Shown here in pieces: positions 1-64,000 of a DNA stretch of 64,000 nucleotides (positions are counted from its first letter, which is position 1; the number at the start of each line of letters is the position of its first letter). The notes below the pieces were generated by a model. It had not been told where the DNA came from and ran no database searches. It saw nothing but the letters and a program-made list of their open reading frames with translations. Source of the stretch: an uncultured Chloroflexia bacterium (GTDB lineage Bacteria; Chloroflexota; Limnocylindria; Limnocylindrales; CSP1-4). The stretch is taken from NCBI GenBank assembly GCA_963712745.1, contig CAVQJC010000005.1, positions 192,001-256,000 of the forward strand. The letters run 5' to 3'. The translations under genes were made by a program, and so were the position numbers.

Positions 1-210
1 TCACGGTCTGTCGGCTGCGAACCCTCTCCTTGCATCGTACGCAGAGGGTATCGGTCCTCGACAGTGCGCGCCTGAGGGCGAGTCCAGTGGGCTCCCGGTC
101 CATCCGAACATACCCGACACGGGTCGGATCGCCGATAGCCGTCGCCGCCGCGCGGGCATCCTCGGTGGCCTCGTGGACGGTTCCACGGAGTCGACCTACC
201 ATTGAACGAG

Positions 211-1308
211 ATGGCGATGTCGCGATTCGGTCCGTCCGTGAACCGATCGACGCGTCGAGCACGTTCCACCTTGAGGGGTCCACTCTTGCGCCGAACACCG
301 ATACTCCTGCCCCTGCTCCTCGCTCTCGCCCTGATGGCCGCGACGGCGCCGGCCACGGCCCGATCCAAGATGGTCCTCGGTGCGGCCGACCCCTATGCAG
401 GTGGTCCTGATGTCGCCGCCGTGCAGGCAGGAGTGAACGCCTACGTCGCGAAGGTCGGCACCAAGCCGCGGATGTGGTCGCTGTGGAGCAAGTGGGGCGA
501 ACGGGGTGCGAACTCGGCCGGTCCGTGCGTCAAGGGCACGGGCTCGTGCGCCTTCCCGTCGGAGGCCGTGGCATGGCTGCACGAGCAAGGCATCACGCCG
601 GTCATCTGGTGGGCCTACAACGATCCCAAGGACCGCGACAGCAACCTGTACGCCCGCTACAAGAAGATCCTCAGCGGCAGACACGACGACTACATCACCA
701 GCTGGGCCGTGGCGGCACGCAAGGCCGGACGCTCGAGCGGCATGCCGGTCATCGTCCGCCCGTTCCACGAGGCCACCGGGCACTGGTTCCCCTGGTCCAT
801 CGGACTCAAGGACAACACCGTCAGGAACTACAAGGAGGCCTGGAACTACCTCGGCAAGAAGTTCCGCCAGAACGGAGCGGATCCCCATGTGCGCTGGCTG
901 TGGTCGCTGGTGCAACCCAAGCGGTGGGCCTATCCAGGCGACAAGTACGTCGACTACGTGGGCATCTCCGTCTCCAATTTCGGCTCTCCCCGTCCCTGGC
1001 GTTGGGGCATCAAGCAGATCAACAGCGCCGTCGCGGCTGCGCAGGAGTTCACGACGAAGCCGATCATCGCCGCGGAGATCGTCACCGCCTACAAGGGCGG
1101 CAACAAGGGCAAGTGGATCCGGGAGACCTACGTCAAGGCCTATCGGAAGCACCCGCAGTTCAAGGGCTTCATCTACGAGGACAGCGACCACCCGAAGAAC
1201 ACCCGCGGCCATCCCGATTGGCGGCTGCAGGTCGGTGACCAGGGTGCCGGCCTGAAGGAGTACAGGAAGCTGGCCGATCAGGCGCGTTTCAAGGGCCGGA
1301 TCCGGTAG
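211..1308 (+). CDS. Secreted glycoside hydrolase family 26 (beta-mannanase-like)
   Basis: Signal-peptide-like ILLPLLLALALMAATAPATA; GH26 motifs RPFHEATGHWFPW, YPGDKYVDYVGI, KPIIAAE; start uncertain (211/217). Confidence 0.8.
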   Translation: MAMSRFGPSVNRSTRRARSTLRGPLLRRTPILLPLLLALALMAATAPATARSKMVLGAADPYAGGPDVAAVQAGVNAYVAKVGTKPRMWSLWSKWGERGANSAGPCVKGTGSCAFPSEAVAWLHEQGITPVIWWAYNDPKDRDSNLYARYKKILSGRHDDYITSWAVAARKAGRSSGMPVIVRPFHEATGHWFPWSIGLKDNTVRNYKEAWNYLGKKFRQNGADPHVRWLWSLVQPKRWAYPGDKYVDYVGISVSNFGSPRPWRWGIKQINSAVAAAQEFTTKPIIAAEIVTAYKGGNKGKWIRETYVKAYRKHPQFKGFIYEDSDHPKNTRGHPDWRLQVGDQGAGLKEYRKLADQARFKGRIR

Positions 1309-2336
1309 CCCTCCGTCGGGACCCGGTAGCCCTCCGCCGGGACTGGGCCCGCGATAGCGATCGCCGCTTGCGCAGCGCCAGCGGCGCCAGTCGCATGAAC
1401 AGCGGGAGCGCGCGCAGTCGCTGTCGATCGGCGCCCAGCATGAAGAGCAGTTGCGCGACCTCGCGTCGTGCGATCCAGGGCGCGTCACGGAGGACGGCGC
1501 CGCAGTTCATCGTTCTTCAGCTGCATAAGCCGCTGGTTGCGCCACGCCCGGATGCGCACGGCCGCGGGGTTGGTCATGTTGGCACGCGCTCCTGCGGCGA
1601 GGCCATCCGCTCCACTATCCCCGCCGCTTCGTGCGTGCCAGGCCATCAGCGCCGGCTGATGGCGACATCTCCAACCCATCCGCTGGAGCCGCCAGGCCAG
1701 GTCGGCGTCCTCCTTCTCGGCGAAGAAGTCCTCGTCCAGCACTTCCCAGCCGCCACCCCTGCGTGGCACCCGGACTTCGAGGAGCGCCCTTCGCCGGTAA
1801 ACCGGCGCAGGGCCGTCCGCCCCCCAGACATAACCCGGGAGCCGCTCCTCGGGAGGCCGCCGAAGCAGCTGGTCACGGCTGACGACCCGGCGGTCCCGGT
1901 GGATGACCAGACCGGTGCTGTCAGTCACGTCCAGGCGTTCGCCACTGGGACCCAGCCGGCCGATCCAGCCTTGCACGGCTCCCAGACTCAGGTCGGCATC
2001 GAGCTCGTCACAGGCGGCGTGCAGGAAGCCGGGGTCGAGCACCACGTCCTGGTTTAGCAGGACCAGCACGTCGGCCCGCGCCGCGCGGATAGAGCGATTG
2101 TGGGCAGCACCGTAGCCGGTGTTCGTGGCCAGCGCCTGGACCCGGATTCGCGGATCGTCAGCAGCCTGTGCCAGCAGCCACGCGGTCGAGCCGTCACTGG
2201 AGGCGTTGTCGACCACCAGTAGCTCCCAGTCGGCCATCGTCTGCGCCCTGACCGACTCGAGACAGGCAGGCAGCCAACTCATGCCGTTCCAGGTCACCAG
2301 CGAGATCGAGACTCGCGGCATTGCCCCTGAGCTCAT
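1289..2336 (-). CDS. GT2 glycosyltransferase (+1 frameshift near 1502)
   Basis: VSISLVTWNG, VVDNASSDGS, LLNQD, EDADLAWR; the C-terminus LRDAPWIARRE..LRKRR continues in the 1289..1510 frame; ATGA overlap with the upstream gene. Confidence 0.85.
1302..1343. repeat. 21-bp tandem repeat x2 spanning the GH26 stop and the GT2 3' end
   Basis: ccggtagccctccg(t/c)cgggac twice. Confidence 0.9.
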
Positions 2337-3223
2337 CGTCGGACCCGCGCCCGCCGGCGCTGGGCCGTGTACATCAGCCGCACCAGGGGCCGGATGGGAC
2401 GGGCGGTGGCGGCCTCCATGTGCTGCTCGTAGAAGCGCTCGTGTGCCAGTATCGCGGCGACCCTGGCCCGGTCACGGGTCCCGAGCTCGGCCTCGGTCAG
2501 GTCATCTGCCCGGGCCTTGAAGTGGCTGGAACCGCCCTTGACGTGGACTGCCTGCTGCGTGCCCACGTAGCGGACCCGGTAGCCGGCAGCCCGCACCCGT
2601 GCGCAGAGGTCCAGGTCCTCCGCATAGAAGTGGTAGGCCTCGTCCCAGCCACCCACAGCCTGGAACACATCACGACGGATGAGCAGGAAGGCACCCGCGC
2701 AGGCCTCCACGTCATGCACCCCTCCCGGGTCGAGCCAGCTCAGGCGGTAGTGACCGAGCCGGTGCGACTGCGGCAGCAGCCGGTCCAGCCGGGCCTTGTA
2801 GACGAGCGAATCGAAGACCGTGGGCAGGCCCCGATGGCAGGCGTGGTCCAGCTCGCCGTCCGGCATGGTGAGGCGGCAGGTCGCGATGCCGATGCTGTCG
2901 TCAGCGGTGGCCTCCGCGAGCACTCCGCCGAGGCAGCCGGGCTCCACGAACACGTCGTCGTTCAAGAACAGCACCCACCCGCCGCTGGTCAGCCCGGCGC
3001 CGCGGTTGCAGGCAGCCGAGTAGCCGGGGTTGTCGTCGATGACCAGGAGGCACTCGTTTGAACGGAGGGACGCCTCCAGTGGTCGGGTCGGCTCGACATC
3101 GACGATCACGACCTCGTCCGGCGCGTGCTCACTGCCGCGCAGCGCGTCGAGCGCGCGGATCAGCAGATCCTCGCGCCGATGGTTCACGATGACGATGCTG
3201 AGACCGTCCCCGGCAGATACCAT
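2333..3223 (-). CDS. GT2 glycosyltransferase (WbbL-like rhamnosyltransferase)
   Basis: LSIVIVNH, NPGYSAACNRG, FLNDD, GGWDEAYHFYAEDLDLC. Confidence 0.85.
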   Translation of the reverse strand: MVSAGDGLSIVIVNHRREDLLIRALDALRGSEHAPDEVVIVDVEPTRPLEASLRSNECLLVIDDNPGYSAACNRGAGLTSGGWVLFLNDDVFVEPGCLGGVLAEATADDSIGIATCRLTMPDGELDHACHRGLPTVFDSLVYKARLDRLLPQSHRLGHYRLSWLDPGGVHDVEACAGAFLLIRRDVFQAVGGWDEAYHFYAEDLDLCARVRAAGYRVRYVGTQQAVHVKGGSSHFKARADDLTEAELGTRDRARVAAILAHERFYEQHMEAATARPIRPLVRLMYTAQRRRARVRR

Positions 3224-3259
3224 CTCGAAAGCCTAGCGATGTCTGAAGCGGAGGTGGCA

Positions 3260-3985
3260 ATGAAGGGAGTCGTGCTCGCGGGCGGCACCGGGTCGCGCCT
3301 GTACCCCTTGACGCAGGTCACCAACAAGCACCTGATGCCGGTGTACGACCGGCCCATGATCTACTTCCCGCTCGAGACGCTCAAGGGCATGGGCATCCGC
3401 GAGGTCATGGTCATCCTGGGCGGCCGCAGCATCGGCGACATCGTGGAGCTGCTCTCCGACGGTGATGACTTCGGGCTCCACCTGACCTATCGCTACCAGC
3501 GCGGTTCGCTGGGCATCGCCCACGCCATCGGCCTGACCCGCGATTTCGTCGGCGACGACAGCTTCTGCGTCGTGCTCGGCGACAACATCCTGCGCGGTGA
3601 GCCGCTCGCGGACGTAGCCGCCGAATTCGAGGCGGGCCCGTGGGGCGGGGGCACGATGCTCTACCGCGTGGAGGATCCCCAGCGCTTCGGGGTGGCGGAG
3701 TTCGATGCGGACGGCCACGTCATCGGCTTCGAGGAGAAGCCCGACCAGCCCAAGTCGGACTCCATCCCCATCGGGGTCTATTTCCTGCGACCGGATGCCT
3801 TCAAGGTCATCGAGCACCTGGCCCCGTCGGGCCGGGGCGAGTTCGAGATCACCGATGTCCTCAACCACTACGTGGCGGAGGGCGGCGTGTTCGCGCCCCA
3901 CTACGAGGGCCACTGGGCGGACGCGGGCACCATCGAGGCCCTGCTGGAGGCGAGCACCATGGCCGCCGAGCAAACCGACTCCTAG
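3260..3985 (+). CDS. rmlA: Glucose-1-phosphate thymidylyltransferase (short RmlA/SpsI type)
   Basis: MKGVVLAGGTGSRLYPLT..NKHLMPVYDRPMI, EKP, SGRGEFEITD, WADAGT; GGAGG RBS. Confidence 0.9.
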   Translation: MKGVVLAGGTGSRLYPLTQVTNKHLMPVYDRPMIYFPLETLKGMGIREVMVILGGRSIGDIVELLSDGDDFGLHLTYRYQRGSLGIAHAIGLTRDFVGDDSFCVVLGDNILRGEPLADVAAEFEAGPWGGGTMLYRVEDPQRFGVAEFDADGHVIGFEEKPDQPKSDSIPIGVYFLRPDAFKVIEHLAPSGRGEFEITDVLNHYVAEGGVFAPHYEGHWADAGTIEALLEASTMAAEQTDS

Positions 3986-6022
3986 GCGTCCTCTGGCAGC
4001 TCGTACTCCACGCGTACCACTGCGTCGCCGTCCAGCTCGATCTGGCCGCTGACGCGTCCCTCACCGACCTCCAGTCCATCGGTCAGGCTGGTCACGGTCG
4101 CCCCGTCCGGGAGGTCGATGCCGAGCGAGAGCGGCAAGGTCCGTGCTCCGGGCTGCTTCTGGACGACCAGCTCGTACAGCCATCCCTCCTGGGTCTGGAC
4201 CGCTGCCCCGGGCTTGATCCAGAGGTAGCTCATGGTCGATGCGCCCGGCGGCATGAAGAGATAGTTCGCAAAGGACTGCCGGCCGGACTCCTCGCCGGAC
4301 CGCTCCAGGGCGCGCACCACCTCGTCCGCCTTGCCGTTGGCCGTCACCAGCTCCGCCCCCTCCGGCACCAGCACCCGCAGGTAGGCGCCGTACCAGCCCT
4401 CCTCGTTGTTGGAGAAGCTGCGCAGCGAAGCGTAGGGCTCCCCCGCGCTCCCGGCCCGGTTGTCCCAGTCCAGGCGCAGGCTGTTCAGCGCATCGCCGTT
4501 CTCGTCGAGCTTGACCACCAGCGAATCGCTGCGGTCGACCACGAGGTTGTACTTCGAGGTCGGTGAGACGTTTGATTCCACGACGTAGAGGTAGTCGCCG
4601 CCGTCCTGGCGCACGCGCCCGTCCCAGCCTGCCTGTTCGATGAGGTCCTGGGCTGCCTCGTCAGAGAACCAGGCCATCATGAGCCGCTCCCGCCCGATGT
4701 CCTCGAGCGCTTCTGCGGTCGCCACCCAGCGCTGGGGAGGCAGCGACAGCAGCCGGGCGGTCAACCGGCGCGCCAGCACGTCAAGGACCTCCTTGCGACC
4801 CTCGACCGACTGGGGCGAGCCCCGGGTGGCACCGAGCAAGGTCAGTGTCGTGTCGCCCGGCTCCACGGTCACGTCGTAGCCGGGCACGGTCACCGGGCCC
4901 ACCACCTCCAGCAGCCGGTCGAGCGCGTAGGTGGTGATGGCGATGACGCCGTCGATCTCGCCGTCGCCACTCTCGATCTCGTACAGCTCCAGCGCCTTCT
5001 GCGCTGCGGTCGGGAAGTCTGCGGCCCAGGTCGCGTCGGCCAGGCGCCATGACTGGTCGTCACCCAGGAGGTAGACGGCCAGCTCGTCGGGCGGCTCGAC
5101 GAAGGGCAGTCCGGGCATGCGGCTGAGCTCGTGCACGTCGCGAAAGCGCTGCTCTGCGATGGCGCCGTCCTTGAGCGTGATGACCCCCACGGTCCCCGCG
5201 TAGCCACCGGTCGGGCGCAGCTCGGCGGGGTTCTGCGCCAGCACCAGGTAACGCTTCTCCTCCCCCCAGCCGAGGAGTCCCGGGAGCACGTCGTCGTACT
5301 CCCGGTAGGCGTCCAGGAGCGGCCGGTACGTCGACAGCGGGTCCGCCACCAGGTCACGGGCCTCCAGGATGAGCCCCGCGGCGTTGCCGGGGATGGCCGC
5401 CAGCTCATCCTCAGCCAGGGCGATGAGCTCTGCCGCCCGGTCCACCTCCTCGCCGGAGGTCGCCATCAGCTCGACCAGGCCCGGCATGAGCGCCACGCTG
5501 GCATCCGCGTCGTTGGCCTCGCGCAGGCCCACCACCTCGTAGGCCAGCCCGAGTCCGATGTCGCCCGCCTCGAGCAGGGCATCGGCCGCGGCCACCAGGG
5601 AATCCGCCGCCGCGACCTGGTCGCCCAGGACCGGCACGGCACGGGCGGCAGCCACCACCGGATCGTCGGCTGGTGAGCTCACGCAGGGGCGCCATCGACG
5701 TCTCGAGCTGGTCCAGGCTCTGCGCCAGCCGGTCGATGGAGCCTCGCTGCAGGTCTGCCGGCTTGAGCGCCCGCGCCTGGTTGGCCAGCTGGCGCGCGTC
5801 CTGGCGTACCGCACGCACGTCATCCGGCACGCCCGCGTAGCGCAGGCCGAGGACGGCTGCGAGCCCGGCCAGCACGAGCACCGCGATGAGGACGGTCGCG
5901 ACCACGAGCCGACCTCTCCGCCGGCGGCGGGGGGGCGGTGGCGGAGGCGGTGGGGCTGCATACGGCCCCGGATAGCCTGGAGGGGGCCCGGGTGGCCCCG
6001 GCGCCGGGGGACGCGTGGTCAA
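3982..6022 (-). CDS. DUF4012-domain membrane-anchored protein (+1 frameshift near 5671)
   Basis: Pro-rich N-terminus plus TM in the 5411..6022 frame; RYLVLAQNPAELRPTGG, DGVIAI, QKQPG in the 3982 frame. Confidence 0.8.
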
Positions 6023-6029
6023 CGGCGCC

Positions 6030-6923
6030 TCACGCGCTGGGTAGCCGCTCGGCGATGACCACGAAGCGGGGAGCCGTGTCCTCGTAGGTGAGGCACGTCT
6101 GGAGCGTCAGGATCTCACGGTCGCTGGGAGCCAGGTACTCGAGCGCATCCCAGGCCACGAGCGGGAGGATCTGCGAGACCTCGTAGGCGGCCACGCTGCC
6201 GTCCGCCATGTCCACCTCTACGCGGTCCCCGTGGCGGACCCGCCAGAGCTCGAGGAACGCGCCCTCGCGGGCGTGCCCGTAGAGGTAGGTGTTGCTGCCC
6301 TCACCGGGCCAGGCCGTACCGGGGTAGTGGCTGGCGGCGCCTTCAGGGACTGAGTACCCGTCACCCTCGACCAGCGGCAGGTCGATGCCCAGGCTCTCCA
6401 TGCGGATGGCCGTGGCCGGGAGCGCGGTCGCCGAAGTGATCGATGGTGGTGGTGCCAGCGGCGCCGCGGGAGCCGATTCGACGAAGCCGGCCGGAGGGAC
6501 GGTGGATGTCCTTGGCAGGCCGCCCGCACAGCGCACGGTGATGGTCGGCGACCCGCCGGCGATCGACGCGCGGACGACGCGGGGTCCTGCAGCCGGGCCA
6601 AAGGTGAGCGTGACGCTCGTCTTGCCGTTCTTGTTGGTGATGGTGCTCGTCTGGCTCAGGCCATCTCCAAGCGACTGGGTCTGCGCCAGCGACCAGGTGA
6701 TGATCTGGTTGTCGATGGGCTTGCCGGTCTCGGTCGAGACGACCTTGGCGTTGATGGTGGCAGCGCGGTTGCACTTGACGACGCTGGGACCGGACAGGAG
6801 CACCTGGCTGAATCGCTGCTTGATGTAGCCGGAGGCCGGGGCCACGAGCACGGCGAGGAACACCGCGGAAAGCACCAGCGCGACGAGGGCCACAGTCGTC
6901 GGACGAAGGTGTCTGCGCTCCAT
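6030..6923 (-). CDS. Sortase-domain protein with signal peptide, Ig-like domain and internal LPRTS motif
   Basis: Sortase motifs PGEGSNTYLYGH, LTLQTC, and R in APRFVV; N-terminal signal peptide. Confidence 0.85.
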   Translation of the reverse strand: MERRHLRPTTVALVALVLSAVFLAVLVAPASGYIKQRFSQVLLSGPSVVKCNRAATINAKVVSTETGKPIDNQIITWSLAQTQSLGDGLSQTSTITNKNGKTSVTLTFGPAAGPRVVRASIAGGSPTITVRCAGGLPRTSTVPPAGFVESAPAAPLAPPPSITSATALPATAIRMESLGIDLPLVEGDGYSVPEGAASHYPGTAWPGEGSNTYLYGHAREGAFLELWRVRHGDRVEVDMADGSVAAYEVSQILPLVAWDALEYLAPSDREILTLQTCLTYEDTAPRFVVIAERLPSA

Positions 6924-8383
6924 CTACTCCGTCCTCTGCCGGGTTCGCCGGATTGGCCGGCAGTCCCCATCGCGCCTGGGCATACTCGAGCGGTCCGGAC
7001 TCGACCATCGCATCCAGATCGGGCTCCGCACCCGTGGCCGCGGTGAGGTATGAACGCAATTCGTCGAGACCTCCGCCCTGTTCGCGGTCGCCGAAGCCGC
7101 CGTCGTGCGGGGCCAGCGTGGTCTCCTCTGCGAGGTCGGCCAGCCCGCGGATAACGGCAGTGAGAAACGCGGTCACCGTGGACCCTTCCTCGCTCAGCAT
7201 GTCCGCCGAGGCGACGAGCACGTCCCCGCCGTAGGTGCCATCGGACGCGTAGTTGCGATGACCGGCCACGGTCACCAGCGGCAGGCCCTGGTCCACGGCT
7301 TCTGCCACGTCCAGCGCGTCCATGACTCCGAAGTCGAGGAGGCCCTGGAGCACGCCCAGCAGGGGCTGGTCGACATCGACCAGCTCGACCGTGGAGAAGC
7401 CGGCGTCGGTGAAGTAGCCGGCGTCGTTCGCGGTCACGATGGGGCTGATGAGCCCGTCCGGCATGGGCAGCCCGATGGCCAGGTCCACCAGGCCGGGCGG
7501 ACCGCTGAAGTCGCCGGCCGGGTTCGGCGCCGAGCCCCGACCAGGCCTGGGCGCTGTTGAGCGCCGGCTGTGCGATGAAGGCGCCCAGGGGAGGTTCCGG
7601 CCCCTCGGTCTCCGCGAGGTAGGCCTCCAACTCGCCAAGTCCGCCACCCTCCTCGACCGAGCCGAAGCCCCCATCGAACGGCGCGAAGGCGGCCACCTCT
7701 TCTGGCCACCTTGCGGCCAGGTCGTCGCTGATCGCGAGGTCGGTGGTCTGGAGCAACGCCAGCGCGTCGAGTGCAGCTTCCGGCTCCGAAAGATCCTGCA
7801 GGGCGCGGATGTACGCCACCAGGAAGGCGACCATCGTCGCCGGCTCGCTGTCGACCAGGCCGGGCGCCGCCACGAGGACGTCGCCTCCGTACGTGCCCCG
7901 CGGGTAGTTGCGGTATCCGGCGATGGCCCGCAGCCGGGGATCGTTGCGCACGGCCGCGGCCGCTTCCGCGGTCCCCACCACGGCGATATCCAGGTCACCG
8001 CTCGCGACGTCCCTCAGCACGTTGGGGCTGGCGGAGACCGTCACGCGCTCGAAGCCGGCATCGTCGAAGTAGCCGGCCAGTTCCGCGATCAGCAGCGGCG
8101 CCTGCCTCACCACCTGCGAGCCGGCGTAGCCCACGGAGAGCTTGTCGCGGCCGGGGGTGATGGCGAACTCGGGGGCAGCCGGCGCCTCCGTCGGGCCGGG
8201 GGACTGCTGCGGCCGGGGCGTCCGCTCCACGCTGGGGCCGGTATCGGGGACGGGCCTGGGCGCGGGCGTGTCGAATGCCGGCGTAGTCGTGTCCGGGACC
8301 GCATCGTTCGTGGCCGCCAGCGCCGGCATCGGCAACAGCAGCGCGAGTCCGAGGGGGAGCGCGAGGAGGAGCCGGCGCCTCAT
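6924..8383 (-). CDS. Two-domain NMT1/SsuA-like ABC substrate-binding protein (frameshifts near 7531 and 6930)
   Basis: Signal peptide MRRRLLLALP; two similar halves (AGYFDDAGF..YGGDVLVA / AGYFTDAGF..YGGDVLVA); TAG directly abuts the sortase ATG. Confidence 0.7.
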
Positions 8384-9774
8384 GGGCCCGGCTTCCGGAT
8401 CACGGCGGGGATGGTGCGGAACAGGATCCACAGGTCCAGCCAGGGCGACCAGCGGTCGATGTAGTCCATGTCCAGCTGGGCCCGGCGGTCGAAGTCGTCG
8501 TAGTCGCGAGAGATCTGCCACAACCCCGTTATACCGGGTTTCATCGATAGACGCCGACGGTGCCACACGTCGTAGGCCTCCACTTCTCGCGCGGGAGCCG
8601 GCCTGGGGCCGACCACGCTCATCTCGCCCTTGAGGACGTTCCACAGCTGCGGCAGCTCGTCGAGGTTGTAGCGGCGGAGCACACGCCCCACCGGGGTCAC
8701 GCGAGGATCGCGCTTGAGCTTGAAGGCGGCTCCGCGCAGATCGCTCGTCTGGGCCAGTCCCGGATAGAGCTCCTCCGCGTGGGGGATCATGGTGCGCAGC
8801 TTGTACATCGTGAAGAGGCGGCCGTGCAGCCCGACCCGCTCCTGGCGGAAGATGATGCCGGGGCCCTGGCTCACGCGCATGATCACCGCGATGACGGCCA
8901 CGAGCGGTACGGCCAGTATCAGGCCGGCCACCCCGAAGGCGATGTCCATGGCGCGCTTGGCCGCCTGGGCGGTGAGCTCGTCGGGGCCGTTCACGTAGGA
9001 CAGCACGGCCGTGCCGTCGAGATCCTCCAGGAAGCGCTCGGAGGTCCGCAGCTGCGGGACCACCAGCGGCACGCGGATCAGCTTGCCCTGCTCATGGGCC
9101 ACCTGCGCGAGCTCCTCCACATCGGGCCAGGCCGCCGCGCCGACGCAGAGCGCGACCTCGTCCACGACCTGTTCACGCAGGACGCGCGGCAGCTCGAGGT
9201 AGGGGCCCCAGTACTCCGCCCCGGGATCCGCGCTCGGGGGCTCCGGGCCCAGGTAGCCCATGACCTTGACCCCCAGGACGCTGTGTTCGTGGACGAGCCG
9301 CGCGAAGGCGGTCGCCTCTGGGCCGGTACCCAGGACCAGGACGTTGCGCACGTTGAGGCCCCGGCGCCGGAAGTACATGAAGATGACCCGCAACGTGGCG
9401 CGGACGCCGACGGCCAGCGCGCCCTGGAGCGGGAAGAGCAGCAGCGCCCAGCCGCCACCTTCGACGTCCGAGGCGGACAGGAAGAGCGCGACCAGGCCCA
9501 GCACAGCCAGCCAGCCGGTGGCGCGCGCGACGGCACCGGCCTCGCCGAAGATGGTCCAGTGCGCGCGCAGCCGGTAGGCGCCGTGCACGTAGAGCAGCGC
9601 CACCCAGGCCACCGAGTAGGACAGGGCCCGCAGCCAGAAGACATCGAGGAAGTCCGAGGCGGGCGCGTTGGGATGAGCCACGGCCTGGTAAAGGACCAGG
9701 CTGAGGACAGCCGCGGTGGCACCATCGACCAGCATCAGGGCAAGCCGGAGCAGCTTGCCGTGGCGCCGGATCAC
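8380..9774 (-). CDS. Polyprenyl-phosphate sugar (priming) phosphotransferase, WcaJ/WbaP family
   Basis: TM helices, LVLGTG, KRAMDI, FRQERVG, KLRTM, DPRVT, LDELPQLWNVLKGEMSVVGPRP, KPGITGLWQ. Confidence 0.93.
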   Translation of the reverse strand: MIRRHGKLLRLALMLVDGATAAVLSLVLYQAVAHPNAPASDFLDVFWLRALSYSVAWVALLYVHGAYRLRAHWTIFGEAGAVARATGWLAVLGLVALFLSASDVEGGGWALLLFPLQGALAVGVRATLRVIFMYFRRRGLNVRNVLVLGTGPEATAFARLVHEHSVLGVKVMGYLGPEPPSADPGAEYWGPYLELPRVLREQVVDEVALCVGAAAWPDVEELAQVAHEQGKLIRVPLVVPQLRTSERFLEDLDGTAVLSYVNGPDELTAQAAKRAMDIAFGVAGLILAVPLVAVIAVIMRVSQGPGIIFRQERVGLHGRLFTMYKLRTMIPHAEELYPGLAQTSDLRGAAFKLKRDPRVTPVGRVLRRYNLDELPQLWNVLKGEMSVVGPRPAPAREVEAYDVWHRRRLSMKPGITGLWQISRDYDDFDRRAQLDMDYIDRWSPWLDLWILFRTIPAVIRKPGP

Positions 9775-9957
9775 GAACCGGTAGCGGGGGAGTGGGGCAC
9801 TACGGTTCCTCTCTCGAAGTTCCCCTTGTGGGCATGATCAGCGCTTTGGTGGGCCTGCTGGGGTGAGCTTGACATCAGCCTAGCATCGGAGGCGAAATCA
9901 GAACGGTGGGGTCCGGCTATCCTGCGGGTACGAGCAGAGGCAAGGAGGCGAGTCACG

Positions 9958-10187
9958 ATGGACCTGCGGGGCGACCAAGCACGAGCGATTGCCTTCCGAC
10001 CCGTGTTCCTGGCGCTAGTGGCGACATTGCTGCTGCCCGTGGCCACCGTTGCACAATCCCCCGCTCTGCCAGCCCATCTGGGCCTCGGGCACGCGGGAAC
10101 CGCATCTCCTCTTCCCCCGTCTTCCTCGACGGCGCCCTCTACGCCTCGTCGGAGGACGGCACCGTCCGGCGCTGGAGCCTGCCCTGA
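9958..10187 (+). pseudogene. Small or remnant secreted protein with a single PQQ-like repeat (frameshifted)
   Basis: AGGAGG RBS and signal-like FLALVATLLLPVATVA in one frame; ISSSPVFLDGALYASSEDGTVRRW in another. Confidence 0.5.
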
Positions 10188-10188
10188 C

Positions 10189-10771
10189 GTGAGGATGTCG
10201 GTCCGGCGCACGGCCATCCCGGAGGTGCTCATCGTGGAGCACGAGACGTTCCAGGACGACCGCGGCTTCTTCATGGAGGCCTTCCGGGCGGACCATTTCG
10301 CCGAGTACGCCGAGCTGGGGCTGCCCAGCACCTTCGTCCAGCTCAACCACAGCCGCAGCGCGCGGGGAGTCACCCGCGGCCTGCACTTCCAGTGGCAACC
10401 GCCGATGGGCAAGTACATGCGCGCCGCCCGCGGCGAGGCCTTCATCGTGGCCGTCGATATCCGCCCCGGGTCGCCCACGCTGGGCCGGCACGTCTCGCTG
10501 GTGGCCAACGACGAGAACCACCTGGGACTGTGGGCCCCGGCCTCCTTCGCGCGCGGATTCGCCACGCTCTCCGACGTGGTCGACCTGGAGTACCTCACGA
10601 CCGGCCACTACAACGGCGCGGCTGAGTCGGGCATCGCCTGGGACGACCCGGACATCGGCATCGACTGGCCCGTCAAGGAGCCCATCCTCTCGTCAGCGTG
10701 ACAGCAACGCCCAGTCGCTCGCGGACTGGCTGGCCCGACCGGAAGCGGAGCACTTCCGCTACCGCCCATGA
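10189..10771 (+). CDS. rmlC: dTDP-4-dehydrorhamnose 3,5-epimerase (+1 frameshift near 10693)
   Basis: DDRGFFME, VQLNHSRS, RGLHFQ, DIGIDWP; corrected tail QRDSNAQSLADWL..YRP* overlaps the rmlD ATG. Confidence 0.9.
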
Positions 10772-11673
10772 GCAGGACGACCGGCACGGGCGTGTGGGTC
10801 TCCGGCTGCGAGGGCCGCCTGGGCCGTGCGCTCATGGCCACCGCACCCGGTCCCATCGACGGCTGGGATCAGCCCGACCTCGATCTCGACGATCCCGCCA
10901 CCGGCGCCGTGCTCGTCGAGCGACATCGGCCGGCGCTCGTCATCCACACCGCGGCCATGACCGCGGTGGACCAGGCCGCGCGTGAGCCGGACGTGGCCCT
11001 GCGCCGCAACGGGGAGGCGGCCGGTGCCATCGCCCGCGCCTGCCACGAGGCCGGGGCAGGTTTCGTGCTCATCTCCACCAACGAGGTCTTCGACGGCGAG
11101 CGCGAGGATGGCGTGGCCTACGTGGAGGACGACCCGGTCGGCCCGCGCAACCCGTACGGTCGCAGCAAGCTGGCCGGCGAAGAGGCGGCGCGGGCGGCGT
11201 TCGAGGACGACCCCGGCCTGTGGATCGTGCGCACGGCCTGGCTCTTTGGTCCGCCCGGCAACGACTTCCCCGACAAGATCACCGCCGCGGCCGACAAGGT
11301 CGCGGGCCCGCTGTCTGTCGTCAGCGACGAGGTCGGCTCACCGACCTACGTGCTCGACCTGGCCCGGGCCATCCACGAGCTGGTGGCGCGCACCGACGGG
11401 GGCATCTACAACCTGGTCAACGCCGGAGCCGCGTCGCGCTACGAGTGGGCAGAAGCGGTGCTCGCGATCCGCCGACCGGGACGCGAGGTCCGGCCCATCA
11501 CGCTGGCCGAGTTCGAGCGCCACTCCGACCCCCCGCCGTGGGGCGTGCTCGACACCTCGAAGGCGGCGGCTGCCGGCGTCGTCCTGCGACCCTGGCGCGA
11601 TGCGCTCGCCGACTACCTCAGGCACGAGGCACCGGCCGACCCAGGAACAGCCGGCGAGAGAGGAGGAACGTGA
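10768..11673 (+). CDS. rmlD: dTDP-4-dehydrorhamnose reductase
   Basis: GCEGRLG, HTAAMTAVD, ISTNEVFDG, YGRSK, GSPTY. Confidence 0.9.
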   Translation: MSRTTGTGVWVSGCEGRLGRALMATAPGPIDGWDQPDLDLDDPATGAVLVERHRPALVIHTAAMTAVDQAAREPDVALRRNGEAAGAIARACHEAGAGFVLISTNEVFDGEREDGVAYVEDDPVGPRNPYGRSKLAGEEAARAAFEDDPGLWIVRTAWLFGPPGNDFPDKITAAADKVAGPLSVVSDEVGSPTYVLDLARAIHELVARTDGGIYNLVNAGAASRYEWAEAVLAIRRPGREVRPITLAEFERHSDPPPWGVLDTSKAAAAGVVLRPWRDALADYLRHEAPADPGTAGERGGT

Positions 11674-12016
11674 CCGGGATGGTGAGGACCACCGCGGCCA
11701 GGGAGGCCAGCTGCGCGGGCAGCCCGAGCACGTCCACCCAGAAGAAGACCACGGCCAGGCCCAGCAGGTACTGCACGACGTAGACGAGCGGGAAGAGCAC
11801 GACGGTGGCAGCGCTCCCGGGCGCACGGAAGACGAAGACCCGGTTGAGCACGTAGGCCAGCGCGATGCCGGCCAGGAAGGCCAGGCTGTAGGCCGCGGCG
11901 TAGGGCAGGACCTGCAGCAGCAACAGGTAGAGCGCGAAGGTGGCCAGGGTGTTGGCGCCACCCGCGAGCAGGAAGCGCCCCGGCGGCCCAGTGACGACGT
12001 CCCGCAGCCGGCTCAA
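11618..12016 (-). CDS. GtrA-family polyprenyl-sugar flippase
   Basis: 132 aa, four TM segments, RFLLAGGANT, YVLNRVFVF. Confidence 0.85.
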   Translation of the reverse strand: MSRLRDVVTGPPGRFLLAGGANTLATFALYLLLLQVLPYAAAYSLAFLAGIALAYVLNRVFVFRAPGSAATVVLFPLVYVVQYLLGLAVVFFWVDVLGLPAQLASLAAVVLTIPVTFLLSRRLFLGRPVPRA

Positions 12017-12483
12017 GTGGCAGCGCCGGGCCCGCCCGCCGCTGCCAGGGCCAGGAACTCGGCGTAGTCGCGGATGTAGTCGCGGGGGTCGTACGGCTCG
12101 CTCGCGAGGACCAGCAGCACGCTCCCGGCGGTGTAGCCCGACTGGATGCCCCAGGTCATGGCCGGCAGGTAGAGCCCGCGGTCCGGCCTGTCGAGTACGA
12201 ACTCCTCGCGTGACTGCCCGTCATCAGCCGTGACCCGAACGCTGCCGCCGACCGCGACAAGGAACTGCTCGCATCTGTGGTGCGCGTGTTCGCCCCGGGT
12301 CTCCACGCTGGGCACGTCGTAGACGAAGAACATCCGCGCCGGCTCGAAGGGCACCTCCGGCGCGATCTCGGCCACGCTCAGCGTGCCGCGCACGTCCCGA
12401 GCAGTCCTGAACGTGTGGAGCGTGACGCCCCTGACGGACGTCCGGCTCACACCCGGCTCGGCGATCCTCTCCACTCCGGCCAT
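12013..12483 (-). CDS. FdtA/QdtA/WxcM-like dTDP-4-keto-6-deoxyglucose 3,4-isomerase (cupin)
   Basis: DVRGTLSV, VPFEPARMFFVYDVP, RGEHAH, LLVLASEPYD..YIRDY. Confidence 0.88.
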   Translation of the reverse strand: MAGVERIAEPGVSRTSVRGVTLHTFRTARDVRGTLSVAEIAPEVPFEPARMFFVYDVPSVETRGEHAHHRCEQFLVAVGGSVRVTADDGQSREEFVLDRPDRGLYLPAMTWGIQSGYTAGSVLLVLASEPYDPRDYIRDYAEFLALAAAGGPGAAT

Positions 12484-12496
12484 CGACTCCTACCCC

Positions 12497-13451
12497 CTAC
12501 GCCGCGGCCAGCACGTGGGTCACGCGGCCCAGACGATAGCCCAGCCGCTCGCAGTTGCGGATGACCGCCCCGTTGGCGGCCTGCGTGGTCATGGTCACGA
12601 CGTCCGCTCCCCGTGCAGCGAGGTCGCGCGTCGCCTCCGACAGCAGGCGCAGGTGCCAGCCCTTGCGCTCCGGGCCCACGGCCACGAGCGGGATCCGGCC
12701 CAGGCGGAGATGAAGGTCGCAGTCATGCGCCAGGCCCAGCGGACAGGCTCCCGCCTCGGTCACCGTCGAGCGTGAAGAATGCACCCGCCGGCGCCCCGTC
12801 GCCGGGATCGGGCACCAGCACGGCCGTGGCCAGGCGCCGCAGCGACTCCTCTGCGTACGTGGCCAGGTAGCGCCGAGCGGTCTCGAGGCTGAACTGCGGA
12901 TCGGCGTGATAGCGGTCGCTGGGGTTGTCCGCCCGGGCTGCGACCTCCCGCAGGTGCGGTACGTCAGCTGCCGTGGCCGGCCGGACCGGGTGGCGCTCGT
13001 CGGTGACGGCCAGCGCCGGCTCGAGCGTGTAGTAGGCCAGGCGTGTCTCGATGAGGCGGAAGCCACCGGCGCCCAGGACGCCCAGCGGCACCAGGTCGGA
13101 GGCCGGGACCTCGCTCCAGACATAGGCGCCGGGGTAGGCGGAGGCCAGCTCCGCGCGCAGCTCGGCGAGGGAGGCGGCCAACCCGTCGGCGGGGTCCTGC
13201 GTCTCGCCCTCCCAGCCTGCGCCGTCGATGCGGATCATCGGCCGGCCGAAGTGCTCGGTATCCCAGCGCAGGAGGCGCCAGTACCAGCGGGCATCGGTGC
13301 CGCTCGTGCGCAGGTCGCCTTGGGCCGCGGCGGTCGCCAGGGCCTCCTCGGCATGCTCGGCCAGCTCCGCTCGTCGTTCTCGCAGGAAGCTCAGGGGTGA
13401 GTGGTCGGCCGCACGTTGGGCCGGGACCAGGAAGTCAGGACGCATGCTCAT
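12497..13451 (-). CDS. WecD-like GNAT sugar N-acetyltransferase (+1 frameshift near 12765)
   Basis: LRWDTEHFG, DRYHADP, TTQAANGAVIRNCERLGY across two frames. Confidence 0.75.
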
Positions 13452-14430
13452 CGGTGTGGGGGCCGTGATCCTCGATGGTGTGGGGGCCGTGATCCTCGAT
13501 GCTCGCCACGAGGTAGTGCGGGCGCGCCTTGGTGTTCTCGTACGCGCGCGAGGCATAGGAGCCCACGACGCCCAGGCCGAACAGGATGAGCGAGCCGAAG
13601 AACACCAGCAGCAGCGCCAGCACCGTGAAGCCGGGCACCTCGATGTTCCCGAACAGGCGCATCACGACCACGAGCAGGCCGTATAGGCCGCTGAGCAGCG
13701 CGACCAGGCCGCCACCCCACACGAGCAGGCGGATGGGCAGGTCGGTGAAGGCGAAGATGCTGTCGAAGAGGTAGGTGAGCTTCTTGCCCACCGTCCAGGC
13801 CGATGACCCGTACGGCCGCTCCTTGCGCTCGTAGGACACCGTCGCCCGGCGGTAGCCGACCCAGGCCAGCTGGGCCACCAGCGAGGTGCTGCGCTCATCG
13901 AGCTCCAGCAACCGGTCGCGAACCTCGCGCGTGCAGGCGAAGACGTCGACGCCCCCGGCCGGGATCTCGGGCACGACCAGGCGGCGGTAGGCGGCCCAGT
14001 ACCACTGTGCGGGCAGCCGGCTGCGGGCGGGATCGGCTCGTGCCTCGCGCACGCCGAAGACGACATCCGCCTCATCGCGACGCAGCACCTCGTCCATGCG
14101 CAGAGGCAGGTCCGGTGGCTCCTGCAGGTCGGCCGCCATGATCGCGAAGCGGTCGCCCGCGCCGATCTCCAGCCCGGCCCGGATGGCCGCGAACGAGCCG
14201 AAGTTGCGAGACAGCGCGATCAGGCGCGAGCGGTAGGCCTGCCCCGGCAGCAGCTCGTGCAGGAGGGCGTGCGAGCGGTCGGGGCTGCCGTCCACCACGA
14301 AGATGACCTCGAAGTCGTCAGGCGTGCCGGCTCGCACCTGCTCGACGGCCGCCAGCAGCTCCCCGATCGACTCCTCGTTGCGATAGACCGGGATGATCAG
14401 CGACAGCATCGTCATGGTCTTGGTCATCAT
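13435..14430 (-). CDS. GT2, GtrB/ArnC-like polyprenyl-phosphate glycosyltransferase
   Basis: IIPVYRNE, VVDGSPD, LSRNFG, MAADLQEPP, two C-terminal TM segments. Confidence 0.88.
   Translation of the reverse strand: MMTKTMTMLSLIIPVYRNEESIGELLAAVEQVRAGTPDDFEVIFVVDGSPDRSHALLHELLPGQAYRSRLIALSRNFGSFAAIRAGLEIGAGDRFAIMAADLQEPPDLPLRMDEVLRRDEADVVFGVREARADPARSRLPAQWYWAAYRRLVVPEIPAGGVDVFACTREVRDRLLELDERSTSLVAQLAWVGYRRATVSYERKERPYGSSAWTVGKKLTYLFDSIFAFTDLPIRLLVWGGGLVALLSGLYGLLVVVMRLFGNIEVPGFTVLALLLVFFGSLILFGLGVVGSYASRAYENTKARPHYLVASIEDHGPHTIEDHGPHTDEHAS
13453..13500. repeat. 24-bp perfect tandem repeat x2 (IEDHGPHT) at a gene junction
   Basis: ggtgtgggggccgtgatcctcgat twice. Confidence 0.92.
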
Positions 14431-15583
14431 CCGGCCCATCGGGGGAAGGCGCGCAGGGCTTCGATGACGGTCGCCTGCGCGTCCTGGGCCAGGCCCGGGT
14501 AGCAGGGCAGCGAAACCACGCTGTCGCAGGCGGCCTCGGTCACGGGCAGGGACTGGGGCGCATCGGTCAGGTAGGCCGGCTGCAGATGGTCGGCCAGCGG
14601 GAAGTGCACGTCCGTGCCCACGCCGTTGGCGCTGAGGTGCTTGCGCAGGTCGTCGCGTGCCGTGCTGCGCACGACGTAGAGGTGCGCGACCGAGCCGCCA
14701 TCGGGCGCCGGCGGCAGGGTGAGCGGCAGGCCGCTGAGGGCCTCGTCGTAGCGGGCGGCGATCGCCCGTCGCTCGTCGTTCCAGTCGTCGAGGTGGGGCA
14801 GCCTGTCCGCGAGGACGGCCGCCTGCAGCTCATCGAGCCGGCTGTTGCGTCCACCGGCGTGCTCGGTCCGGTACTTGGCCGCCCAGCCGTACTGGCGCAG
14901 TGCACGGATGCGCTCCGCCAGCTCGTGGTCGTCGGTGGTGATGGCCCCGCCGTCCCCGATGCCACCGAGGTTCTTGGTCGGATAGAAGCTGAAACAACCC
15001 AGCGTGGCGAATGCGCCGGCGCGGCGACCGTCGTGTGTCGCACCGGTGTGCGCCGTGGGCCTGTGCGCCGTGGGCTGTGTCCGCCGTGCGTCTGTGCGCC
15101 GTGGGCTTGTGCGCAGTCCTCGATGAGGGGCACACCGGCCGCGGCCGCCATGGGCACGAGGGAGGCCATGTCCGCGAGCCGGCCGTAGAGGTGGGTGACG
15201 ATGACGGCGGCCACGCCGGGTGCCTCGAGTGCCGCGCGCAGGCCGTCGGGCGACATGTTCAGGCTGGCCTCGTCCACGTCGACATAGAGGGGGTTGGCGC
15301 CGGCCGCGCGGATGGCCGTGCTCGAATAGGGCCCGGCGTTGGCCACGGTCAGGACCGTGTCACCGGGGCCCACGTCCAGGGCTCGCAGGGCGATCTCCAG
15401 GGCATCGGTCCCGCTGGCGACGCCGAGGCAGTAGCGCGTGCCGCAGTAGTCGGCGAAGGCGCCTTCGAAGCGCTCGACCTCCGGCCCCAGGATGTAGCGA
15501 CCGCTCGTCAACACGCGCCCGACCGCGGCGCGGATGTCCACGCGGGACTCGATGGCGTCGAGGGCGAATACGGGCACGTTCAC
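14427..15583 (-). CDS. DegT/DnrJ/FdtB-family sugar aminotransferase (frameshifts within the repeat at 15043-15080)
   Basis: YILGPEVERFE, SGTDALEIAL, HLYG, EDCAQAHG, FSFYPTKNLGGIGDGG, NSRLDELQAA. Confidence 0.88.
15047..15113. repeat. 15-bp tandem repeat x~4 amplifying AQAHG
   Basis: tgtgcgccgtgggc units. Confidence 0.85.
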
Positions 15584-15595
15584 GTCGGCCCATCG

Positions 15596-15679
15596 TAGCG
15601 GCTGGCTGGGGCTCGGTAGCGGCTGGCTGGGGCTCGAGAGAGGCTGGCCGGGGCTCGAAAGAGGCTGGCTTGGGCGCGA
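15596..15679. repeat. 21-bp tandem repeat x4 between divergent genes
   Basis: tagcggctggctggggctcgg grading to aagaggctggcttgggcgcga. Confidence 0.88.
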
Positions 15680-15767
15680 ACGAAGCGGGCTGGAGTTCGG
15701 TAGGAGGCGGGCTGGATCCGGTCCGCGCTGAGCCCGCGACCCGGTTGGCCGCTGATATCCTCGGCCG

Positions 15768-17603
15768 ATGACGACCAGCCGCCTGCGGGCCATCGCGACG
15801 GGCGCGCTGTTGCTCATCCCCATCGCGCTCATCCTGCTGCGCGTCCTGAGCTGGATCCGGTTGGGGGTCGACTACCCCTACGCCGACGACTGGCGGGCCC
15901 TCCTCGACCGCGAGCTGGGTGTCTTCGACCTGGCTGCCTTCTTCACCGTCTCCAACGACACGCTCTATCCGGTCGGCAAGTTCCTCGACTGGGCCGCGCA
16001 CGTGACTCTGGGCAGCCATACCGTCGCCTACCAGGCGGTCTCCCAGGTGGCGGTGCTGGGAACCGTCCTGGCGCTCCAGTTCGTGCTCCTGCGTCGCGCG
16101 CTGGTGAGCCCCCTCCTGGCGGCGGCGCTCGCGACCCTCAGCATCCTGGGGCTGCGCGCGGGCGAGAGCTACTGGGGCGTGGCCAACCTCGGCTACCAGC
16201 AGGCCCTGCCGGTGTTGTGCCTGCTGGGCATCCTTGCCATCGCCACCGGTGCGCACGGGGGCCGTGCCGTCGTGACCGTGGTCGCTTCGATGCTGGCGCT
16301 GGTGGCCGGCTTCGCCTACATCTCGGGTGCCTTCGCGGTCCTCGCCGCGGGGCTGGTCCTGCTCGTCGCGGCCCGGTTCACGCGCGGTGACCTGCGTACG
16401 CGGCTCGGAGCGGCCGGCCTTGGCGCGGCGGTGGGCGGCGCCATCTCGTCGGTGGCCCAGCTGGTGGCCACGATGTCAGGCGAGGGCGGGTCCTCGTTGA
16501 GCATGCCCTGGGACCCGGATGTCTGGCGCTTCATGCTGGGCGTCCTGGCCGACTCGCTGCTGCTGCCGGCCGGTCGGCCCGCGCTCTCCTTCGCGGTCAT
16601 CCTGGCCGTGGTGGCGGTCGCGGTCGTGGTCGGAGTGGTCCTCGCCGTACGCGTGATCCGTGGTCGGGCCGGCCGACGCGAGACGACTCTCACCGTCGTC
16701 TACCTGGGCCTGGCCGTGGCCATCGCCGCCTACCTCGGGCTCGTGGCGGTGGGCCGGCTGGAGTACCTGCGCGGTACCGACGATGGAGCAGATGCCTTCC
16801 TGCTGGGCTGGGAGCGCTTCTACCAGTGGTGGCCCACCGTCTTCTGGCCGTGGCTGGCCGCGGCCGGACTGCTCTTCCTGCGCGCCGCGACCCGGGGACG
16901 AACGCAGCTTCGCCGGGGGGTGGTGGCGGGGGTCGCGCTCGGGGCGGTGGCCGTCTCGCTCGCGGCGCTGGCCACGGGCGCCTATGACTACGACACCCGC
17001 CACCGCTCGCTGGCCCAGCAACGCGACGCCATCTCGCGCTGTGTGAGCCAGACGCTGGCCTCGGCGGAGCCGGTGGTCTGCCAGACGGGGCGCACCTGGG
17101 ACCTGGCCGGCGCGGTGCTCCATGCGGACGACATCGGGGTCACCTTCACCCGCGACCTGCAGCTGACGCCGTCGGCCGATGGTGAGGTGCTCGGCCGGCT
17201 GACCGAGGATGGCGAGGGGGCCTTCGAGCCGGGTTCGAGCGCGACGGTGACACCGGGCGGCGGTGGCTTCGAGGTCAGCGGCAGCGCCCGCCATGCCTGG
17301 CGCTTCACCCCTGCCGACGAGGCCGGGCTGGCCGCCTGCTCCGTGCTCGAGGTTCGCCTGGAGGTGGCCGCGAGCCGGGCCGACTCAACACTGGTCCGAT
17401 ACCGAGCGATCGGAGACGGTGCGTCGGAGCCGCGTCAGAAGGCCCGGAACCTGCGGCGTGTCGACGGCGTCGAATCGGTGTCCGTGACGGTGCTGTCAGC
17501 GGACGGTTTCGCTGCGCCCGTGACCATCCTGCCGGCCGTAGGCTCGAGGGAGTACAGGCTCGACGAGCTCGAACTCATCTGCCACCGGACGGTAGCCGAG
17601 TAG
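15768..17603 (+). CDS. Polytopic membrane protein, probable GT-C-type (lipid-linked sugar) glycosyltransferase
   Basis: PYADDW after the first TM, about 11 TM segments, extracellular C-terminal domain; next to GtrA/GtrB-like genes. Confidence 0.55.
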   Translation: MTTSRLRAIATGALLLIPIALILLRVLSWIRLGVDYPYADDWRALLDRELGVFDLAAFFTVSNDTLYPVGKFLDWAAHVTLGSHTVAYQAVSQVAVLGTVLALQFVLLRRALVSPLLAAALATLSILGLRAGESYWGVANLGYQQALPVLCLLGILAIATGAHGGRAVVTVVASMLALVAGFAYISGAFAVLAAGLVLLVAARFTRGDLRTRLGAAGLGAAVGGAISSVAQLVATMSGEGGSSLSMPWDPDVWRFMLGVLADSLLLPAGRPALSFAVILAVVAVAVVVGVVLAVRVIRGRAGRRETTLTVVYLGLAVAIAAYLGLVAVGRLEYLRGTDDGADAFLLGWERFYQWWPTVFWPWLAAAGLLFLRAATRGRTQLRRGVVAGVALGAVAVSLAALATGAYDYDTRHRSLAQQRDAISRCVSQTLASAEPVVCQTGRTWDLAGAVLHADDIGVTFTRDLQLTPSADGEVLGRLTEDGEGAFEPGSSATVTPGGGGFEVSGSARHAWRFTPADEAGLAACSVLEVRLEVAASRADSTLVRYRAIGDGASEPRQKARNLRRVDGVESVSVTVLSADGFAAPVTILPAVGSREYRLDELELICHRTVAE

Positions 17604-17628
17604 GTCGCGAACGCCCCCCGGGTCGCGG

Positions 17629-19624
17629 TCAGAGCTCGTCGGCGAAGCGGCGGAAGAGCGCCACGTCCAGGCGATTGAGCTCGCGCAGCCGCTTGCGCAC
17701 GTCCTTGCCCACGTCTTCCTCGGCGGGACCGGTGGCATGGCGGGGTGGCATCGGCGGGACCGGTGGCATCGGCGGGACCGGTGGCATCGGCGGGATCGGT
17801 GGCATCGGCGGGACCGGCGTTGATCACCGGCGCGACCGGCAGCGTCACACCCAGGACCTTGCCCAGCACCACCAGGCTGCGCGTCATCGAACCGCGGCTG
17901 AGGACGGCATCGAAGTGCGCCTCGACGTTCGCCAGCGCGTCGGTGAGCATGTCGTCCGTGCACGCGCCGAAGGGTGGGTCCGGCCGCCCCGCGAGGGCAC
18001 GGACCATGGCGTTGTCGGCCTCCAGGCGCCGGTCGCCGAAGACCCACTCCTCCAGCGGCGGGAGGGTTTCACCTTCTGCGGCCGCGATGCGCGCCCGGTC
18101 GTTGTAGAGGGAGATGACCCGGCTGACCGGATGGCGGAGCGCGGTGACGTAGCGGGACGGACCGGGGATGTACTGGTGGAACCCGAAGTCGAAGTCACCC
18201 ATCACCAGCGAGAGGGCCGACCGCTCCGCTTCCGGCAGCGCGACGAAGGCCTCCGTCGTGATGGCGCCTTCGACCGGTAGCCCGTCATAGACGTAGCGGC
18301 GATCGTCCGCCGGGACCACCTCTTCCAGCACGCTGCGGAAGGCGCCGCCGGCCGTGCGCGGGAAGTGCATGAACAGCAGCGTGGGGAGGTCTGGATGCGC
18401 CGGAGCGAGGGGGGTCGACCGGGCCGCCAGCTGCTCGCGCAGCGGCTCCAGGCGCCGGGCCGCCTCGTCCGCGAGATGGCCCAGGCCGGAGGGATCGAGG
18501 CTCTCGATGATGAACTCGACCGAACCGCTGCCGTGACGTTCGGCGTCCTGCACCTGCACGTCCATCCAGGCCAGCACGTCCTCGTCGCGCGACCGCCGGA
18601 AGGCGGCCGGGTCCCAGGCCCCGGAGATGTCGAGCCCGAGACGCTCGAAGGCCGCGGGGATGTCCTCCTCGCGCAGCAGCGAGAGCCCGCGGTGGTGCGC
18701 CCAGCGGCCGCTGGGTGCGAGGCCCACCAGGATCGCCCGCGTGGCATCGGCATAGCGGAGCTTGCGCACGCGCGGGAGCAGGTTGGGGCGGGCGATGCGC
18801 TTGCCCTCGCGGCGCACGAGCACGCCGACCGCGGCCTCGATCCGGCCCAGCAGCTGGGGCACGTGGATGGCCGAACCCTCGGCGAACACGATGCGACGCG
18901 ACTCGCGGTAGGCGCGGAGCTGCTCGAGCAGTGGCTGGGTCTCCGGCCGCATGATGCGCACGCCGGACGCCGCGAGTGCGCGCTCGAGGTACGTCTCGCC
19001 CGCGAATCGGGCGGCCATCCCCGCGCGCGAGACGTAGAGGGGGGTGGTGTGGCTGACGTCCGGCGGGCCCAGGCGGCGCTCCGCATGCTCGTCGAGCGCG
19101 TCGAGGTAGGCCTCGCCGGGGCCGGGGCCATCGAGCTGCTCCGCCTGCGGCGCCACGAACAGCTCTCGTGCCAGCACCGGCGCGTCGACCAGGCGGATGC
19201 GGTCCTCGTCGAGGCCGAACCAGTCGAGGATGGCGCGGAAGAAGCCGGGCGTGTCGGCCAGGCTGCGCCAGCCCCGGTCGGGCTTGACCCCGAAGGCGAT
19301 GGGCAACTCCGGTCGCGCCAGCATCGTGGGCAGGAGGCGGGCGGAGAAGTCGGCTACCTGGTGCCCGAACTGCACGTCCACGCCGCCGCCCCAGGCCAGC
19401 GCCTCCACGGGGACCGGCCCCTGCGCGGGTGGGTCGGGGTGGACGTCGATGGGCTCGCCGCCGCGGCAGTGGCGAGCCTCTACCTGCGTCTCCCAGTCGG
19501 GCCAGATGGGCCCGCCGCGGTGCCAGTCGTCGTCCTGCCAGCGGTCGAGCAGCGCCGCGTACGGCACCACCACCACATCGCGGAACGCCTGGCCGCCGGG
19601 GAATGGCCGCTCGTCGGGGGCCAT
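17629..19624 (-). CDS. GT61-like glycosyltransferase fused to a Sulfotransfer_2-like domain (frameshift in the repeat near 17740)
   Basis: FGHQVAD, LYVSR, PETQPLLEQL, FAEGSAIH; FMHFPRTAG, TALRHPVSRVIS; corrected end RELNRLDVALFRRFADEL*. Confidence 0.75.
17721..17817. repeat. 18-bp tandem repeat x~5 (GPADAT), one unit truncated
   Basis: cggcgggaccggtggcat units. Confidence 0.9.
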
Positions 19625-19625
19625 C

Positions 19626-20672
19626 TCAGGCGCCACCGACCCGCTTGCCCCTCGCCCGGGACGACGCGTATTCATCGACCCACTTCTTCGAACTCACCCA
19701 GCGACCGTTCGCATCGCGCGAGGCCCGAAGACGGCCACGAAGCGCAGCCTCACGCAATGCTCGGACCGTCAGTCCCGGCTTCGCCAGCGCGCTCAGTGGC
19801 AGCATCCTCACGGGTCCCGCGAGGTTCGGCAGCAGGAAGCGGTCGAGGCTGTCCTTGACCGCTCGAGCGAGCAGCTCGCCCAGCGGGGCATAGTCGCCGG
19901 CGTCAGCCTTGGCCAAGGCCTTGAGGTACCGGGACCTGTCCGCCTTGCGGACGATGGCTGGGGCGTAGCCGAGTCGCACCAGGAGGAGGTTCAGGACGAG
20001 ACGGCCGACACGCCCGTTGCCGTCGCGGAAGGGGTGGATGCGTTCAAAGTCAGCGTGCACTCGAGCCAGACGGACGATCGGATGCTCGTCGGCACCCGGC
20101 CGGCTGTTCACGAGCTTCAGCCAATCACCCATGTGTGCCGGCACCTCAGTCCATGGTGGAGGTTCCATCCCGCTCGGAAACGGCAGGATGTCGCGACGAC
20201 GGTAGTCGCCCGCGCGCTCATCTGGCCCCAGATCGGCGGGAGGTACGGCAGCCCAGACGGGCCCGAGCGTGAGCGAGTGCATGGTGCGCAACTCGGTCGC
20301 GGTCAACAAGCCGCTGGCGCCCCAGGCGTCCGGACTGATCCCCTGGCTGTAGACCCAGTCAGCTGCCCTGGAGTACGCCTCGACCTCGAGGTACTCACGC
20401 AGGTCCCTGTCGCCGACCGCTCGCCCTTCGGCGAGGAGCTCACGGACCTGGTTCATCAGGAGCGTGTTCCCTTCGAGCGCGGTCGAATTGTGCGTCTCTT
20501 CGACCCAGATCCCACGCCAGATCTCGTCATTCTCGTCTGGCGACGGCAGGCCGCCAGTGCGCTCGAGGTCGTCCATCGCGAGATCGACTTGCTCAAGGAT
20601 GAACTTGCGACTCGGACGACCTCGTTCGGGCTTGGTGATGACCATCTGGAACTGGACCCCGGTTTGCGTCAC
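19626..20672 (-). CDS. Fic-domain protein (class II-like) with putative C-terminal DNA-binding domain
   Basis: HPFRDGNGRVGR catalytic motif; STALEGN inhibitory motif; C-terminal LREAALRGRLRA..GRW. Confidence 0.9.
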   Translation of the reverse strand: MTQTGVQFQMVITKPERGRPSRKFILEQVDLAMDDLERTGGLPSPDENDEIWRGIWVEETHNSTALEGNTLLMNQVRELLAEGRAVGDRDLREYLEVEAYSRAADWVYSQGISPDAWGASGLLTATELRTMHSLTLGPVWAAVPPADLGPDERAGDYRRRDILPFPSGMEPPPWTEVPAHMGDWLKLVNSRPGADEHPIVRLARVHADFERIHPFRDGNGRVGRLVLNLLLVRLGYAPAIVRKADRSRYLKALAKADAGDYAPLGELLARAVKDSLDRFLLPNLAGPVRMLPLSALAKPGLTVRALREAALRGRLRASRDANGRWVSSKKWVDEYASSRARGKRVGGA

Positions 20673-20763
20673 CTATGGCCAAGATAATCGCCTGACGCAA
20701 ACCCATCATCGGCGAGAGGGAAGTTTGCGTCAAGAGCGGCCAACTTAATCACTTGACGCAAAC
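20662..20763. promoter_or_regulatory. Two palindromic operator-like sites GTTTGCGTCA-N21-TGACGCAAAC
   Basis: Half-sites at 20662-20671/20693-20702 and 20723-20732/20754-20763. Confidence 0.75.
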
Positions 20764-20885
20764 CTCGCTCAGGATGACCGGGCTGGCGCCAAGCCGACCA
20801 GCGCAGCAGCGACCATCTGGCGCCGGGCCCGCAGCAGCGACGAAGGGTCAGCCCCTGACCCCACCCTCCTTCGCGTTGGAGAGCG

Positions 20886-21821
20886 CTACTCGAGTCCCAT
20901 CTCGGCTCGGGTGGGCGGCTCGGCACCGGCGCGGGTGCAGTTGATGGCCGCGGCCTGCACGGCGAAGACGACGGCGTCCTCGAGCAGGTGCGCGTCGGCC
21001 AGCTCCCGGCGGCCGAACCCGTGTTCCAGCCAGTAGGCCAGGAGGGAGCCGCCGAACGTGTCGCCGGCACCGACGGTGTCGGAGACCTTGACCTTGGGCA
21101 CAGGCACGCTGAATTCACCGCCGGCGCAGAAGCCACGGGCCACGTCGGCACCCTGGGTCACGAGCACGGCCCCGACCCCCTGGCCCAGCAGCAGACGAGC
21201 GCTCGCCTCCGGCGAGTCGGCCAGGGCGAGGTACGCGAAGTCCTCGTCGCTGCCCTTGACCAGGTCGGCCCGCTCGAGGATCCGCTTCATGCGCGCCTGG
21301 TAGCGGTCGAAATCGGGCGTGGCGGTGGGCCGGCAGTTGGGGTCGACCATCACGAACGTCTCTTCGGGCGCCTCTGCTACCACCGCCGCGAGCGAGTCGG
21401 CGATGGGCTCCATGGCCAGGCCCAGCGTGCCCACGTGGAGGGCGGCAGGCGCGGGATCGAGCGCCCGCCGCGCATCGGCCAGCTCCAGCCCGGGCACGGT
21501 CGTCCGCTCGATGTACCAGTGGTAGTGAGCTACACCGGCCTCGTCGATCTCAGCCAGCACGAGCGTGGTCGGGTCATCGGTATCGACCACCAGCGAGGTG
21601 CCGACACCGTCTTCCTCGAGCCTCCCCCGCAGCAGCTTGCCGAACCAGTCGTCGGAGATGCGGCCGAGGAACTCGACATCACCGCCCAGGCGTGCCACGG
21701 CACGGGCGGCGTTGTACTGTCCCCCGCCGGCGGCCGGGGTGACCGAGCCGTCCCGGCCGATGATGAGGTCGATGAGCGCCTCCCCCGCGATGACCACCCG
21801 TGGCCGGGCCGCACTCGACAT
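20886..21821 (-). CDS. PfkB-family carbohydrate kinase (fructokinase-like)
   Basis: GEALID, GGGQYNAA, DPNCRP, DTVGAGDTF. Confidence 0.92.
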   Translation of the reverse strand: MSSAARPRVVIAGEALIDLIIGRDGSVTPAAGGGQYNAARAVARLGGDVEFLGRISDDWFGKLLRGRLEEDGVGTSLVVDTDDPTTLVLAEIDEAGVAHYHWYIERTTVPGLELADARRALDPAPAALHVGTLGLAMEPIADSLAAVVAEAPEETFVMVDPNCRPTATPDFDRYQARMKRILERADLVKGSDEDFAYLALADSPEASARLLLGQGVGAVLVTQGADVARGFCAGGEFSVPVPKVKVSDTVGAGDTFGGSLLAYWLEHGFGRRELADAHLLEDAVVFAVQAAAINCTRAGAEPPTRAEMGLE

Positions 21822-22436
21822 CTACCAGCCCTCCCCTTCGAGGTATTCGGCCATCGCCCGGGCGGCCTTGCCACGGTGCGACAGCGCATGCTTCTCTGCC
21901 GCGCTCATCTGGCCCACGGTACGCCCACCCGGCGGCTCCGACTCGGGTTCGAAGATGGGGTCATAGCCGAAGCCGCCCGTGCCCCGCGGCGCGGTCGCGA
22001 TGCGGCCCTCGAAGGCTCCGGCCCGGAAGACCGGCTCGGCCGCAGTCCCGGGATCGATGAAGGCCAGCACGCACTGGTAGCGCGCACCTCGCCGTTCTGG
22101 CGGCAGCCCGTCGAGCTCGGCCAGCAGCTTGATGTTGTTGTCCACGTCGGTCGCGTCTTCGCCGGCATAGCGCTTGGTATACACCCCTGGACCTCCGTCG
22201 AGCGCATCGACTTCCAGCCCCGAGTCGTCGGCCAGCGTGGGCAGCCCGGAGCGCTCGGCGTAGTAGCGCGCCTTGATCTCGGCGTTGCCCTCGAACGTCT
22301 GGGCATCCTCGACCGGCTCGCCTTCGAGGCCCACCTCGTCGGGCGTCACCAGCACCACCTCATCGAGGCCCAGCAGCTGCTGCAGCTCGTCCACCTTGTG
22401 GCGCGAGCGCGAGGCCAGCAGCATTCGACGGGTCAT
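21822..22436 (-). CDS. rdgB: Non-canonical purine NTP pyrophosphatase (HAM1/RdgB)
   Basis: TFEGNAEIKA, LADDSGLEVDALDGGPGV, GFGYDPIF, SHRGKA. Confidence 0.95.
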   Translation of the reverse strand: MTRRMLLASRSRHKVDELQQLLGLDEVVLVTPDEVGLEGEPVEDAQTFEGNAEIKARYYAERSGLPTLADDSGLEVDALDGGPGVYTKRYAGEDATDVDNNIKLLAELDGLPPERRGARYQCVLAFIDPGTAAEPVFRAGAFEGRIATAPRGTGGFGYDPIFEPESEPPGGRTVGQMSAAEKHALSHRGKAARAMAEYLEGEGW

Positions 22437-23179
22437 CCCCCCGACTTCCCTGCCTCGCCCTTGAGCACGGCGTCCTGGATCTCGAAGAGCTTCTTGAGGC
22501 CGCCGTCGGCCAGGCCCAGCAGCTCGTCCATCTGGGCCTTGTCGAAGGGCTTGCCCTCGGCGGTTCCCTGCAGCTCGATGTAGGTGCCGGCGTCGGTACC
22601 GATGACGTTGAAGTCGACCTCCGCGGTGGAGTCCTCGCGGTACTCCAGGTCGAGCAGGCCCTGGCCCTCCACGATGCCGACCGAGATGGCGGCGATCTTG
22701 CTCACGATGGCACGCTCGAGGTTGGCCTTGCGCAGGGCCAGCACGAGCGCGATGTAGCCGCCGGTGATCGACGCGCAGCGGGTCCCGCCGTCGGCCTGGA
22801 TGACGTCGCAGTCGACCACCACCGTCTTCTCGCCCATGGCCGAGGTGTCCACCACGCCACGCAAGGAACGGCCGATGAGCCGCTGGATCTCGTAGGTGCG
22901 GCCGCCGAGCTTGCCGCGCACCGACTCGCGCTGCATGCGCTCCGAGGTAGCCGTCGGCAGCATGGCGTACTCGGCGGTGACCCAACCGGTGCCCTTGCCG
23001 CGCAGATGCGGTGGGACGCGGTCCTCGACGGTGGCCGAGCAGAGGACATGGGTGTCACCCTGCTTCCAGATGAGCGAAGCCGAGGCCCACTTCTGGACGT
23101 CCATCTGGATGTTCACGGGGCGCATCTGGCCCGGTGTCCGCCCGTCAAGGCGGTAGCGCGCGCTTCCACCGATGCTCAT
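22433..23179 (-). CDS. rph: Ribonuclease PH
   Basis: GWVTAEYAMLP, GRTYEIQRLIGRSLR, DCDVIQADGGTR, ELQGTAE. Confidence 0.96.
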   Translation of the reverse strand: MSIGGSARYRLDGRTPGQMRPVNIQMDVQKWASASLIWKQGDTHVLCSATVEDRVPPHLRGKGTGWVTAEYAMLPTATSERMQRESVRGKLGGRTYEIQRLIGRSLRGVVDTSAMGEKTVVVDCDVIQADGGTRCASITGGYIALVLALRKANLERAIVSKIAAISVGIVEGQGLLDLEYREDSTAEVDFNVIGTDAGTYIELQGTAEGKPFDKAQMDELLGLADGGLKKLFEIQDAVLKGEAGKSGG

Positions 23180-24413
23180 AGACCCTCCTTCTCGATCGTC
23201 TCTTGTCGCTTGGCCAGCTGCCACAGGTCATCGAGCGCGTCGAGTCCCAGGGCCTTGAGCTCCACTCCCTGTTCGTCGGCCAGCCACTCCACGCGGGCGA
23301 ACCGCGCGGCGAACTTCCGACTGGCAGACCGTAGCGCGGCCTCGGGGTCGATGCCGAGCTTGCGCCCCATGTTGACGAGGACGAACAGGAGGTCCCCGTA
23401 TTCCTCGCGGCGCTCGGCGTCGTCGGTGGCGGCCAGCAGCTCCGTGGCCTCCTCGGCGACCTTGTCGATGACGCCCTCCAGGTCCGGCCAGTCATAGCCC
23501 AGGCTGGCGGCACGCCCCTGCATCTCGTCGGCATAGGCCAGCGCGGGCAGCGACTTCGAGAGGCCCTTGAAGGCCTCGGGCATGTCCGGGTCGCGCACCT
23601 TGCTGCCGTTGGCCGCTCGCTCGGCGGCCTTCAACTGCTCCCAGTTGCGCATGACCTCGCCGGGTGTGTCGGCCACCACGTCGCCGAAGACGTGCGGGTG
23701 GCGACTGATGATCTTGTTGGTGATGCCGCGCTGCACGTCGGACATGTCGAAGATGCCGTCCTCCGCCGCGTACTGGGCATGCAGCACGATCTGCAGCAGC
23801 AGGTCGCCGAGCTCCTCGGCCAGGTCGGGTCCGGCACCAGCGTCGATGGCGTCGTAGACCTCGTAGGTCTCCTCCAGCAGGAACGGCTTGAGCGTCTGGT
23901 GGTCCTGCTCACGGTCCCAGGGACAGCCGTCGGGCTGGCGCAGCCGATGCACGAGCCAGGGCAGGCCGAACATGCTGGCGGGGTTGAGGGCGGGGTCGAG
24001 CGCGGGCAGCAGGTGCGGGCCGGCCGCGAGGGCGTCCGCGGTGACGGTGCCCACGGTGGCGTCGGCCTGGCTGCCGAGGACGGGGTGGTCGGCGGGATAG
24101 AGCCGGTGCAGCAGCGAGACGGGGTCGGCACCGTGGCCGTGGCGGCCGGGCAGCATGGCGTAGGGGTCGTCGGCCGCCGGCGGGGCGTCGTGGTGGGGGC
24201 GTCGGCCGTGGGGGCGACGTTGGTGGGGGCGTCGGCCGTGGGGGCGTCGGCCGTGGGGGCGTCGGCCTGCGGCGGCAGGATGAGCAGGGCCATACCCGCG
24301 TCGAACGGTCGCGCCACCAACCGGTCGAGGGCCACGAGCTGGAGACCCTCGGCAGGGTCGATCCCGGCACGCGCCAGCAAGGCGGTGGTGGCGGGGTCTG
24401 TGAGGGCGGACAC
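23176..24413 (-). CDS. mazG: Nucleoside triphosphate pyrophosphohydrolase MazG (frameshift near 24190)
   Basis: GCPWDREQ, EETYEV, EELGDLLLQ, RHPHVFG, EEYGDLLF; N-terminus in the 23631..24413 frame. Confidence 0.92.
24183..24267. repeat. 15-bp tandem repeat (ADAPT) inside mazG
   Basis: gtgggggcgtcggcc units with variants. Confidence 0.85.
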
Positions 24414-24441
24414 GTGGCGCTGCTTCGTCGTGCTCGGGCGC

Positions 24442-26905
<2,464 letters not shown>

Positions 26906-27063
26906 GCGAGGACGGTCTCCGGTGTTGGTCGTATCGCGGGATGTGCGTCGCGGGCGGCGCTCACTGGGGGGCGTCCCATCGCTCCGGCGCGCCGCCGCAG
27001 TCTAGCGTGTCACGGCCGAGTCCCGCGTGCCTGCCCGCCCGGCTGGCTGCGGGCGTGGGGCCT

Positions 27064-27250
27064 GGCCGTCGGCGATCGTGGCCGCTCGGCCGTCGGGTTC
27101 ACAGCTGCTCGGCCGTCGGGGTTCGTGGCCGGGCCGGCGGCGATCGTGCCTGGTCAGCCGTCGGTGGCGGCCGCTCGGCCGTCGGGGTTCGTGCCGGGCC
27201 AGCCGTCGGGGTTCGTGCCTGGTCAGCCGTCGGGGTTCGCGGCCGCTCGG
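27064..27250. repeat. Degenerate ~24-bp tandem array
   Basis: gccgtcggggttcgtg core repeated. Confidence 0.8.
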
Positions 27251-27290
27251 CTGCAGCGGCTGTACCCGGCTCGGCCTGGAGGGTTCAGGT

Positions 27291-27467
27291 TCTTCGCGAT
27301 CATTGCACGACTCGGCCGCGATCTCGGTGTTTCGGGGCCGTCCAGGCACTCAGTGTCGCCACCGGCACGCGCTGTCGAGCGTGGCGTGGCGGCCTGGAGG
27401 GCGTCGCTCCGGCCGAGCAGGCGCCCGAGTAGGGCGTGGCGCCCGCTTCGTTCAATGATTGCGAAGA
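27291..27467. mobile_element. Solo ~177-bp inverted-repeat element A (MITE/REPIN-like)
   Basis: TCTTCGCGATCATTGCACGA ... TCGTTCAATGATTGCGAAGA (18/20 complementary). Confidence 0.7.
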
Positions 27468-27478
27468 AGCTGCCACGG

Positions 27479-27573
27479 GGGGCGCTCAGGGGAGACGTGA
27501 TGGCCGCTTCGTGGTCACGTGGGGCGCTCAGGGGAGACGTGATGGCCACTCCGTGGGCGCGTAGGGCGCTCAG
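27479..27573. repeat. 42-bp tandem repeat x2.3
   Basis: ggggcgctcaggggagacgtgatggcc... twice plus a partial copy. Confidence 0.88.
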
Positions 27574-27626
27574 CGGCGGCCCGCCGAGGCTCCGGCTGAC
27601 CACGCCTCGGGCGGTTTCGGGCGCTG

Positions 27627-28673
27627 CTACGCGTCGGTGGACTGCTCCAGTCGCCAGGAGTACTGCGCCCTGTAGTAGTCGTGCCAGTCGCCGCTCTTGA
27701 TGGGCTCCCACCAGTCGCGATGGGAGGCATACCAGTCGACGGTCAGGGCGATGCCGTCTTCGAACGACGTAGCGGGTTCCCAGCCGAGCCCCCGCAGGCG
27801 AGACCCGTCGAGCGCGTAACGTCGGTCGTGGCCCGGACGATCCGGCACCGTGCGCACCAGCGACCAGGGCTTGTCCAGGTGCCCCAGGATGGCCTCGGTC
27901 ACCGCGCGGTTCGGCCGCTCAACGCCGTCGCCGGGGATGTTGTAGGCGGAGCCGGCCTCGCCCCGGTCGAGCACGACGCCGATGCCGTCGGCGTGGTCGG
28001 CCACGAAGAGCCAGTCACGGCGCTGCATGCCGTCGCCGTACATCGGCAGCGGCTCGTCATCGAGCGCGTTGGTGACGAAGAGCGGTATGAGCTTCTCGGG
28101 ATACTGGTTGGGGCCGTAGGTGTTGGCGCCGCGGGTGATGACCGTGTCGAGGCCGTGGGTCTCGTGATAGGCCGCCACCAGGTGCTCGCCCGCTGCCTTG
28201 GCCGCGCTGTAGGGCGAAGTCGGACGGATGGGATCGGACTCGACCGACAGCCCCTCCGGCACGGGTCCGTAGACCTCGTCGGTGGAGACCTGCACCATGC
28301 GGAAGGCGCCGTCGCGCTTCTCCGATTCCGCGCGCGCCGCCTCCAGTAGCGAGTACACGCCCATGACCCCCGTGTGCAGGAAGGCGGTCGGCTCGAGGAT
28401 GGAGCGGTCGACGTGCGATTCGGCCGCGAAGTTGACGATGGCGTCGCAGTCGGCCGCCAATTCCTTCATCAGCGGCTCGTCGGCGATGTCCGCCTGCACG
28501 AAGCGGTAGCGGTCGCTGGTGGCGGGGTCGTCGCCGAGCCCCGCGAGGTTGGCGGGGTTGCCGGCGTAGGTGAGCTTGTCAACGACAGTGATGTGATCGT
28601 CGGTGCCGGCCAACCGCCGATGGACGAAGGTCGAGCCGATGAAGCCGGCGCCGCCGGTGACGAGGGTCCTCAT
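27627..28673 (-). CDS. rmlB: dTDP-glucose 4,6-dehydratase
   Basis: LVTGGAGFIG, DKLTYAGN, FAAESHVDRSI, STDEVYG, YSAAK, DRPGHDRRYA. Confidence 0.96.
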   Translation of the reverse strand: MRTLVTGGAGFIGSTFVHRRLAGTDDHITVVDKLTYAGNPANLAGLGDDPATSDRYRFVQADIADEPLMKELAADCDAIVNFAAESHVDRSILEPTAFLHTGVMGVYSLLEAARAESEKRDGAFRMVQVSTDEVYGPVPEGLSVESDPIRPTSPYSAAKAAGEHLVAAYHETHGLDTVITRGANTYGPNQYPEKLIPLFVTNALDDEPLPMYGDGMQRRDWLFVADHADGIGVVLDRGEAGSAYNIPGDGVERPNRAVTEAILGHLDKPWSLVRTVPDRPGHDRRYALDGSRLRGLGWEPATSFEDGIALTVDWYASHRDWWEPIKSGDWHDYYRAQYSWRLEQSTDA

Positions 28674-29837
28674 GCTCGAAGTCTAGCGGCGGGGTCGCGG
28701 TAGGCCGGGAAGTGCGCGCTGTCAGTGGTGCCGGCCGCGAGGTTCAACTCGTCGTAGGCGACGCGGTCCACGATGCGGCCACAGAGGTAGGAGGGACGGG
28801 TCTGGTCGGTCCAGCCATCCATGAACGCGATCTCCGCCGCGGCCATGTCCACCACGCCCGCGCTGGCACCATCGGCTGAGATGGCACTATCGGCCGAGCT
28901 GGCACCATTGGCAGCGCCCAAACCATGGACCGAGCTGGCACCATCGGCCGAGCTGGCACCATCGGCCGAGCTGGGACCAACGCCCGAGCTGGCACCATCG
29001 GCCGCGCTCCCATCATCGGCCGAGCTGGCACCAACGCCCGCGCCCGCACCAGTGCCCAGGTCCACCGTGCCCAGATCCAGCCGCCAGAGCCCTCGGCCGG
29101 CCATGTCCTGGGCCGCTGCGCCGATGAGCGCGTAGCGCGCACCCAGCTCCTCGCCGGTCTCGCTCGTCACGAGCGCCTGCAGATGCGCATCGTCACCGCT
29201 CACGTAGACGAGGCCGAAGGCGACGGGCCCGTCCTCGGCCACGGCCGTGAGCCCGACGCAGCCGGGCACAGACAGCTGCCGCTCCAGCGCGGCCCGCCCC
29301 AACGGGATGGAATCGGCGCCTGGCAGGTTGAACGGCCTCCGAGATGTGCCGACACGCAGGGCAGCCCAGTCGTCGAGCCGGCCGACTGGTGCGTCCTCGA
29401 TGTCGACATCGACCAGTCCCATCGCTCGTCGCACCGCGCGGCGGTGGTCGCGAGCGGGCCAGAAGGTGGCCAGGTCAGCCACGTAGTGCTGGGCATGGAC
29501 ACGGACCAGGTCGGGAAAGGCCTCGCGCGCCGACGCCTCGGTCAGCGGAGCGAGCGGATCGGTCAGGGCCCTGACCGTGACGACGTCGACCAGGTCGGCC
29601 GTCTCGAGCAGGTCGCGATCGAAGGCGCGCCAGTCGCGGCAGACCAGCCAGGGGTCGCCCATGACCGCGTCGCGCCGGGCGGATCCGGGGACGGTGCGGG
29701 TGAGCATCCAGGCTCCGCTGCGACGAAGGTGGCGAACCTCGCCGACCTCGGCGTAGGCCTCGGCATAGGCCGGGTGCAGGTAGCCCAGGCGTCCGGCAGC
29801 GGCGAACAGGTCGCTCCACCGGGAGCAGCTCGTCCAC
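28670..29837 (-). CDS. GNAT/FemAB-like acyltransferase-fold protein (possible frameshift near 29820)
   Basis: GYLHPAYAEA, HYVADL, HRRAVRRA, YLCGRIVD, FPAYR; GTG immediately after the upstream stop. Confidence 0.55.
28862..29040. repeat. 18-bp tandem repeat x~10 (SSADGA), in frame
   Basis: gctggcaccatcggccga units. Confidence 0.88.
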
Positions 29838-29838
29838 G

Positions 29839-31134
29839 CTAGGCCCCGTCGGGACCGACCGATGGGGAGACCGCGTCGGGATCGACCAGCCGGGGTACCT
29901 CGTCGAGGTCGATCTCGCGCGCGAAGAGCCGGAAGAGCCCGGCCAGGAGGCGCTCGGCCGGATCGTTCGGTCGCTTGTGCCGCAGCGTCTGTCGGCGCAG
30001 CCACAGGATGGGTCGGCCCTGGAGTCGGCGCACGACCAGCCCCAGTCCGCCCAGGCCCGCGCTGAGCACCCGGCTCGGCACCGACCGTCCACGGCTGGGA
30101 TCGAGCTGGCCGCGCAGGCCCAGGTATACGAGGCGGCCGCCCGAGTGCGCCCGGTTCAGCTCGACGATGTCCACCGGGGACGGACGCTGGACGACGAGGG
30201 CGCGGCGCGCCAGGTCAAGCAGCAGGCGCTCGTTGCCGGGGCCGACCGCGTCGCCGACCGGCACCAGCGCGATCTCACCACGCGCGTCCAGTGCCCCTTC
30301 GTAGCCGTGCTCGCGCAGGAAGGCCGCGAGGTGCAGCGCGGCGAAGCGCCTGGCATCGGCGGACATGCCCGTGCGCCAGCGCCCCACGCTCGAGGTGTTC
30401 AGGGGCCCGGAGACGGACGCCTTCCACCACTCGTGCTCGGCGGCCACGTTGGCAGCGCTCGCGCGCGAGTCGAGCATGGCCGGCTCGTACTGCTCGCCGA
30501 TGAAGTCACAGATCGCGCGCAGCTGCGGTTCCGGGTCGCTCACCAGGTCCTCGTAGCGCAGCGTCATGGCCCCCGCGTCCGCCGCGATCCGCTGGCGTGA
30601 TGCACGGTCGTCCTGGTCGACGCGCACGAGGTTGCCCACCACCGAGTCCTTGGCGAAGGGCATGCCTGCCAGCGACAGGGCCACATCACGTGGATCGCGC
30701 ACGATGCGCACGATGCGGGCATCGGGCCAGAGATCGCGCAGCACATCGGTCATGAGCAGGTGGCGTGGGGTCTTCTCGATCCAGCGCGCCTTGCCCGCCC
30801 GCCGCATGTGGAGGACGGTCAGCGACTCGAGCATGGCCGCCAAAGACGGCGTCCGCTCGGTGAGGAACGAACCGATCTCGAAGAGCTCCAGGCCGAACAG
30901 CTCGACGACGGGATGACCCTGGTTCTGCAGCGAGGCGATGAAGTCGACGGCCGGCCGCGGCCAGGTCAAGGGGTCGAGGATGCGCGAGCGCTCCCCGGCC
31001 GAGACGTGGCGATAACGCGCGAAGAAGCGCGACTCCGGGCCGCAGTCGAGCCGTGGGTGCGCCGAGAGCATGGCCGAGAGCATGGTCGTCCCGGAGCGGG
31101 GCACGCCCACGACGAAGATGGGCGCGTCAGTCAT
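29839..31134 (-). CDS. Sulfotransferase (Sulfotransfer_3)
   Basis: IFVVGVPRSGTT, EKTPRH, RDPRDVALS, RYEDLV. Confidence 0.9.
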   Translation of the reverse strand: MTDAPIFVVGVPRSGTTMLSAMLSAHPRLDCGPESRFFARYRHVSAGERSRILDPLTWPRPAVDFIASLQNQGHPVVELFGLELFEIGSFLTERTPSLAAMLESLTVLHMRRAGKARWIEKTPRHLLMTDVLRDLWPDARIVRIVRDPRDVALSLAGMPFAKDSVVGNLVRVDQDDRASRQRIAADAGAMTLRYEDLVSDPEPQLRAICDFIGEQYEPAMLDSRASAANVAAEHEWWKASVSGPLNTSSVGRWRTGMSADARRFAALHLAAFLREHGYEGALDARGEIALVPVGDAVGPGNERLLLDLARRALVVQRPSPVDIVELNRAHSGGRLVYLGLRGQLDPSRGRSVPSRVLSAGLGGLGLVVRRLQGRPILWLRRQTLRHKRPNDPAERLLAGLFRLFAREIDLDEVPRLVDPDAVSPSVGPDGA

Positions 31135-31160
31135 CAGCGCTGCCAACGCCGGCCATCGCG

Positions 31161-32577
31161 CTAGTCATCGACGGCGTCGGCACCGGCGCGTTCGGGCAGG
31201 TCCTCGGCGCTTGTGAGGCCGACTGGCGCCGGCAGGTCATCGGCGCTTGCGAGGCCGAGGCGCCGGCAGGTCATCGGCGCTTGCGAGGCCGACTGGCGCC
31301 GGCAGGTCATCGGCGCTTGCGACGCCCACGAGCGCCGGCAGGTCTTCGGCCTCCATCGACGTGGCCAGCACCTGCAGCAGGCGGGCGATGACCCGCTCCC
31401 CGGCATCGTTGGGATGCCGCCTGATGAGGCTGAGCCGGCGCACCCACACCACCGGCCGTCCCTGCAGCCGTCGGGTCAACAGCAGCAGCCCCAGTCGCGC
31501 GAGATCGATCACGCGCCGCGACGTCGGGCGCTCGCGGTCGGGATCGAGCTGGCCGACGACCCCGAAGAACACCAGCGGCTCCTGCAGGTGCAGCTCCTCG
31601 ATGGTGTGCGGCACCGGCCGGCGGATGGCCACATCGGCGGCAGCGAGGCGCAGCAGCACATCGTCGTAGCGGGCGTTGACCGCATCGCCGGAGGGCACGA
31701 TGGCCAGCACCCTCTTGGCCGGCACCGCCTGGCCGTAGCCATGCTCCGTCAGCAGCGGGCCGAGGTTGAGAGCCACGTAGTGCTGGACGTCCGGCGGCAT
31801 CTCCTCAGCCCAGCGGCCCGAGCGCGAGCGGTCGAGCGGACCGGTGGCGTCCCCTTTCCACCACTCGTGGGCCGCCGCCACACCGGTCGCTGAGCTGCGG
31901 TCCTCCAGCATGGCCGGCTCGTAATCGACACCGACGAACTCGCAGATGCGCCCGAGTTCGCTCTCGGGCGTGGCCACGAGGTCCTCGTAGCGTACGGTCA
32001 GGGCCACGTTCGGCTCGCGATAGAAGTCGGCCGCCGCCTCGTTCATGCGTGCCAGCTCGGACAGGTTCGTCAGCAGCGAGGGCGTGCCGAAGGGCACCTT
32101 GGTCAGCGACACCGCTGCATCTCGTGGGTCACGCACGATGCGCACGATGCGAGCCCTGGGCCAGGTGCCCGTGATGAGCTCGGGGTAGGCCAGGTGCCGG
32201 GGCGTCTTCTCCACCCAGCGCGGAGCGCCGCTGCGCACGGCCCGCTGCTCGGTCAGCGACTCGAGCATGGCCGCCAGCGATGGCGGACGAATGGCCAGCC
32301 AGGCGCGGACCTCCTCGAACGTGAGGCCGTACATGGGATAGACCGGCTGCTTGCCCAGCGACAGGCTGGCCACGTAGGCGGTCGCCCGCTCGGGCCAGTC
32401 GGCGGGGTCCAGGATGCGTTCCTGTTCACTGCGGGCAAGTCGGACCCAACGCGAGAAGAAGTGCGTTTCAGGCCCGCAGTCGAAGGCCGAATGGGCCGCC
32501 AGCATGGCCGACAGCAGCGTGGTCCCAGAGCGGGGGCCGCCGACAACGAACACGGGCGCGGACGTGTGGCTGGTCAC
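31161..32577 (-). CDS. Sulfotransferase, paralog of 29839..31134 (frameshift in the repeat near 31258)
   Basis: VFVVGGPRSGTT, EKTPRH, RDPRDAAVS, RYEDLV; tail in the 31161 frame. Confidence 0.88.
31195..31351. repeat. 36-bp tandem repeat x~4 (one unit 34 bp)
   Basis: ggcaggtcatcggcgcttgcgaggccgactggcgcc units. Confidence 0.9.
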
Positions 32578-32744
32578 GTCGCCGACTCTATCAGGCCACC
32601 GACCCCGCGGACGGCCGTCGGCCGCTCGGCGCCGCGCGTGGCGCACGGCCCCGCGCCCGTCGGCCGGCACGGCACGGAGCTGCACGGCGAGGAGCGTGAT
32701 TCCCACGGGGATTCGGCCTGCGTCTGCTACCGTCTAGGCCGTCC

Positions 32745-33698
32745 ATGGGAGTCATCAACGAGACACCTGCTGCCTTCCGCAGCAGCAATGATCGGCCGGG
32801 CCCGGCCGTACTCATCCGAAATGCCTTCAGCGACGTGTGGTCACGCCGTCGACTGATCGGTTATCTGGTCCGCGCGGATGTCAAGAAGCGCGGCGTGAAC
32901 ACCGTGCTCGGCAATATCTGGTGGGTGCTGGACCCGCTCATCACGATGCTCATCTACGTGCTCGTGATGACGGTCATCTTCCAGCGCAGCACGCCCGACT
33001 TCCCGCTTTTCCTGCTGAGCGCGATGGTGCCCTTCAAGTGGTTCACCGCGACGGTCGGCAGTTCGACGACCGCGGTCATCAGCAAGGAGGGCCTCATCAA
33101 GCAGGTCCTCTTCCCCAAGATCATCCTGCCCGTGACGCTGTCGCTGTCGCAGATCGTGAGCTTCCTCTTCGGCATGCTGGTGCTCATCGTGGTCTGGCTC
33201 TTTGCCTACACCGACCACGTGACGATCCAGGTCGTGTGGGTGCCGCTCATCGCCTTCGTGCAGTACTTCTTCGTGCTCGGCTTCACCTTCCTCCTGAGCG
33301 CGGTGACGGTCTTCTACCGCGACGTCGGCATCGTCATCGGCCACTTCATGCGCCTGCTCTTCTGGATCTCGCCCATCCTCTGGTCCTTCATGGAGGTCGC
33401 CGGACGAGGCGCGCGCCTGCAGACGGGCCTGGCCGGAGTAGAGGAAGCGCTGGGCCTGCCCAGCGGCGTCCTCTTCGGAGCCATCTCGCTCAACCCCATC
33501 TCCATGCTCATCGAGTCCTACCGCAAGGTCATCTACGGCCACCTCAGCCACAACGCGCAGGATGAGCTCATCTGGACGCCCGCGACCCCGCCTGACTTGG
33601 CCATGCTCGCGATCGTCTTCACCATCGGCATCGTCATCATCATCATCGGTACCCTCATCTTCAAGCGGCTCGAGCCCGCCTTCGCGAAGGTGCTCTGA
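32745..33698 (+). CDS. wzm: Polysaccharide ABC exporter permease (Wzm/TagG)
   Basis: LGNIWWVLDPL, FPKIILP, YRDVG, LFWISPILW, LNPIS. Confidence 0.88.
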   Translation: MGVINETPAAFRSSNDRPGPAVLIRNAFSDVWSRRRLIGYLVRADVKKRGVNTVLGNIWWVLDPLITMLIYVLVMTVIFQRSTPDFPLFLLSAMVPFKWFTATVGSSTTAVISKEGLIKQVLFPKIILPVTLSLSQIVSFLFGMLVLIVVWLFAYTDHVTIQVVWVPLIAFVQYFFVLGFTFLLSAVTVFYRDVGIVIGHFMRLLFWISPILWSFMEVAGRGARLQTGLAGVEEALGLPSGVLFGAISLNPISMLIESYRKVIYGHLSHNAQDELIWTPATPPDLAMLAIVFTIGIVIIIIGTLIFKRLEPAFAKVL

Positions 33699-35047
33699 TG
33701 GCCAACCAGCCGACGCGTCGTGAAGAGATCGAGGAGCAGGTCGATTCGCGCCATGACGACCGACTCGATGCCGCCGCCCTCGCGGCCATCGCGGAAGCGG
33801 AGCTGGAGGCGCCCGAAGCCGAGGACTTCGGCCTGCGGGTGGAGGCGCCCACCGGCGACATCGCCCTCCGCGCTGAGAACCTGGGCGTGCGCTACAACCT
33901 CAACTTCACCAAGAAGACGAAGCTGCGCACGTCGTTCGCGACGCTGCTCGACCCGCGGCGCCGCAACAAGGGCCATTTCTGGGCCCTGCGCCATGTCGAC
34001 CTGGAGGTCCGCCGCGGCGAGGCCGTGGGCATCATCGGGCCCAACGGCTCGGGCAAGTCGACCATCCTGCTGGCGCTGGCCGGCATCCTTCAGCCCTCGG
34101 AGGGCGTGGTCCAGGTCAACGGCCACGTGTCCACGCTGCTGAGCCTCAACGCCGGCTTCGACCAGGAGCTCTCCGGCCGCGAGAACATCGCCCTCGCCGG
34201 CGCGCTCATGGGCATCGACCACGAGGTCATGCACGAGATCACCCCGGGTATCGTCCGCTTCGCCAACATCGGCGCCTTCATCGACGCACCCATGAAGACG
34301 TACTCCTCGGGCATGCGCGCCCGCGTCGGCTTCTCCATCGCCACCGCCGTCGACCCCGACATCCTGCTGCTCGACGAGGTCCTGGGTACGGGCGACAACA
34401 AGTTCAAGAAGAAGTCGAAGGAGCGCATCGCCAACGTGCTCAAGTCGGCCAAGGCCGTGGTCATGGTCACCCACGACATGAGCTGGATCACCAACTTCTG
34501 CACGCGCGCCATCCTGCTCGACCGGGGCCGCATCGTGGCCGATGGTGACCCCATCAAGATCGTCGAGATGCACGGCGCCGACGCGACGATGCGCAAGACG
34601 CAGAAGCGCCAGGCCAAGCGCCTGATGCGCCACGGCAAGCTGGAGTCTAAGGACATCAACAAGGCTCTCAAGTCGGGCACGCTGGGCGACCTGGTGGAGG
34701 GCAACGAGGATGCGCTCAAGGAGATCGACGAGGAGAAGGCCAGACGACGGGCCATCCTCGAGGAGCGGCGTGCGAAGCTGAAGGCTCGCCGGGAGGCCGC
34801 GGCCGCCGCAGAGGCCGCCAAGGGCTCAGGCTCGGCCGACTCAGGGGCCGCCAAGGGCTCAGGCTCGGCCGACTCAGGGGCCGCCGAGGGCTCAGGCTCG
34901 GCCGACTCAGGGGCCGCCAAGGGCTCAGGCTCGGCCGACTCAGGGGCCGCCAAGGGCTCAGGTGCGAAGGACGCCGTGGAGCAGACGCCCGATGTGGACG
35001 GATCGGCCGTCGCGGACGAATCCGAACGGAGTCAGCCGGTCGCCTAG
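33698..35047 (+). CDS. wzt: Polysaccharide ABC exporter ATPase (Wzt/TagH)
   Basis: FWALRHV, GPNGSGKST, YSSGMRAR, LLLDEVL. Confidence 0.92.
   Translation: MANQPTRREEIEEQVDSRHDDRLDAAALAAIAEAELEAPEAEDFGLRVEAPTGDIALRAENLGVRYNLNFTKKTKLRTSFATLLDPRRRNKGHFWALRHVDLEVRRGEAVGIIGPNGSGKSTILLALAGILQPSEGVVQVNGHVSTLLSLNAGFDQELSGRENIALAGALMGIDHEVMHEITPGIVRFANIGAFIDAPMKTYSSGMRARVGFSIATAVDPDILLLDEVLGTGDNKFKKKSKERIANVLKSAKAVVMVTHDMSWITNFCTRAILLDRGRIVADGDPIKIVEMHGADATMRKTQKRQAKRLMRHGKLESKDINKALKSGTLGDLVEGNEDALKEIDEEKARRRAILEERRAKLKARREAAAAAEAAKGSGSADSGAAKGSGSADSGAAEGSGSADSGAAKGSGSADSGAAKGSGAKDAVEQTPDVDGSAVADESERSQPVA
34814..34962. repeat. 33-bp tandem repeat x4.5 (AAKGSGSADSG)
   Basis: gccgccaagggctcaggctcggccgactcaggg. 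Confidence 0.93.
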
Positions 35048-36492
35048 GCCTGCGGCCACGAGGCGCGGGAGCCGATGGCCGCCTCGACCGAGCGCGTTCC
35101 CGGGATCACCGTCCAGGTTCGGCCGTCCTCAACGAACTGCCGGGCGCGGTGCTCCAGGCCCGCCGGGGTCTCGCCTGCGATGAGCCAGGTGGTGTCGGTG
35201 TGGGTGTGCTCGCGCGCCGCCGCCACCCACTCCGTGGCCGGGTCGGCGGCACCGTCGATGACGATAAGGTCGAAACGGCGTTCCGGTCCGACCAGGTGCT
35301 CGAAGTAGTCCGCAGGTGGCATCTCGTAGAGCGCCAGGCCGTCCCCGGCGCGGGCGCGCGGGTCGAACGGGAAGACCTCGCTGACGATGTGCCGCAGCGG
35401 CACGTGGAGCTCGACCCCCAACGGTGCCGAGGCGGTCAGCTCCAGATAGGAGCGGGCGCCGGCCGCGCCGGCCAGGTCGGATGCCAGCCGGGTCCCTGGC
35501 GCGGGCCCTGCCCACTCCGGACGAGGCTGCTCGACACCGAGGATGTCGAGATAGGGCGTGAGCGTCGTGGCCAGCTTGACCACGTGCGCGGAGCGCTCCT
35601 CGATGAGCACCTCCTGGGGCACCACGTGCATGCGCTGGTCGAGCGACCGTGCCCGCGCGATGGTCAGGTAGTTGGCGTTCTGCTCCGCGACCGTGCGGCC
35701 GGGGTGACGGCAGAAGACATCGACCACCAGCCCGCGGACATCGGACAGCAGCGCCAGCAGGTGGAAGGCCGAACCCTGGTCGCCGGCCACGCGGCCCGCG
35801 GTGGCCAGCAACTCCAGCTGCTGGGGGATGGTCAGCGTCTCGGGCTGGATGACGGTCCAGCCGGCGGCTGCCAGCGCCGCCTCCAGGCGCGGCGCATGGA
35901 TGATGCCGGGGTCGATCCGTGTGCGCGACAGCCACAGGCGCAGGCCCGGGTCGCGCTGACGCGCCGGGTAGGCGGCCAGGAACGCAGCCTGCTGGGGTGC
36001 CATGAAGTCCTTGATGCGGTAGCCCGGGTCGGGCACCACGACCCGGCCGAACCGCATCGGCCGGTCCACGAAGATGGGCTCGTTGGCGATGCCCAGGACC
36101 TCGAGGATGGCGGGCTGCCAGGGCTTGTACTCCGGCCCGGGTCTGTCGCTCGGCCAGGCCCAGGCGATGGGCAGCTCCGGGTGCTCCCTGGCGTACCACA
36201 GGCTGGCCAGGCCCTCGAGCATGAAGTGGCCGAAGTGGCGCGTCAGACGACCGGCGTAGATGACCGTCCGCGGGTCGCGCAGAGCCGAATTGCGCGTGGC
36301 CGCGTCGAACCTGGCCGCGAAACCGACCTTGCCGTAGCTGCGGACCAGCAGACTCTGGGGCACCACCCTGTCGCGCGCGTCGAACACGCCCATGCGCAGC
36401 CCGGGCCGTCCGTTGGGACGCATGAAGTTGGTGAAGGGCATGATCACCGCGTCGGGATGGGCCTCGGCGCGGAGCGGTCCTGGCGACGGCAT
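35044..36492 (-). CDS. GT61-like glycosyltransferase with a C-terminal degenerate methyltransferase-like domain
   Basis: HFGHFMLEGL, LWLSRT, PETLTIPQQ, QGSAFH; RSYLEL..FDLIVIDG. Confidence 0.72.
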   Translation of the reverse strand: MPSPGPLRAEAHPDAVIMPFTNFMRPNGRPGLRMGVFDARDRVVPQSLLVRSYGKVGFAARFDAATRNSALRDPRTVIYAGRLTRHFGHFMLEGLASLWYAREHPELPIAWAWPSDRPGPEYKPWQPAILEVLGIANEPIFVDRPMRFGRVVVPDPGYRIKDFMAPQQAAFLAAYPARQRDPGLRLWLSRTRIDPGIIHAPRLEAALAAAGWTVIQPETLTIPQQLELLATAGRVAGDQGSAFHLLALLSDVRGLVVDVFCRHPGRTVAEQNANYLTIARARSLDQRMHVVPQEVLIEERSAHVVKLATTLTPYLDILGVEQPRPEWAGPAPGTRLASDLAGAAGARSYLELTASAPLGVELHVPLRHIVSEVFPFDPRARAGDGLALYEMPPADYFEHLVGPERRFDLIVIDGAADPATEWVAAAREHTHTDTTWLIAGETPAGLEHRARQFVEDGRTWTVIPGTRSVEAAIGSRASWPQA

Positions 36493-36505
36493 GGGCGCTA
36501 TCGTC

Positions 36506-36605
36506 GCGCATTTGCCCGTGGCCGCGCATTTGCCCGTGGCCGCGCATTTGCCAGTGGCCGCGCATTTGCCAGTGGCCGCGCATTTGCCAGTGGCCGCGCA
36601 TTTGC
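36506..36605. repeat. 18-bp tandem repeat x5.5 in a divergent promoter region
   Basis: gcgcatttgcc(c/a)gtggcc. Confidence 0.93.
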
Positions 36606-36622
36606 TAGATTGCGACCACCCC

Positions 36623-37465
36623 GTGACCACACCCGCCCGCACCCCGACACCCGCCGCCCGACTGGGGCGCACCCTGGGCCGCCTCAAGCGGCGCAGCCGT
36701 CGTGTCGTGCTGAGCCGCCGGCCGCAGCGGGTCATCGCCATCCTGGGCATGCATCGGGCCGGCACCAGCTCGCTCGCCGGCAGCCTCGAGGAGGCCGGCC
36801 TGTTCCTCGGCGACGTTCGCGGTCGAGGCCAGTGGAACCGCAAGGGCAATCGCGAATCGAAGGTGCTGATGCGGTTGCACGATGACGTGCTCGGTGCTAA
36901 CGGCGGCAACTGGCGGCGGCCCCCCGAACGCGCCATCTGGAGCGCGGAACACAAGGCCCGGCGGGACCGCTACATCTCGCAGCGCATCGGCCGGCCGCTG
37001 TGGGGCTTCAAGGATCCGCGCACCGTGCTCCTCATCGAGGGCTGGCTCGAGGCCATGCCGGACCTGGGCATGGTCGCCAGCGTGCGTCATCCGGCGGCAG
37101 TGGCCCGATCGCTCCAGCGCCGCAGCGGAAGCGAGTCGGCCGAACCCTGGCTCGACCTGTGGCTGGCCTACAACCGCCGCTTGCTCGACCTCCACGCCGC
37201 GCACGGCTTCCCCATCATCGACTTCGACCTCCCGGCCGAGGAGTACCGGGCCCGCCTGGCCACGCTCATCGAGGAGCTGGGCCTGCATGCACCGGAGGGC
37301 GAGGGCACGTTCTTCGAAGCCTCGCTGCGCAATCCCATTCCCGAGGACGCCGAGCTGCCCGACGAGGTCGAGCGTGTCTACCTGGCACTGCGCGAGATCG
37401 CCGCAGAGGGCGCCAGGGCGGCGGCGACTACCGGGGCAGCCACGACAGAAGGGGCCCGCGCGTGA
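36623..37465 (+). CDS. Sulfotransferase-family protein
   Basis: ILGMHRAGTS, WGFKDPRT, RHPAAVARSL, LWLAYN. Confidence 0.85.
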   Translation: MTTPARTPTPAARLGRTLGRLKRRSRRVVLSRRPQRVIAILGMHRAGTSSLAGSLEEAGLFLGDVRGRGQWNRKGNRESKVLMRLHDDVLGANGGNWRRPPERAIWSAEHKARRDRYISQRIGRPLWGFKDPRTVLLIEGWLEAMPDLGMVASVRHPAAVARSLQRRSGSESAEPWLDLWLAYNRRLLDLHAAHGFPIIDFDLPAEEYRARLATLIEELGLHAPEGEGTFFEASLRNPIPEDAELPDEVERVYLALREIAAEGARAAATTGAATTEGARA

Positions 37466-38367
37466 GCGAGCGGACGAAGACGGGACGACTGCGCGGCCTG
37501 CTCGGCGCTGCCGGCCGGGGTGGCGCTGCCGGCCGGGGTGGCGCTGCCGGCCGGGGTGGCGCTGCCGGCCGGGGTGGCGCTGCCGGCCGAGGGTCGGAGA
37601 CGAACACCCCCGGCCAGGGAGCGGAGCCCACCCGCCTTGCGCCGGGACAGCGGCAGCGCGTCGTGGCCGTGCTGGGCATGCACCGTTCGGGCACCAGCAG
37701 CCTGGTCGGCAGCCTTGAAGCGGCCGGCCTCTTCCTGGGCGACGTGCGCACGAGCGGCCAGTGGAACGAGAAGGGCCACCGCGAGTCGGCCGTGCTCAAC
37801 CTGCTCCACGAGGACGTCCTCATCGCCAACGGCGGAGGCTGGTTCATGCCGCCGACCACGACCGACTGGACGGCCGCCCACCGCAAGCGGCGGGACAAGT
37901 ACATCGCCGAGCGCGCCGACCTGGCCCTGTGGGGCTTCAAGGATCCGCGCACGCTGCTGCTCCTCGACGGCTGGCTCGAGGCCATCCCGGACCTGGAGCT
38001 GGTGGGCACGTTCCGCCACCCTGCCGCGGTCGCGCGCTCCCTGCAGCGCCGCCACGGCACCGACGCCATCGAGCCCTGGCTGGATCTGTGGCTGGCCTAC
38101 GACCGCCATCTGCTGGAGCTGGTCGAGGCGCGAGGCTTCCCGCTCGTCGATTTCGACCTGCCCAACGACGAGTACCAGGCGCGCATCCGAGCACTGACTG
38201 ACGAGCTGCGCCTGACTGGACCCGAGGGAGACGGCTCGTTCTTCGAGGCCTCCCTGCGCACGTCGCAGCGGGAGGTCCCCGGTCAGCTCGAGCTGCCGGC
38301 GCAGGTCGACGAGGTATATCAGCGCCTCCGCGCGGTGGCCGCAGCCCAGGTCGAGACTGCCGGCTGA
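37462..38367 (+). CDS. Sulfotransferase-family protein (tandem paralog)
   Basis: VLGMHRSGTS, WGFKDPRT, RHPAAVARSL; GTGA overlap. Confidence 0.85.
   Translation: MSERTKTGRLRGLLGAAGRGGAAGRGGAAGRGGAAGRGGAAGRGSETNTPGQGAEPTRLAPGQRQRVVAVLGMHRSGTSSLVGSLEAAGLFLGDVRTSGQWNEKGHRESAVLNLLHEDVLIANGGGWFMPPTTTDWTAAHRKRRDKYIAERADLALWGFKDPRTLLLLDGWLEAIPDLELVGTFRHPAAVARSLQRRHGTDAIEPWLDLWLAYDRHLLELVEARGFPLVDFDLPNDEYQARIRALTDELRLTGPEGDGSFFEASLRTSQREVPGQLELPAQVDEVYQRLRAVAAAQVETAG
37504..37592. repeat. 18-bp tandem repeat x~5 (GAAGRG)
   Basis: ggcgctgccggccggggt. Confidence 0.92.
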
Positions 38368-38398
38368 CGGCGAGCCCCCTCCCCGCAGCCGGCTTCGT

Positions 38399-38460
38399 TC
38401 GGCAGGCGGTCCGCATCCGCGGTCGGCAGGCGGTCCGCAATCGCGCTCGGCTGGCGGACC
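38399..38460. repeat. 24-bp tandem repeat x2.6 between convergent genes
   Basis: tcggcaggcggtccgca... units. Confidence 0.8.
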
Positions 38461-39549
38461 CTACCCCCGGTAGAGCGCGGCGGTCTCCTCGGCGATGGGG
38501 CCCCACTCGATGGTGTCGGCGAAGGCTCGCGCCCGCCGGCCCATGGCTGCAAGGTCGGAGGCGGCCGCATCGCGGATGGCATCAGACAGAGCGTCGGGAT
38601 GGTCGGGGTCATAGAGGAACGAGGCGTCGGAGGGCATGGTCTCGGGCAGGCAACCGCGGGCCGGGGCGATGACCGGGCGGCCGTGACTGAGCGCGAGGAT
38701 GACGCTGCCGGAGGTGAGGATGTCGCGGAAAGGCATGACCGCCACGTCTGACCCTCGCAGGATGCGCGAGAGCTCCTCCTCGGGTATGCGTTCGAGGCGG
38801 AGCACGATGCGCTCGTCACCGGCCGCGGCCTGCGCGAGGTCCTTGCCCAGCTTCGCCGGCAGTGGCTGGCCGCAGATGAGCAGCCGGTCGCCCGGGCCCA
38901 GCTCCTCCACTCGCCGGAACGCTTCGATGAGGCCGCCCGCGTTCTTGTAGCCACGGATGGAGCCGACGAAGACGAAGATCCGACCATCGGCCGGCAGGCC
39001 GAGGGCTTCACGGGCCGCCACGGCGTCGGCATCGACGTCGTACTGGTGCACGTAGTTGCCGTGCGGGATGACGTGCATGTGGGCTTGCGCAGCGTCGCTG
39101 GCGCCGTACATCTCGACCAGCGCGTCGCGGGCGTACTGGCAGTGGAAGATGATGGCGTCGGCCCGCTCGATCATGGCGCGGTGGACTCGAGCCTCGCGTG
39201 GGTCGGCACCCCGTGAGGCGTGGGCCTTGAGGTTGTGCACGGTCCAGACGACGCGGGCGCCAAGCGCCTTCACCAGGCGCAGCTGCCACTCGAACCAGAG
39301 CACCTCGCGCCGACGGGGCTTGCCGCTGGGGCCGCCGACGAAGTCGTGGATCCACTGCACGTGGAGCACGTCCGGTCGGCCCTGGGCCAGCCACGTGCCC
39401 AGCAGCGGTGCGCGGCCAGACCACTCGTGGATCGCGGACGCCTCCACGCCGGCGTCGTCCCTGAGGGCCGAGGCCAGCAGCCGCTGGTAGGGGTTCCAGG
39501 TGTACGAGGGCAACAGGATCGCCCGCAGCGGCTTGGCGGACCGGTTCAT
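38461..39549 (-). CDS. GT4 glycosyltransferase
   Basis: NPYQRLL, WTVHN, VIPHGNY, GSIRGYKN, TSGSVILALSHG. Confidence 0.9.
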   Translation of the reverse strand: MNRSAKPLRAILLPSYTWNPYQRLLASALRDDAGVEASAIHEWSGRAPLLGTWLAQGRPDVLHVQWIHDFVGGPSGKPRRREVLWFEWQLRLVKALGARVVWTVHNLKAHASRGADPREARVHRAMIERADAIIFHCQYARDALVEMYGASDAAQAHMHVIPHGNYVHQYDVDADAVAAREALGLPADGRIFVFVGSIRGYKNAGGLIEAFRRVEELGPGDRLLICGQPLPAKLGKDLAQAAAGDERIVLRLERIPEEELSRILRGSDVAVMPFRDILTSGSVILALSHGRPVIAPARGCLPETMPSDASFLYDPDHPDALSDAIRDAAASDLAAMGRRARAFADTIEWGPIAEETAALYRG

Positions 39550-40754
39550 TCGGCCATCCGGGCGGTCGGGTCGGCGGGTCCGGTCGGTTCGGCCATCCGG
39601 GCGGTCGGGTCGGCGGTGGCCGTCAGTTCGGCTGGAGGTGCCAGTTCGGCTGGAGCGGTCAGTTCGGCAGGAGGGGTCCGCTCGGCCCGGGCGACCAGGT
39701 CGGCCGCGATGCGCTCGCCGGCGTGGCCGTCCCAGCCGGGTGGACCGCCACCGATGCGCTTCTGGGCACCCGCGAGCGCGCCGTCGAGGGCGTCTCCCAG
39801 TCCAGCGGGCGTGACCAGCCGGTTGGTGCCCGCGGTCAGGGTGATGGGCCGCTCGGTATTGGGCCGCAACGTCAGGCACGGTACGTCAAGGACGGTCGTC
39901 TCCTCCTGGATGCCGCCCGAGTCGGTGATGACGGCTGCCGCGCCGCGCACGAGCGAGATGAAGTCGAGATAGCCGAGCGGATCGACCACGATGAGGCCCG
40001 ATACGTCTGCCAGGCCGGCCGAATCGAGCATGGCCCGGCCGCGCGGGTGGAGCGGCAGCACCAGCGGCAGCCGGGCCGTGGCGTCACGCAGGGCTGCGAT
40101 GAGCGCCGTGGCCGCCTCCGGCGTGTCCACGTTGGCCGGCCGATGCAGTGTCGCCACCGCGTACGGGGACTCGACACCGAGGCGTGTCTTCACCGGCTCG
40201 GGGTCGAAGCGGTCGAGATTCGCCAGCAGCGTGTCGATCATGGGGTTGCCCACGAACACGACGCGCTCCCCGCTGATGCCCTCGCGGGCCAGGTTCTGCT
40301 CGCCCTCCGGCGCGGTCACATAGAGCGGGTCGCTCAGCAGGTCGGTCACGCGCCGGTTGACCTCTTCGGGCATGGTCGGGTCGAAGGAGCGCAGGCCCGC
40401 CTCCACGTGCGCCACGGGAATGAGCAGCTTGGCGCAGACGAGGGCTGCGGCCAGGGTGGAGTTGACGTCGCCGTAGACCACGACACGGTCGGGCCGGCCC
40501 TCGAGGAAGGCCGCTTCCAGGGCCACCAGCAGGGCCGCCGTCTGCGCTCCGTGCGAGCCGGACCCCACGCCCAGGTTGACGTCCGGCTCGGGCAGGCCCA
40601 GTTCCTCGAAGAAGACCTCCGACATGGCCCGGTCGTAGTGCTGGCCGGTGTGGATGACCTGCTGCTCCGCTCCCGACTCGCGCAGTGCGGAGATGACCGG
40701 GGCGGCCTTGATGAAGTTCGGCCGGGCGCCGACGACGTGGATGAGTCCGGGCAT
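39546..40754 (-). CDS. wecB: UDP-N-acetylglucosamine 2-epimerase (non-hydrolysing)
   Basis: VVGARPNF, HTGQHYD, HVEAGLRS, PEEVNR, TDSGGIQEE, TERP. Confidence 0.94.
   Translation of the reverse strand: MPGLIHVVGARPNFIKAAPVISALRESGAEQQVIHTGQHYDRAMSEVFFEELGLPEPDVNLGVGSGSHGAQTAALLVALEAAFLEGRPDRVVVYGDVNSTLAAALVCAKLLIPVAHVEAGLRSFDPTMPEEVNRRVTDLLSDPLYVTAPEGEQNLAREGISGERVVFVGNPMIDTLLANLDRFDPEPVKTRLGVESPYAVATLHRPANVDTPEAATALIAALRDATARLPLVLPLHPRGRAMLDSAGLADVSGLIVVDPLGYLDFISLVRGAAAVITDSGGIQEETTVLDVPCLTLRPNTERPITLTAGTNRLVTPAGLGDALDGALAGAQKRIGGGPPGWDGHAGERIAADLVARAERTPPAELTAPAELAPPAELTATADPTARMAEPTGPADPTARMAE
39549..39673. repeat. 39-bp x2 and 18-bp x3 tandem repeats in the wecB tail
   Basis: ADPTARMAE and PAEL repeats. 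Confidence 0.85.
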
Positions 40755-40778
40755 GCGCGCAAGCATGCCATCGCCGCG

Positions 40779-40992
40779 TCCGCTCCGTCCGACGCGCGTC
40801 CGCTCCGTCCGACGGTGGCATGCCTCCACCCGACGGTCGCATGCCTCGACCGACGGTGGCATGCCTCGACCGAGTCCCGTCGTGCGGCCGCCCGATGGTG
40901 GTGCGGCTACCCGAAGGTCGTGCGGCCACCCGATGGTCGTGCGGCCGCCCGATGGTGGTGCGGCTACCCGATGGTGGTGCGGCCGCCCGATG
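40779..40992. repeat. Compound intergenic array: ~20-21-bp units followed by 19-bp x6
   Basis: ccgacggtggcatgcctc; gtgcggc(c/t)(g/a)cccgatggt. Confidence 0.88.
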
Positions 40993-41008
40993 CTAGAGTC
41001 GGTTGGCC

Positions 41009-42314
41009 GTGACGAACGACCAGCACACCTTCACCACCGTCGGCATCATCGGGCTCGGCTACGTCGGCCTGCCGCTCGCGACCGCCTTCGCGGAGGCGGG
41101 CGTAAGCGTGGTGGGCTTCGACCTCGCGGTGGCCAAGATCGAGGCGCTGGCCGACGGTCGGTCGTACATCGAGGACGTGCCCAGCGATCGGCTGGCCCCA
41201 CTCGTTCAGTCGGGCGCGCTGGAACCCACGACCGACCCGACACGCCTGGCCGCCTGTGGCGCCGTGCTCATCTGCGTACCCACGCCGCTGGGCGACCACC
41301 GAGAGCCCGACCTCGGCTACGTCATCGCCGCCACCGAGACCGCCCTCGCCAACCTCGCGCCCGGCGCCCTGGTCGTGCTCGAATCGACCACCTGGCCGGG
41401 CACCACGCGCGAGGTGCTGGGGCCGATGTTCGAGTCGGCCGGCCTGCGCATCGGCGAGGACGCCTACCTCGCCTTCAGCCCTGAGCGGGTGGACCCCGGC
41501 AACACTCGCTGGGGCATCCGCGACACGCCCAAGGTCGTCGGCGGCCTCACACCCGAGTGCTCGCGTCGGGCCGAGGCGCTGTACCGCGTCATCTGCGACA
41601 CCGTCCACCCGGTCTCCACGCCCGAAATCGGCCGAGATGTCCAAGATCATCGAGAACACCTTCCGCGCGGTGAACATCGCACTCGTCAACGAGCTGGCCA
41701 TGCTGGCCGACCGCATGGGCATCGATATCTGGGAGGCCATCGAAGCCTCGTCCACCAAGCCCTTCGGCTTCATGCCCTTCTGGCCGGGTCCGGGCCTCGG
41801 TGGACACTGCATCCCCATCGACCCCTTCTACCTCGCCTGGCGCGCGCGTGCGTTCGACATGGACAGCGGGTTCGTGGAACTGGCGGGGCGCGTCAACGTG
41901 AACATGCCCTACTACGCGGTCGCGAGGATCGCCCGCTCGCTCAACGATCGGGGCAAGGCCGTGCGCGACGCGGACGTGCTCCTCCTGGGCATGGCCTACA
42001 AGGCCGACGTGGGCGACCTGCGCGAGAGCCCGTCACTCAAGCTGCTCGAGCTGCTGCGGGCGGAGGGCGCGGACGTGACCTACCACGATCCCCACGTGGA
42101 CACGCTCACCGACGAGGGCCTCACGTCGGTGGAGCTGACCGTCGAGCGGCTGGCCGCGACCGACTGCGTGGTCATCGCCACCGCCCACCAGGCCATCGAC
42201 CTGGCGGCCGTGGTGGAGCATGCCGATCTCGTGGTCGACCTGCGCAATGCCGTGCGACATCGGCTCGGTGGCGCCTCGTCGGGCCACGTCCCGCCTAACG
42301 TCGACGTCCTCTAG
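41009..42314 (+). CDS. Nucleotide-sugar (UDP-GlcNAc/ManNAc) dehydrogenase, WbpA/WecC family (+1 frameshift near 41626)
   Basis: GLGYVGLP, CVPTP, ESTTWPGTT, SPERVDPG, ENTFRAVNIA, GGHCIPIDP, DLRESP. Confidence 0.92.
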
Positions 42315-42315
42315 A

Positions 42316-42467
42316 TGTGCATCAGGGGTGGGCTGATACACCTTCATGGCGGGCTGATGCATATCAAGGGCGGTGATGCACCTTCATGGCGGGCTGATGG
42401 CCGCACGCGCTGATGGCCGCACGCCCTCGCTGATGGCTGCACGACCTCGCTGATGGCCGCACGACCG
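42316..42467. repeat. Tandem duplications including four copies of the DUF354 start region
   Basis: caccttcatggcgggctgatg x2; gctgATGgc(c/t)gcacg x4. Confidence 0.88.
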
Positions 42468-43463
42468 CGCAAGGTCTGGATCGACCTGACCAACTCGCCG
42501 CACGTGCTCTTCTTCCGGCCGGTCCTGCGCCGGCTCGACGAGGCCGGGGTGGAAGCGATCGTGACCGCGCGCGACTTCGCCCAGACCCTGGGCCTGCTCG
42601 AGCGCTACGGCATCGAGCACACGGTCATCGGGCGCCACGGGGGAGCCTCGGTGCGAGGCAAGGCGCTGGGTCTGGTGCGACGGTCGGGGGCGATGGTGCG
42701 CTTCGGCCGCGGCCGGGGCTTCACCCAGGCGGTGAGCCACGGCTCCAACGACCTGGCCATCGCAGCCCGGACGCTGCGGCTGCACAGCACGGTCATCCAT
42801 GACTACGAGGGCGCCGCGGGCATGCACCGCATCAACTTCCGACTGGCCTCGAAGGTCATGACGCCCGATGTCATCCCCTACTCGGCGATCGCCGGCTACG
42901 GGCTGCCCGAGTCGCGCTTCTGCCCCTATCACGGCCTCAAGGAGCAGGTGGCACTGGCCGACTTCGCGCCCGACGACACGGTCTACGGCGAGCTCGGGCT
43001 CGACCCGGAGCGGCCGATCGCCGTGCTGCGGCCGCCGGCCACGATGAGCCTCTATCACCGCGGCATCGAGAACACCGTCTTCGACGAGGTGCTGGCGCGA
43101 CTGCGCGATGCCGATGTCCAGGTGGTGCTGCTGCCGCGCACGCCCGAGCAGGCACAGTCGTTCGCCGGGGCTGCGGGCGTGATCGTGCCCGATCGTCCGG
43201 TCGACGGTCCCTCGCTGGTGTGGGCGGCCGACGTCGTCGTCAGCGCCGGCGGCACCATAAATCGCGAGGCGGCGGTGCTGGGCGTGCCGACCTGGACCAC
43301 CTTCGCCGGAACGCTGGGGGCAGTGGACCGGGAGCTCGTGGAGCAAGGGCGGATGAGCGTGCTCGAGCGGGCAGAGGACATCGTCGTCGTCAAGCGCGAC
43401 CGCTCCGAGCCGCGCTTCGAAGCCATCGCCGACGAGGTCACCGAGGAGATCCTGCGCACGTAG
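42453..43463 (+). CDS. DUF354 (GT-B fold) protein
   Basis: VWIDLTNSPHVLFF, TARD, IGRHG, GGTINREAAVLGVP. Confidence 0.88.
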   Translation: MAARPRKVWIDLTNSPHVLFFRPVLRRLDEAGVEAIVTARDFAQTLGLLERYGIEHTVIGRHGGASVRGKALGLVRRSGAMVRFGRGRGFTQAVSHGSNDLAIAARTLRLHSTVIHDYEGAAGMHRINFRLASKVMTPDVIPYSAIAGYGLPESRFCPYHGLKEQVALADFAPDDTVYGELGLDPERPIAVLRPPATMSLYHRGIENTVFDEVLARLRDADVQVVLLPRTPEQAQSFAGAAGVIVPDRPVDGPSLVWAADVVVSAGGTINREAAVLGVPTWTTFAGTLGAVDRELVEQGRMSVLERAEDIVVVKRDRSEPRFEAIADEVTEEILRT

Positions 43464-43504
43464 GCCCGCGCCGGTGTGGTGTTGGCGCCGGGCTCGGCAG
43501 GGCC

Positions 43505-43681
43505 GGGCTGGCGTGAGGCGCCGGGCGCGGGGCGGGGCGCGGTTGGCGTGAGACGCCGGGCGCGGGGCGGGGCGGGGCGCGGGGGCGGGGCGCGGCGCGG
43601 GCGCGGTTGGCGTGAGGGGCGGGGCGCGGGGCGGGGCGCGGTTGGCGTGAGGCGCCGGGCGCGGGGCGGGGCGGGGCGCGA
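43505..43681. repeat. G-rich tandem array
   Basis: gggcgcggggcggggcgcggttggcgtgag units. Confidence 0.8.
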
Positions 43682-43703
43682 GGAGCGAGGGCCGTGGCTT
43701 CTC

Positions 43704-43888
43704 GCCAAATGTCGGCGTGGTGACCCTTAGCGAGTTGCGCGCACGTTCATCGGGGGCCGCACTGCATGCCTATCCGTTCGATCAGCATGAAACGCCTGAT
43801 ATATCCGGCAATGTGCATGACTATGCACCGACCGTTATGTGTGAACTGGCCAGCTTCTGGCTAGTGGGCCCCTGGCATGACATTTGGC
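43704..43888. other. ~185-bp lower-GC imperfect hairpin element with terminal inverted repeat GCCAAATGTC/GACATTTGGC
   Basis: Perfect 10-bp terminal inverted repeat plus inner complementary segments. Confidence 0.55.
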
Positions 43889-43896
43889 AGTAGGCC

Positions 43897-44123
43897 CGCA
43901 GCTCCGCAGCTCCGCAGCTCCGCAGCGCGCGGCGCCGAGGTGGCTGGTGGCCCGGCCGAAGCTCCGCAGCGCGCGGCGCCGAGGTGGCTGGTGGGCCTTG
44001 GCGCAGCCCGCAGCTCGCAGCTCAGCAACTCCGCCGCGCAGCGCCGAGGTGGCTGGTGGGCCTTGGCGCAGCCCGCAGCTCGCAGCTCAGCGGCTCCGCA
44101 GCTCGCGGTGCCGAGGTGGCCGG
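43897..44123. repeat. Degenerate tandem array (gccgaggtggctggtgg / gcagctc units)
   Basis: ~65-bp period visible at 43976 and 44041. Confidence 0.82.
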
Positions 44124-44148
44124 TGGCCCCGCCGCAGCTGCGCGGCCG

Positions 44149-44997
44149 TCAGCGGCTCTTGATATTCTTCTTGACTTCCGGGGTGATGCGCACCGCGAGG
44201 CGCGGACTGTCGCCCCGCTTGCACAGGCCCTTGCCGTTGACCTGGCACTCGGTGACGATGGCGGCGACGCAATGTGTCCGCCCGCAGGGCGACCTACCGC
44301 TGAACGATCGCCACACCGGGGCTCCGCTCATACCCTGAGCCACAAAACCGGTCGTCACGAGCATGCGAGGATCGGAGAACGACTGCTGGACCCGCCCCTC
44401 GGTGCGCCACATCGTGAGGCCGTTCATGCCGGAGAACCGCGGATCGGCGGGATAGCCATTCATGCGCGTGAGCTTTCCCGGGGCCAACTTGCCGTTGCCC
44501 AGCTCGTTCGCCCACATCCCCAGGATCGCGTTCTTGGGGTACTCGCAGCTCTTGGGGACCGTGATGACCGCGTAGTCGTGGGCCCGGCTGCCGTAGAGGC
44601 GGTCCGACGAGTTCCGCTTCACGAACCTCGGGTGCGCCCACACGCTGGCCGCTCCGCACGCGGGGTAGCTCGAACCGCCCGCCGGCTGGCTGTAGCCTCG
44701 GTAGATGCGCACGCTGCCGGGCAGATCCTGTCGGAACCGGTAGTTGCGGTTCGCCGGGTCGCGGACCAGGCAGTGGGCAGCCGTCACGACCTTGCGCGGA
44801 GCCACGATGAAACCGGTGCACACGACACGGCCGCCGACGGTGACGAGCGTGGTGCCCCGGAACGGACGCTTGGTGAGCTTGGACGCCGGAACCTTGGAGC
44901 GGTCGAGCTCGGCGGCCTGGACGACGCCGAGGCCGGAGCCGAACGCCAGCAAGGCGATGACGGTGAAGACCAGGAAGCGTCCTGTCCAGCGGGTCAT
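44149..44997 (-). CDS. Secreted trypsin-like (V8-type) serine protease
   Basis: Signal peptide; VTAAHC, DYAVI, GMSGAP triad motifs. Confidence 0.9.
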   Translation of the reverse strand: MTRWTGRFLVFTVIALLAFGSGLGVVQAAELDRSKVPASKLTKRPFRGTTLVTVGGRVVCTGFIVAPRKVVTAAHCLVRDPANRNYRFRQDLPGSVRIYRGYSQPAGGSSYPACGAASVWAHPRFVKRNSSDRLYGSRAHDYAVITVPKSCEYPKNAILGMWANELGNGKLAPGKLTRMNGYPADPRFSGMNGLTMWRTEGRVQQSFSDPRMLVTTGFVAQGMSGAPVWRSFSGRSPCGRTHCVAAIVTECQVNGKGLCKRGDSPRLAVRITPEVKKNIKSR

Positions 44998-46421
44998 GCG
45001 GCGTCACCTCCGGCTGGCGAAACGCCCTCGACCGCGGGGCCGCGGTCGACAGCCGGGGCCGACTCCACCGGTCGTCCGCCAGCACGGGGGGAGATGCCTT
45101 CACGGATCGAGCGGCCAGGCCCGACGGGCGCGTCCTCCCGGGCGAGCTTGCGGTAGAGCGCGATGAGCCCGGTCGCGGTGTGGTCCCAGGTGTACTTGTC
45201 CAGGGCCACCTCCCGGCAGTGGGCCCGCAAGGCCTGCCGCTGGTCGGACGGCGCCGAAAGCAGGTCGGCGCAGGCGGCGGCGATGGCCGCCGGGTCGTCG
45301 ATGTCGACGCACACGCCGACGCCTTCCTCGCTGGTGAGCCGGCACTGTTCGTTGCCCCGGCTGACGACCACCGGTACGCCGGCCATGATGGACTCGAAGA
45401 GCTTGTTGGGCAGGTTCATGCGCTGGTTCAGGGTCCGCGGCGGCTGGCCCACAAAAGCGACATCGGCACTGGCGGTCCAGGGCATGAGGTCATCGGGCCG
45501 CACCGCGGGCAGCAGGTAGACGCGACCCGGGTGGGCTGCGACGGCCTCGGCGATGAAGGTCTCGAGCCGGCCGTAGCCCATGAACACGACTGCGGCGCCG
45601 AGCTCCATGAGGCGCGGCTGCGTGGCGGCAGCGACCAGTTCCTCGACGCCGCGGTCCACGGAGAAGCCGCCCTGGTAGAGGACGATCGGCCGCTCCGACT
45701 CGATGCCGGTGGCCTCGCGGATGCGGTCGGATCCGACGACACCGGGCTGGTCGGGGCGCCAGGCCGGCGGGCAATTCCAGAGGATGGTCGGCCGGGGCAC
45801 GCCCCAGCGACGCTCGACCAGGTCCGCTACCGGATCGCTTACGGCCAGGAAGGCCGAGCCGTCGCGGGCCCAGTCACGTTCCCGCCGGCGCACGATCTCG
45901 CGCACGATCCAGGGCATGCGCGCCAGTCGCGCCGCCTCGGTGTGATAGTCGGCGACGTCATATACGAAGCGGCCGCCGAGCCGGCGAGCAGCCTCGCGCA
46001 CGACAGGCAACACCACCAGCGATTGTGCGTGGAAGACCTCCGTCTCCGGGGCCGCCTCCGCGACGGCCTCGGCCCAGGGGCCGGCACGGCGGGCGTTGGC
46101 GATGATCTCCAGCGTGCGGCGGAGTGGGTGGCGCAGTCGGTCCAAGCCGGTGGGTGCGTCGGGCGGCAGCACCTGGCTGTCGTAGTCGAGGCCGACAAGT
46201 CGGCAGATGCCCTTGCGCATGCGCTGAGGCAGCGGCCTGAGGGCGTTGCTGATGCGGCGGTCGATCTCGAGACGGGTGAGCTGCACGCCCGGCGCCAACT
46301 CCTCCACTGCCGGCAGGCCGGGAGCCGACCAGCCCAGGATGCGCAGGCGGTGCCCGTCCGCCGCCAGCGAGGTCGCGGAGCGCAGGAAGCGCGAATCGAA
46401 CTCGAAGGGGTTGGCGGCCAC
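44994..46421 (-). CDS. GT4 glycosyltransferase (true start probably ~46466-46482)
   Basis: FDSRF, LYQGGF..RGVE, LPNKLFESIMAGVPVV; the frame is open upstream (LNITIV). Confidence 0.85.
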   Translation of the reverse strand: MAANPFEFDSRFLRSATSLAADGHRLRILGWSAPGLPAVEELAPGVQLTRLEIDRRISNALRPLPQRMRKGICRLVGLDYDSQVLPPDAPTGLDRLRHPLRRTLEIIANARRAGPWAEAVAEAAPETEVFHAQSLVVLPVVREAARRLGGRFVYDVADYHTEAARLARMPWIVREIVRRRERDWARDGSAFLAVSDPVADLVERRWGVPRPTILWNCPPAWRPDQPGVVGSDRIREATGIESERPIVLYQGGFSVDRGVEELVAAATQPRLMELGAAVVFMGYGRLETFIAEAVAAHPGRVYLLPAVRPDDLMPWTASADVAFVGQPPRTLNQRMNLPNKLFESIMAGVPVVVSRGNEQCRLTSEEGVGVCVDIDDPAAIAAACADLLSAPSDQRQALRAHCREVALDKYTWDHTATGLIALYRKLAREDAPVGPGRSIREGISPRAGGRPVESAPAVDRGPAVEGVSPAGGDAA

Positions 46422-46582
46422 GATGGTGATGTTCAGCCGGCCCGGCTGCAGCGCGTCGGTAACGATGGCGCCCGTTCTCCACGATCAGCTCCGGTCACGG
46501 CGACCTGAGCACTACTATGAACTCCAGCCTACCCCGGACCGGATAACTGGGCAGGAAGGCGGCCAGGTTCCGGCGCGTGGCG

Positions 46583-47365
46583 TCAACCCTCGTCTTCGGC
46601 GTGCGACATCTGGGCGGTGGGCCCGCGGCCGCGCAGCTCCTCCCAGCGCAATTGCAGCACCACCACCAACGCCTCCAGGATGATCGACTTGGACATCTTG
46701 CTGGTGCCCACCTCGCGGTCCTTGAAGACGATGGGCACCTCCGTGACGCGGGCGCCGGCGCGCGTGGCCAGGTAGGTGGTCTCGATCTGGAAGACGTAGC
46801 CACCCGAATGGACGCGGCCCCACTCCACCGCCTCGAGCGCGGCCCGGCGCCAGGCCTTGAAGCCGCCGGTGAGGTCGTTGGGCCCCAGGCGCAGCACGAA
46901 CTTGGCGAAGAGCGAACCGCCGCGCGACACGACCCGACGCAGGATGCCCCAGTCGCGGACCCCACCGCCGCGGGTGTAGCGCGAGCCGATGACGAGGTCG
47001 GCATCCTGCTCCAGCGGCGCCATCAGCGTGGGCAGGTAGTCGGGCGAGTGCGACCAGTCGGCGTCCATCTGCACGATGTGGCTGGCGCCACCCCGAAGCG
47101 CCACGGCGAAGCCGTCGATGTAGGCCTTGCCCAGGCCCTCCTTGCCCGCACGATGCTCGACGCTGATGCGCGGTTCCGCGGCTGCCAGCCGGTCGGCCAG
47201 CTCGCCGGTACCGTCCGGGGAGTCGTCGTCGACCACCAGCAGTCGGGCCCCGGGCAGGGCCGCCAGGATGGCCGCCGAGATGCCTTCGAGGTTCTCCGCC
47301 TCGTCGTAGGTCGGCAGCACCACCCAGGTGCCGGAGTAGCGTTCGCTGTCCGAGTGGTCGCTCAT
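46583..47365 (-). CDS. Polyprenol monophosphomannose synthase (Ppm1/DPM1-like GT2)
   Basis: VLPTYDE, VVDDDSPDGT, QMDADWSH, VIGSRY, DLTGGFK, GYVFQIE. Confidence 0.92.
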   Translation of the reverse strand: MSDHSDSERYSGTWVVLPTYDEAENLEGISAAILAALPGARLLVVDDDSPDGTGELADRLAAAEPRISVEHRAGKEGLGKAYIDGFAVALRGGASHIVQMDADWSHSPDYLPTLMAPLEQDADLVIGSRYTRGGGVRDWGILRRVVSRGGSLFAKFVLRLGPNDLTGGFKAWRRAALEAVEWGRVHSGGYVFQIETTYLATRAGARVTEVPIVFKDREVGTSKMSKSIILEALVVVLQLRWEELRGRGPTAQMSHAEDEG

Positions 47366-47414
47366 GGGCTCTCAGTCTACGGCGACTCGGCGCGATCGCG
47401 GCCTGGCGACCGCT

Positions 47415-47548
47415 GGGAGGGTCAGCGCAGCCTGGGTCGAGGGGTCGGCGCAGCCTGGGTCGAGGTGCCGGCGCCGCCTGGACGGGGAGGGTCAGCGCAG
47501 CCTGGGTCGAGGTGCCGGCGCAGCCTGGGCGGGGAGGGTCAGCGCAGC
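47415..47548. repeat. Tandem copies of the FlgD-Ig gene stop region
   Basis: gggagggtcagcgcagc x3 with gcagcctgggtcgagg sub-units. Confidence 0.85.
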
Positions 47549-49359
47549 TTGAAGGTGAAGCCGCGGGCGTTGATGCCACCGCCGGTATCGGTGCCGACGA
47601 TCTTGACCTTCATCTCACCGGCCTTGCCCTTGGACCTGGTCTTCAGCACGACCTTCCACTTGGTGTCGCTGAGACGCTTGATGTTCGTCTTGGGCACCTC
47701 GTACCGGTCCACGTTGCGCTGCTTGACGCTGACCACCGGCTTGCGCCCGAGAGGCTCCGCGCTGATGACGGTGAACTTGATGGTGTCGCCCCGGTCCAGC
47801 TTCCACGTGGGCGTGGACAGCTGGAAGGGCATGACCCGCACCTTCACGTCGTGGGCGTAGGAGCCGGCCGGACGGGCGACGCGGAAGCGAGCGGTATACA
47901 CGCCCCACGGCACATAGCCGCCCTCGCCGTTCTTGCCGTCCCAGCGGAAGCGCACCATTCCGGCGTCCATGGCCTGCTCTTCGATGCCTCGGCGCACGAC
48001 GTCGCCCTTGGCGTTGCGGATGACGACACTGACCGTGCCGTTGCGAGTGAGCGAGGCCTTGAGCGCTGAGGCCTGGGCCAGGGAGTCGCCGTCGTTGGCG
48101 TAGAACATGCCCGGGCTGGCCTTGGGCGCCTTCAGCGAGTTAAGGACCTTGGCCTTGACGCGACCGGGCTCACCCACATTGCCGGCCCGGTCCGTGGGCA
48201 CGAGCATGATCTGGTACTTGCCCTCATCGACGTCCTTGCCGTTCTTGTCCCGGCCGTTCCAGGAGATCGACCCGTTGCCCTTCAGTGCCCAGGTCGTCCA
48301 GCGCCTGACGATGCCGCCGTCGCGCTTGACCTTGACCTCGAGGAAAGCGCCCTCGGACAGGGAGTACGAGACCTTCAGGCTGTCGGCCACGCCGTCGCCG
48401 TTGGGCGTGAACACGGGCAGCGGGTCGTCGGCGGAGACGATGATCGAGCCCGGCTGCGTAGCCCTGACCTTGCTCACCACCGGCGCGGTCGTGTCCGGAG
48501 GCAGGGAACCCGACTCGCGCCACTCGGTGGTGGTGAAGCCAAGGTCGCCCGTGACCGCCCGCAGGTAGCCTTCGGCAGGGTCGGGGTCGATGTGGATGCG
48601 CGCGCCCGGGATGCGCTCGGAGTCGTAGTAGCCGGGGTCATCGCCGATCCAGCCGTTGCGCGGATTGACGTAGTCGCCGTAGCGCGTGCGGAAGACGGCA
48701 TCCATGGTGGCGTCCTCCTCGAACAGGGCGTTGATGACGTCGGCTCCCGGCTGCCAGCCGAGGGCCCAGACCACGCTGGCGCCGATCGACAGGAAGCCGT
48801 TGGCGTAGTTGTCCACGCGCTGGACGGCCACGTCCCGCGTCGGGATGGCCATGCCCGAAGACGCGTTGCCCGAGGCGTAGGAGAGGTGCGAGAGGATGAC
48901 CACCGCATCGGGCGCGAGCTGGATGTTCTCGCGCAGCCAGTTGGCACCCTTGTAGGCGACGTTGTTGGGACCTCGATTGGCCTCATCCTGGCGGTCCAGG
49001 CCGAGGCCGTTCTTGGTGTTCTCCTGGAACGGTCCGTACGCGCTGGGCCAGCCATTGCCGTGACCGACGTAGACCAGGAGGTCAGCTCCCTGGGCCTGCC
49101 GGATGACCCGTGACTGGGGTGCGTAGGGGTGGAAGATGCGGACGGTCTCCATGCCCTGGGCCTCGGCCGCGGCGGCGATGGCCTTGGCGTAGCCCTTGTA
49201 CTTGGTGGTCAGGCTGTGCACCGGGCCCGCGATCACGACGGCCTTCTTGGGCGCGGCGGCTTGCGCCTCGGTGACCCAGTTGAGGGCGGAGCTGGTCAGG
49301 ATGAGGGCTAGCACAGAGAGCACGACGGCCAGCAGGCGGACGGCGTCGCGTCGACGCAC
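47539..49359 (-). CDS. Secreted protein with FlgD-like Ig domains
   Basis: Signal peptide; FTPNGDG, WNGRDKNG, WDGKN; N-terminal alpha/beta domain with YVGHGNGWP. Confidence 0.75.
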   Translation of the reverse strand: MRRRDAVRLLAVVLSVLALILTSSALNWVTEAQAAAPKKAVVIAGPVHSLTTKYKGYAKAIAAAAEAQGMETVRIFHPYAPQSRVIRQAQGADLLVYVGHGNGWPSAYGPFQENTKNGLGLDRQDEANRGPNNVAYKGANWLRENIQLAPDAVVILSHLSYASGNASSGMAIPTRDVAVQRVDNYANGFLSIGASVVWALGWQPGADVINALFEEDATMDAVFRTRYGDYVNPRNGWIGDDPGYYDSERIPGARIHIDPDPAEGYLRAVTGDLGFTTTEWRESGSLPPDTTAPVVSKVRATQPGSIIVSADDPLPVFTPNGDGVADSLKVSYSLSEGAFLEVKVKRDGGIVRRWTTWALKGNGSISWNGRDKNGKDVDEGKYQIMLVPTDRAGNVGEPGRVKAKVLNSLKAPKASPGMFYANDGDSLAQASALKASLTRNGTVSVVIRNAKGDVVRRGIEEQAMDAGMVRFRWDGKNGEGGYVPWGVYTARFRVARPAGSYAHDVKVRVMPFQLSTPTWKLDRGDTIKFTVISAEPLGRKPVVSVKQRNVDRYEVPKTNIKRLSDTKWKVVLKTRSKGKAGEMKVKIVGTDTGGGINARGFTFKLR

Positions 49360-49562
49360 GTGACCGCCCGAACGGGTCGGCCCTGCGTCGGAGCGGTGGT
49401 GTGGGGCCATGTGCCCACCAGAGTCGAGCCGCACGAGCACACCGGCCATGCCGCGATGGTCACCGTCCCTCTGTCCGTATGGTCCCAGCACCGGTCCCCG
49501 GGCCAACCGGGGAGCGTTTCTCCCGGGCGACCGAGACACCCTGGCGAGGAGCGTCGTAGCGC

Positions 49563-50492
49563 TCATCCTTCGTCGGCCGCCTGTTCATCGGCGGCCTGTT
49601 CATCGGCGGCCTGTTCATCGGCGGCCGGCTGCTTGGCCCGGCTGGCGGCCTTGGCGGCCTTGGGATCCACGATGACGAGCACATGCTCGAGGTGCTCGAG
49701 GTCGGCAACCGGCGTGATGAGCGCGGTCTTGACGACATCGCCGGCCTCCTCGATGACGTCGATGACGTGGCCGATGGGGAGGCCCTTGGGGAAGCGGGAG
49801 CTGAAGCGCTTGCCGGCCTTGGCGCCGAGCGTGACCACCAGGTCCTTCTCGGAGATCTTCTCCGTGCGCGGGATCTCGAGCATGGCCAGCGGTGCCGAGA
49901 GCCGGCCCACCACGTTGCCGGTAGCGCCGGTGCGGTTGTCCAGCCCGTTGACCAGGAAGTTGGTGTCGGTGATGAGCATGACCTCGGCCCAGCCGTTGCC
50001 CACCTCTACCACCTGTCCGGCCAGGACGCCGCCGCTCGAGAGCACCGGGTCACCCTTGCCGATGCCGGCCTCCGACCCGCGGTCGAGCGAGATCAGGCGC
50101 TCGAACTGGGAGGAAACCTGCTGGCTCACGGCCGCCGCCACGGTCTTGTGGTCGGACATCTCGTTCTTGGTCTTGAGCAGCTTGTTGAGCTTGCGGTTCT
50201 CGGCCTCGAGCGCGTCGAGCGTGTCCAGCTGCTCCTCGAGGCGGGTGACGGCCGCGGTCAGCTCTTCGTTCCGGCGTCGCAGCGTATCCACCTCGGTGAT
50301 GGCATCGAGGACCGAGGTCACCGAGCGGGTGCCGTCGCCGAGCGTGTCCTGCACCGGTGCGATGGCGAAGCGAACGCCGTTGCGCAGTTCCTCCGCTGGG
50401 CCCGTGCGGCTGACCGCGAGCAGGCCCACCGACATCACGACCAGGACGACGAATCCGATGAGGCGGCGGCGAGCGTAGCGGTCCCTCAGCAT
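49563..50492 (-). CDS. mreC: Rod shape-determining protein MreC (AADEQ-repeat tail)
   Basis: TM, coiled coil ENRKL, LDRGS, LITD, FPKGLPIG; follows mreB. Confidence 0.9.
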   Translation of the reverse strand: MLRDRYARRRLIGFVVLVVMSVGLLAVSRTGPAEELRNGVRFAIAPVQDTLGDGTRSVTSVLDAITEVDTLRRRNEELTAAVTRLEEQLDTLDALEAENRKLNKLLKTKNEMSDHKTVAAAVSQQVSSQFERLISLDRGSEAGIGKGDPVLSSGGVLAGQVVEVGNGWAEVMLITDTNFLVNGLDNRTGATGNVVGRLSAPLAMLEIPRTEKISEKDLVVTLGAKAGKRFSSRFPKGLPIGHVIDVIEEAGDVVKTALITPVADLEHLEHVLVIVDPKAAKAASRAKQPAADEQAADEQAADEQAADEG

Positions 50493-50499
50493 GGGCGGC

Positions 50500-51558
50500 T
50501 CACCGCGGCGGTCTCGAGTACGTCTCGGCCACGAGCGCACGCTCCATGAACGGGTCGTCGATCGACTCGAGCACGATGCCGGTGCCGCGGACCACGCAGG
50601 TCAAGGGGTCGTCGGCGATATGCACGGGCATCTGCGTGGCCTCGGCGATGCGGCGGTCGAGGCCCTGCAGTAGCGCGCCGCCGCCGGCCAGCACGATGCC
50701 CTGGTCGACGATGTCGGCCACCAGTTCCGGCGGGGTCTCCTCGATGGTGTCCTTGATGGTGCTCACGATCTGAGCCAGGGAGGCGTCGATGGCCTCGCGC
50801 ACCTGCTCAGCGGTGATCTCGACGAAACGCGGGAGCCCGGTCAGCAGGTCGCGGCCACGCATGCTCACGTGCTGCTTGTCGTGCGGACCCGGGTAGGCGG
50901 AGCCGATGGCGATCTTGATGTCCTCCGCCGTGCGCTCACCGACGAGCAGGTTGTACTCGCGCCGAGCATAGGCGATGACATCTTCGTCGAGCTCGTCGCC
51001 GCCGACCCGCACGGAGCGCGAAACGACGATGCCGCCGAGGGAGATGACCGCCACCTCGGTGGTGCCGCCGCCGATGTCGACGATGAGGTTGCCGCTGGGT
51101 TCACTGATGGGCAGCCCGGCCCCGATGGCCGCGGCCATGGGCTCTTCCACGAGCCGGGCCCAGCGAGCACCCGCGTTGAGGGCCGCATCGCGGACGGCAC
51201 GGCGTTCGACCTCGGTCACACCGCTGGGGATGCCCAGCAGCATGCGCGGGCGGGGCACCAGGCCGACGCGGTCGTGCACTCGCTGGACGAAGTACTTGAT
51301 CATCTGCTCGGTGACGTCGAAGTCGCTGATGACGCCGTCGCGAAGGGGGCGGACCGGGGTGATGGAGGCGGGCGTGCGTCCGAGCATGCGCTTGGCCTCC
51401 GCGCCGATCTCGATGACCTTGCGGGTCTTGGTGTCGACGGCCACGATGCTGGGCTCGCTGATGACGATGCCGCGCCCACGCACGTGGACGAGCGTGTTGG
51501 CCGTGCCCAGGTCCATCCCGATGTCGCGGGAGAACGCACCGAAGAACGCGTCGATCAT
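50500..51558 (-). CDS. mreB: Rod shape-determining protein MreB
   Basis: DLGTANT, RPLRDGVI, EEPMAAAIG, DIGGGTTE, LAGGGALL. Confidence 0.97.
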   Translation of the reverse strand: MIDAFFGAFSRDIGMDLGTANTLVHVRGRGIVISEPSIVAVDTKTRKVIEIGAEAKRMLGRTPASITPVRPLRDGVISDFDVTEQMIKYFVQRVHDRVGLVPRPRMLLGIPSGVTEVERRAVRDAALNAGARWARLVEEPMAAAIGAGLPISEPSGNLIVDIGGGTTEVAVISLGGIVVSRSVRVGGDELDEDVIAYARREYNLLVGERTAEDIKIAIGSAYPGPHDKQHVSMRGRDLLTGLPRFVEITAEQVREAIDASLAQIVSTIKDTIEETPPELVADIVDQGIVLAGGGALLQGLDRRIAEATQMPVHIADDPLTCVVRGTGIVLESIDDPFMERALVAETYSRPPR

Positions 51559-51803
51559 CTCTGGCGACAGAGGCCTCCATAGGTGGCCGGACAGGGCCAC
51601 GGGCATGCTGGCACCAGCGACACGACCACACCCGCACGGCACGGGACAGCGGCGCGTCGGGCCGGAGCGGGCCACGGCGACCCGAGCGAGAGCCCTCCTC
51701 GACTCCCGACTCCAGTGCCGGGAAGTATAGACGTGCCACCACGCTTCCTATCGCCGGACGGCTCGTGGACTTCGGACCGACTGGCCCTGTCTGCGCGCCG
51801 GCG

Positions 51804-52646
51804 TCAGGTACGGTCGAAAGCGACGCCCCGGTCACGCAGGCTGACCCAGCTGCCATGTCCGATGACGAGGTGATCGAGCACGCTGATGTCTAGCAGTCGT
51901 CCGGCGGCCACCGCCTCCGCGGTCATGTGCAGGTCGTCGGGGCTGGGCGTCGGGTCGCCCGAGGGGTGGTTGTGGACGAGGATGAGACGGGCCGCGTGGA
52001 GGCGCACCGCGTCGCGGAAGAGCTCGCCGACACGCACCAGCGCGGCCGAGACGTTGCCGCGGTAGACGGTGGGCATGGCCAGCACCCCGTTGCGCGTGTC
52101 CAGCAGCACCACGCGCAGTTCCTCACGCTGGAGGTGTCCCAGCTCCGCGGTAAGGCGAGCCGCCAGATCGTGCGGTCCGCGGATGGTCCAGCGACCGGCC
52201 GGCCAGTCCACGACCGCGCGACGACCTAGCTCGAAGGCCGCGGTCAGCTGGGCGGCACGCGCAGGACCGACGCCCGGTACCCGCTCCAGCTCCCGTGGCG
52301 ATGAAGCGGCCAGGCCTGCCAGGCCGTCACAGCGCACCAGCGCATCCTCCGCCATTGCCGCCGCCGAGGCCTGACGCGAGCCCGATGTCCAGAGCAGACC
52401 GATGAGCTCGGCCGATGACAGGCCCGCCGGCCCGCGTGAGACCAGCCGCTCGCGTGGACGCTCCGTGGCGGGCAGCTCACGCACCGATGGCCGAGCGGGT
52501 CCCGCTGGCGGGCGAACGGGTGCTGCTGTCGTGCGTGCGGGTCCCGCTGGCGGGCGAGCGGGTGCTGCGGTCGTGCGTGGCGGTGCTGTCGTGGTGAGAT
52601 CTGGTCCTTCGGTCGCGCGAGCGGGTCCTGCGGTCGTGTCGGCCAT
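51804..52646 (-). CDS. radC: RadC (JAB domain) with repeat-expanded N-terminus
   Basis: ERPRERL, HNHPSGDPTPSPDD, LDHLVIG; GGGAGG RBS. Confidence 0.93.
   Translation of the reverse strand: MADTTAGPARATEGPDLTTTAPPRTTAAPARPPAGPARTTAAPVRPPAGPARPSVRELPATERPRERLVSRGPAGLSSAELIGLLWTSGSRQASAAAMAEDALVRCDGLAGLAASSPRELERVPGVGPARAAQLTAAFELGRRAVVDWPAGRWTIRGPHDLAARLTAELGHLQREELRVVLLDTRNGVLAMPTVYRGNVSAALVRVGELFRDAVRLHAARLILVHNHPSGDPTPSPDDLHMTAEAVAAGRLLDISVLDHLVIGHGSWVSLRDRGVAFDRT
52490..52632. repeat. 42-bp tandem repeat (RTTAAPxRPPAGPA) in radC
   Basis: gcgggtcccgctggcgggcga twice plus partial copies. Confidence 0.82.
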
Positions 52647-52942
52647 ACCGTCCTCCCAGCTGGCGGGCCGGCGGAGCATGGGCCCCGGGCCTGCCCGCGG
52701 TGATGGTGTCGTGGCGCCCCCGGGTCCGGACGACGAAGCCCGCCGATTCCCCCGCCGTCCGCTCCCGAGGGCAATGCGCAGCCTAGGCGACACCCCTTCA
52801 CGGTCCCTTGGCCCGGACTGCACCCGGGCTTTGGGGATAGTCTTCCGGCCGCGCCGACGCGCCGTTCAGCCACCCCGGCGCGTCCAGCACCGCCGAGGCG
52901 CCTCTGGCGGCCCCAACGCGCCTCAGCGGCCCCGACGCGCCT

Positions 52943-54017
<1,075 letters not shown>

Positions 54018-54032
54018 GGTATCTGGCTCGAA

Positions 54033-54938
54033 CTAGATCCCGGTCGTCGGCTGGGTGTTGCCCGCCGGCGCGCCGGTGGGGCCTGGCGGGCCGGAAGAGC
54101 CGGCCGCTCCGGAGCTGCGCGGTGCCGGCGCAGTCGGGCCTTGCGGCTGGCTGGGCGGCTGCGGGCTGGACGGCGGCGGCTTGGTGCTGGACGTCGTCGC
54201 CTGTGGGCCGGACTTCCGTGCCTCACCGCCCGGGGTCGATGTCGTCGAGGGCTTGGGCGCGTCCGGACCCTGGGAGCCGGGATTTCGGCCGCCTTGGGCG
54301 GGGGCGGCGTTCTGGCCGCTCGGTCCCGGGGCTCCCTGGCGTGGCGGAGCCGGACGAGCCGGTGGAGGCGGCGGCGGAGCCATGGGAGGCGTCTGCTGCT
54401 GCAGGCGCGGGACCGGCCGGGCCGAGGGCATGAACGCCGTCGTACCGGGCGCCTCTGCGCGCTCGAAGTCCTTGCCGCACCAGGCGCACAGCGTCCAATC
54501 GAGCTCGATGAGGTGCTCGCAGTTGGGACAGACGCGGCGCAGCCGGTTGCGGCAGGTGGGGCAGATGATCCAGTCTTCGTGGACCGGGCGCGAACAGTTG
54601 GCGCACTGGGCATGCGAGGCCACCTCGGCCAGCATGGCTTCCTCCGCGAGGGCTCGTTCGTTGACCTCGGCGATGGTCTCCTTTGGCCGGACGATGCGGT
54701 AGATCAGGAGGCCGAAGAGGAAGAAGATGGGCGTGAAGAGGATGATCGCCAGCGCCGCCACGTAGGGCGTCACTGCGCTTGCAGACCGCAGCCTCATGTC
54801 GCGATAGGCCCAGTACGCACTGGCCAGCCAGATGAGCACGATGTAGGCGACGATCACATAGATGATGGCCTGGAATGCGTCGCTCTCGACGACCCCGGTG
54901 AACGTGCTCTCTAGCTCTCCGAATAGCTCTTCAAACAT
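54033..54938 (-). CDS. Membrane protein with a double zinc ribbon and Pro-rich tail
   Basis: Two TM segments; CANC, CPTC, CPNC, CAWC. Confidence 0.85.
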   Translation of the reverse strand: MFEELFGELESTFTGVVESDAFQAIIYVIVAYIVLIWLASAYWAYRDMRLRSASAVTPYVAALAIILFTPIFFLFGLLIYRIVRPKETIAEVNERALAEEAMLAEVASHAQCANCSRPVHEDWIICPTCRNRLRRVCPNCEHLIELDWTLCAWCGKDFERAEAPGTTAFMPSARPVPRLQQQTPPMAPPPPPPARPAPPRQGAPGPSGQNAAPAQGGRNPGSQGPDAPKPSTTSTPGGEARKSGPQATTSSTKPPPSSPQPPSQPQGPTAPAPRSSGAAGSSGPPGPTGAPAGNTQPTTGI

Positions 54939-55038
54939 GAACGGCTGATCTCAACCTCTGCGGAAGATGGTGACGGCACCCCTCGCCGTCCACGGCGGGC
55001 CGAGTGTAGCAGCGGTCCGCGGGGCTGGCCGACGACAA

Positions 55039-55116
55039 GGCTGGGCGACGCCGATCACAGGCTGGGCGACGCCGACCGCGGACTCGGCGACGGACATCAC
55101 AGGCTGGGCGACGCCG
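55039..55116. repeat. Intergenic tandem repeat
   Basis: ggctgggcgacgccga x3. Confidence 0.8.
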
Positions 55117-55120
55117 AGAC

Positions 55121-55606
55121 CTATGTCGGGCGACCGGGCGCACCCGCCACATCGATGGCGCGCCGGAAGGCGCGCATCATCTCGGCCACCAGCTCGTTGT
55201 CGCGCATGGTCGAGCGGCGTATCGGGTCCCAGCGCACGGCGGTGAGGATGGCCAGCGGCCGGCGCCATGGCTCGGCCTCGTCCTCGGCCTCGCCCATGCG
55301 CATGCGGATGAGCTGGCGGCCATCTTCCTGGTCCAGCAATCCCATCAGCGCATTGGCCAGGGTGGGGCCGATGACCTGCAGCGGCGCGACCGGCGGTGGT
55401 CCGGCGGCCGGGGCTACGTCCCGGGCCTCGATGACGCCCTCGTCGTCCTCGACCCAGAGCGTGAAGATCCACCATCCGTCCTCGAGGATGGTGGGCTTGG
55501 TCATGCCGGGGCGTACGCGCGGGCCCGCGCTGCCGCCGGGTCCACGCAGCCGGAGCGGCTGGGCGCGCGCGAAGGACGGCCCCGGCGAGGGCATGCGCTC
55601 GCTCAT
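55121..55606 (-). CDS. Hypothetical protein
   Basis: 161-aa ORF co-oriented with guaA; alternative start at 55504. Confidence 0.6.
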   Translation of the reverse strand: MSERMPSPGPSFARAQPLRLRGPGGSAGPRVRPGMTKPTILEDGWWIFTLWVEDDEGVIEARDVAPAAGPPPVAPLQVIGPTLANALMGLLDQEDGRQLIRMRMGEAEDEAEPWRRPLAILTAVRWDPIRRSTMRDNELVAEMMRAFRRAIDVAGAPGRPT

Positions 55607-55643
55607 CGGCGGGGGCCGGCGGGGGCCGGCGGGGGCCTACCGG

Positions 55644-57527
55644 TCACTCCCACTCGATGGTGGCCGGCGGCTTGCTGCTGATGTCGTAGACCACGCGGTT
55701 CACGCCGGGCACTTCGTTGACGATGCGCGAGCTGATCTTGCCCAGCACGTCGTAGGGCAGCTTGGCCCAGTCGGCCGTCATGCCGTCCTCGCTGGTGACC
55801 GCGCGGATGGCCACGACGTTGGCGTAGGTGCGGCCGTCGCCCATGACGCCGACGCTGCGCACGGGCGTGAGGATGGCGAACGACTGCCACACGTTTCGAT
55901 ACAGGCCCGCGGCCTTGATCTCGTCGATGACGATCCAGTCGGCCTCACGCAGCGTGTCGAGCCGCTCACGGGTGACCTCGCCGATGATGCGGATGGCCAG
56001 GCCGGGCCCCGGGAACGGCTGGCGCATGACCATCTGCTCGGGCAGGTCGAGGGCCATACCCACCTTGCGCACCTCGTCCTTGAAGAGGTAGCGCAGTGGC
56101 TCGATGAGCTGGAAGCGCAGGTCGGACGGCAGGCCACCGACGTTGTGGTGGGTCTTGATCTTCTGGGCCGCCTTGGTCTCGGGCGCGGTCGACTCGATGA
56201 CGTCGGGATAGAGCGTGCCCTGGGTCAGGAAATCGATGCGCCCGATCTTGGCCGCTTCCTCCTCGAAGACGCGGATGAACTCGTCGCCGATGATGCGCCG
56301 CTTCTTCTCCGGGTCCTCCACGCCGGCGAGCCGCTTGAGGAAGCGGTCGCGGGCATCGACCATCACCAGGTTCATGCCTAGGTTGGCCTCGAACGTCTCG
56401 CGCAGGAGCTCCGACTCGCGCTTGCGCATGAGCCCGTGGTCGACGTAGATGCAGGTGAGACGGTCGCCGACCGCGCGGTGGACGAGGGCCGCTGCGACCG
56501 ACGAGTCGACACCGCCGGACAGGGCACAGATGACCTTGCCGTCGGAGCCCGTGGCCGCGGCCTGCTTATCGACGCGCTCTCGGATGCGCTCGACCGTGGA
56601 CTCGATGAAGTTGGCCGAGGTCCAGTTCGACTCGGCCCCGGCGATGCCGTGGACGAAGTTCGCGAGCACGTCCTTGCCGCGTGGCGTGTGTACGACCTCG
56701 GGGTGGAACTGGATGCCGTAGAGACCGCGGTCGGGGTCGGCCAGGCCAGCGTAGGGCGTGGAGTCGGTCTGGGCCGTGGAGTGGAAGCCGCTCGGGAGCC
56801 GGGTGATGGAATCGCCGTGGCTCATCCATACGGGCTGCTCGGAGCCGAGGTCACCGAGTAGCCGGTCGTCCTCCGCGGTGATCGAGATCGAGGCCGGGCC
56901 GTACTCACGGTGGTCGGATGGGAGCACGTCGCCGCCGAGCTCGATGGCCATCAGCTGTGCGCCGTAGCAGATGCCGAGCACGGGGATGCGGCCGGACCAG
57001 ATGGCCGGGTCGGGTCGGGGCGCGCCCTCGTCGTACACGGACATGGGGCCGCCACTGAGGATGATGCCTTTGATCTCACGGCGCCTGAGCTCCTCGAGCG
57101 GGGTGTCGAAGGGCAGCAGCTCGGCATAGACGTCGAGCTCTCGCACGCGGCGGGCGATGAGCTGGGAGAACTGGCTGCCGAAGTCGAGTACGACCACGCT
57201 GTCAGGCGGCTCCGGTGGGCGGCTGATGGTGGGACGGTCGTCCTCCGGTGGGCGTTCCGGGGCGGGTGCGTCGAGAGCCACCTCGAGGTAGGCCTCCACC
57301 TCCGCGTCATCTGGCGCCAGCACTCGGTGGCCGGCATTGGCGACCTCGCCGTGGACGGTCTTGCCACGCTCCTTCGGTGGCTTGCCCTGGTTGGGCACAT
57401 CGCCGCCCTCGTGCTGGTGGGGCGCCGCGTCGCCGCCCTCGTGCTGGTGGGGCGCCGCGTCGCCGCCCTCGTGCTGGTGGGGCGCCGCGTCGCCCTGCTT
57501 CACGTTCTCGTCAGCCGCGTCTGTCAA
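55644..57527 (-). CDS. guaA: GMP synthase (glutamine-hydrolysing) with an N-terminal extension
   Basis: [44 protein letters not shown]; start uncertain. Confidence 0.95.
57401..57498. repeat. 30-bp tandem repeat x3 ([10 protein letters not shown])
   Basis: cgccgccctcgtgctggtggggcgccgcgt. Confidence 0.93.
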
Positions 57528-57609
57528 TCGGATCCCCTCGCCTGCTGCCCGCCGCTCCCGTGACTCCCGTCACCCCCAGTGAGAGCGAGTCTATCGGAGG
57601 CGGACCGCA

Positions 57610-57928
57610 GCCTCGTGCACGTCCCTCAGCAGGTGGTGGGCGCGACCTCAGCAGGGGGAGCGCGACCGTCAGCAACAGTGCGGCCTTCGGGGTCACCGTT
57701 GCGGCCTCGTGCGCGTCCCTCAGCAGGTGGTGGGCGCGACCGTCAGCAACCCCCAGGACGACTCTTCGCGATGATCGAACGAGTGCGGCCTTCGGGGTCA
57801 CCGTTGCGGCCTCGTGCGTGTCCCTCAGCAGGTGGTGGGCGCGACCGTCAGCAACCCCCAGGACGACTCTTCGCGATGATCGAACGAGTGCGGCCTTCGG
57901 GGTCACCGTTACGGCCTCGTGCGTGTCC
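57610..57928. repeat. 105-bp tandem repeat x~2.4 plus partial copies, including the left end of element B
   Basis: agtgcggccttcgggg at 57677, 57782 and 57887. Confidence 0.9.
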
Positions 57929-58043
57929 CAGAGGCTACAGATCCCAGACGCCGAGCGTGACGGCCATCCCCGCACAGGGCGCTGAGTGGTCCTCCCCGAC
58001 ACATCGTCCAGATCGGGCCGAGATCTGTCGATGACTGCGAAGA
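57868..58043. mobile_element. ~176-bp inverted-repeat element B
   Basis: TCTTCGCGATGATCGAACGA ... TCTGTCGATGACTGCGAAGA. Confidence 0.65.
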
Positions 58044-58083
58044 AGACGCCCGAAGCCGTCGACCGCCGTGACTCAGGCCGTCG

Positions 58084-58932
58084 CTAACGTATCTGGACCC
58101 GACGAGCGGCCTCGCTGTATCCCTGGATGCGCGGCCGGGCCGAGGTCAACGCCCGGTCGAGGCTGGCCGTGGGTGGCTGACGGCCGGTGGCGAAGGGGTC
58201 GAGCAGGACGAAGGAGCTGCTGCGGCCCGCGCTGGGTGGCTCCCCGCGAAGCCAAGCAGTGAGCCGATCGTCCGGGTCCGGGCAGAGCGTGCGGAACGTG
58301 GCCTTCCGAAGTCGAAGGCTGTGCAGTATCTCGGCCGACCACAGGCCGACCATCACGTGTGTCTCCGACACGAACCGGCGGATCTCGAGCTCGCGAGCGA
58401 GGGTGCGAGCCAGGTACTGCCGCTTGGCGTTGTAGCTGCCGGCCGCCTGCTGCAGGTCCGGGAAACGCGTGCGATTCTCGATGTGGAGTAGCGCCGCTGG
58501 GTCGAGCGTCCAAGCCAGGACATCGGCGCGGCCCGCGAACTGGTAGTGCTGGTAGGGGTGGTCTACGTCGACTACGTAGCCGAGTGCGCTGAGCCAGCGC
58601 GTCTCGATCTCGCCCATGGCAGCGTGGACGATGTCTGTCGACTCCCGCGTCGGTCGCCTCCGACGGCTGGCGGTGGACATCTCCAACGTCAGACCGAGCG
58701 CGACCGCGATCCGAGCGTACGTCTCCAGCGAAGCCACGCGCCCGGCCTCGACACCCGACACCGTTCCAACCGACACACGCGAGCGCCGAGCGACTTCGGT
58801 CAACGTCCACCCGCGACGCTGACGCTCCCTCTGCAAAGCAACGCCGGCGTCCACAGCCAGCCGGTCCCTGAGGGCGACTGCGGCTGGGAATGGCGGCGAG
58901 GCCGCGGAACGAGGTGACATCTTCGCAGTCAT
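58084..58932 (-). CDS. XRE-family HTH fused to a putative PD-(D/E)xK nuclease-like domain
   Basis: RQRRGWTLTEVARRSRVSVGTVSGVEAG; GRADVLAW..LLHIENRT; ATG at 58932 or 58920. Confidence 0.75.
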   Translation of the reverse strand: MTAKMSPRSAASPPFPAAVALRDRLAVDAGVALQRERQRRGWTLTEVARRSRVSVGTVSGVEAGRVASLETYARIAVALGLTLEMSTASRRRRPTRESTDIVHAAMGEIETRWLSALGYVVDVDHPYQHYQFAGRADVLAWTLDPAALLHIENRTRFPDLQQAAGSYNAKRQYLARTLARELEIRRFVSETHVMVGLWSAEILHSLRLRKATFRTLCPDPDDRLTAWLRGEPPSAGRSSSFVLLDPFATGRQPPTASLDRALTSARPRIQGYSEAARRVQIR

Positions 58933-59107
58933 TGAACGACGAGGGCCTTCACTGCCACTTACCGCGCGTCGGGGGACCGTGCGACACAAGCATGGGACGG
59001 ATCTTGAGCGTGGGCGGGCGAATGAAACGTCGACGGCCGTCAGCCTCGTACCGAAGTGGCAGCCGAAGACGGCCGAGGAGCTCGGTGTTCTTCGATCACT
59101 GCGAAGA
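58920..59107. mobile_element. ~188-bp inverted-repeat element C
   Basis: TCTTCGCAGTCATTGAACGA ... TTCTTCGATCACTGCGAAGA; inner inverted repeat ctgccactt/aagtggcag. Confidence 0.7.
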
Positions 59108-59119
59108 ATCCGCCGGATG

Positions 59120-59525
59120 TGGGGCCGGGCGGGACGTCGAGCGGCATCGCGTCGTCGTGGTGGGGCCGGGCGGGACGTCGAGCGGTCTCCTGTTCAACGA
59201 CCGAGTGGAACGCCAGGAAGTGCGGCCGGGCCGCGCCACCGGGCCACCGGGCCGGACGTCGAGCGGCCCCGCGGCGTCGTGGTGGGGCCGGGCGGGACGT
59301 CGAGCGGTCCCCTGTTCAACGACCGAGTGGAACGCCAGGAAGTGCGGCCGGGCCGCGCCACCGGGCCACCGGGCCGCGCCACCAGGCCACCGGACGGACT
59401 TCGAGCGGCGTCGTGCCGCCTGCGGCCGGGCCGCGCCACCGGGCCACCGGGCGGGACGTCGAGCGGCATCGCGGCGTCGTGGTGCGGCCGGGCCGCGCCT
59501 CCGGGCCATGCCGCCACCGCCGGGC
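59120..59525. repeat. Compound array with 122-bp period
   Basis: tgttcaacgaccgagtggaacgccaggaag at 59191 and 59313; ggacgtcgagcgg sub-units. Confidence 0.88.
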
Positions 59526-59613
59526 CGAGCGCGTGGCCGGCGCGGCCGAGATTGAGGCCGAGGCTAAGGCCGGGCCCGATGGCGGCGCCACCGCTTAGGC
59601 CGACGGTGGCATC

Positions 59614-60522
59614 GTGGACATCGAGGCACTGGCACAGGATCCGCTCCTCTTCTACATCGTTGCCACCGTCCTGGCGGTGGTGCTGACGGCGGGCCTGCTC
59701 GCCGTCCTGCGCATCCCCGGCGCATGGGTGCCGCTGCGCACGTGGTTCGTGATCCTGCCGATGGCGCTGGGTGCGATGTGGCTGGGCGGGGGCGCGTGGG
59801 GCGTCTTCGTGACCGTCATCTCGATGGTCGGCTTCAAGGAGTTCGCCCGCGTCACCGGGCTCTACCGACAGACGCTCTTCGTGCTCGTGGTCTACGGCGC
59901 CATCGTGGCCGAGAACGTCTTCGCCTATCTCGGCCGCTACGACTTCTTCATGGCCACGCCGACCTGGGCCATCCTCTCGCTCGCGCTCGTGCCCATCGTG
60001 CTGCGGCGCACCGATGGGATGCTGCAGTGGTTCGCCCTGGCCATCGTCGGCGTCGTCTTCTACGGCTACTTCCTGGCCCACCTGACGTACCTCTACCGCT
60101 CACCCGACGGGCTGGGGTATCTGCTCTTCGTGGTGCTCATGACGCAGCTCAACGACGCGCTGCAGTACCTCTACGGCAAGGCCGTAGGGCGCCACCACTG
60201 GACGCCCATCAGCCCCAACAAGACCGTCGAGGGCTCGCTGCTGGCCGGTCTCACCATCGTCATCCTGACGTTCCTGCAGGCGCCCATCGCGTTCCCCCAG
60301 GTGCCCCCGGCCGGAGTCCTCGCGGCGGGCCTCATCATCACCGTCGGTGGCCAGGTCGGCGACCTCACGATGGCCAACGTCAAGCGCAACGCCGGCGTCA
60401 AGGACTTCGGCACCATCCTGCCCGGCCACGGCGGACTCACCGACCGGCTCAACTCGCTGATGGTCACAGCACCCGCCTTCGCCCACATCATGGGCTACTT
60501 CTACGGGGGTTTACCCACGTGA
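59614..60522 (+). CDS. Phosphatidate cytidylyltransferase, YnbB-like
   Basis: TQLNDALQY, ISPNKTVEG, KRNAGVKDFGTILPGHGGLTDR. Confidence 0.9.
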   Translation: MDIEALAQDPLLFYIVATVLAVVLTAGLLAVLRIPGAWVPLRTWFVILPMALGAMWLGGGAWGVFVTVISMVGFKEFARVTGLYRQTLFVLVVYGAIVAENVFAYLGRYDFFMATPTWAILSLALVPIVLRRTDGMLQWFALAIVGVVFYGYFLAHLTYLYRSPDGLGYLLFVVLMTQLNDALQYLYGKAVGRHHWTPISPNKTVEGSLLAGLTIVILTFLQAPIAFPQVPPAGVLAAGLIITVGGQVGDLTMANVKRNAGVKDFGTILPGHGGLTDRLNSLMVTAPAFAHIMGYFYGGLPT

Positions 60523-61223
60523 GCCCTCACGCACGCCGCCGCTTCCGCTACGAACCCTTCCCTGACCTGGACCTGCCCCTAGCCGCTCGCCTTGGCCAGT
60601 ACCCGCGACAGCCTGACCTCATCCTCGACGTCAGTCGCGTCTTCGCGCGCACCATCGCGGCCGGCCTCTTCCGGCTGCAGTACCGGCTCGAGGTCGAAGG
60701 CACCCCGCCGAACCTGCCGCGCATCGCCATCATGGCCAACCACCAGAGCCACCTGGACACGCTGGCCATCCTGGCCGCCCTGCCCGAGCAGTACCGCCGC
60801 CGCGTGACCGTGCTGGCAGCCCGCGACTACTTCTTCGAGCACGCCTGCAGCGCACTGGCAGCGAACCTCTTCGGCCAGGCGGTGGCATTCGACCGTGGCA
60901 CTGAGCTGGCGGAGCTGCGCCGCTGGGCCAGGCTGCTACCGCGCATCGACGCGGGCTGGTTCCTGGTCTATCCCAGTGGCAGCCGCAAGCGCGTCGAGCC
61001 GCACTCCGGACTGGCCGGTGTGCTGGCCCGAAGTGGCTGGGCCGTGCTGCCCACCGCGCTGGCCGGCACCGCCGAAGCCTGGCCGGTGGGGCGACGCATC
61101 TGGCGACCGTTCAGGACGGTGCGAGTCACCTTCGGCGAACCCATCACCGAGCCGGACGAGTCCGACCTGCCGGGCCAGCTACTCGCCTTCTGGCAGGAGC
61201 ACGCGGAGATACGCCATGCCTGA
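60519..61223 (+). CDS. PlsC-like lysophospholipid acyltransferase
   Basis: ANHQSHLD, AARDYFF, VYPSGSR; GTGA overlap. Confidence 0.85.
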   Translation: MSPHARRRFRYEPFPDLDLPLAARLGQYPRQPDLILDVSRVFARTIAAGLFRLQYRLEVEGTPPNLPRIAIMANHQSHLDTLAILAALPEQYRRRVTVLAARDYFFEHACSALAANLFGQAVAFDRGTELAELRRWARLLPRIDAGWFLVYPSGSRKRVEPHSGLAGVLARSGWAVLPTALAGTAEAWPVGRRIWRPFRTVRVTFGEPITEPDESDLPGQLLAFWQEHAEIRHA

Positions 61224-61794
61224 CGTAGGCCTGTATCAGACCAAGTACGCCCTTCGGCGTTGGCTCGACCGCATTCCCTTCATCGAGCGCCTCCAGCCGA
61301 ACCATGTCTCGCTCGCCTCGCTCATCCCCTCGGGCGTGGCAGCGGTCTCTCTCTGGTTCGGCTGGTGGCCGCTCGTCATCCTCGGCATCGCCGGCCGCAT
61401 GGCGTTGACGGTCCTCGATGGCCTGCTCGCGGAGGCCTACGACAAGAAGACCCGCATCGGCCCGTATCTCAACCGCCTGCCCCAGGAGGTCGGGGACATC
61501 GCGCTCTTCCTGGCGCTCCTGCCCTGGGCCGACACGCGCTGGGTGGCACTCCTTCTCGGTTCGGCCTGGCTGGTCAACATCCTGGCCGTGCTGCCGGGGA
61601 TCGCCGGCGGCTCGCCCCAGCCGGTGGGTCCCGCCGGGCAGCCCGACCGCATCGCCATCGTGCTCGCGGCAGCAGCCCTCCACCTGTTCATCACGTTCGA
61701 CTGGACGTGGGTCTGCGTCCTGATCGTGGTGATCTCGGTCCCGACCGTCGCCCTGCGCATCTCGCGCACGGTCCGTGAACTGGGGCCGGCCTGA
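61216..61794 (+). CDS. CDP-alcohol phosphatidyltransferase, YnbA-like
   Basis: LYQTK, PNHVS, RMALTVLDGLLA, GPYLN..GD, GPAGQPDR. Confidence 0.82.
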   Translation: MPDVGLYQTKYALRRWLDRIPFIERLQPNHVSLASLIPSGVAAVSLWFGWWPLVILGIAGRMALTVLDGLLAEAYDKKTRIGPYLNRLPQEVGDIALFLALLPWADTRWVALLLGSAWLVNILAVLPGIAGGSPQPVGPAGQPDRIAIVLAAAALHLFITFDWTWVCVLIVVISVPTVALRISRTVRELGPA

Positions 61795-61805
61795 AGGGAG
61801 ACGAC

Positions 61806-62591
61806 ATGGACCTCTACCACCCCACCCTGCGCGTGCTGATGCGCACCGGTGGACGACTGTCCGACGGGATCCGGCTGGGCTACCGCGAGGGCTTCAACTC
61901 GGGAACGATGGTCGACTACGTGTACGCCAACCGGGCTCACGGCTTCACGCCGCTGGGACGGCTGGTGGACCGGGTCATGCTCGATCACTCCGTGTGGCAG
62001 GGCGTGCGCGCCCGTCGCGGGCTGCTCATCGGCCAGCTCGACCGCGCCATCGGCCGACGACCCGGCCAACGGCTGCTCGACGTCGCGGCCGGGCCGGGCT
62101 CCTACCTCTTCGAGCTGCCGGTCGCTGCCGCCGACTACTACGCCGGCGATATCGACGCCGACGAACGCGCCCGCGGGATCGCCCGTGCCAGGGCCCAGGG
62201 GCGGGCCGACATCCACTTCGTCGAGGCCGACGCCTTCGACCCCTCGACCTGGCCGCATCGGCGCTTCGACATCCTCGTGGCCTCCGGCTTCTTCGACCTG
62301 CTGGTCGAGCTGGCCGATGTTCGTCGTCTGCTGGCGGCCGGGACCGCGGGCACCGAGCCCGGCGCGCGATGGGTGCTCTCGGTCATGTCAGGCCATCCCG
62401 ACCTCAGACTGCTGAGCGACGTGCTTGTCGACTGGGACGGTGAGCCATGGACCGCGGTGACCCGCAGCGCCGACGAGGTCATCGCCGAGGCCGAGCCCTT
62501 CGGCTGGCAGGCGTTGACGGTCGAGCACGAACCCCGCGGCCAGTTCGGCGTGCTGACGCTGGAACGAGTCGCCCGCGGCAAGGAGGTGTGA
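61806..62591 (+). CDS. SAM-dependent methyltransferase (YnbC C-terminal-domain-like)
   Basis: LSDGIRLG..GFNSG..DYVYAN, LLDVAAGPGSY, VASGFFD. Confidence 0.8.
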   Translation: MDLYHPTLRVLMRTGGRLSDGIRLGYREGFNSGTMVDYVYANRAHGFTPLGRLVDRVMLDHSVWQGVRARRGLLIGQLDRAIGRRPGQRLLDVAAGPGSYLFELPVAAADYYAGDIDADERARGIARARAQGRADIHFVEADAFDPSTWPHRRFDILVASGFFDLLVELADVRRLLAAGTAGTEPGARWVLSVMSGHPDLRLLSDVLVDWDGEPWTAVTRSADEVIAEAEPFGWQALTVEHEPRGQFGVLTLERVARGKEV

Positions 62592-62592
62592 G

Positions 62593-63246
62593 GTGAGGAC
62601 CGCCTGGATCACCGGTGCCACGGGAGCGTGGGGCGGCGCATTCGCGGGTGCCTTGCTGGAGGCCGGCTACGACATCACGGCGCTGGGCCGGAGGGACACT
62701 CCCGACCTGGCCGCCCGCGCTGCCGAGCTGGGCCGGAGCCTGACGTTGGCCCCCTTCGACCTGGCCGACCCCCTGTCCGACCTGCCCGAAGGCGCGCCCG
62801 AGGTGCTCATCCACGCCGCGGTGTCGACCGAGGGCGACCGGACCGAGCTGGTGAGGGCCGACTACCTGGCCCCCGCCGCCCTCATCGAGCACACGGCCAC
62901 CGCCATGCTCGAGCGCGGTCGCGGTCGCATCGGCGTGCTCGTGCCGCAGAACGCGCGGCTGGGCCTGGGCGGGCTAGGCGACTTCTCGGCCGCACAGGCA
63001 GCGCTATGGACCTGGTGCGAAGCCCGGCGCGACGAGCTGGCCGGAGAGCCCGGGGATGTCTCGCTGACCATCGTAATTCCAGGCCGGACCTCCTCACCCA
63101 CCCAGCGCTTCGTCTCCGAGCACAGCGGCCACAACGCCCGACTCGCAGCACCGGACGCGACCGTGCCGCTCAGCGCCGTGCTGGCCGGGAAACGCCGCGC
63201 CGGGCGTCGCCCGGTCCTGGCCGCACTGGCGATGCTCTTCCGCTGA
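62593..63246 (+). CDS. Short-chain dehydrogenase/reductase (atypical)
   Basis: ITGATGAWG Rossmann motif; FSAAQ where YxxxK is expected. Confidence 0.75.
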   Translation: MRTAWITGATGAWGGAFAGALLEAGYDITALGRRDTPDLAARAAELGRSLTLAPFDLADPLSDLPEGAPEVLIHAAVSTEGDRTELVRADYLAPAALIEHTATAMLERGRGRIGVLVPQNARLGLGGLGDFSAAQAALWTWCEARRDELAGEPGDVSLTIVIPGRTSSPTQRFVSEHSGHNARLAAPDATVPLSAVLAGKRRAGRRPVLAALAMLFR

Positions 63247-63252
63247 CTGCCT

Positions 63253-63352
63253 CGGCCACGCAGGCTGACCGGTTCAGCCATGCCGGCTGAACGGATCGGC
63301 CATGCAGCCGGTTCGGCCACGCAGGTTGACCGGATCGGCCATGCAGGCGGTC
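63253..63352. repeat. Degenerate tandem array between convergent genes
   Basis: cggcca(c/t)gcagg units. Confidence 0.75.
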
Positions 63353-64000
63353 AGCCGCGCGGCATGCCCCATCGCGCGCGGTCGAAGAACGACGGATGTT
63401 CATCGGTCGCGTCCCGCCACGGCCGCAGGAAGTCGCGGCCGAGCCCAGCGGTGCCGCCGAGTGCGAGGACATACCCGGTCAGCCGCAGGCCGCAACGGAA
63501 ACCGTTGCGGAGCTCGTAGGGCAGGCCCTCGGGCGGCTCGATACGCGAGGCGTCGACGGCAGCCAGGCGAGCGCTCACCAGCGGCGGGTTCGGACGCTCG
63601 GGAGCTCCGGGGAACCAGTCCTCACCCGGTCGCCCGTAGAGGAAGTCGCCCATGTGGCGTTCCCACGACCGCGCCAGGCGCTCGGCCGCGCTGAGCGACA
63701 TCAGCCGCGCATCGTCGAGGAAGGTGATGACCTGGTCCTGGGCCGGGCCGTAGCGGGCGTGTCCGACGGAAGCCTCCCACGGTGCCGAGCAACGAGCCTC
63801 GAGGGCGGCGAGGACGGCGGGGTCCTGCGTGCGCTGACGGAGGAGGCTCCCGAGCAGGATCCACTGGGCGTAGGCGTTGGCCACCGCGGCCCCGTTGCCG
63901 AAGACGCGACCGCGCGGGAACAGGAGCGGCCGGCTTTCGTCGACACGTTCGGCCCAGACCAGTGAGATCGCATCCTCCAGCGCCAGCGACCTGGCCCACA
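63351..64000 (-). CDS. Hypothetical protein, probably 5'-truncated by the window edge
   Basis: ORF 63351..63884; the frame appears to continue towards the window end. Confidence 0.5.
   Translation of the reverse strand, partial: WARSLALEDAISLVWAERVDESRPLLFPRGRVFGNGAAVANAYAQWILLGSLLRQRTQDPAVLAALEARCSAPWEASVGHARYGPAQDQVITFLDDARLMSLSAAERLARSWERHMGDFLYGRPGEDWFPGAPERPNPPLVSARLAAVDASRIEPPEGLPYELRNGFRCGLRLTGYVLALGGTAGLGRDFLRPWRDATDEHPSFFDRARWGMPRG

What the first reader, a model, noticed from the sequence alone, without database searches (positions are those of the whole stretch)
57763..59107. HTH-nuclease gene bracketed by two copies of a ~180-bp inverted-repeat element: candidate new REP/REPIN-like system
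Seen: seven copies of a ~20-bp motif TCTTCGCRRTSATYGAACGA at 27291+, 27467-, 57763+, 57868+, 58043-, 58920+ and 59107-. They pair into three elements of 177, 176 and 188 bp. B (57868-58043) and C (58920-59107) flank the XRE-HTH/PD-(D/E)xK-like gene and share internal blocks (gaacga..ggccttc..cac..ttac..gagcgtg). No transposase is present, and no target-site duplication was evident. Established: REP/REPIN elements flank their cognate RAYT (HUH) nuclease gene and also occur as dispersed solo copies. Inference: this is an analogous system driven by an HTH plus restriction-fold nuclease.
Basis: partly seen in the sequence, partly recalled or inferred. Interest (0 to 1): 0.85.

Follow-up and report, generated by a model that had tools for sequence, protein, structure and literature searches.

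The report
Nuclease gene with dispersed cognate inverted-repeat elements
An uncultured soil bacterium carries about a dozen 170-190-base DNA elements whose ends copy the control region of one DNA-binding nuclease gene, a gene-plus-repeat partnership that recurs with different end sequences in related genomes and resembles known bacterial repeat systems but uses a different kind of enzyme.

Summary
The 20-base motif occurs 7 times in the window (0 expected) and forms 13 intergenic inverted pairs of 166-243 bp in this 4.2-Mb genome.

Element C is the upstream region of the gene at 58084-58920(-), and its end abuts the ATG. The gene encodes an XRE helix-turn-helix domain plus a restriction-endonuclease-like (PD-(D/E)xK) domain.

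- **Family-wide link:** in 38 of 63 homologous loci, the 20 bases before the ATG have an inverted copy 160-290 bp upstream (controls 0 and 4 of 63).
- **Phasing:** these spacings are quantised at about 10.5 bp.
- **No RNA signal:** mismatches between the arms show no strand bias.
- **Genome-specific ends:** each genome's dispersed copies carry that genome's own gene-linked end sequence (14 and 21 hits in two other genomes, 0 in cross-tests).
- **Presence/absence:** one G000 site is empty in at least 15 related species.
- **Inheritance:** the gene is single-copy and syntenic in G000.

The REPIN/RAYT analogy therefore holds for the association, but the enzyme, the repeat architecture and the copy number differ. 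Mobilisation by the nuclease is inferred, not shown. Element interiors are diverged to near saturation, and no target duplication is seen. I found no description of this in two literature searches.

The parts
27291..27467 (.). Element A: orphan 177-bp element with 20-bp inverted ends and a central GAGCGTGG at 27377-27384. It lies between two conserved genes.
   Evidence: The spacer between the two conserved genes is 600 bp here, against 12-71 bp in at least 15 species of the genus.
27059..27251 (.). Tandem repeat array (periods 24 and 68 bp) on the left flank of element A.
   Evidence: converted from contig coordinates; sequence.
27474..27573 (.). Tandem repeat array (period 42 bp) on the right flank of element A.
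57610..57929 (.). 105-bp-period tandem array (3.2 copies) that spans and duplicates the left end of element B. It holds the solo end copy at 57763-57782.
57868..58043 (.). Element B: orphan 176-bp element between the HTH-nuclease gene and guaA, with a central GAGCGTGA at 57953-57960.
   Evidence: No end motif follows the gene at the homologous G172 locus, and the guaA match in G171 leaves no room for an element.
58084..58920 (-). Gene for a 278-aa protein. Residues about 26-81 form an XRE-family helix-turn-helix domain. Residues about 95-278 form a restriction-endonuclease-like (PD-(D/E)xK) domain with invariant D120, D133, E148 and K166, and R150 (K in one homologue).
58920..59107 (.). Element C: 188-bp gene-linked element, which is the upstream control region of the gene. 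The proximal end abuts the ATG, the distal end is at 59088-59107, and the central GAGCGTGG is at 59006-59013.
59125..59508 (.). Tandem repeat arrays (periods 122, 21 and 57 bp) on the outer flank of element C.

Best explanation
The elements are the cognate DNA sites of the neighbouring protein.

**The basic unit** is the gene's own upstream module. It consists of two roughly 20-bp ends in inverted orientation. Each end is itself an imperfect 5+5 dyad of the kind an HTH dimer binds. The ends lie 160-205 bp apart, on the same face of the helix, with a small conserved box in the middle. One end abuts the start codon.

**Inferred mechanism:** HTH dimers bind both ends and pair through the protein, looping the DNA. 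At the gene this would give autoregulation.

**Dispersal:** in some genomes, G000 among them, the module exists in about a dozen further intergenic copies that lack the gene.

**My preferred reading** is a REPIN/RAYT-like partnership. The single-copy, vertically inherited HTH-nuclease acts on the looped pair of ends by cutting or nicking at the sharp outer boundaries. This spreads or re-templates the ends, keeps them uniform within a genome, and leaves tandem duplications in the flanks as repair scars.

**Shown:** the association, the co-variation, the phasing, the fold and the presence/absence at one site. **Inferred:** binding, looping, cleavage and mobilisation.
For: 1. **Real dispersed family.** G000 has 13 intergenic pairs of 166-243 bp. 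The conservation boundary at the outer ends is sharp.
2. **Gene-linked copy is the rule.**
   - In 38 of 63 homologous loci, the 20 nt before the ATG has an inverted copy of at least 14/20 within 450 bp upstream. Controls gave 0 of 63 (reversed) and 4 of 63 (complemented).
   - RNAalifold on 25 elements finds only the terminal helix, and 13 of its 14 pairs carry compensatory changes.
3. **Genome-specific ends.** Counts are hits of each genome's own gene-proximal 20-mer at 3 mismatches or fewer.
   - G181: 14 hits, 0 in the control.
   - G183: 21 hits, 0 in the control.
   - G182: 3 hits.
   - Each pattern in the other three genomes: 0, 0, 0; 0, 0, 0; 0, 0, 1.
   - Within the genus, the outer heptamer of the gene-linked and A-site copies changes together: G000 TCTTCGC, G171 TCCTCAC, G014 TCCACAC.
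4. **Double-stranded DNA and protein, not RNA.**
   - Spacings cluster at 162/173/184/194/205 bp. The best period is 10.5 bp with R 0.71, and no null trial out of 2000 reached it.
   - The phasing recurs within G000, G183 and G181 separately: R 0.87-0.95, P 0.0003 or less.
   - Non-Watson-Crick arm positions split 52 G.U against 53 A.C out of 920 cells.
5. **Each end looks like an operator.** It has an internal dyad centred 8 nt before the ATG: 58% complementary against a median of 24% over 230 centres.
6. **Protein.**
   - Pfam HTH_3, E 6.3e-10.
   - The C-terminal model has pLDDT 91.8.
   - Its best structural matches are 2okf_B (Z 8.2, rmsd 3.5, 117 aligned), 2ph7_B (7.8, 2.7, 106), 9wuf_A (7.7, 3.5, 114) and NucS 2vld_B (6.8, 3.5, 99), followed by many restriction, CdiA-CT and Can2 nucleases.
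   - D120, D133, E148 and K166 are invariant. R150 is K in one homologue.
   - Homodimer prediction supports binding but does not show it. Score 0.63; best of 3 controls 0.00. That mark was reached by 20 of 30 proteins solved as pairs of one chain and 1 of 23 solved as single chains. Runs agree in at least 46% of contacts, and pLDDT is at least 81. The interface is residues 8-86, the HTH domain. It may be recalled from solved XRE dimers.
7. **Gene is single-copy and syntenic.** It lies in guaA-gene-cdsA order in G000 and G171, and next to guaA in G172 and G161. Copies look fragmented or interrupted in G005, G011, G014 and G175.
8. **Presence/absence.** The A site has a 600-bp spacer in G000 against 12-71 bp in at least 15 species. 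It is also occupied in G171 and G014.
9. **Copies cluster near the gene.** 9 of 38 loci have an extra copy within the fetched flanks, against 1 of 38 for the control. 6 of the 13 G183 elements lie on one 245-kb contig, which also holds the gene.
10. **Flanking tandem repeats.** They cover 34% of non-coding flank bases against 2.5% of intergenic DNA. 8 of 13 elements have them against 1.8 expected, and 0 of 2000 resamples reached 8. 9 of 13 G183 elements also have them.
11. **Orphans are true orphans.** No gene remnant lies within 1 kb of the 11 G000 elements other than B and C, which adjoin the gene itself (best tblastn E 0.13, best profile E 0.76).
Against: - **No sign of recent copying.** Only the ends (37 bp or less in G000, 48 bp or less in G183) match between copies. 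Interiors barely exceed shuffled controls: mean local score 20.5 against 18.7, with 6-9% of pairs above the 99th percentile of the null. The one full-length similarity in G181 turned out to belong to a further gene copy.
- **No target-site duplication**.
- **No excision joint** across B or C in contigs of four public runs, which are low-depth and cannot show rare forms.
- **Recognition helix does not track the ends.** Once overall protein divergence is removed, the correlation is r 0.04, p 0.17; with outer bases only, r 0.08, p 0.04.
- **Orientation fits a regulatory role.** By the central box, 9 of 11 orientable G000 elements face the 5' end of a co-directional gene.
- **Nuclease activity, binding and looping are untested.**
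- **Relatedness.** Loci and genomes are related by descent, so counts across them overstate independence.
- **The A site may be ancestral.** G000, G171 and G014 are not visibly closer to one another than to species with empty sites (identities 81-84%). The A-site pattern could mean ancestral presence with repeated loss rather than insertion.
Confidence: 0.5

Rival explanations
1. Purely regulatory or architectural looping sites. The protein is an autorepressor that binds two phased operators. The dispersed modules are further targets (promoter cassettes or chromosome-organising sites) maintained by selection. The nuclease-fold domain serves oligomerisation or sensing, and plays no part in spreading the modules.
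For: - One operator abuts the start codon, and the spacing is helically phased, as in classical looped repressors.
- Ends and the central box are conserved while interiors drift, as expected for old sites under selection.
- 9 of 11 orientable G000 elements face the 5' end of a co-directional gene, 5 of 6 in tandem gene contexts.
- B faces guaA.
- No recent copies and no target duplication.
Against: - Four of the 13 G000 elements lie between convergent genes, where no promoter is needed.
- Site sets differ almost completely between species of one genus.
- End sequences differ between genomes yet are uniform within each. This is hard to achieve for 20 or more independent operators by point mutation.
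- The putative catalytic residues are invariant in 44 of 44 aligned homologues.
- Tandem duplications pile up at the element borders.
Confidence: 0.27
2. Site-specific excision or inversion switch. The protein pairs the two ends and cuts out or flips the 160-205-bp cassette, switching promoters on or off. It would be a programmed rearrangement rather than transposition.
For: - Two inverted sites with phased spacing, and a nuclease fold.
- The best structural match of the C-terminal domain carries the title 'FdxN element excision controlling factor protein' (2okf_B, Z 8.2, rmsd 3.5, 117 aligned).
- The gene-linked cassette would separate the promoter from the ATG when removed.
Against: - No joint skipping or inverting B or C in contigs of four runs, although those are low-depth.
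- Z 8.2 is in the range that the tool calls a common arrangement.
- A PD-(D/E)xK nuclease alone has no known rejoining activity (recalled, not tested).
Confidence: 0.08
3. An ordinary MITE family moved by an unrelated transposase encoded elsewhere or now lost. On this view its presence next to the HTH gene is incidental.
For: - Terminal inverted repeats, small size, intergenic location and presence/absence between species.
- The genome is 84.6% complete, so a transposase could be unassembled.
Against: - The element sits directly before the ATG of the gene in 38 of 63 loci across many genomes, each with a different end sequence.
- Each genome's orphan copies match its own gene-linked copy.
- No target duplication.
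- No longer unit bounded by the same ends apart from B-gene-C.
Confidence: 0.06
4. A structured RNA: a 5' leader or small RNA whose closing helix is formed by the two ends.
For: - The ends are complementary with many compensatory changes.
- One end abuts the start codon, so a helix could mask translation initiation.
Against: - No Rfam match in the window.
- No conserved internal structure.
- G.U and A.C mismatches are equal, 52 against 53, so neither strand is favoured.
- A length quantised at about 10.5 bp is a property of duplex DNA, not RNA.
- Orphan copies lie in every orientation, including between convergent genes.
Confidence: 0.03

Closest known systems
REPIN / RAYT systems of Pseudomonas and enterobacteria
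   Same: - A single-copy, mostly vertically inherited nuclease-type gene is flanked by the same short repeat that is dispersed through the genome as inverted pairs.
- Repeat sequences are genome-specific.
- The arms are conserved and the spacer is less so.

These features of REPIN/RAYT are taken from the abstract openings listed (10.1101/2022.05.22.493013, PMC3337134). I saw the search listing only.
   Different: - The protein is XRE-HTH plus a PD-(D/E)xK fold, not an HUH tyrosine transposase.
- The ends are about 20 bp and lie 160-205 bp apart, with helical phasing on duplex DNA. They are not hairpin-forming REPs a few tens of bases apart.
- Copy number is about a dozen, not hundreds.
- The standard arrangement is one element abutting the start codon.
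MITEs with a cognate DDE transposase, and Correia elements of Neisseria (recalled, not looked up here)
   Same: Small non-coding elements with terminal inverted repeats in intergenic DNA. A central conserved box recalls the host-factor site of Correia elements, and the elements may carry outward promoter parts.
   Different: - No target-site duplication.
- No autonomous parent with a DDE transposase found.
- Interiors are unrelated between copies.
- The ends co-vary with a resident, syntenic gene.
Looped two-operator repressors, and two-site (type IIE/IIF) restriction endonucleases (recalled)
   Same: Two sites must lie on the same helical face, so spacing is quantised at about 10.5 bp. The protein has a dimeric HTH and a restriction-endonuclease fold.
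   Different: - The site pair is copied around the genome and differs between genomes.
- The genes adjacent to it in the window are guaA and a cdsA-like gene, not a methyltransferase.
- Cleavage is untested.
XisH-type 'excision controlling factor' proteins (PDB 2okf, 2inb)
   Same: 2okf_B is the best structural match of the C-terminal domain (Z 8.2, rmsd 3.5, 117 aligned). 2inb appears in Foldseek at E 0.13.
   Different: - 10% sequence identity.
- XisH proteins have no HTH domain in these entries (target lengths 128-129).
- No serine recombinase partner was examined here.

Membership tests
REPIN/RAYT | The cognate gene encodes an HUH (Y1) REP-associated tyrosine transposase. | tested here: not met
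   Pfam, NCBIfam and PADLOC give only HTH matches. The C-terminal fold matches restriction-endonuclease-like proteins.
REPIN/RAYT | The repeat unit is a short imperfect palindrome (REP). A REPIN is two REPs in inverted orientation with a short spacer. | tested here: inconclusive
   Each end has a weak internal dyad (58% against a 24% median), and the ends are inverted. However, the spacer is 120-165 bp and is phased on duplex DNA.
REPIN/RAYT | A single-copy, vertically inherited gene flanked by the repeat that is dispersed in the same genome. | tested here: met
   One copy in G000. Synteny with guaA and cdsA across species. Elements B and C flank it. The genome-specific match holds in G000, G181 and G183.
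MITE / IS-derived element | Terminal inverted repeats. | tested here: met
   Ends of about 20 bp with 0-5 mismatches to the motif, and a sharp outer boundary.
MITE / IS-derived element | Target-site duplication. | tested here: not met
   None seen in the 26 G000 ends aligned or in the 13 G183 elements printed with flanks.
MITE / IS-derived element | An autonomous parent with the same ends that encodes a known transposase. | tested here: inconclusive
   The only longer unit bounded by the ends is B-gene-C. Transposase family models were not run, and the genome is 84.6% complete.
XRE-family HTH DNA-binding proteins | An HTH_3 / HTH_31 domain. | tested here: met
   PF01381 E 6.3e-10 and PF13560 E 1.4e-9. 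Structural matches: C.AhdI 1y7y_B, Z 11.0, rmsd 1.6, 63 aligned; HipB 9u9g_A, Z 10.9, rmsd 2.6, 75 aligned.
PD-(D/E)xK nuclease superfamily | A restriction-endonuclease-like alpha/beta core. | tested here: met
   Model pLDDT 91.8. 35 chains score Z of 5 or more, and the listed ones are almost all nucleases of this fold, with a top Z of 8.2. This is moderate support only, because the tool warns that Z under 8 can be a common arrangement.
PD-(D/E)xK nuclease superfamily | The catalytic D ... (D/E)xK signature. | tested here: inconclusive
   D133 and E148 are invariant. Position 150 is R in most sequences and K in the G018 homologue. K166 is invariant. The assignment of roles is by eye, and activity was not testable.
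Rfam RNA families | A match to a curated covariance model. | tested here: not met
   0 matches at gathering scores in the whole window.

The most novel reading that the evidence does not exclude
This is a new class of bacterial mobile or self-homogenising DNA. A helix-turn-helix restriction-fold nuclease synapses two phased inverted ends on duplex DNA. By cutting at their outer borders it copies, or re-templates by repair from other copies, a roughly 185-bp module derived from its own promoter region. The result is a vertically inherited gene-plus-repeat partnership, analogous to REPIN/RAYT but mechanistically unrelated, that is widespread in Candidatus Limnocylindria (Chloroflexota).
Probability: 0.35. 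Interest if true: 0.9.

Novelty: new variant of a known kind. Interest (0 to 1): 0.8.

Why it matters
REPIN/RAYT is the one class of persistent, vertically inherited intragenomic replicator named in the abstract opening of 10.1101/2022.05.22.493013 (search listing). This system would be a second, independent case, built on a different enzyme fold and on duplex-DNA looping. That would show the lifestyle is not tied to HUH transposases.

It also offers a clean natural data set. It spans hundreds of loci, each with its own end sequence and quantised spacing. Such data can be used to study how a DNA-binding specificity and its sites co-evolve, and how a gene's own operator region can become a dispersed element.

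If the nuclease does cut only looped site pairs, it could be of practical interest as a programmable two-site enzyme.

The protein family is large (852 database hits) and is annotated only as 'XRE family transcriptional regulator'.

Tried and rejected
- **Small ORF starting at the ATG inside the end motif.** In-frame reading runs only 5-91 codons at 11 of 13 elements. The 342-codon frame at C11:218010 has GC3 of only 0.57, and the remaining one is the HTH gene itself. Rejected.
- **RNA element.** No Rfam hit, only the terminal helix in RNAalifold, and no strand bias.
- **Sigma-70 consensus scan of 57500-59700.** 0 promoter-like sites. Uninformative.
- **PDB sequence search with the family profile.** Only HTH matches.
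- **NCBIfam and PADLOC.** Only HTH matches.
- **ESM Atlas.** Closed.
- **Foldseek on both models.** Nothing at E of 0.001 or better.
- **Empty-site tests at three further G000 elements.** Flanking genes are conserved, but the spacers hold other variable DNA in the five relatives searched, so no clean empty site was found.
- **G171-type end pattern at 3 mismatches across the genus.** Too noisy to count.
- **Covariance model R1 of the element.** It found 10 of the 13 G000 elements and nothing else in G000. On the 80 family loci it missed several of its own training sequences, giving only 15 matches. It is therefore unfit for counting.
- **Searches of the genus and of gene-less genomes with R1.** These failed on machine errors. 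The test 'do genomes without the gene lack elements?' was therefore not done.
- **Public runs.** Contigs of X1, X2, X3 and X5 hold near-identical fragments that bridge the element borders. No joint skips B or C. One 71-bp skip lies inside the 105-bp tandem array in X1. Contigs cannot show rare variants.
- **Partial Mantel test of recognition helix against end sequence.** Not significant.
- **An 80%-identical element pair in G181.** It proved to be a fourth gene copy with its own element, not an orphan copy.
- **Gene remnants next to orphan elements.** None found.
- **Literature.** Searches listed no paper describing such a system. I saw only the listings.
Full report
**Observation**

The window is G000:C5:192001-256000 of a 4.2-Mb, 68% G+C, 20-contig genome.

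The same search gave 0.00 matches in 100 shuffles. The matches form three elements: A at 27291-27467, B at 57868-58043 and C at 58920-59107. The seventh copy, at 57763, belongs to a 105-bp tandem array that duplicates the left end of B.

Genome-wide there are 22 hits at 2 mismatches or fewer and 13 inverted pairs of 166, 176, 177, 178, 186, 187, 187, 187, 188, 188, 189, 219 and 243 bp. All 13 lie between ORFs with coding-like GC3.

**Anatomy of the elements**
- Conservation starts sharply at the outer T of each end and fades after 20-25 bp.
- All-against-all BLAST finds only the ends, 37 bp or less.
- Interior local-alignment scores barely exceed shuffles: mean 20.5 against 18.7.
- A central octamer, GAGCGTGG or a one-mismatch variant, lies about 84 bp from an end in 11 of 13 elements.
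- No target-site duplication is visible.
- No Rfam family matches anywhere in the window.

**The gene**

The ORF at 58084-58989(-) starts in homologues at MSPR..., which is the ATG at 58920-58918. The protein is therefore 278 aa, and the end of element C abuts the start codon. In other words, element C is the gene's upstream region.
- Pfam finds only HTH_3 and HTH_31. NCBIfam and PADLOC find only HTH matches.
- More than 852 database proteins are homologous. Those that carry a name are called XRE-family or helix-turn-helix regulators, or hypothetical proteins.
- Invariant residues include D120, P122, Q124, H125, G130, D133, E148, R150 and K166. One homologue has K at position 150.
- AlphaFold models are confident: pLDDT 89.4 for the full length and 91.8 for the C-terminal domain alone.

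The C-terminal domain matches restriction-endonuclease-like proteins:

| Chain | Z | rmsd | aligned | Description |
|---|---|---|---|---|
| 2okf_B | 8.2 | 3.5 | 117 | 'FdxN element excision controlling factor protein' |
| 2ph7_B | 7.8 | 2.7 | 106 | AF2093 |
| 9wuf_A | 7.7 | 3.5 | 114 | Upx |
| 2vld_B | 6.8 | 3.5 | 99 | repair endonuclease (NucS) |
| 1y88_A | 6.6 | 4.1 | 108 | AF1548 |

Below these come CdiA-CT toxins, R.BspD6I, EcoT38I, Can2, Card1 and FokI. Foldseek is weak, with a best E of 0.016 against the R2 endonuclease region. That these proteins share the PD-(D/E)xK fold is my recollection, and the Z values are moderate.

A homodimer prediction supports binding but does not show it:
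- Score 0.63; best of 3 controls 0.00.
- That mark was reached by 20 of 30 proteins solved as pairs of one chain, and by 1 of 23 solved as single chains.
- Runs agree in at least 46% of contacts, and pLDDT is at least 81.
- The interface is residues 8-86, the HTH domain.
- The pass may reflect solved XRE dimers.

**The gene and the element belong together**

From 80 loci of 161 relatives in one-genome-per-species contigs, I could place the start codon and had enough upstream DNA in 63. In 38 of those 63, the 20 nt before the ATG has an inverted copy of at least 14/20 within 450 bp upstream. Controls gave 0 of 63 for the reversed sequence and 4 of 63 for the complemented one.

The end sequences differ widely between loci but stay complementary within each locus. 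RNAalifold on 25 elements finds only the terminal helix, and 13 of its 14 pairs carry compensatory changes. The inner GTTCA(A/C) at about -16 to -11 is conserved across the family, while the outer 9-12 nt vary.

**Duplex DNA, not RNA**

Among 46 loci with at least 13/20 matches, the non-Watson-Crick positions split 52 G.U against 53 A.C out of 920 cells. Neither strand is favoured.

The end-to-ATG distances cluster at 161-162, 171-175, 182-187, 193-195, 204-206, 218-225 and 235-246 bp. The best period is 10.5 bp with R 0.71, and none of 2000 uniform or jittered nulls reached it, taking the maximum over 151 periods. The same quantisation appears separately in the element sets of three genomes:

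| Genome | Elements | Best period (bp) | R | P |
|---|---|---|---|---|
| G000 | 13 | 10.9 | 0.87 | 0.0003 |
| G183 | 13 | 11.1 | 0.92 | 0 of 3000 trials |
| G181 | 11 | 10.8 | 0.95 | 0 of 3000 trials |

Relatedness of loci inflates these figures. A hidden internal repeat of about 11 bp could mimic phasing, although none was seen.

The proximal end also has an internal dyad: 5-bp arms with a 5-bp gap, centred 8 nt before the ATG. It is 58% complementary against a median of 24% over 230 centres. That is what an HTH dimer operator looks like.

**Genome-specific dispersal**

The table gives hits, at 3 mismatches or fewer, of each genome's own gene-proximal 20-mer.

| Pattern from | Hits in own genome | Control (pattern read backwards) | Hits in the three other genomes |
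|---|---|---|---|
| G181 | 14 | 0 | 0, 0, 0 |
| G183 | 21 | 0 | 0, 0, 0 |
| G182 | 3 | 0 | not cross-tested |
| G000 | not run as the exact 20-mer; the degenerate motif gives 36 | – | 0, 0, 1 |

All 13 G183 sites fetched, and all 11 G181 sites, are inverted pairs. G183 lengths are 171-204 bp and G181 lengths are 151-173 bp. In G183 only the ends are shared between elements.

Within the genus, the G000-type motif occurs mainly in three genomes: G000 with 22 hits, G172 with 7 and G005 with 5. The paired pattern was found in 0 of 116 genomes of other genera of the family.

At the A site and at the gene, the outer heptamer changes together:
- G000: TCTTCGC
- G171: TCCTCAC or TCTCAC
- G014: T(T)CCACAC

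.

**Inheritance and turnover**
- G000 has one copy of the gene.
- The order guaA-gene-cdsA is shared with G171. The gene lies next to guaA in G172 and G161.
- Protein identity for this gene is 54-67%, against 85-92% for guaA.
- Copies look fragmented or interrupted in G005, G011, G014 and G175.
- G161 and G175 have only about 75 bp upstream and no distal end.

At the A site, the two flanking genes are 12-71 bp apart in at least 15 species, but 600 bp apart in G000. The site is also occupied in G171 (about 495 bp) and G014 (about 430 bp), in each case by an element with that genome's own ends. G000 is about equally distant from occupied and empty species (81-84% identity). I therefore cannot tell repeated insertion from ancestral presence with loss.

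Three further sites gave no clean empty site.

Extra copies lie close to the gene in 9 of 38 loci, against 1 of 38 for the control. Six of the 13 G183 elements lie on one 245-kb contig, which also holds the gene.

**Flanking tandem repeats**

Arrays of period 15 or more cover 34% of the non-coding 300-bp flanks, against 2.5% of intergenic DNA. They occur at 8 of 13 elements against 1.8 expected, and 0 of 2000 resamples reached 8. In G183, 9 of 13 elements have arrays nearby. Several arrays span an element border and duplicate an end:
- the left end of B, in the window;
- the left end of the C2 element, in G000;
- the G172 gene-linked element.

**What argues against active mobility**
- No pair of orphan elements shares its interior.
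- The one 80%-identical pair in G181 extends into a further gene copy.
- No target duplication is seen.
- Contigs of four public runs hold the same arrangement and show no joint across B or C. Contigs cannot show rare forms.
- The recognition helix does not track the ends once overall divergence is removed: r 0.04, p 0.17.
- Orphans have no gene remnants within 1 kb, so they are not relics of deleted gene copies.

**Interpretation**

The association between gene and element is, in my judgement, secure. I put the probability that the protein recognises these ends at about 0.85.

How the orphan copies arise, and how their ends stay uniform, is open. I favour nuclease-dependent copying or repair-templated homogenisation, on four grounds:
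- the ends are uniform within genomes but different between them;
- the catalytic-type residues are invariant;
- the outer boundaries are sharp;
- tandem duplications pile up at the borders.

A purely regulatory looping system is the main rival.

The literature searches (listings only) turned up the REPIN/RAYT papers but nothing describing an HTH restriction-fold nuclease with such elements. Searching this scan's earlier findings by the protein sequence returned nothing.

Noticed in passing
window 57400-57494 (- strand gene 55644-57527): The GMP synthase (guaA) ORF has a perfect 30-bp tandem repeat (3.2 copies) at its 5' end. It encodes [10 protein letters not shown] three times in an unusually long N-terminal extension.
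   Followed up: no
upstream of the HTH-nuclease gene in many loci, e.g. window about 58945-58965 and L084-L135 (alignment A3): Two conserved boxes, (A)TAAG(C/T)GG and T(A/G)AG, lie about 10-11 nt apart and 25-40 nt before the ATG. They are found in gene-linked elements across the family and could be promoter elements or a second protein's site.
   Followed up: partly
G000:C13:35-247 and G000:C2:178409-178788: The C2 element has its left end duplicated by a 195-bp-period tandem array. The same end type recurs twice at the start of the short contig C13, so the assembly probably breaks inside this repeat.
   Followed up: no
window 57645-57717: One contig of run X1 skips 71 bp inside the 105-bp tandem array left of element B. 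This hints at copy-number variation of the array between populations.
   Followed up: no
L081 and L084: Close homologues of the gene (55% and 51% identity) lie on contigs of MAGs labelled Rokuibacteriota and Patescibacteria. This points to either mis-binning or transfer outside Chloroflexota.
   Followed up: no
G181 (L091, L132, L142, L180), G016, G024, G180: Some genomes carry three to seven copies or fragments of the gene, each with its own upstream element, whereas G000 has one.
   Followed up: partly
window 26995-27015 and orthologous places (L059-L062): A conserved GCAGTCTAGCGTGTCA box lies next to the A site in all species. In species with an empty site, a short GTGCGCAC-type palindrome sits at or near the point where G000 diverges. 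This may be a target feature.
   Followed up: no
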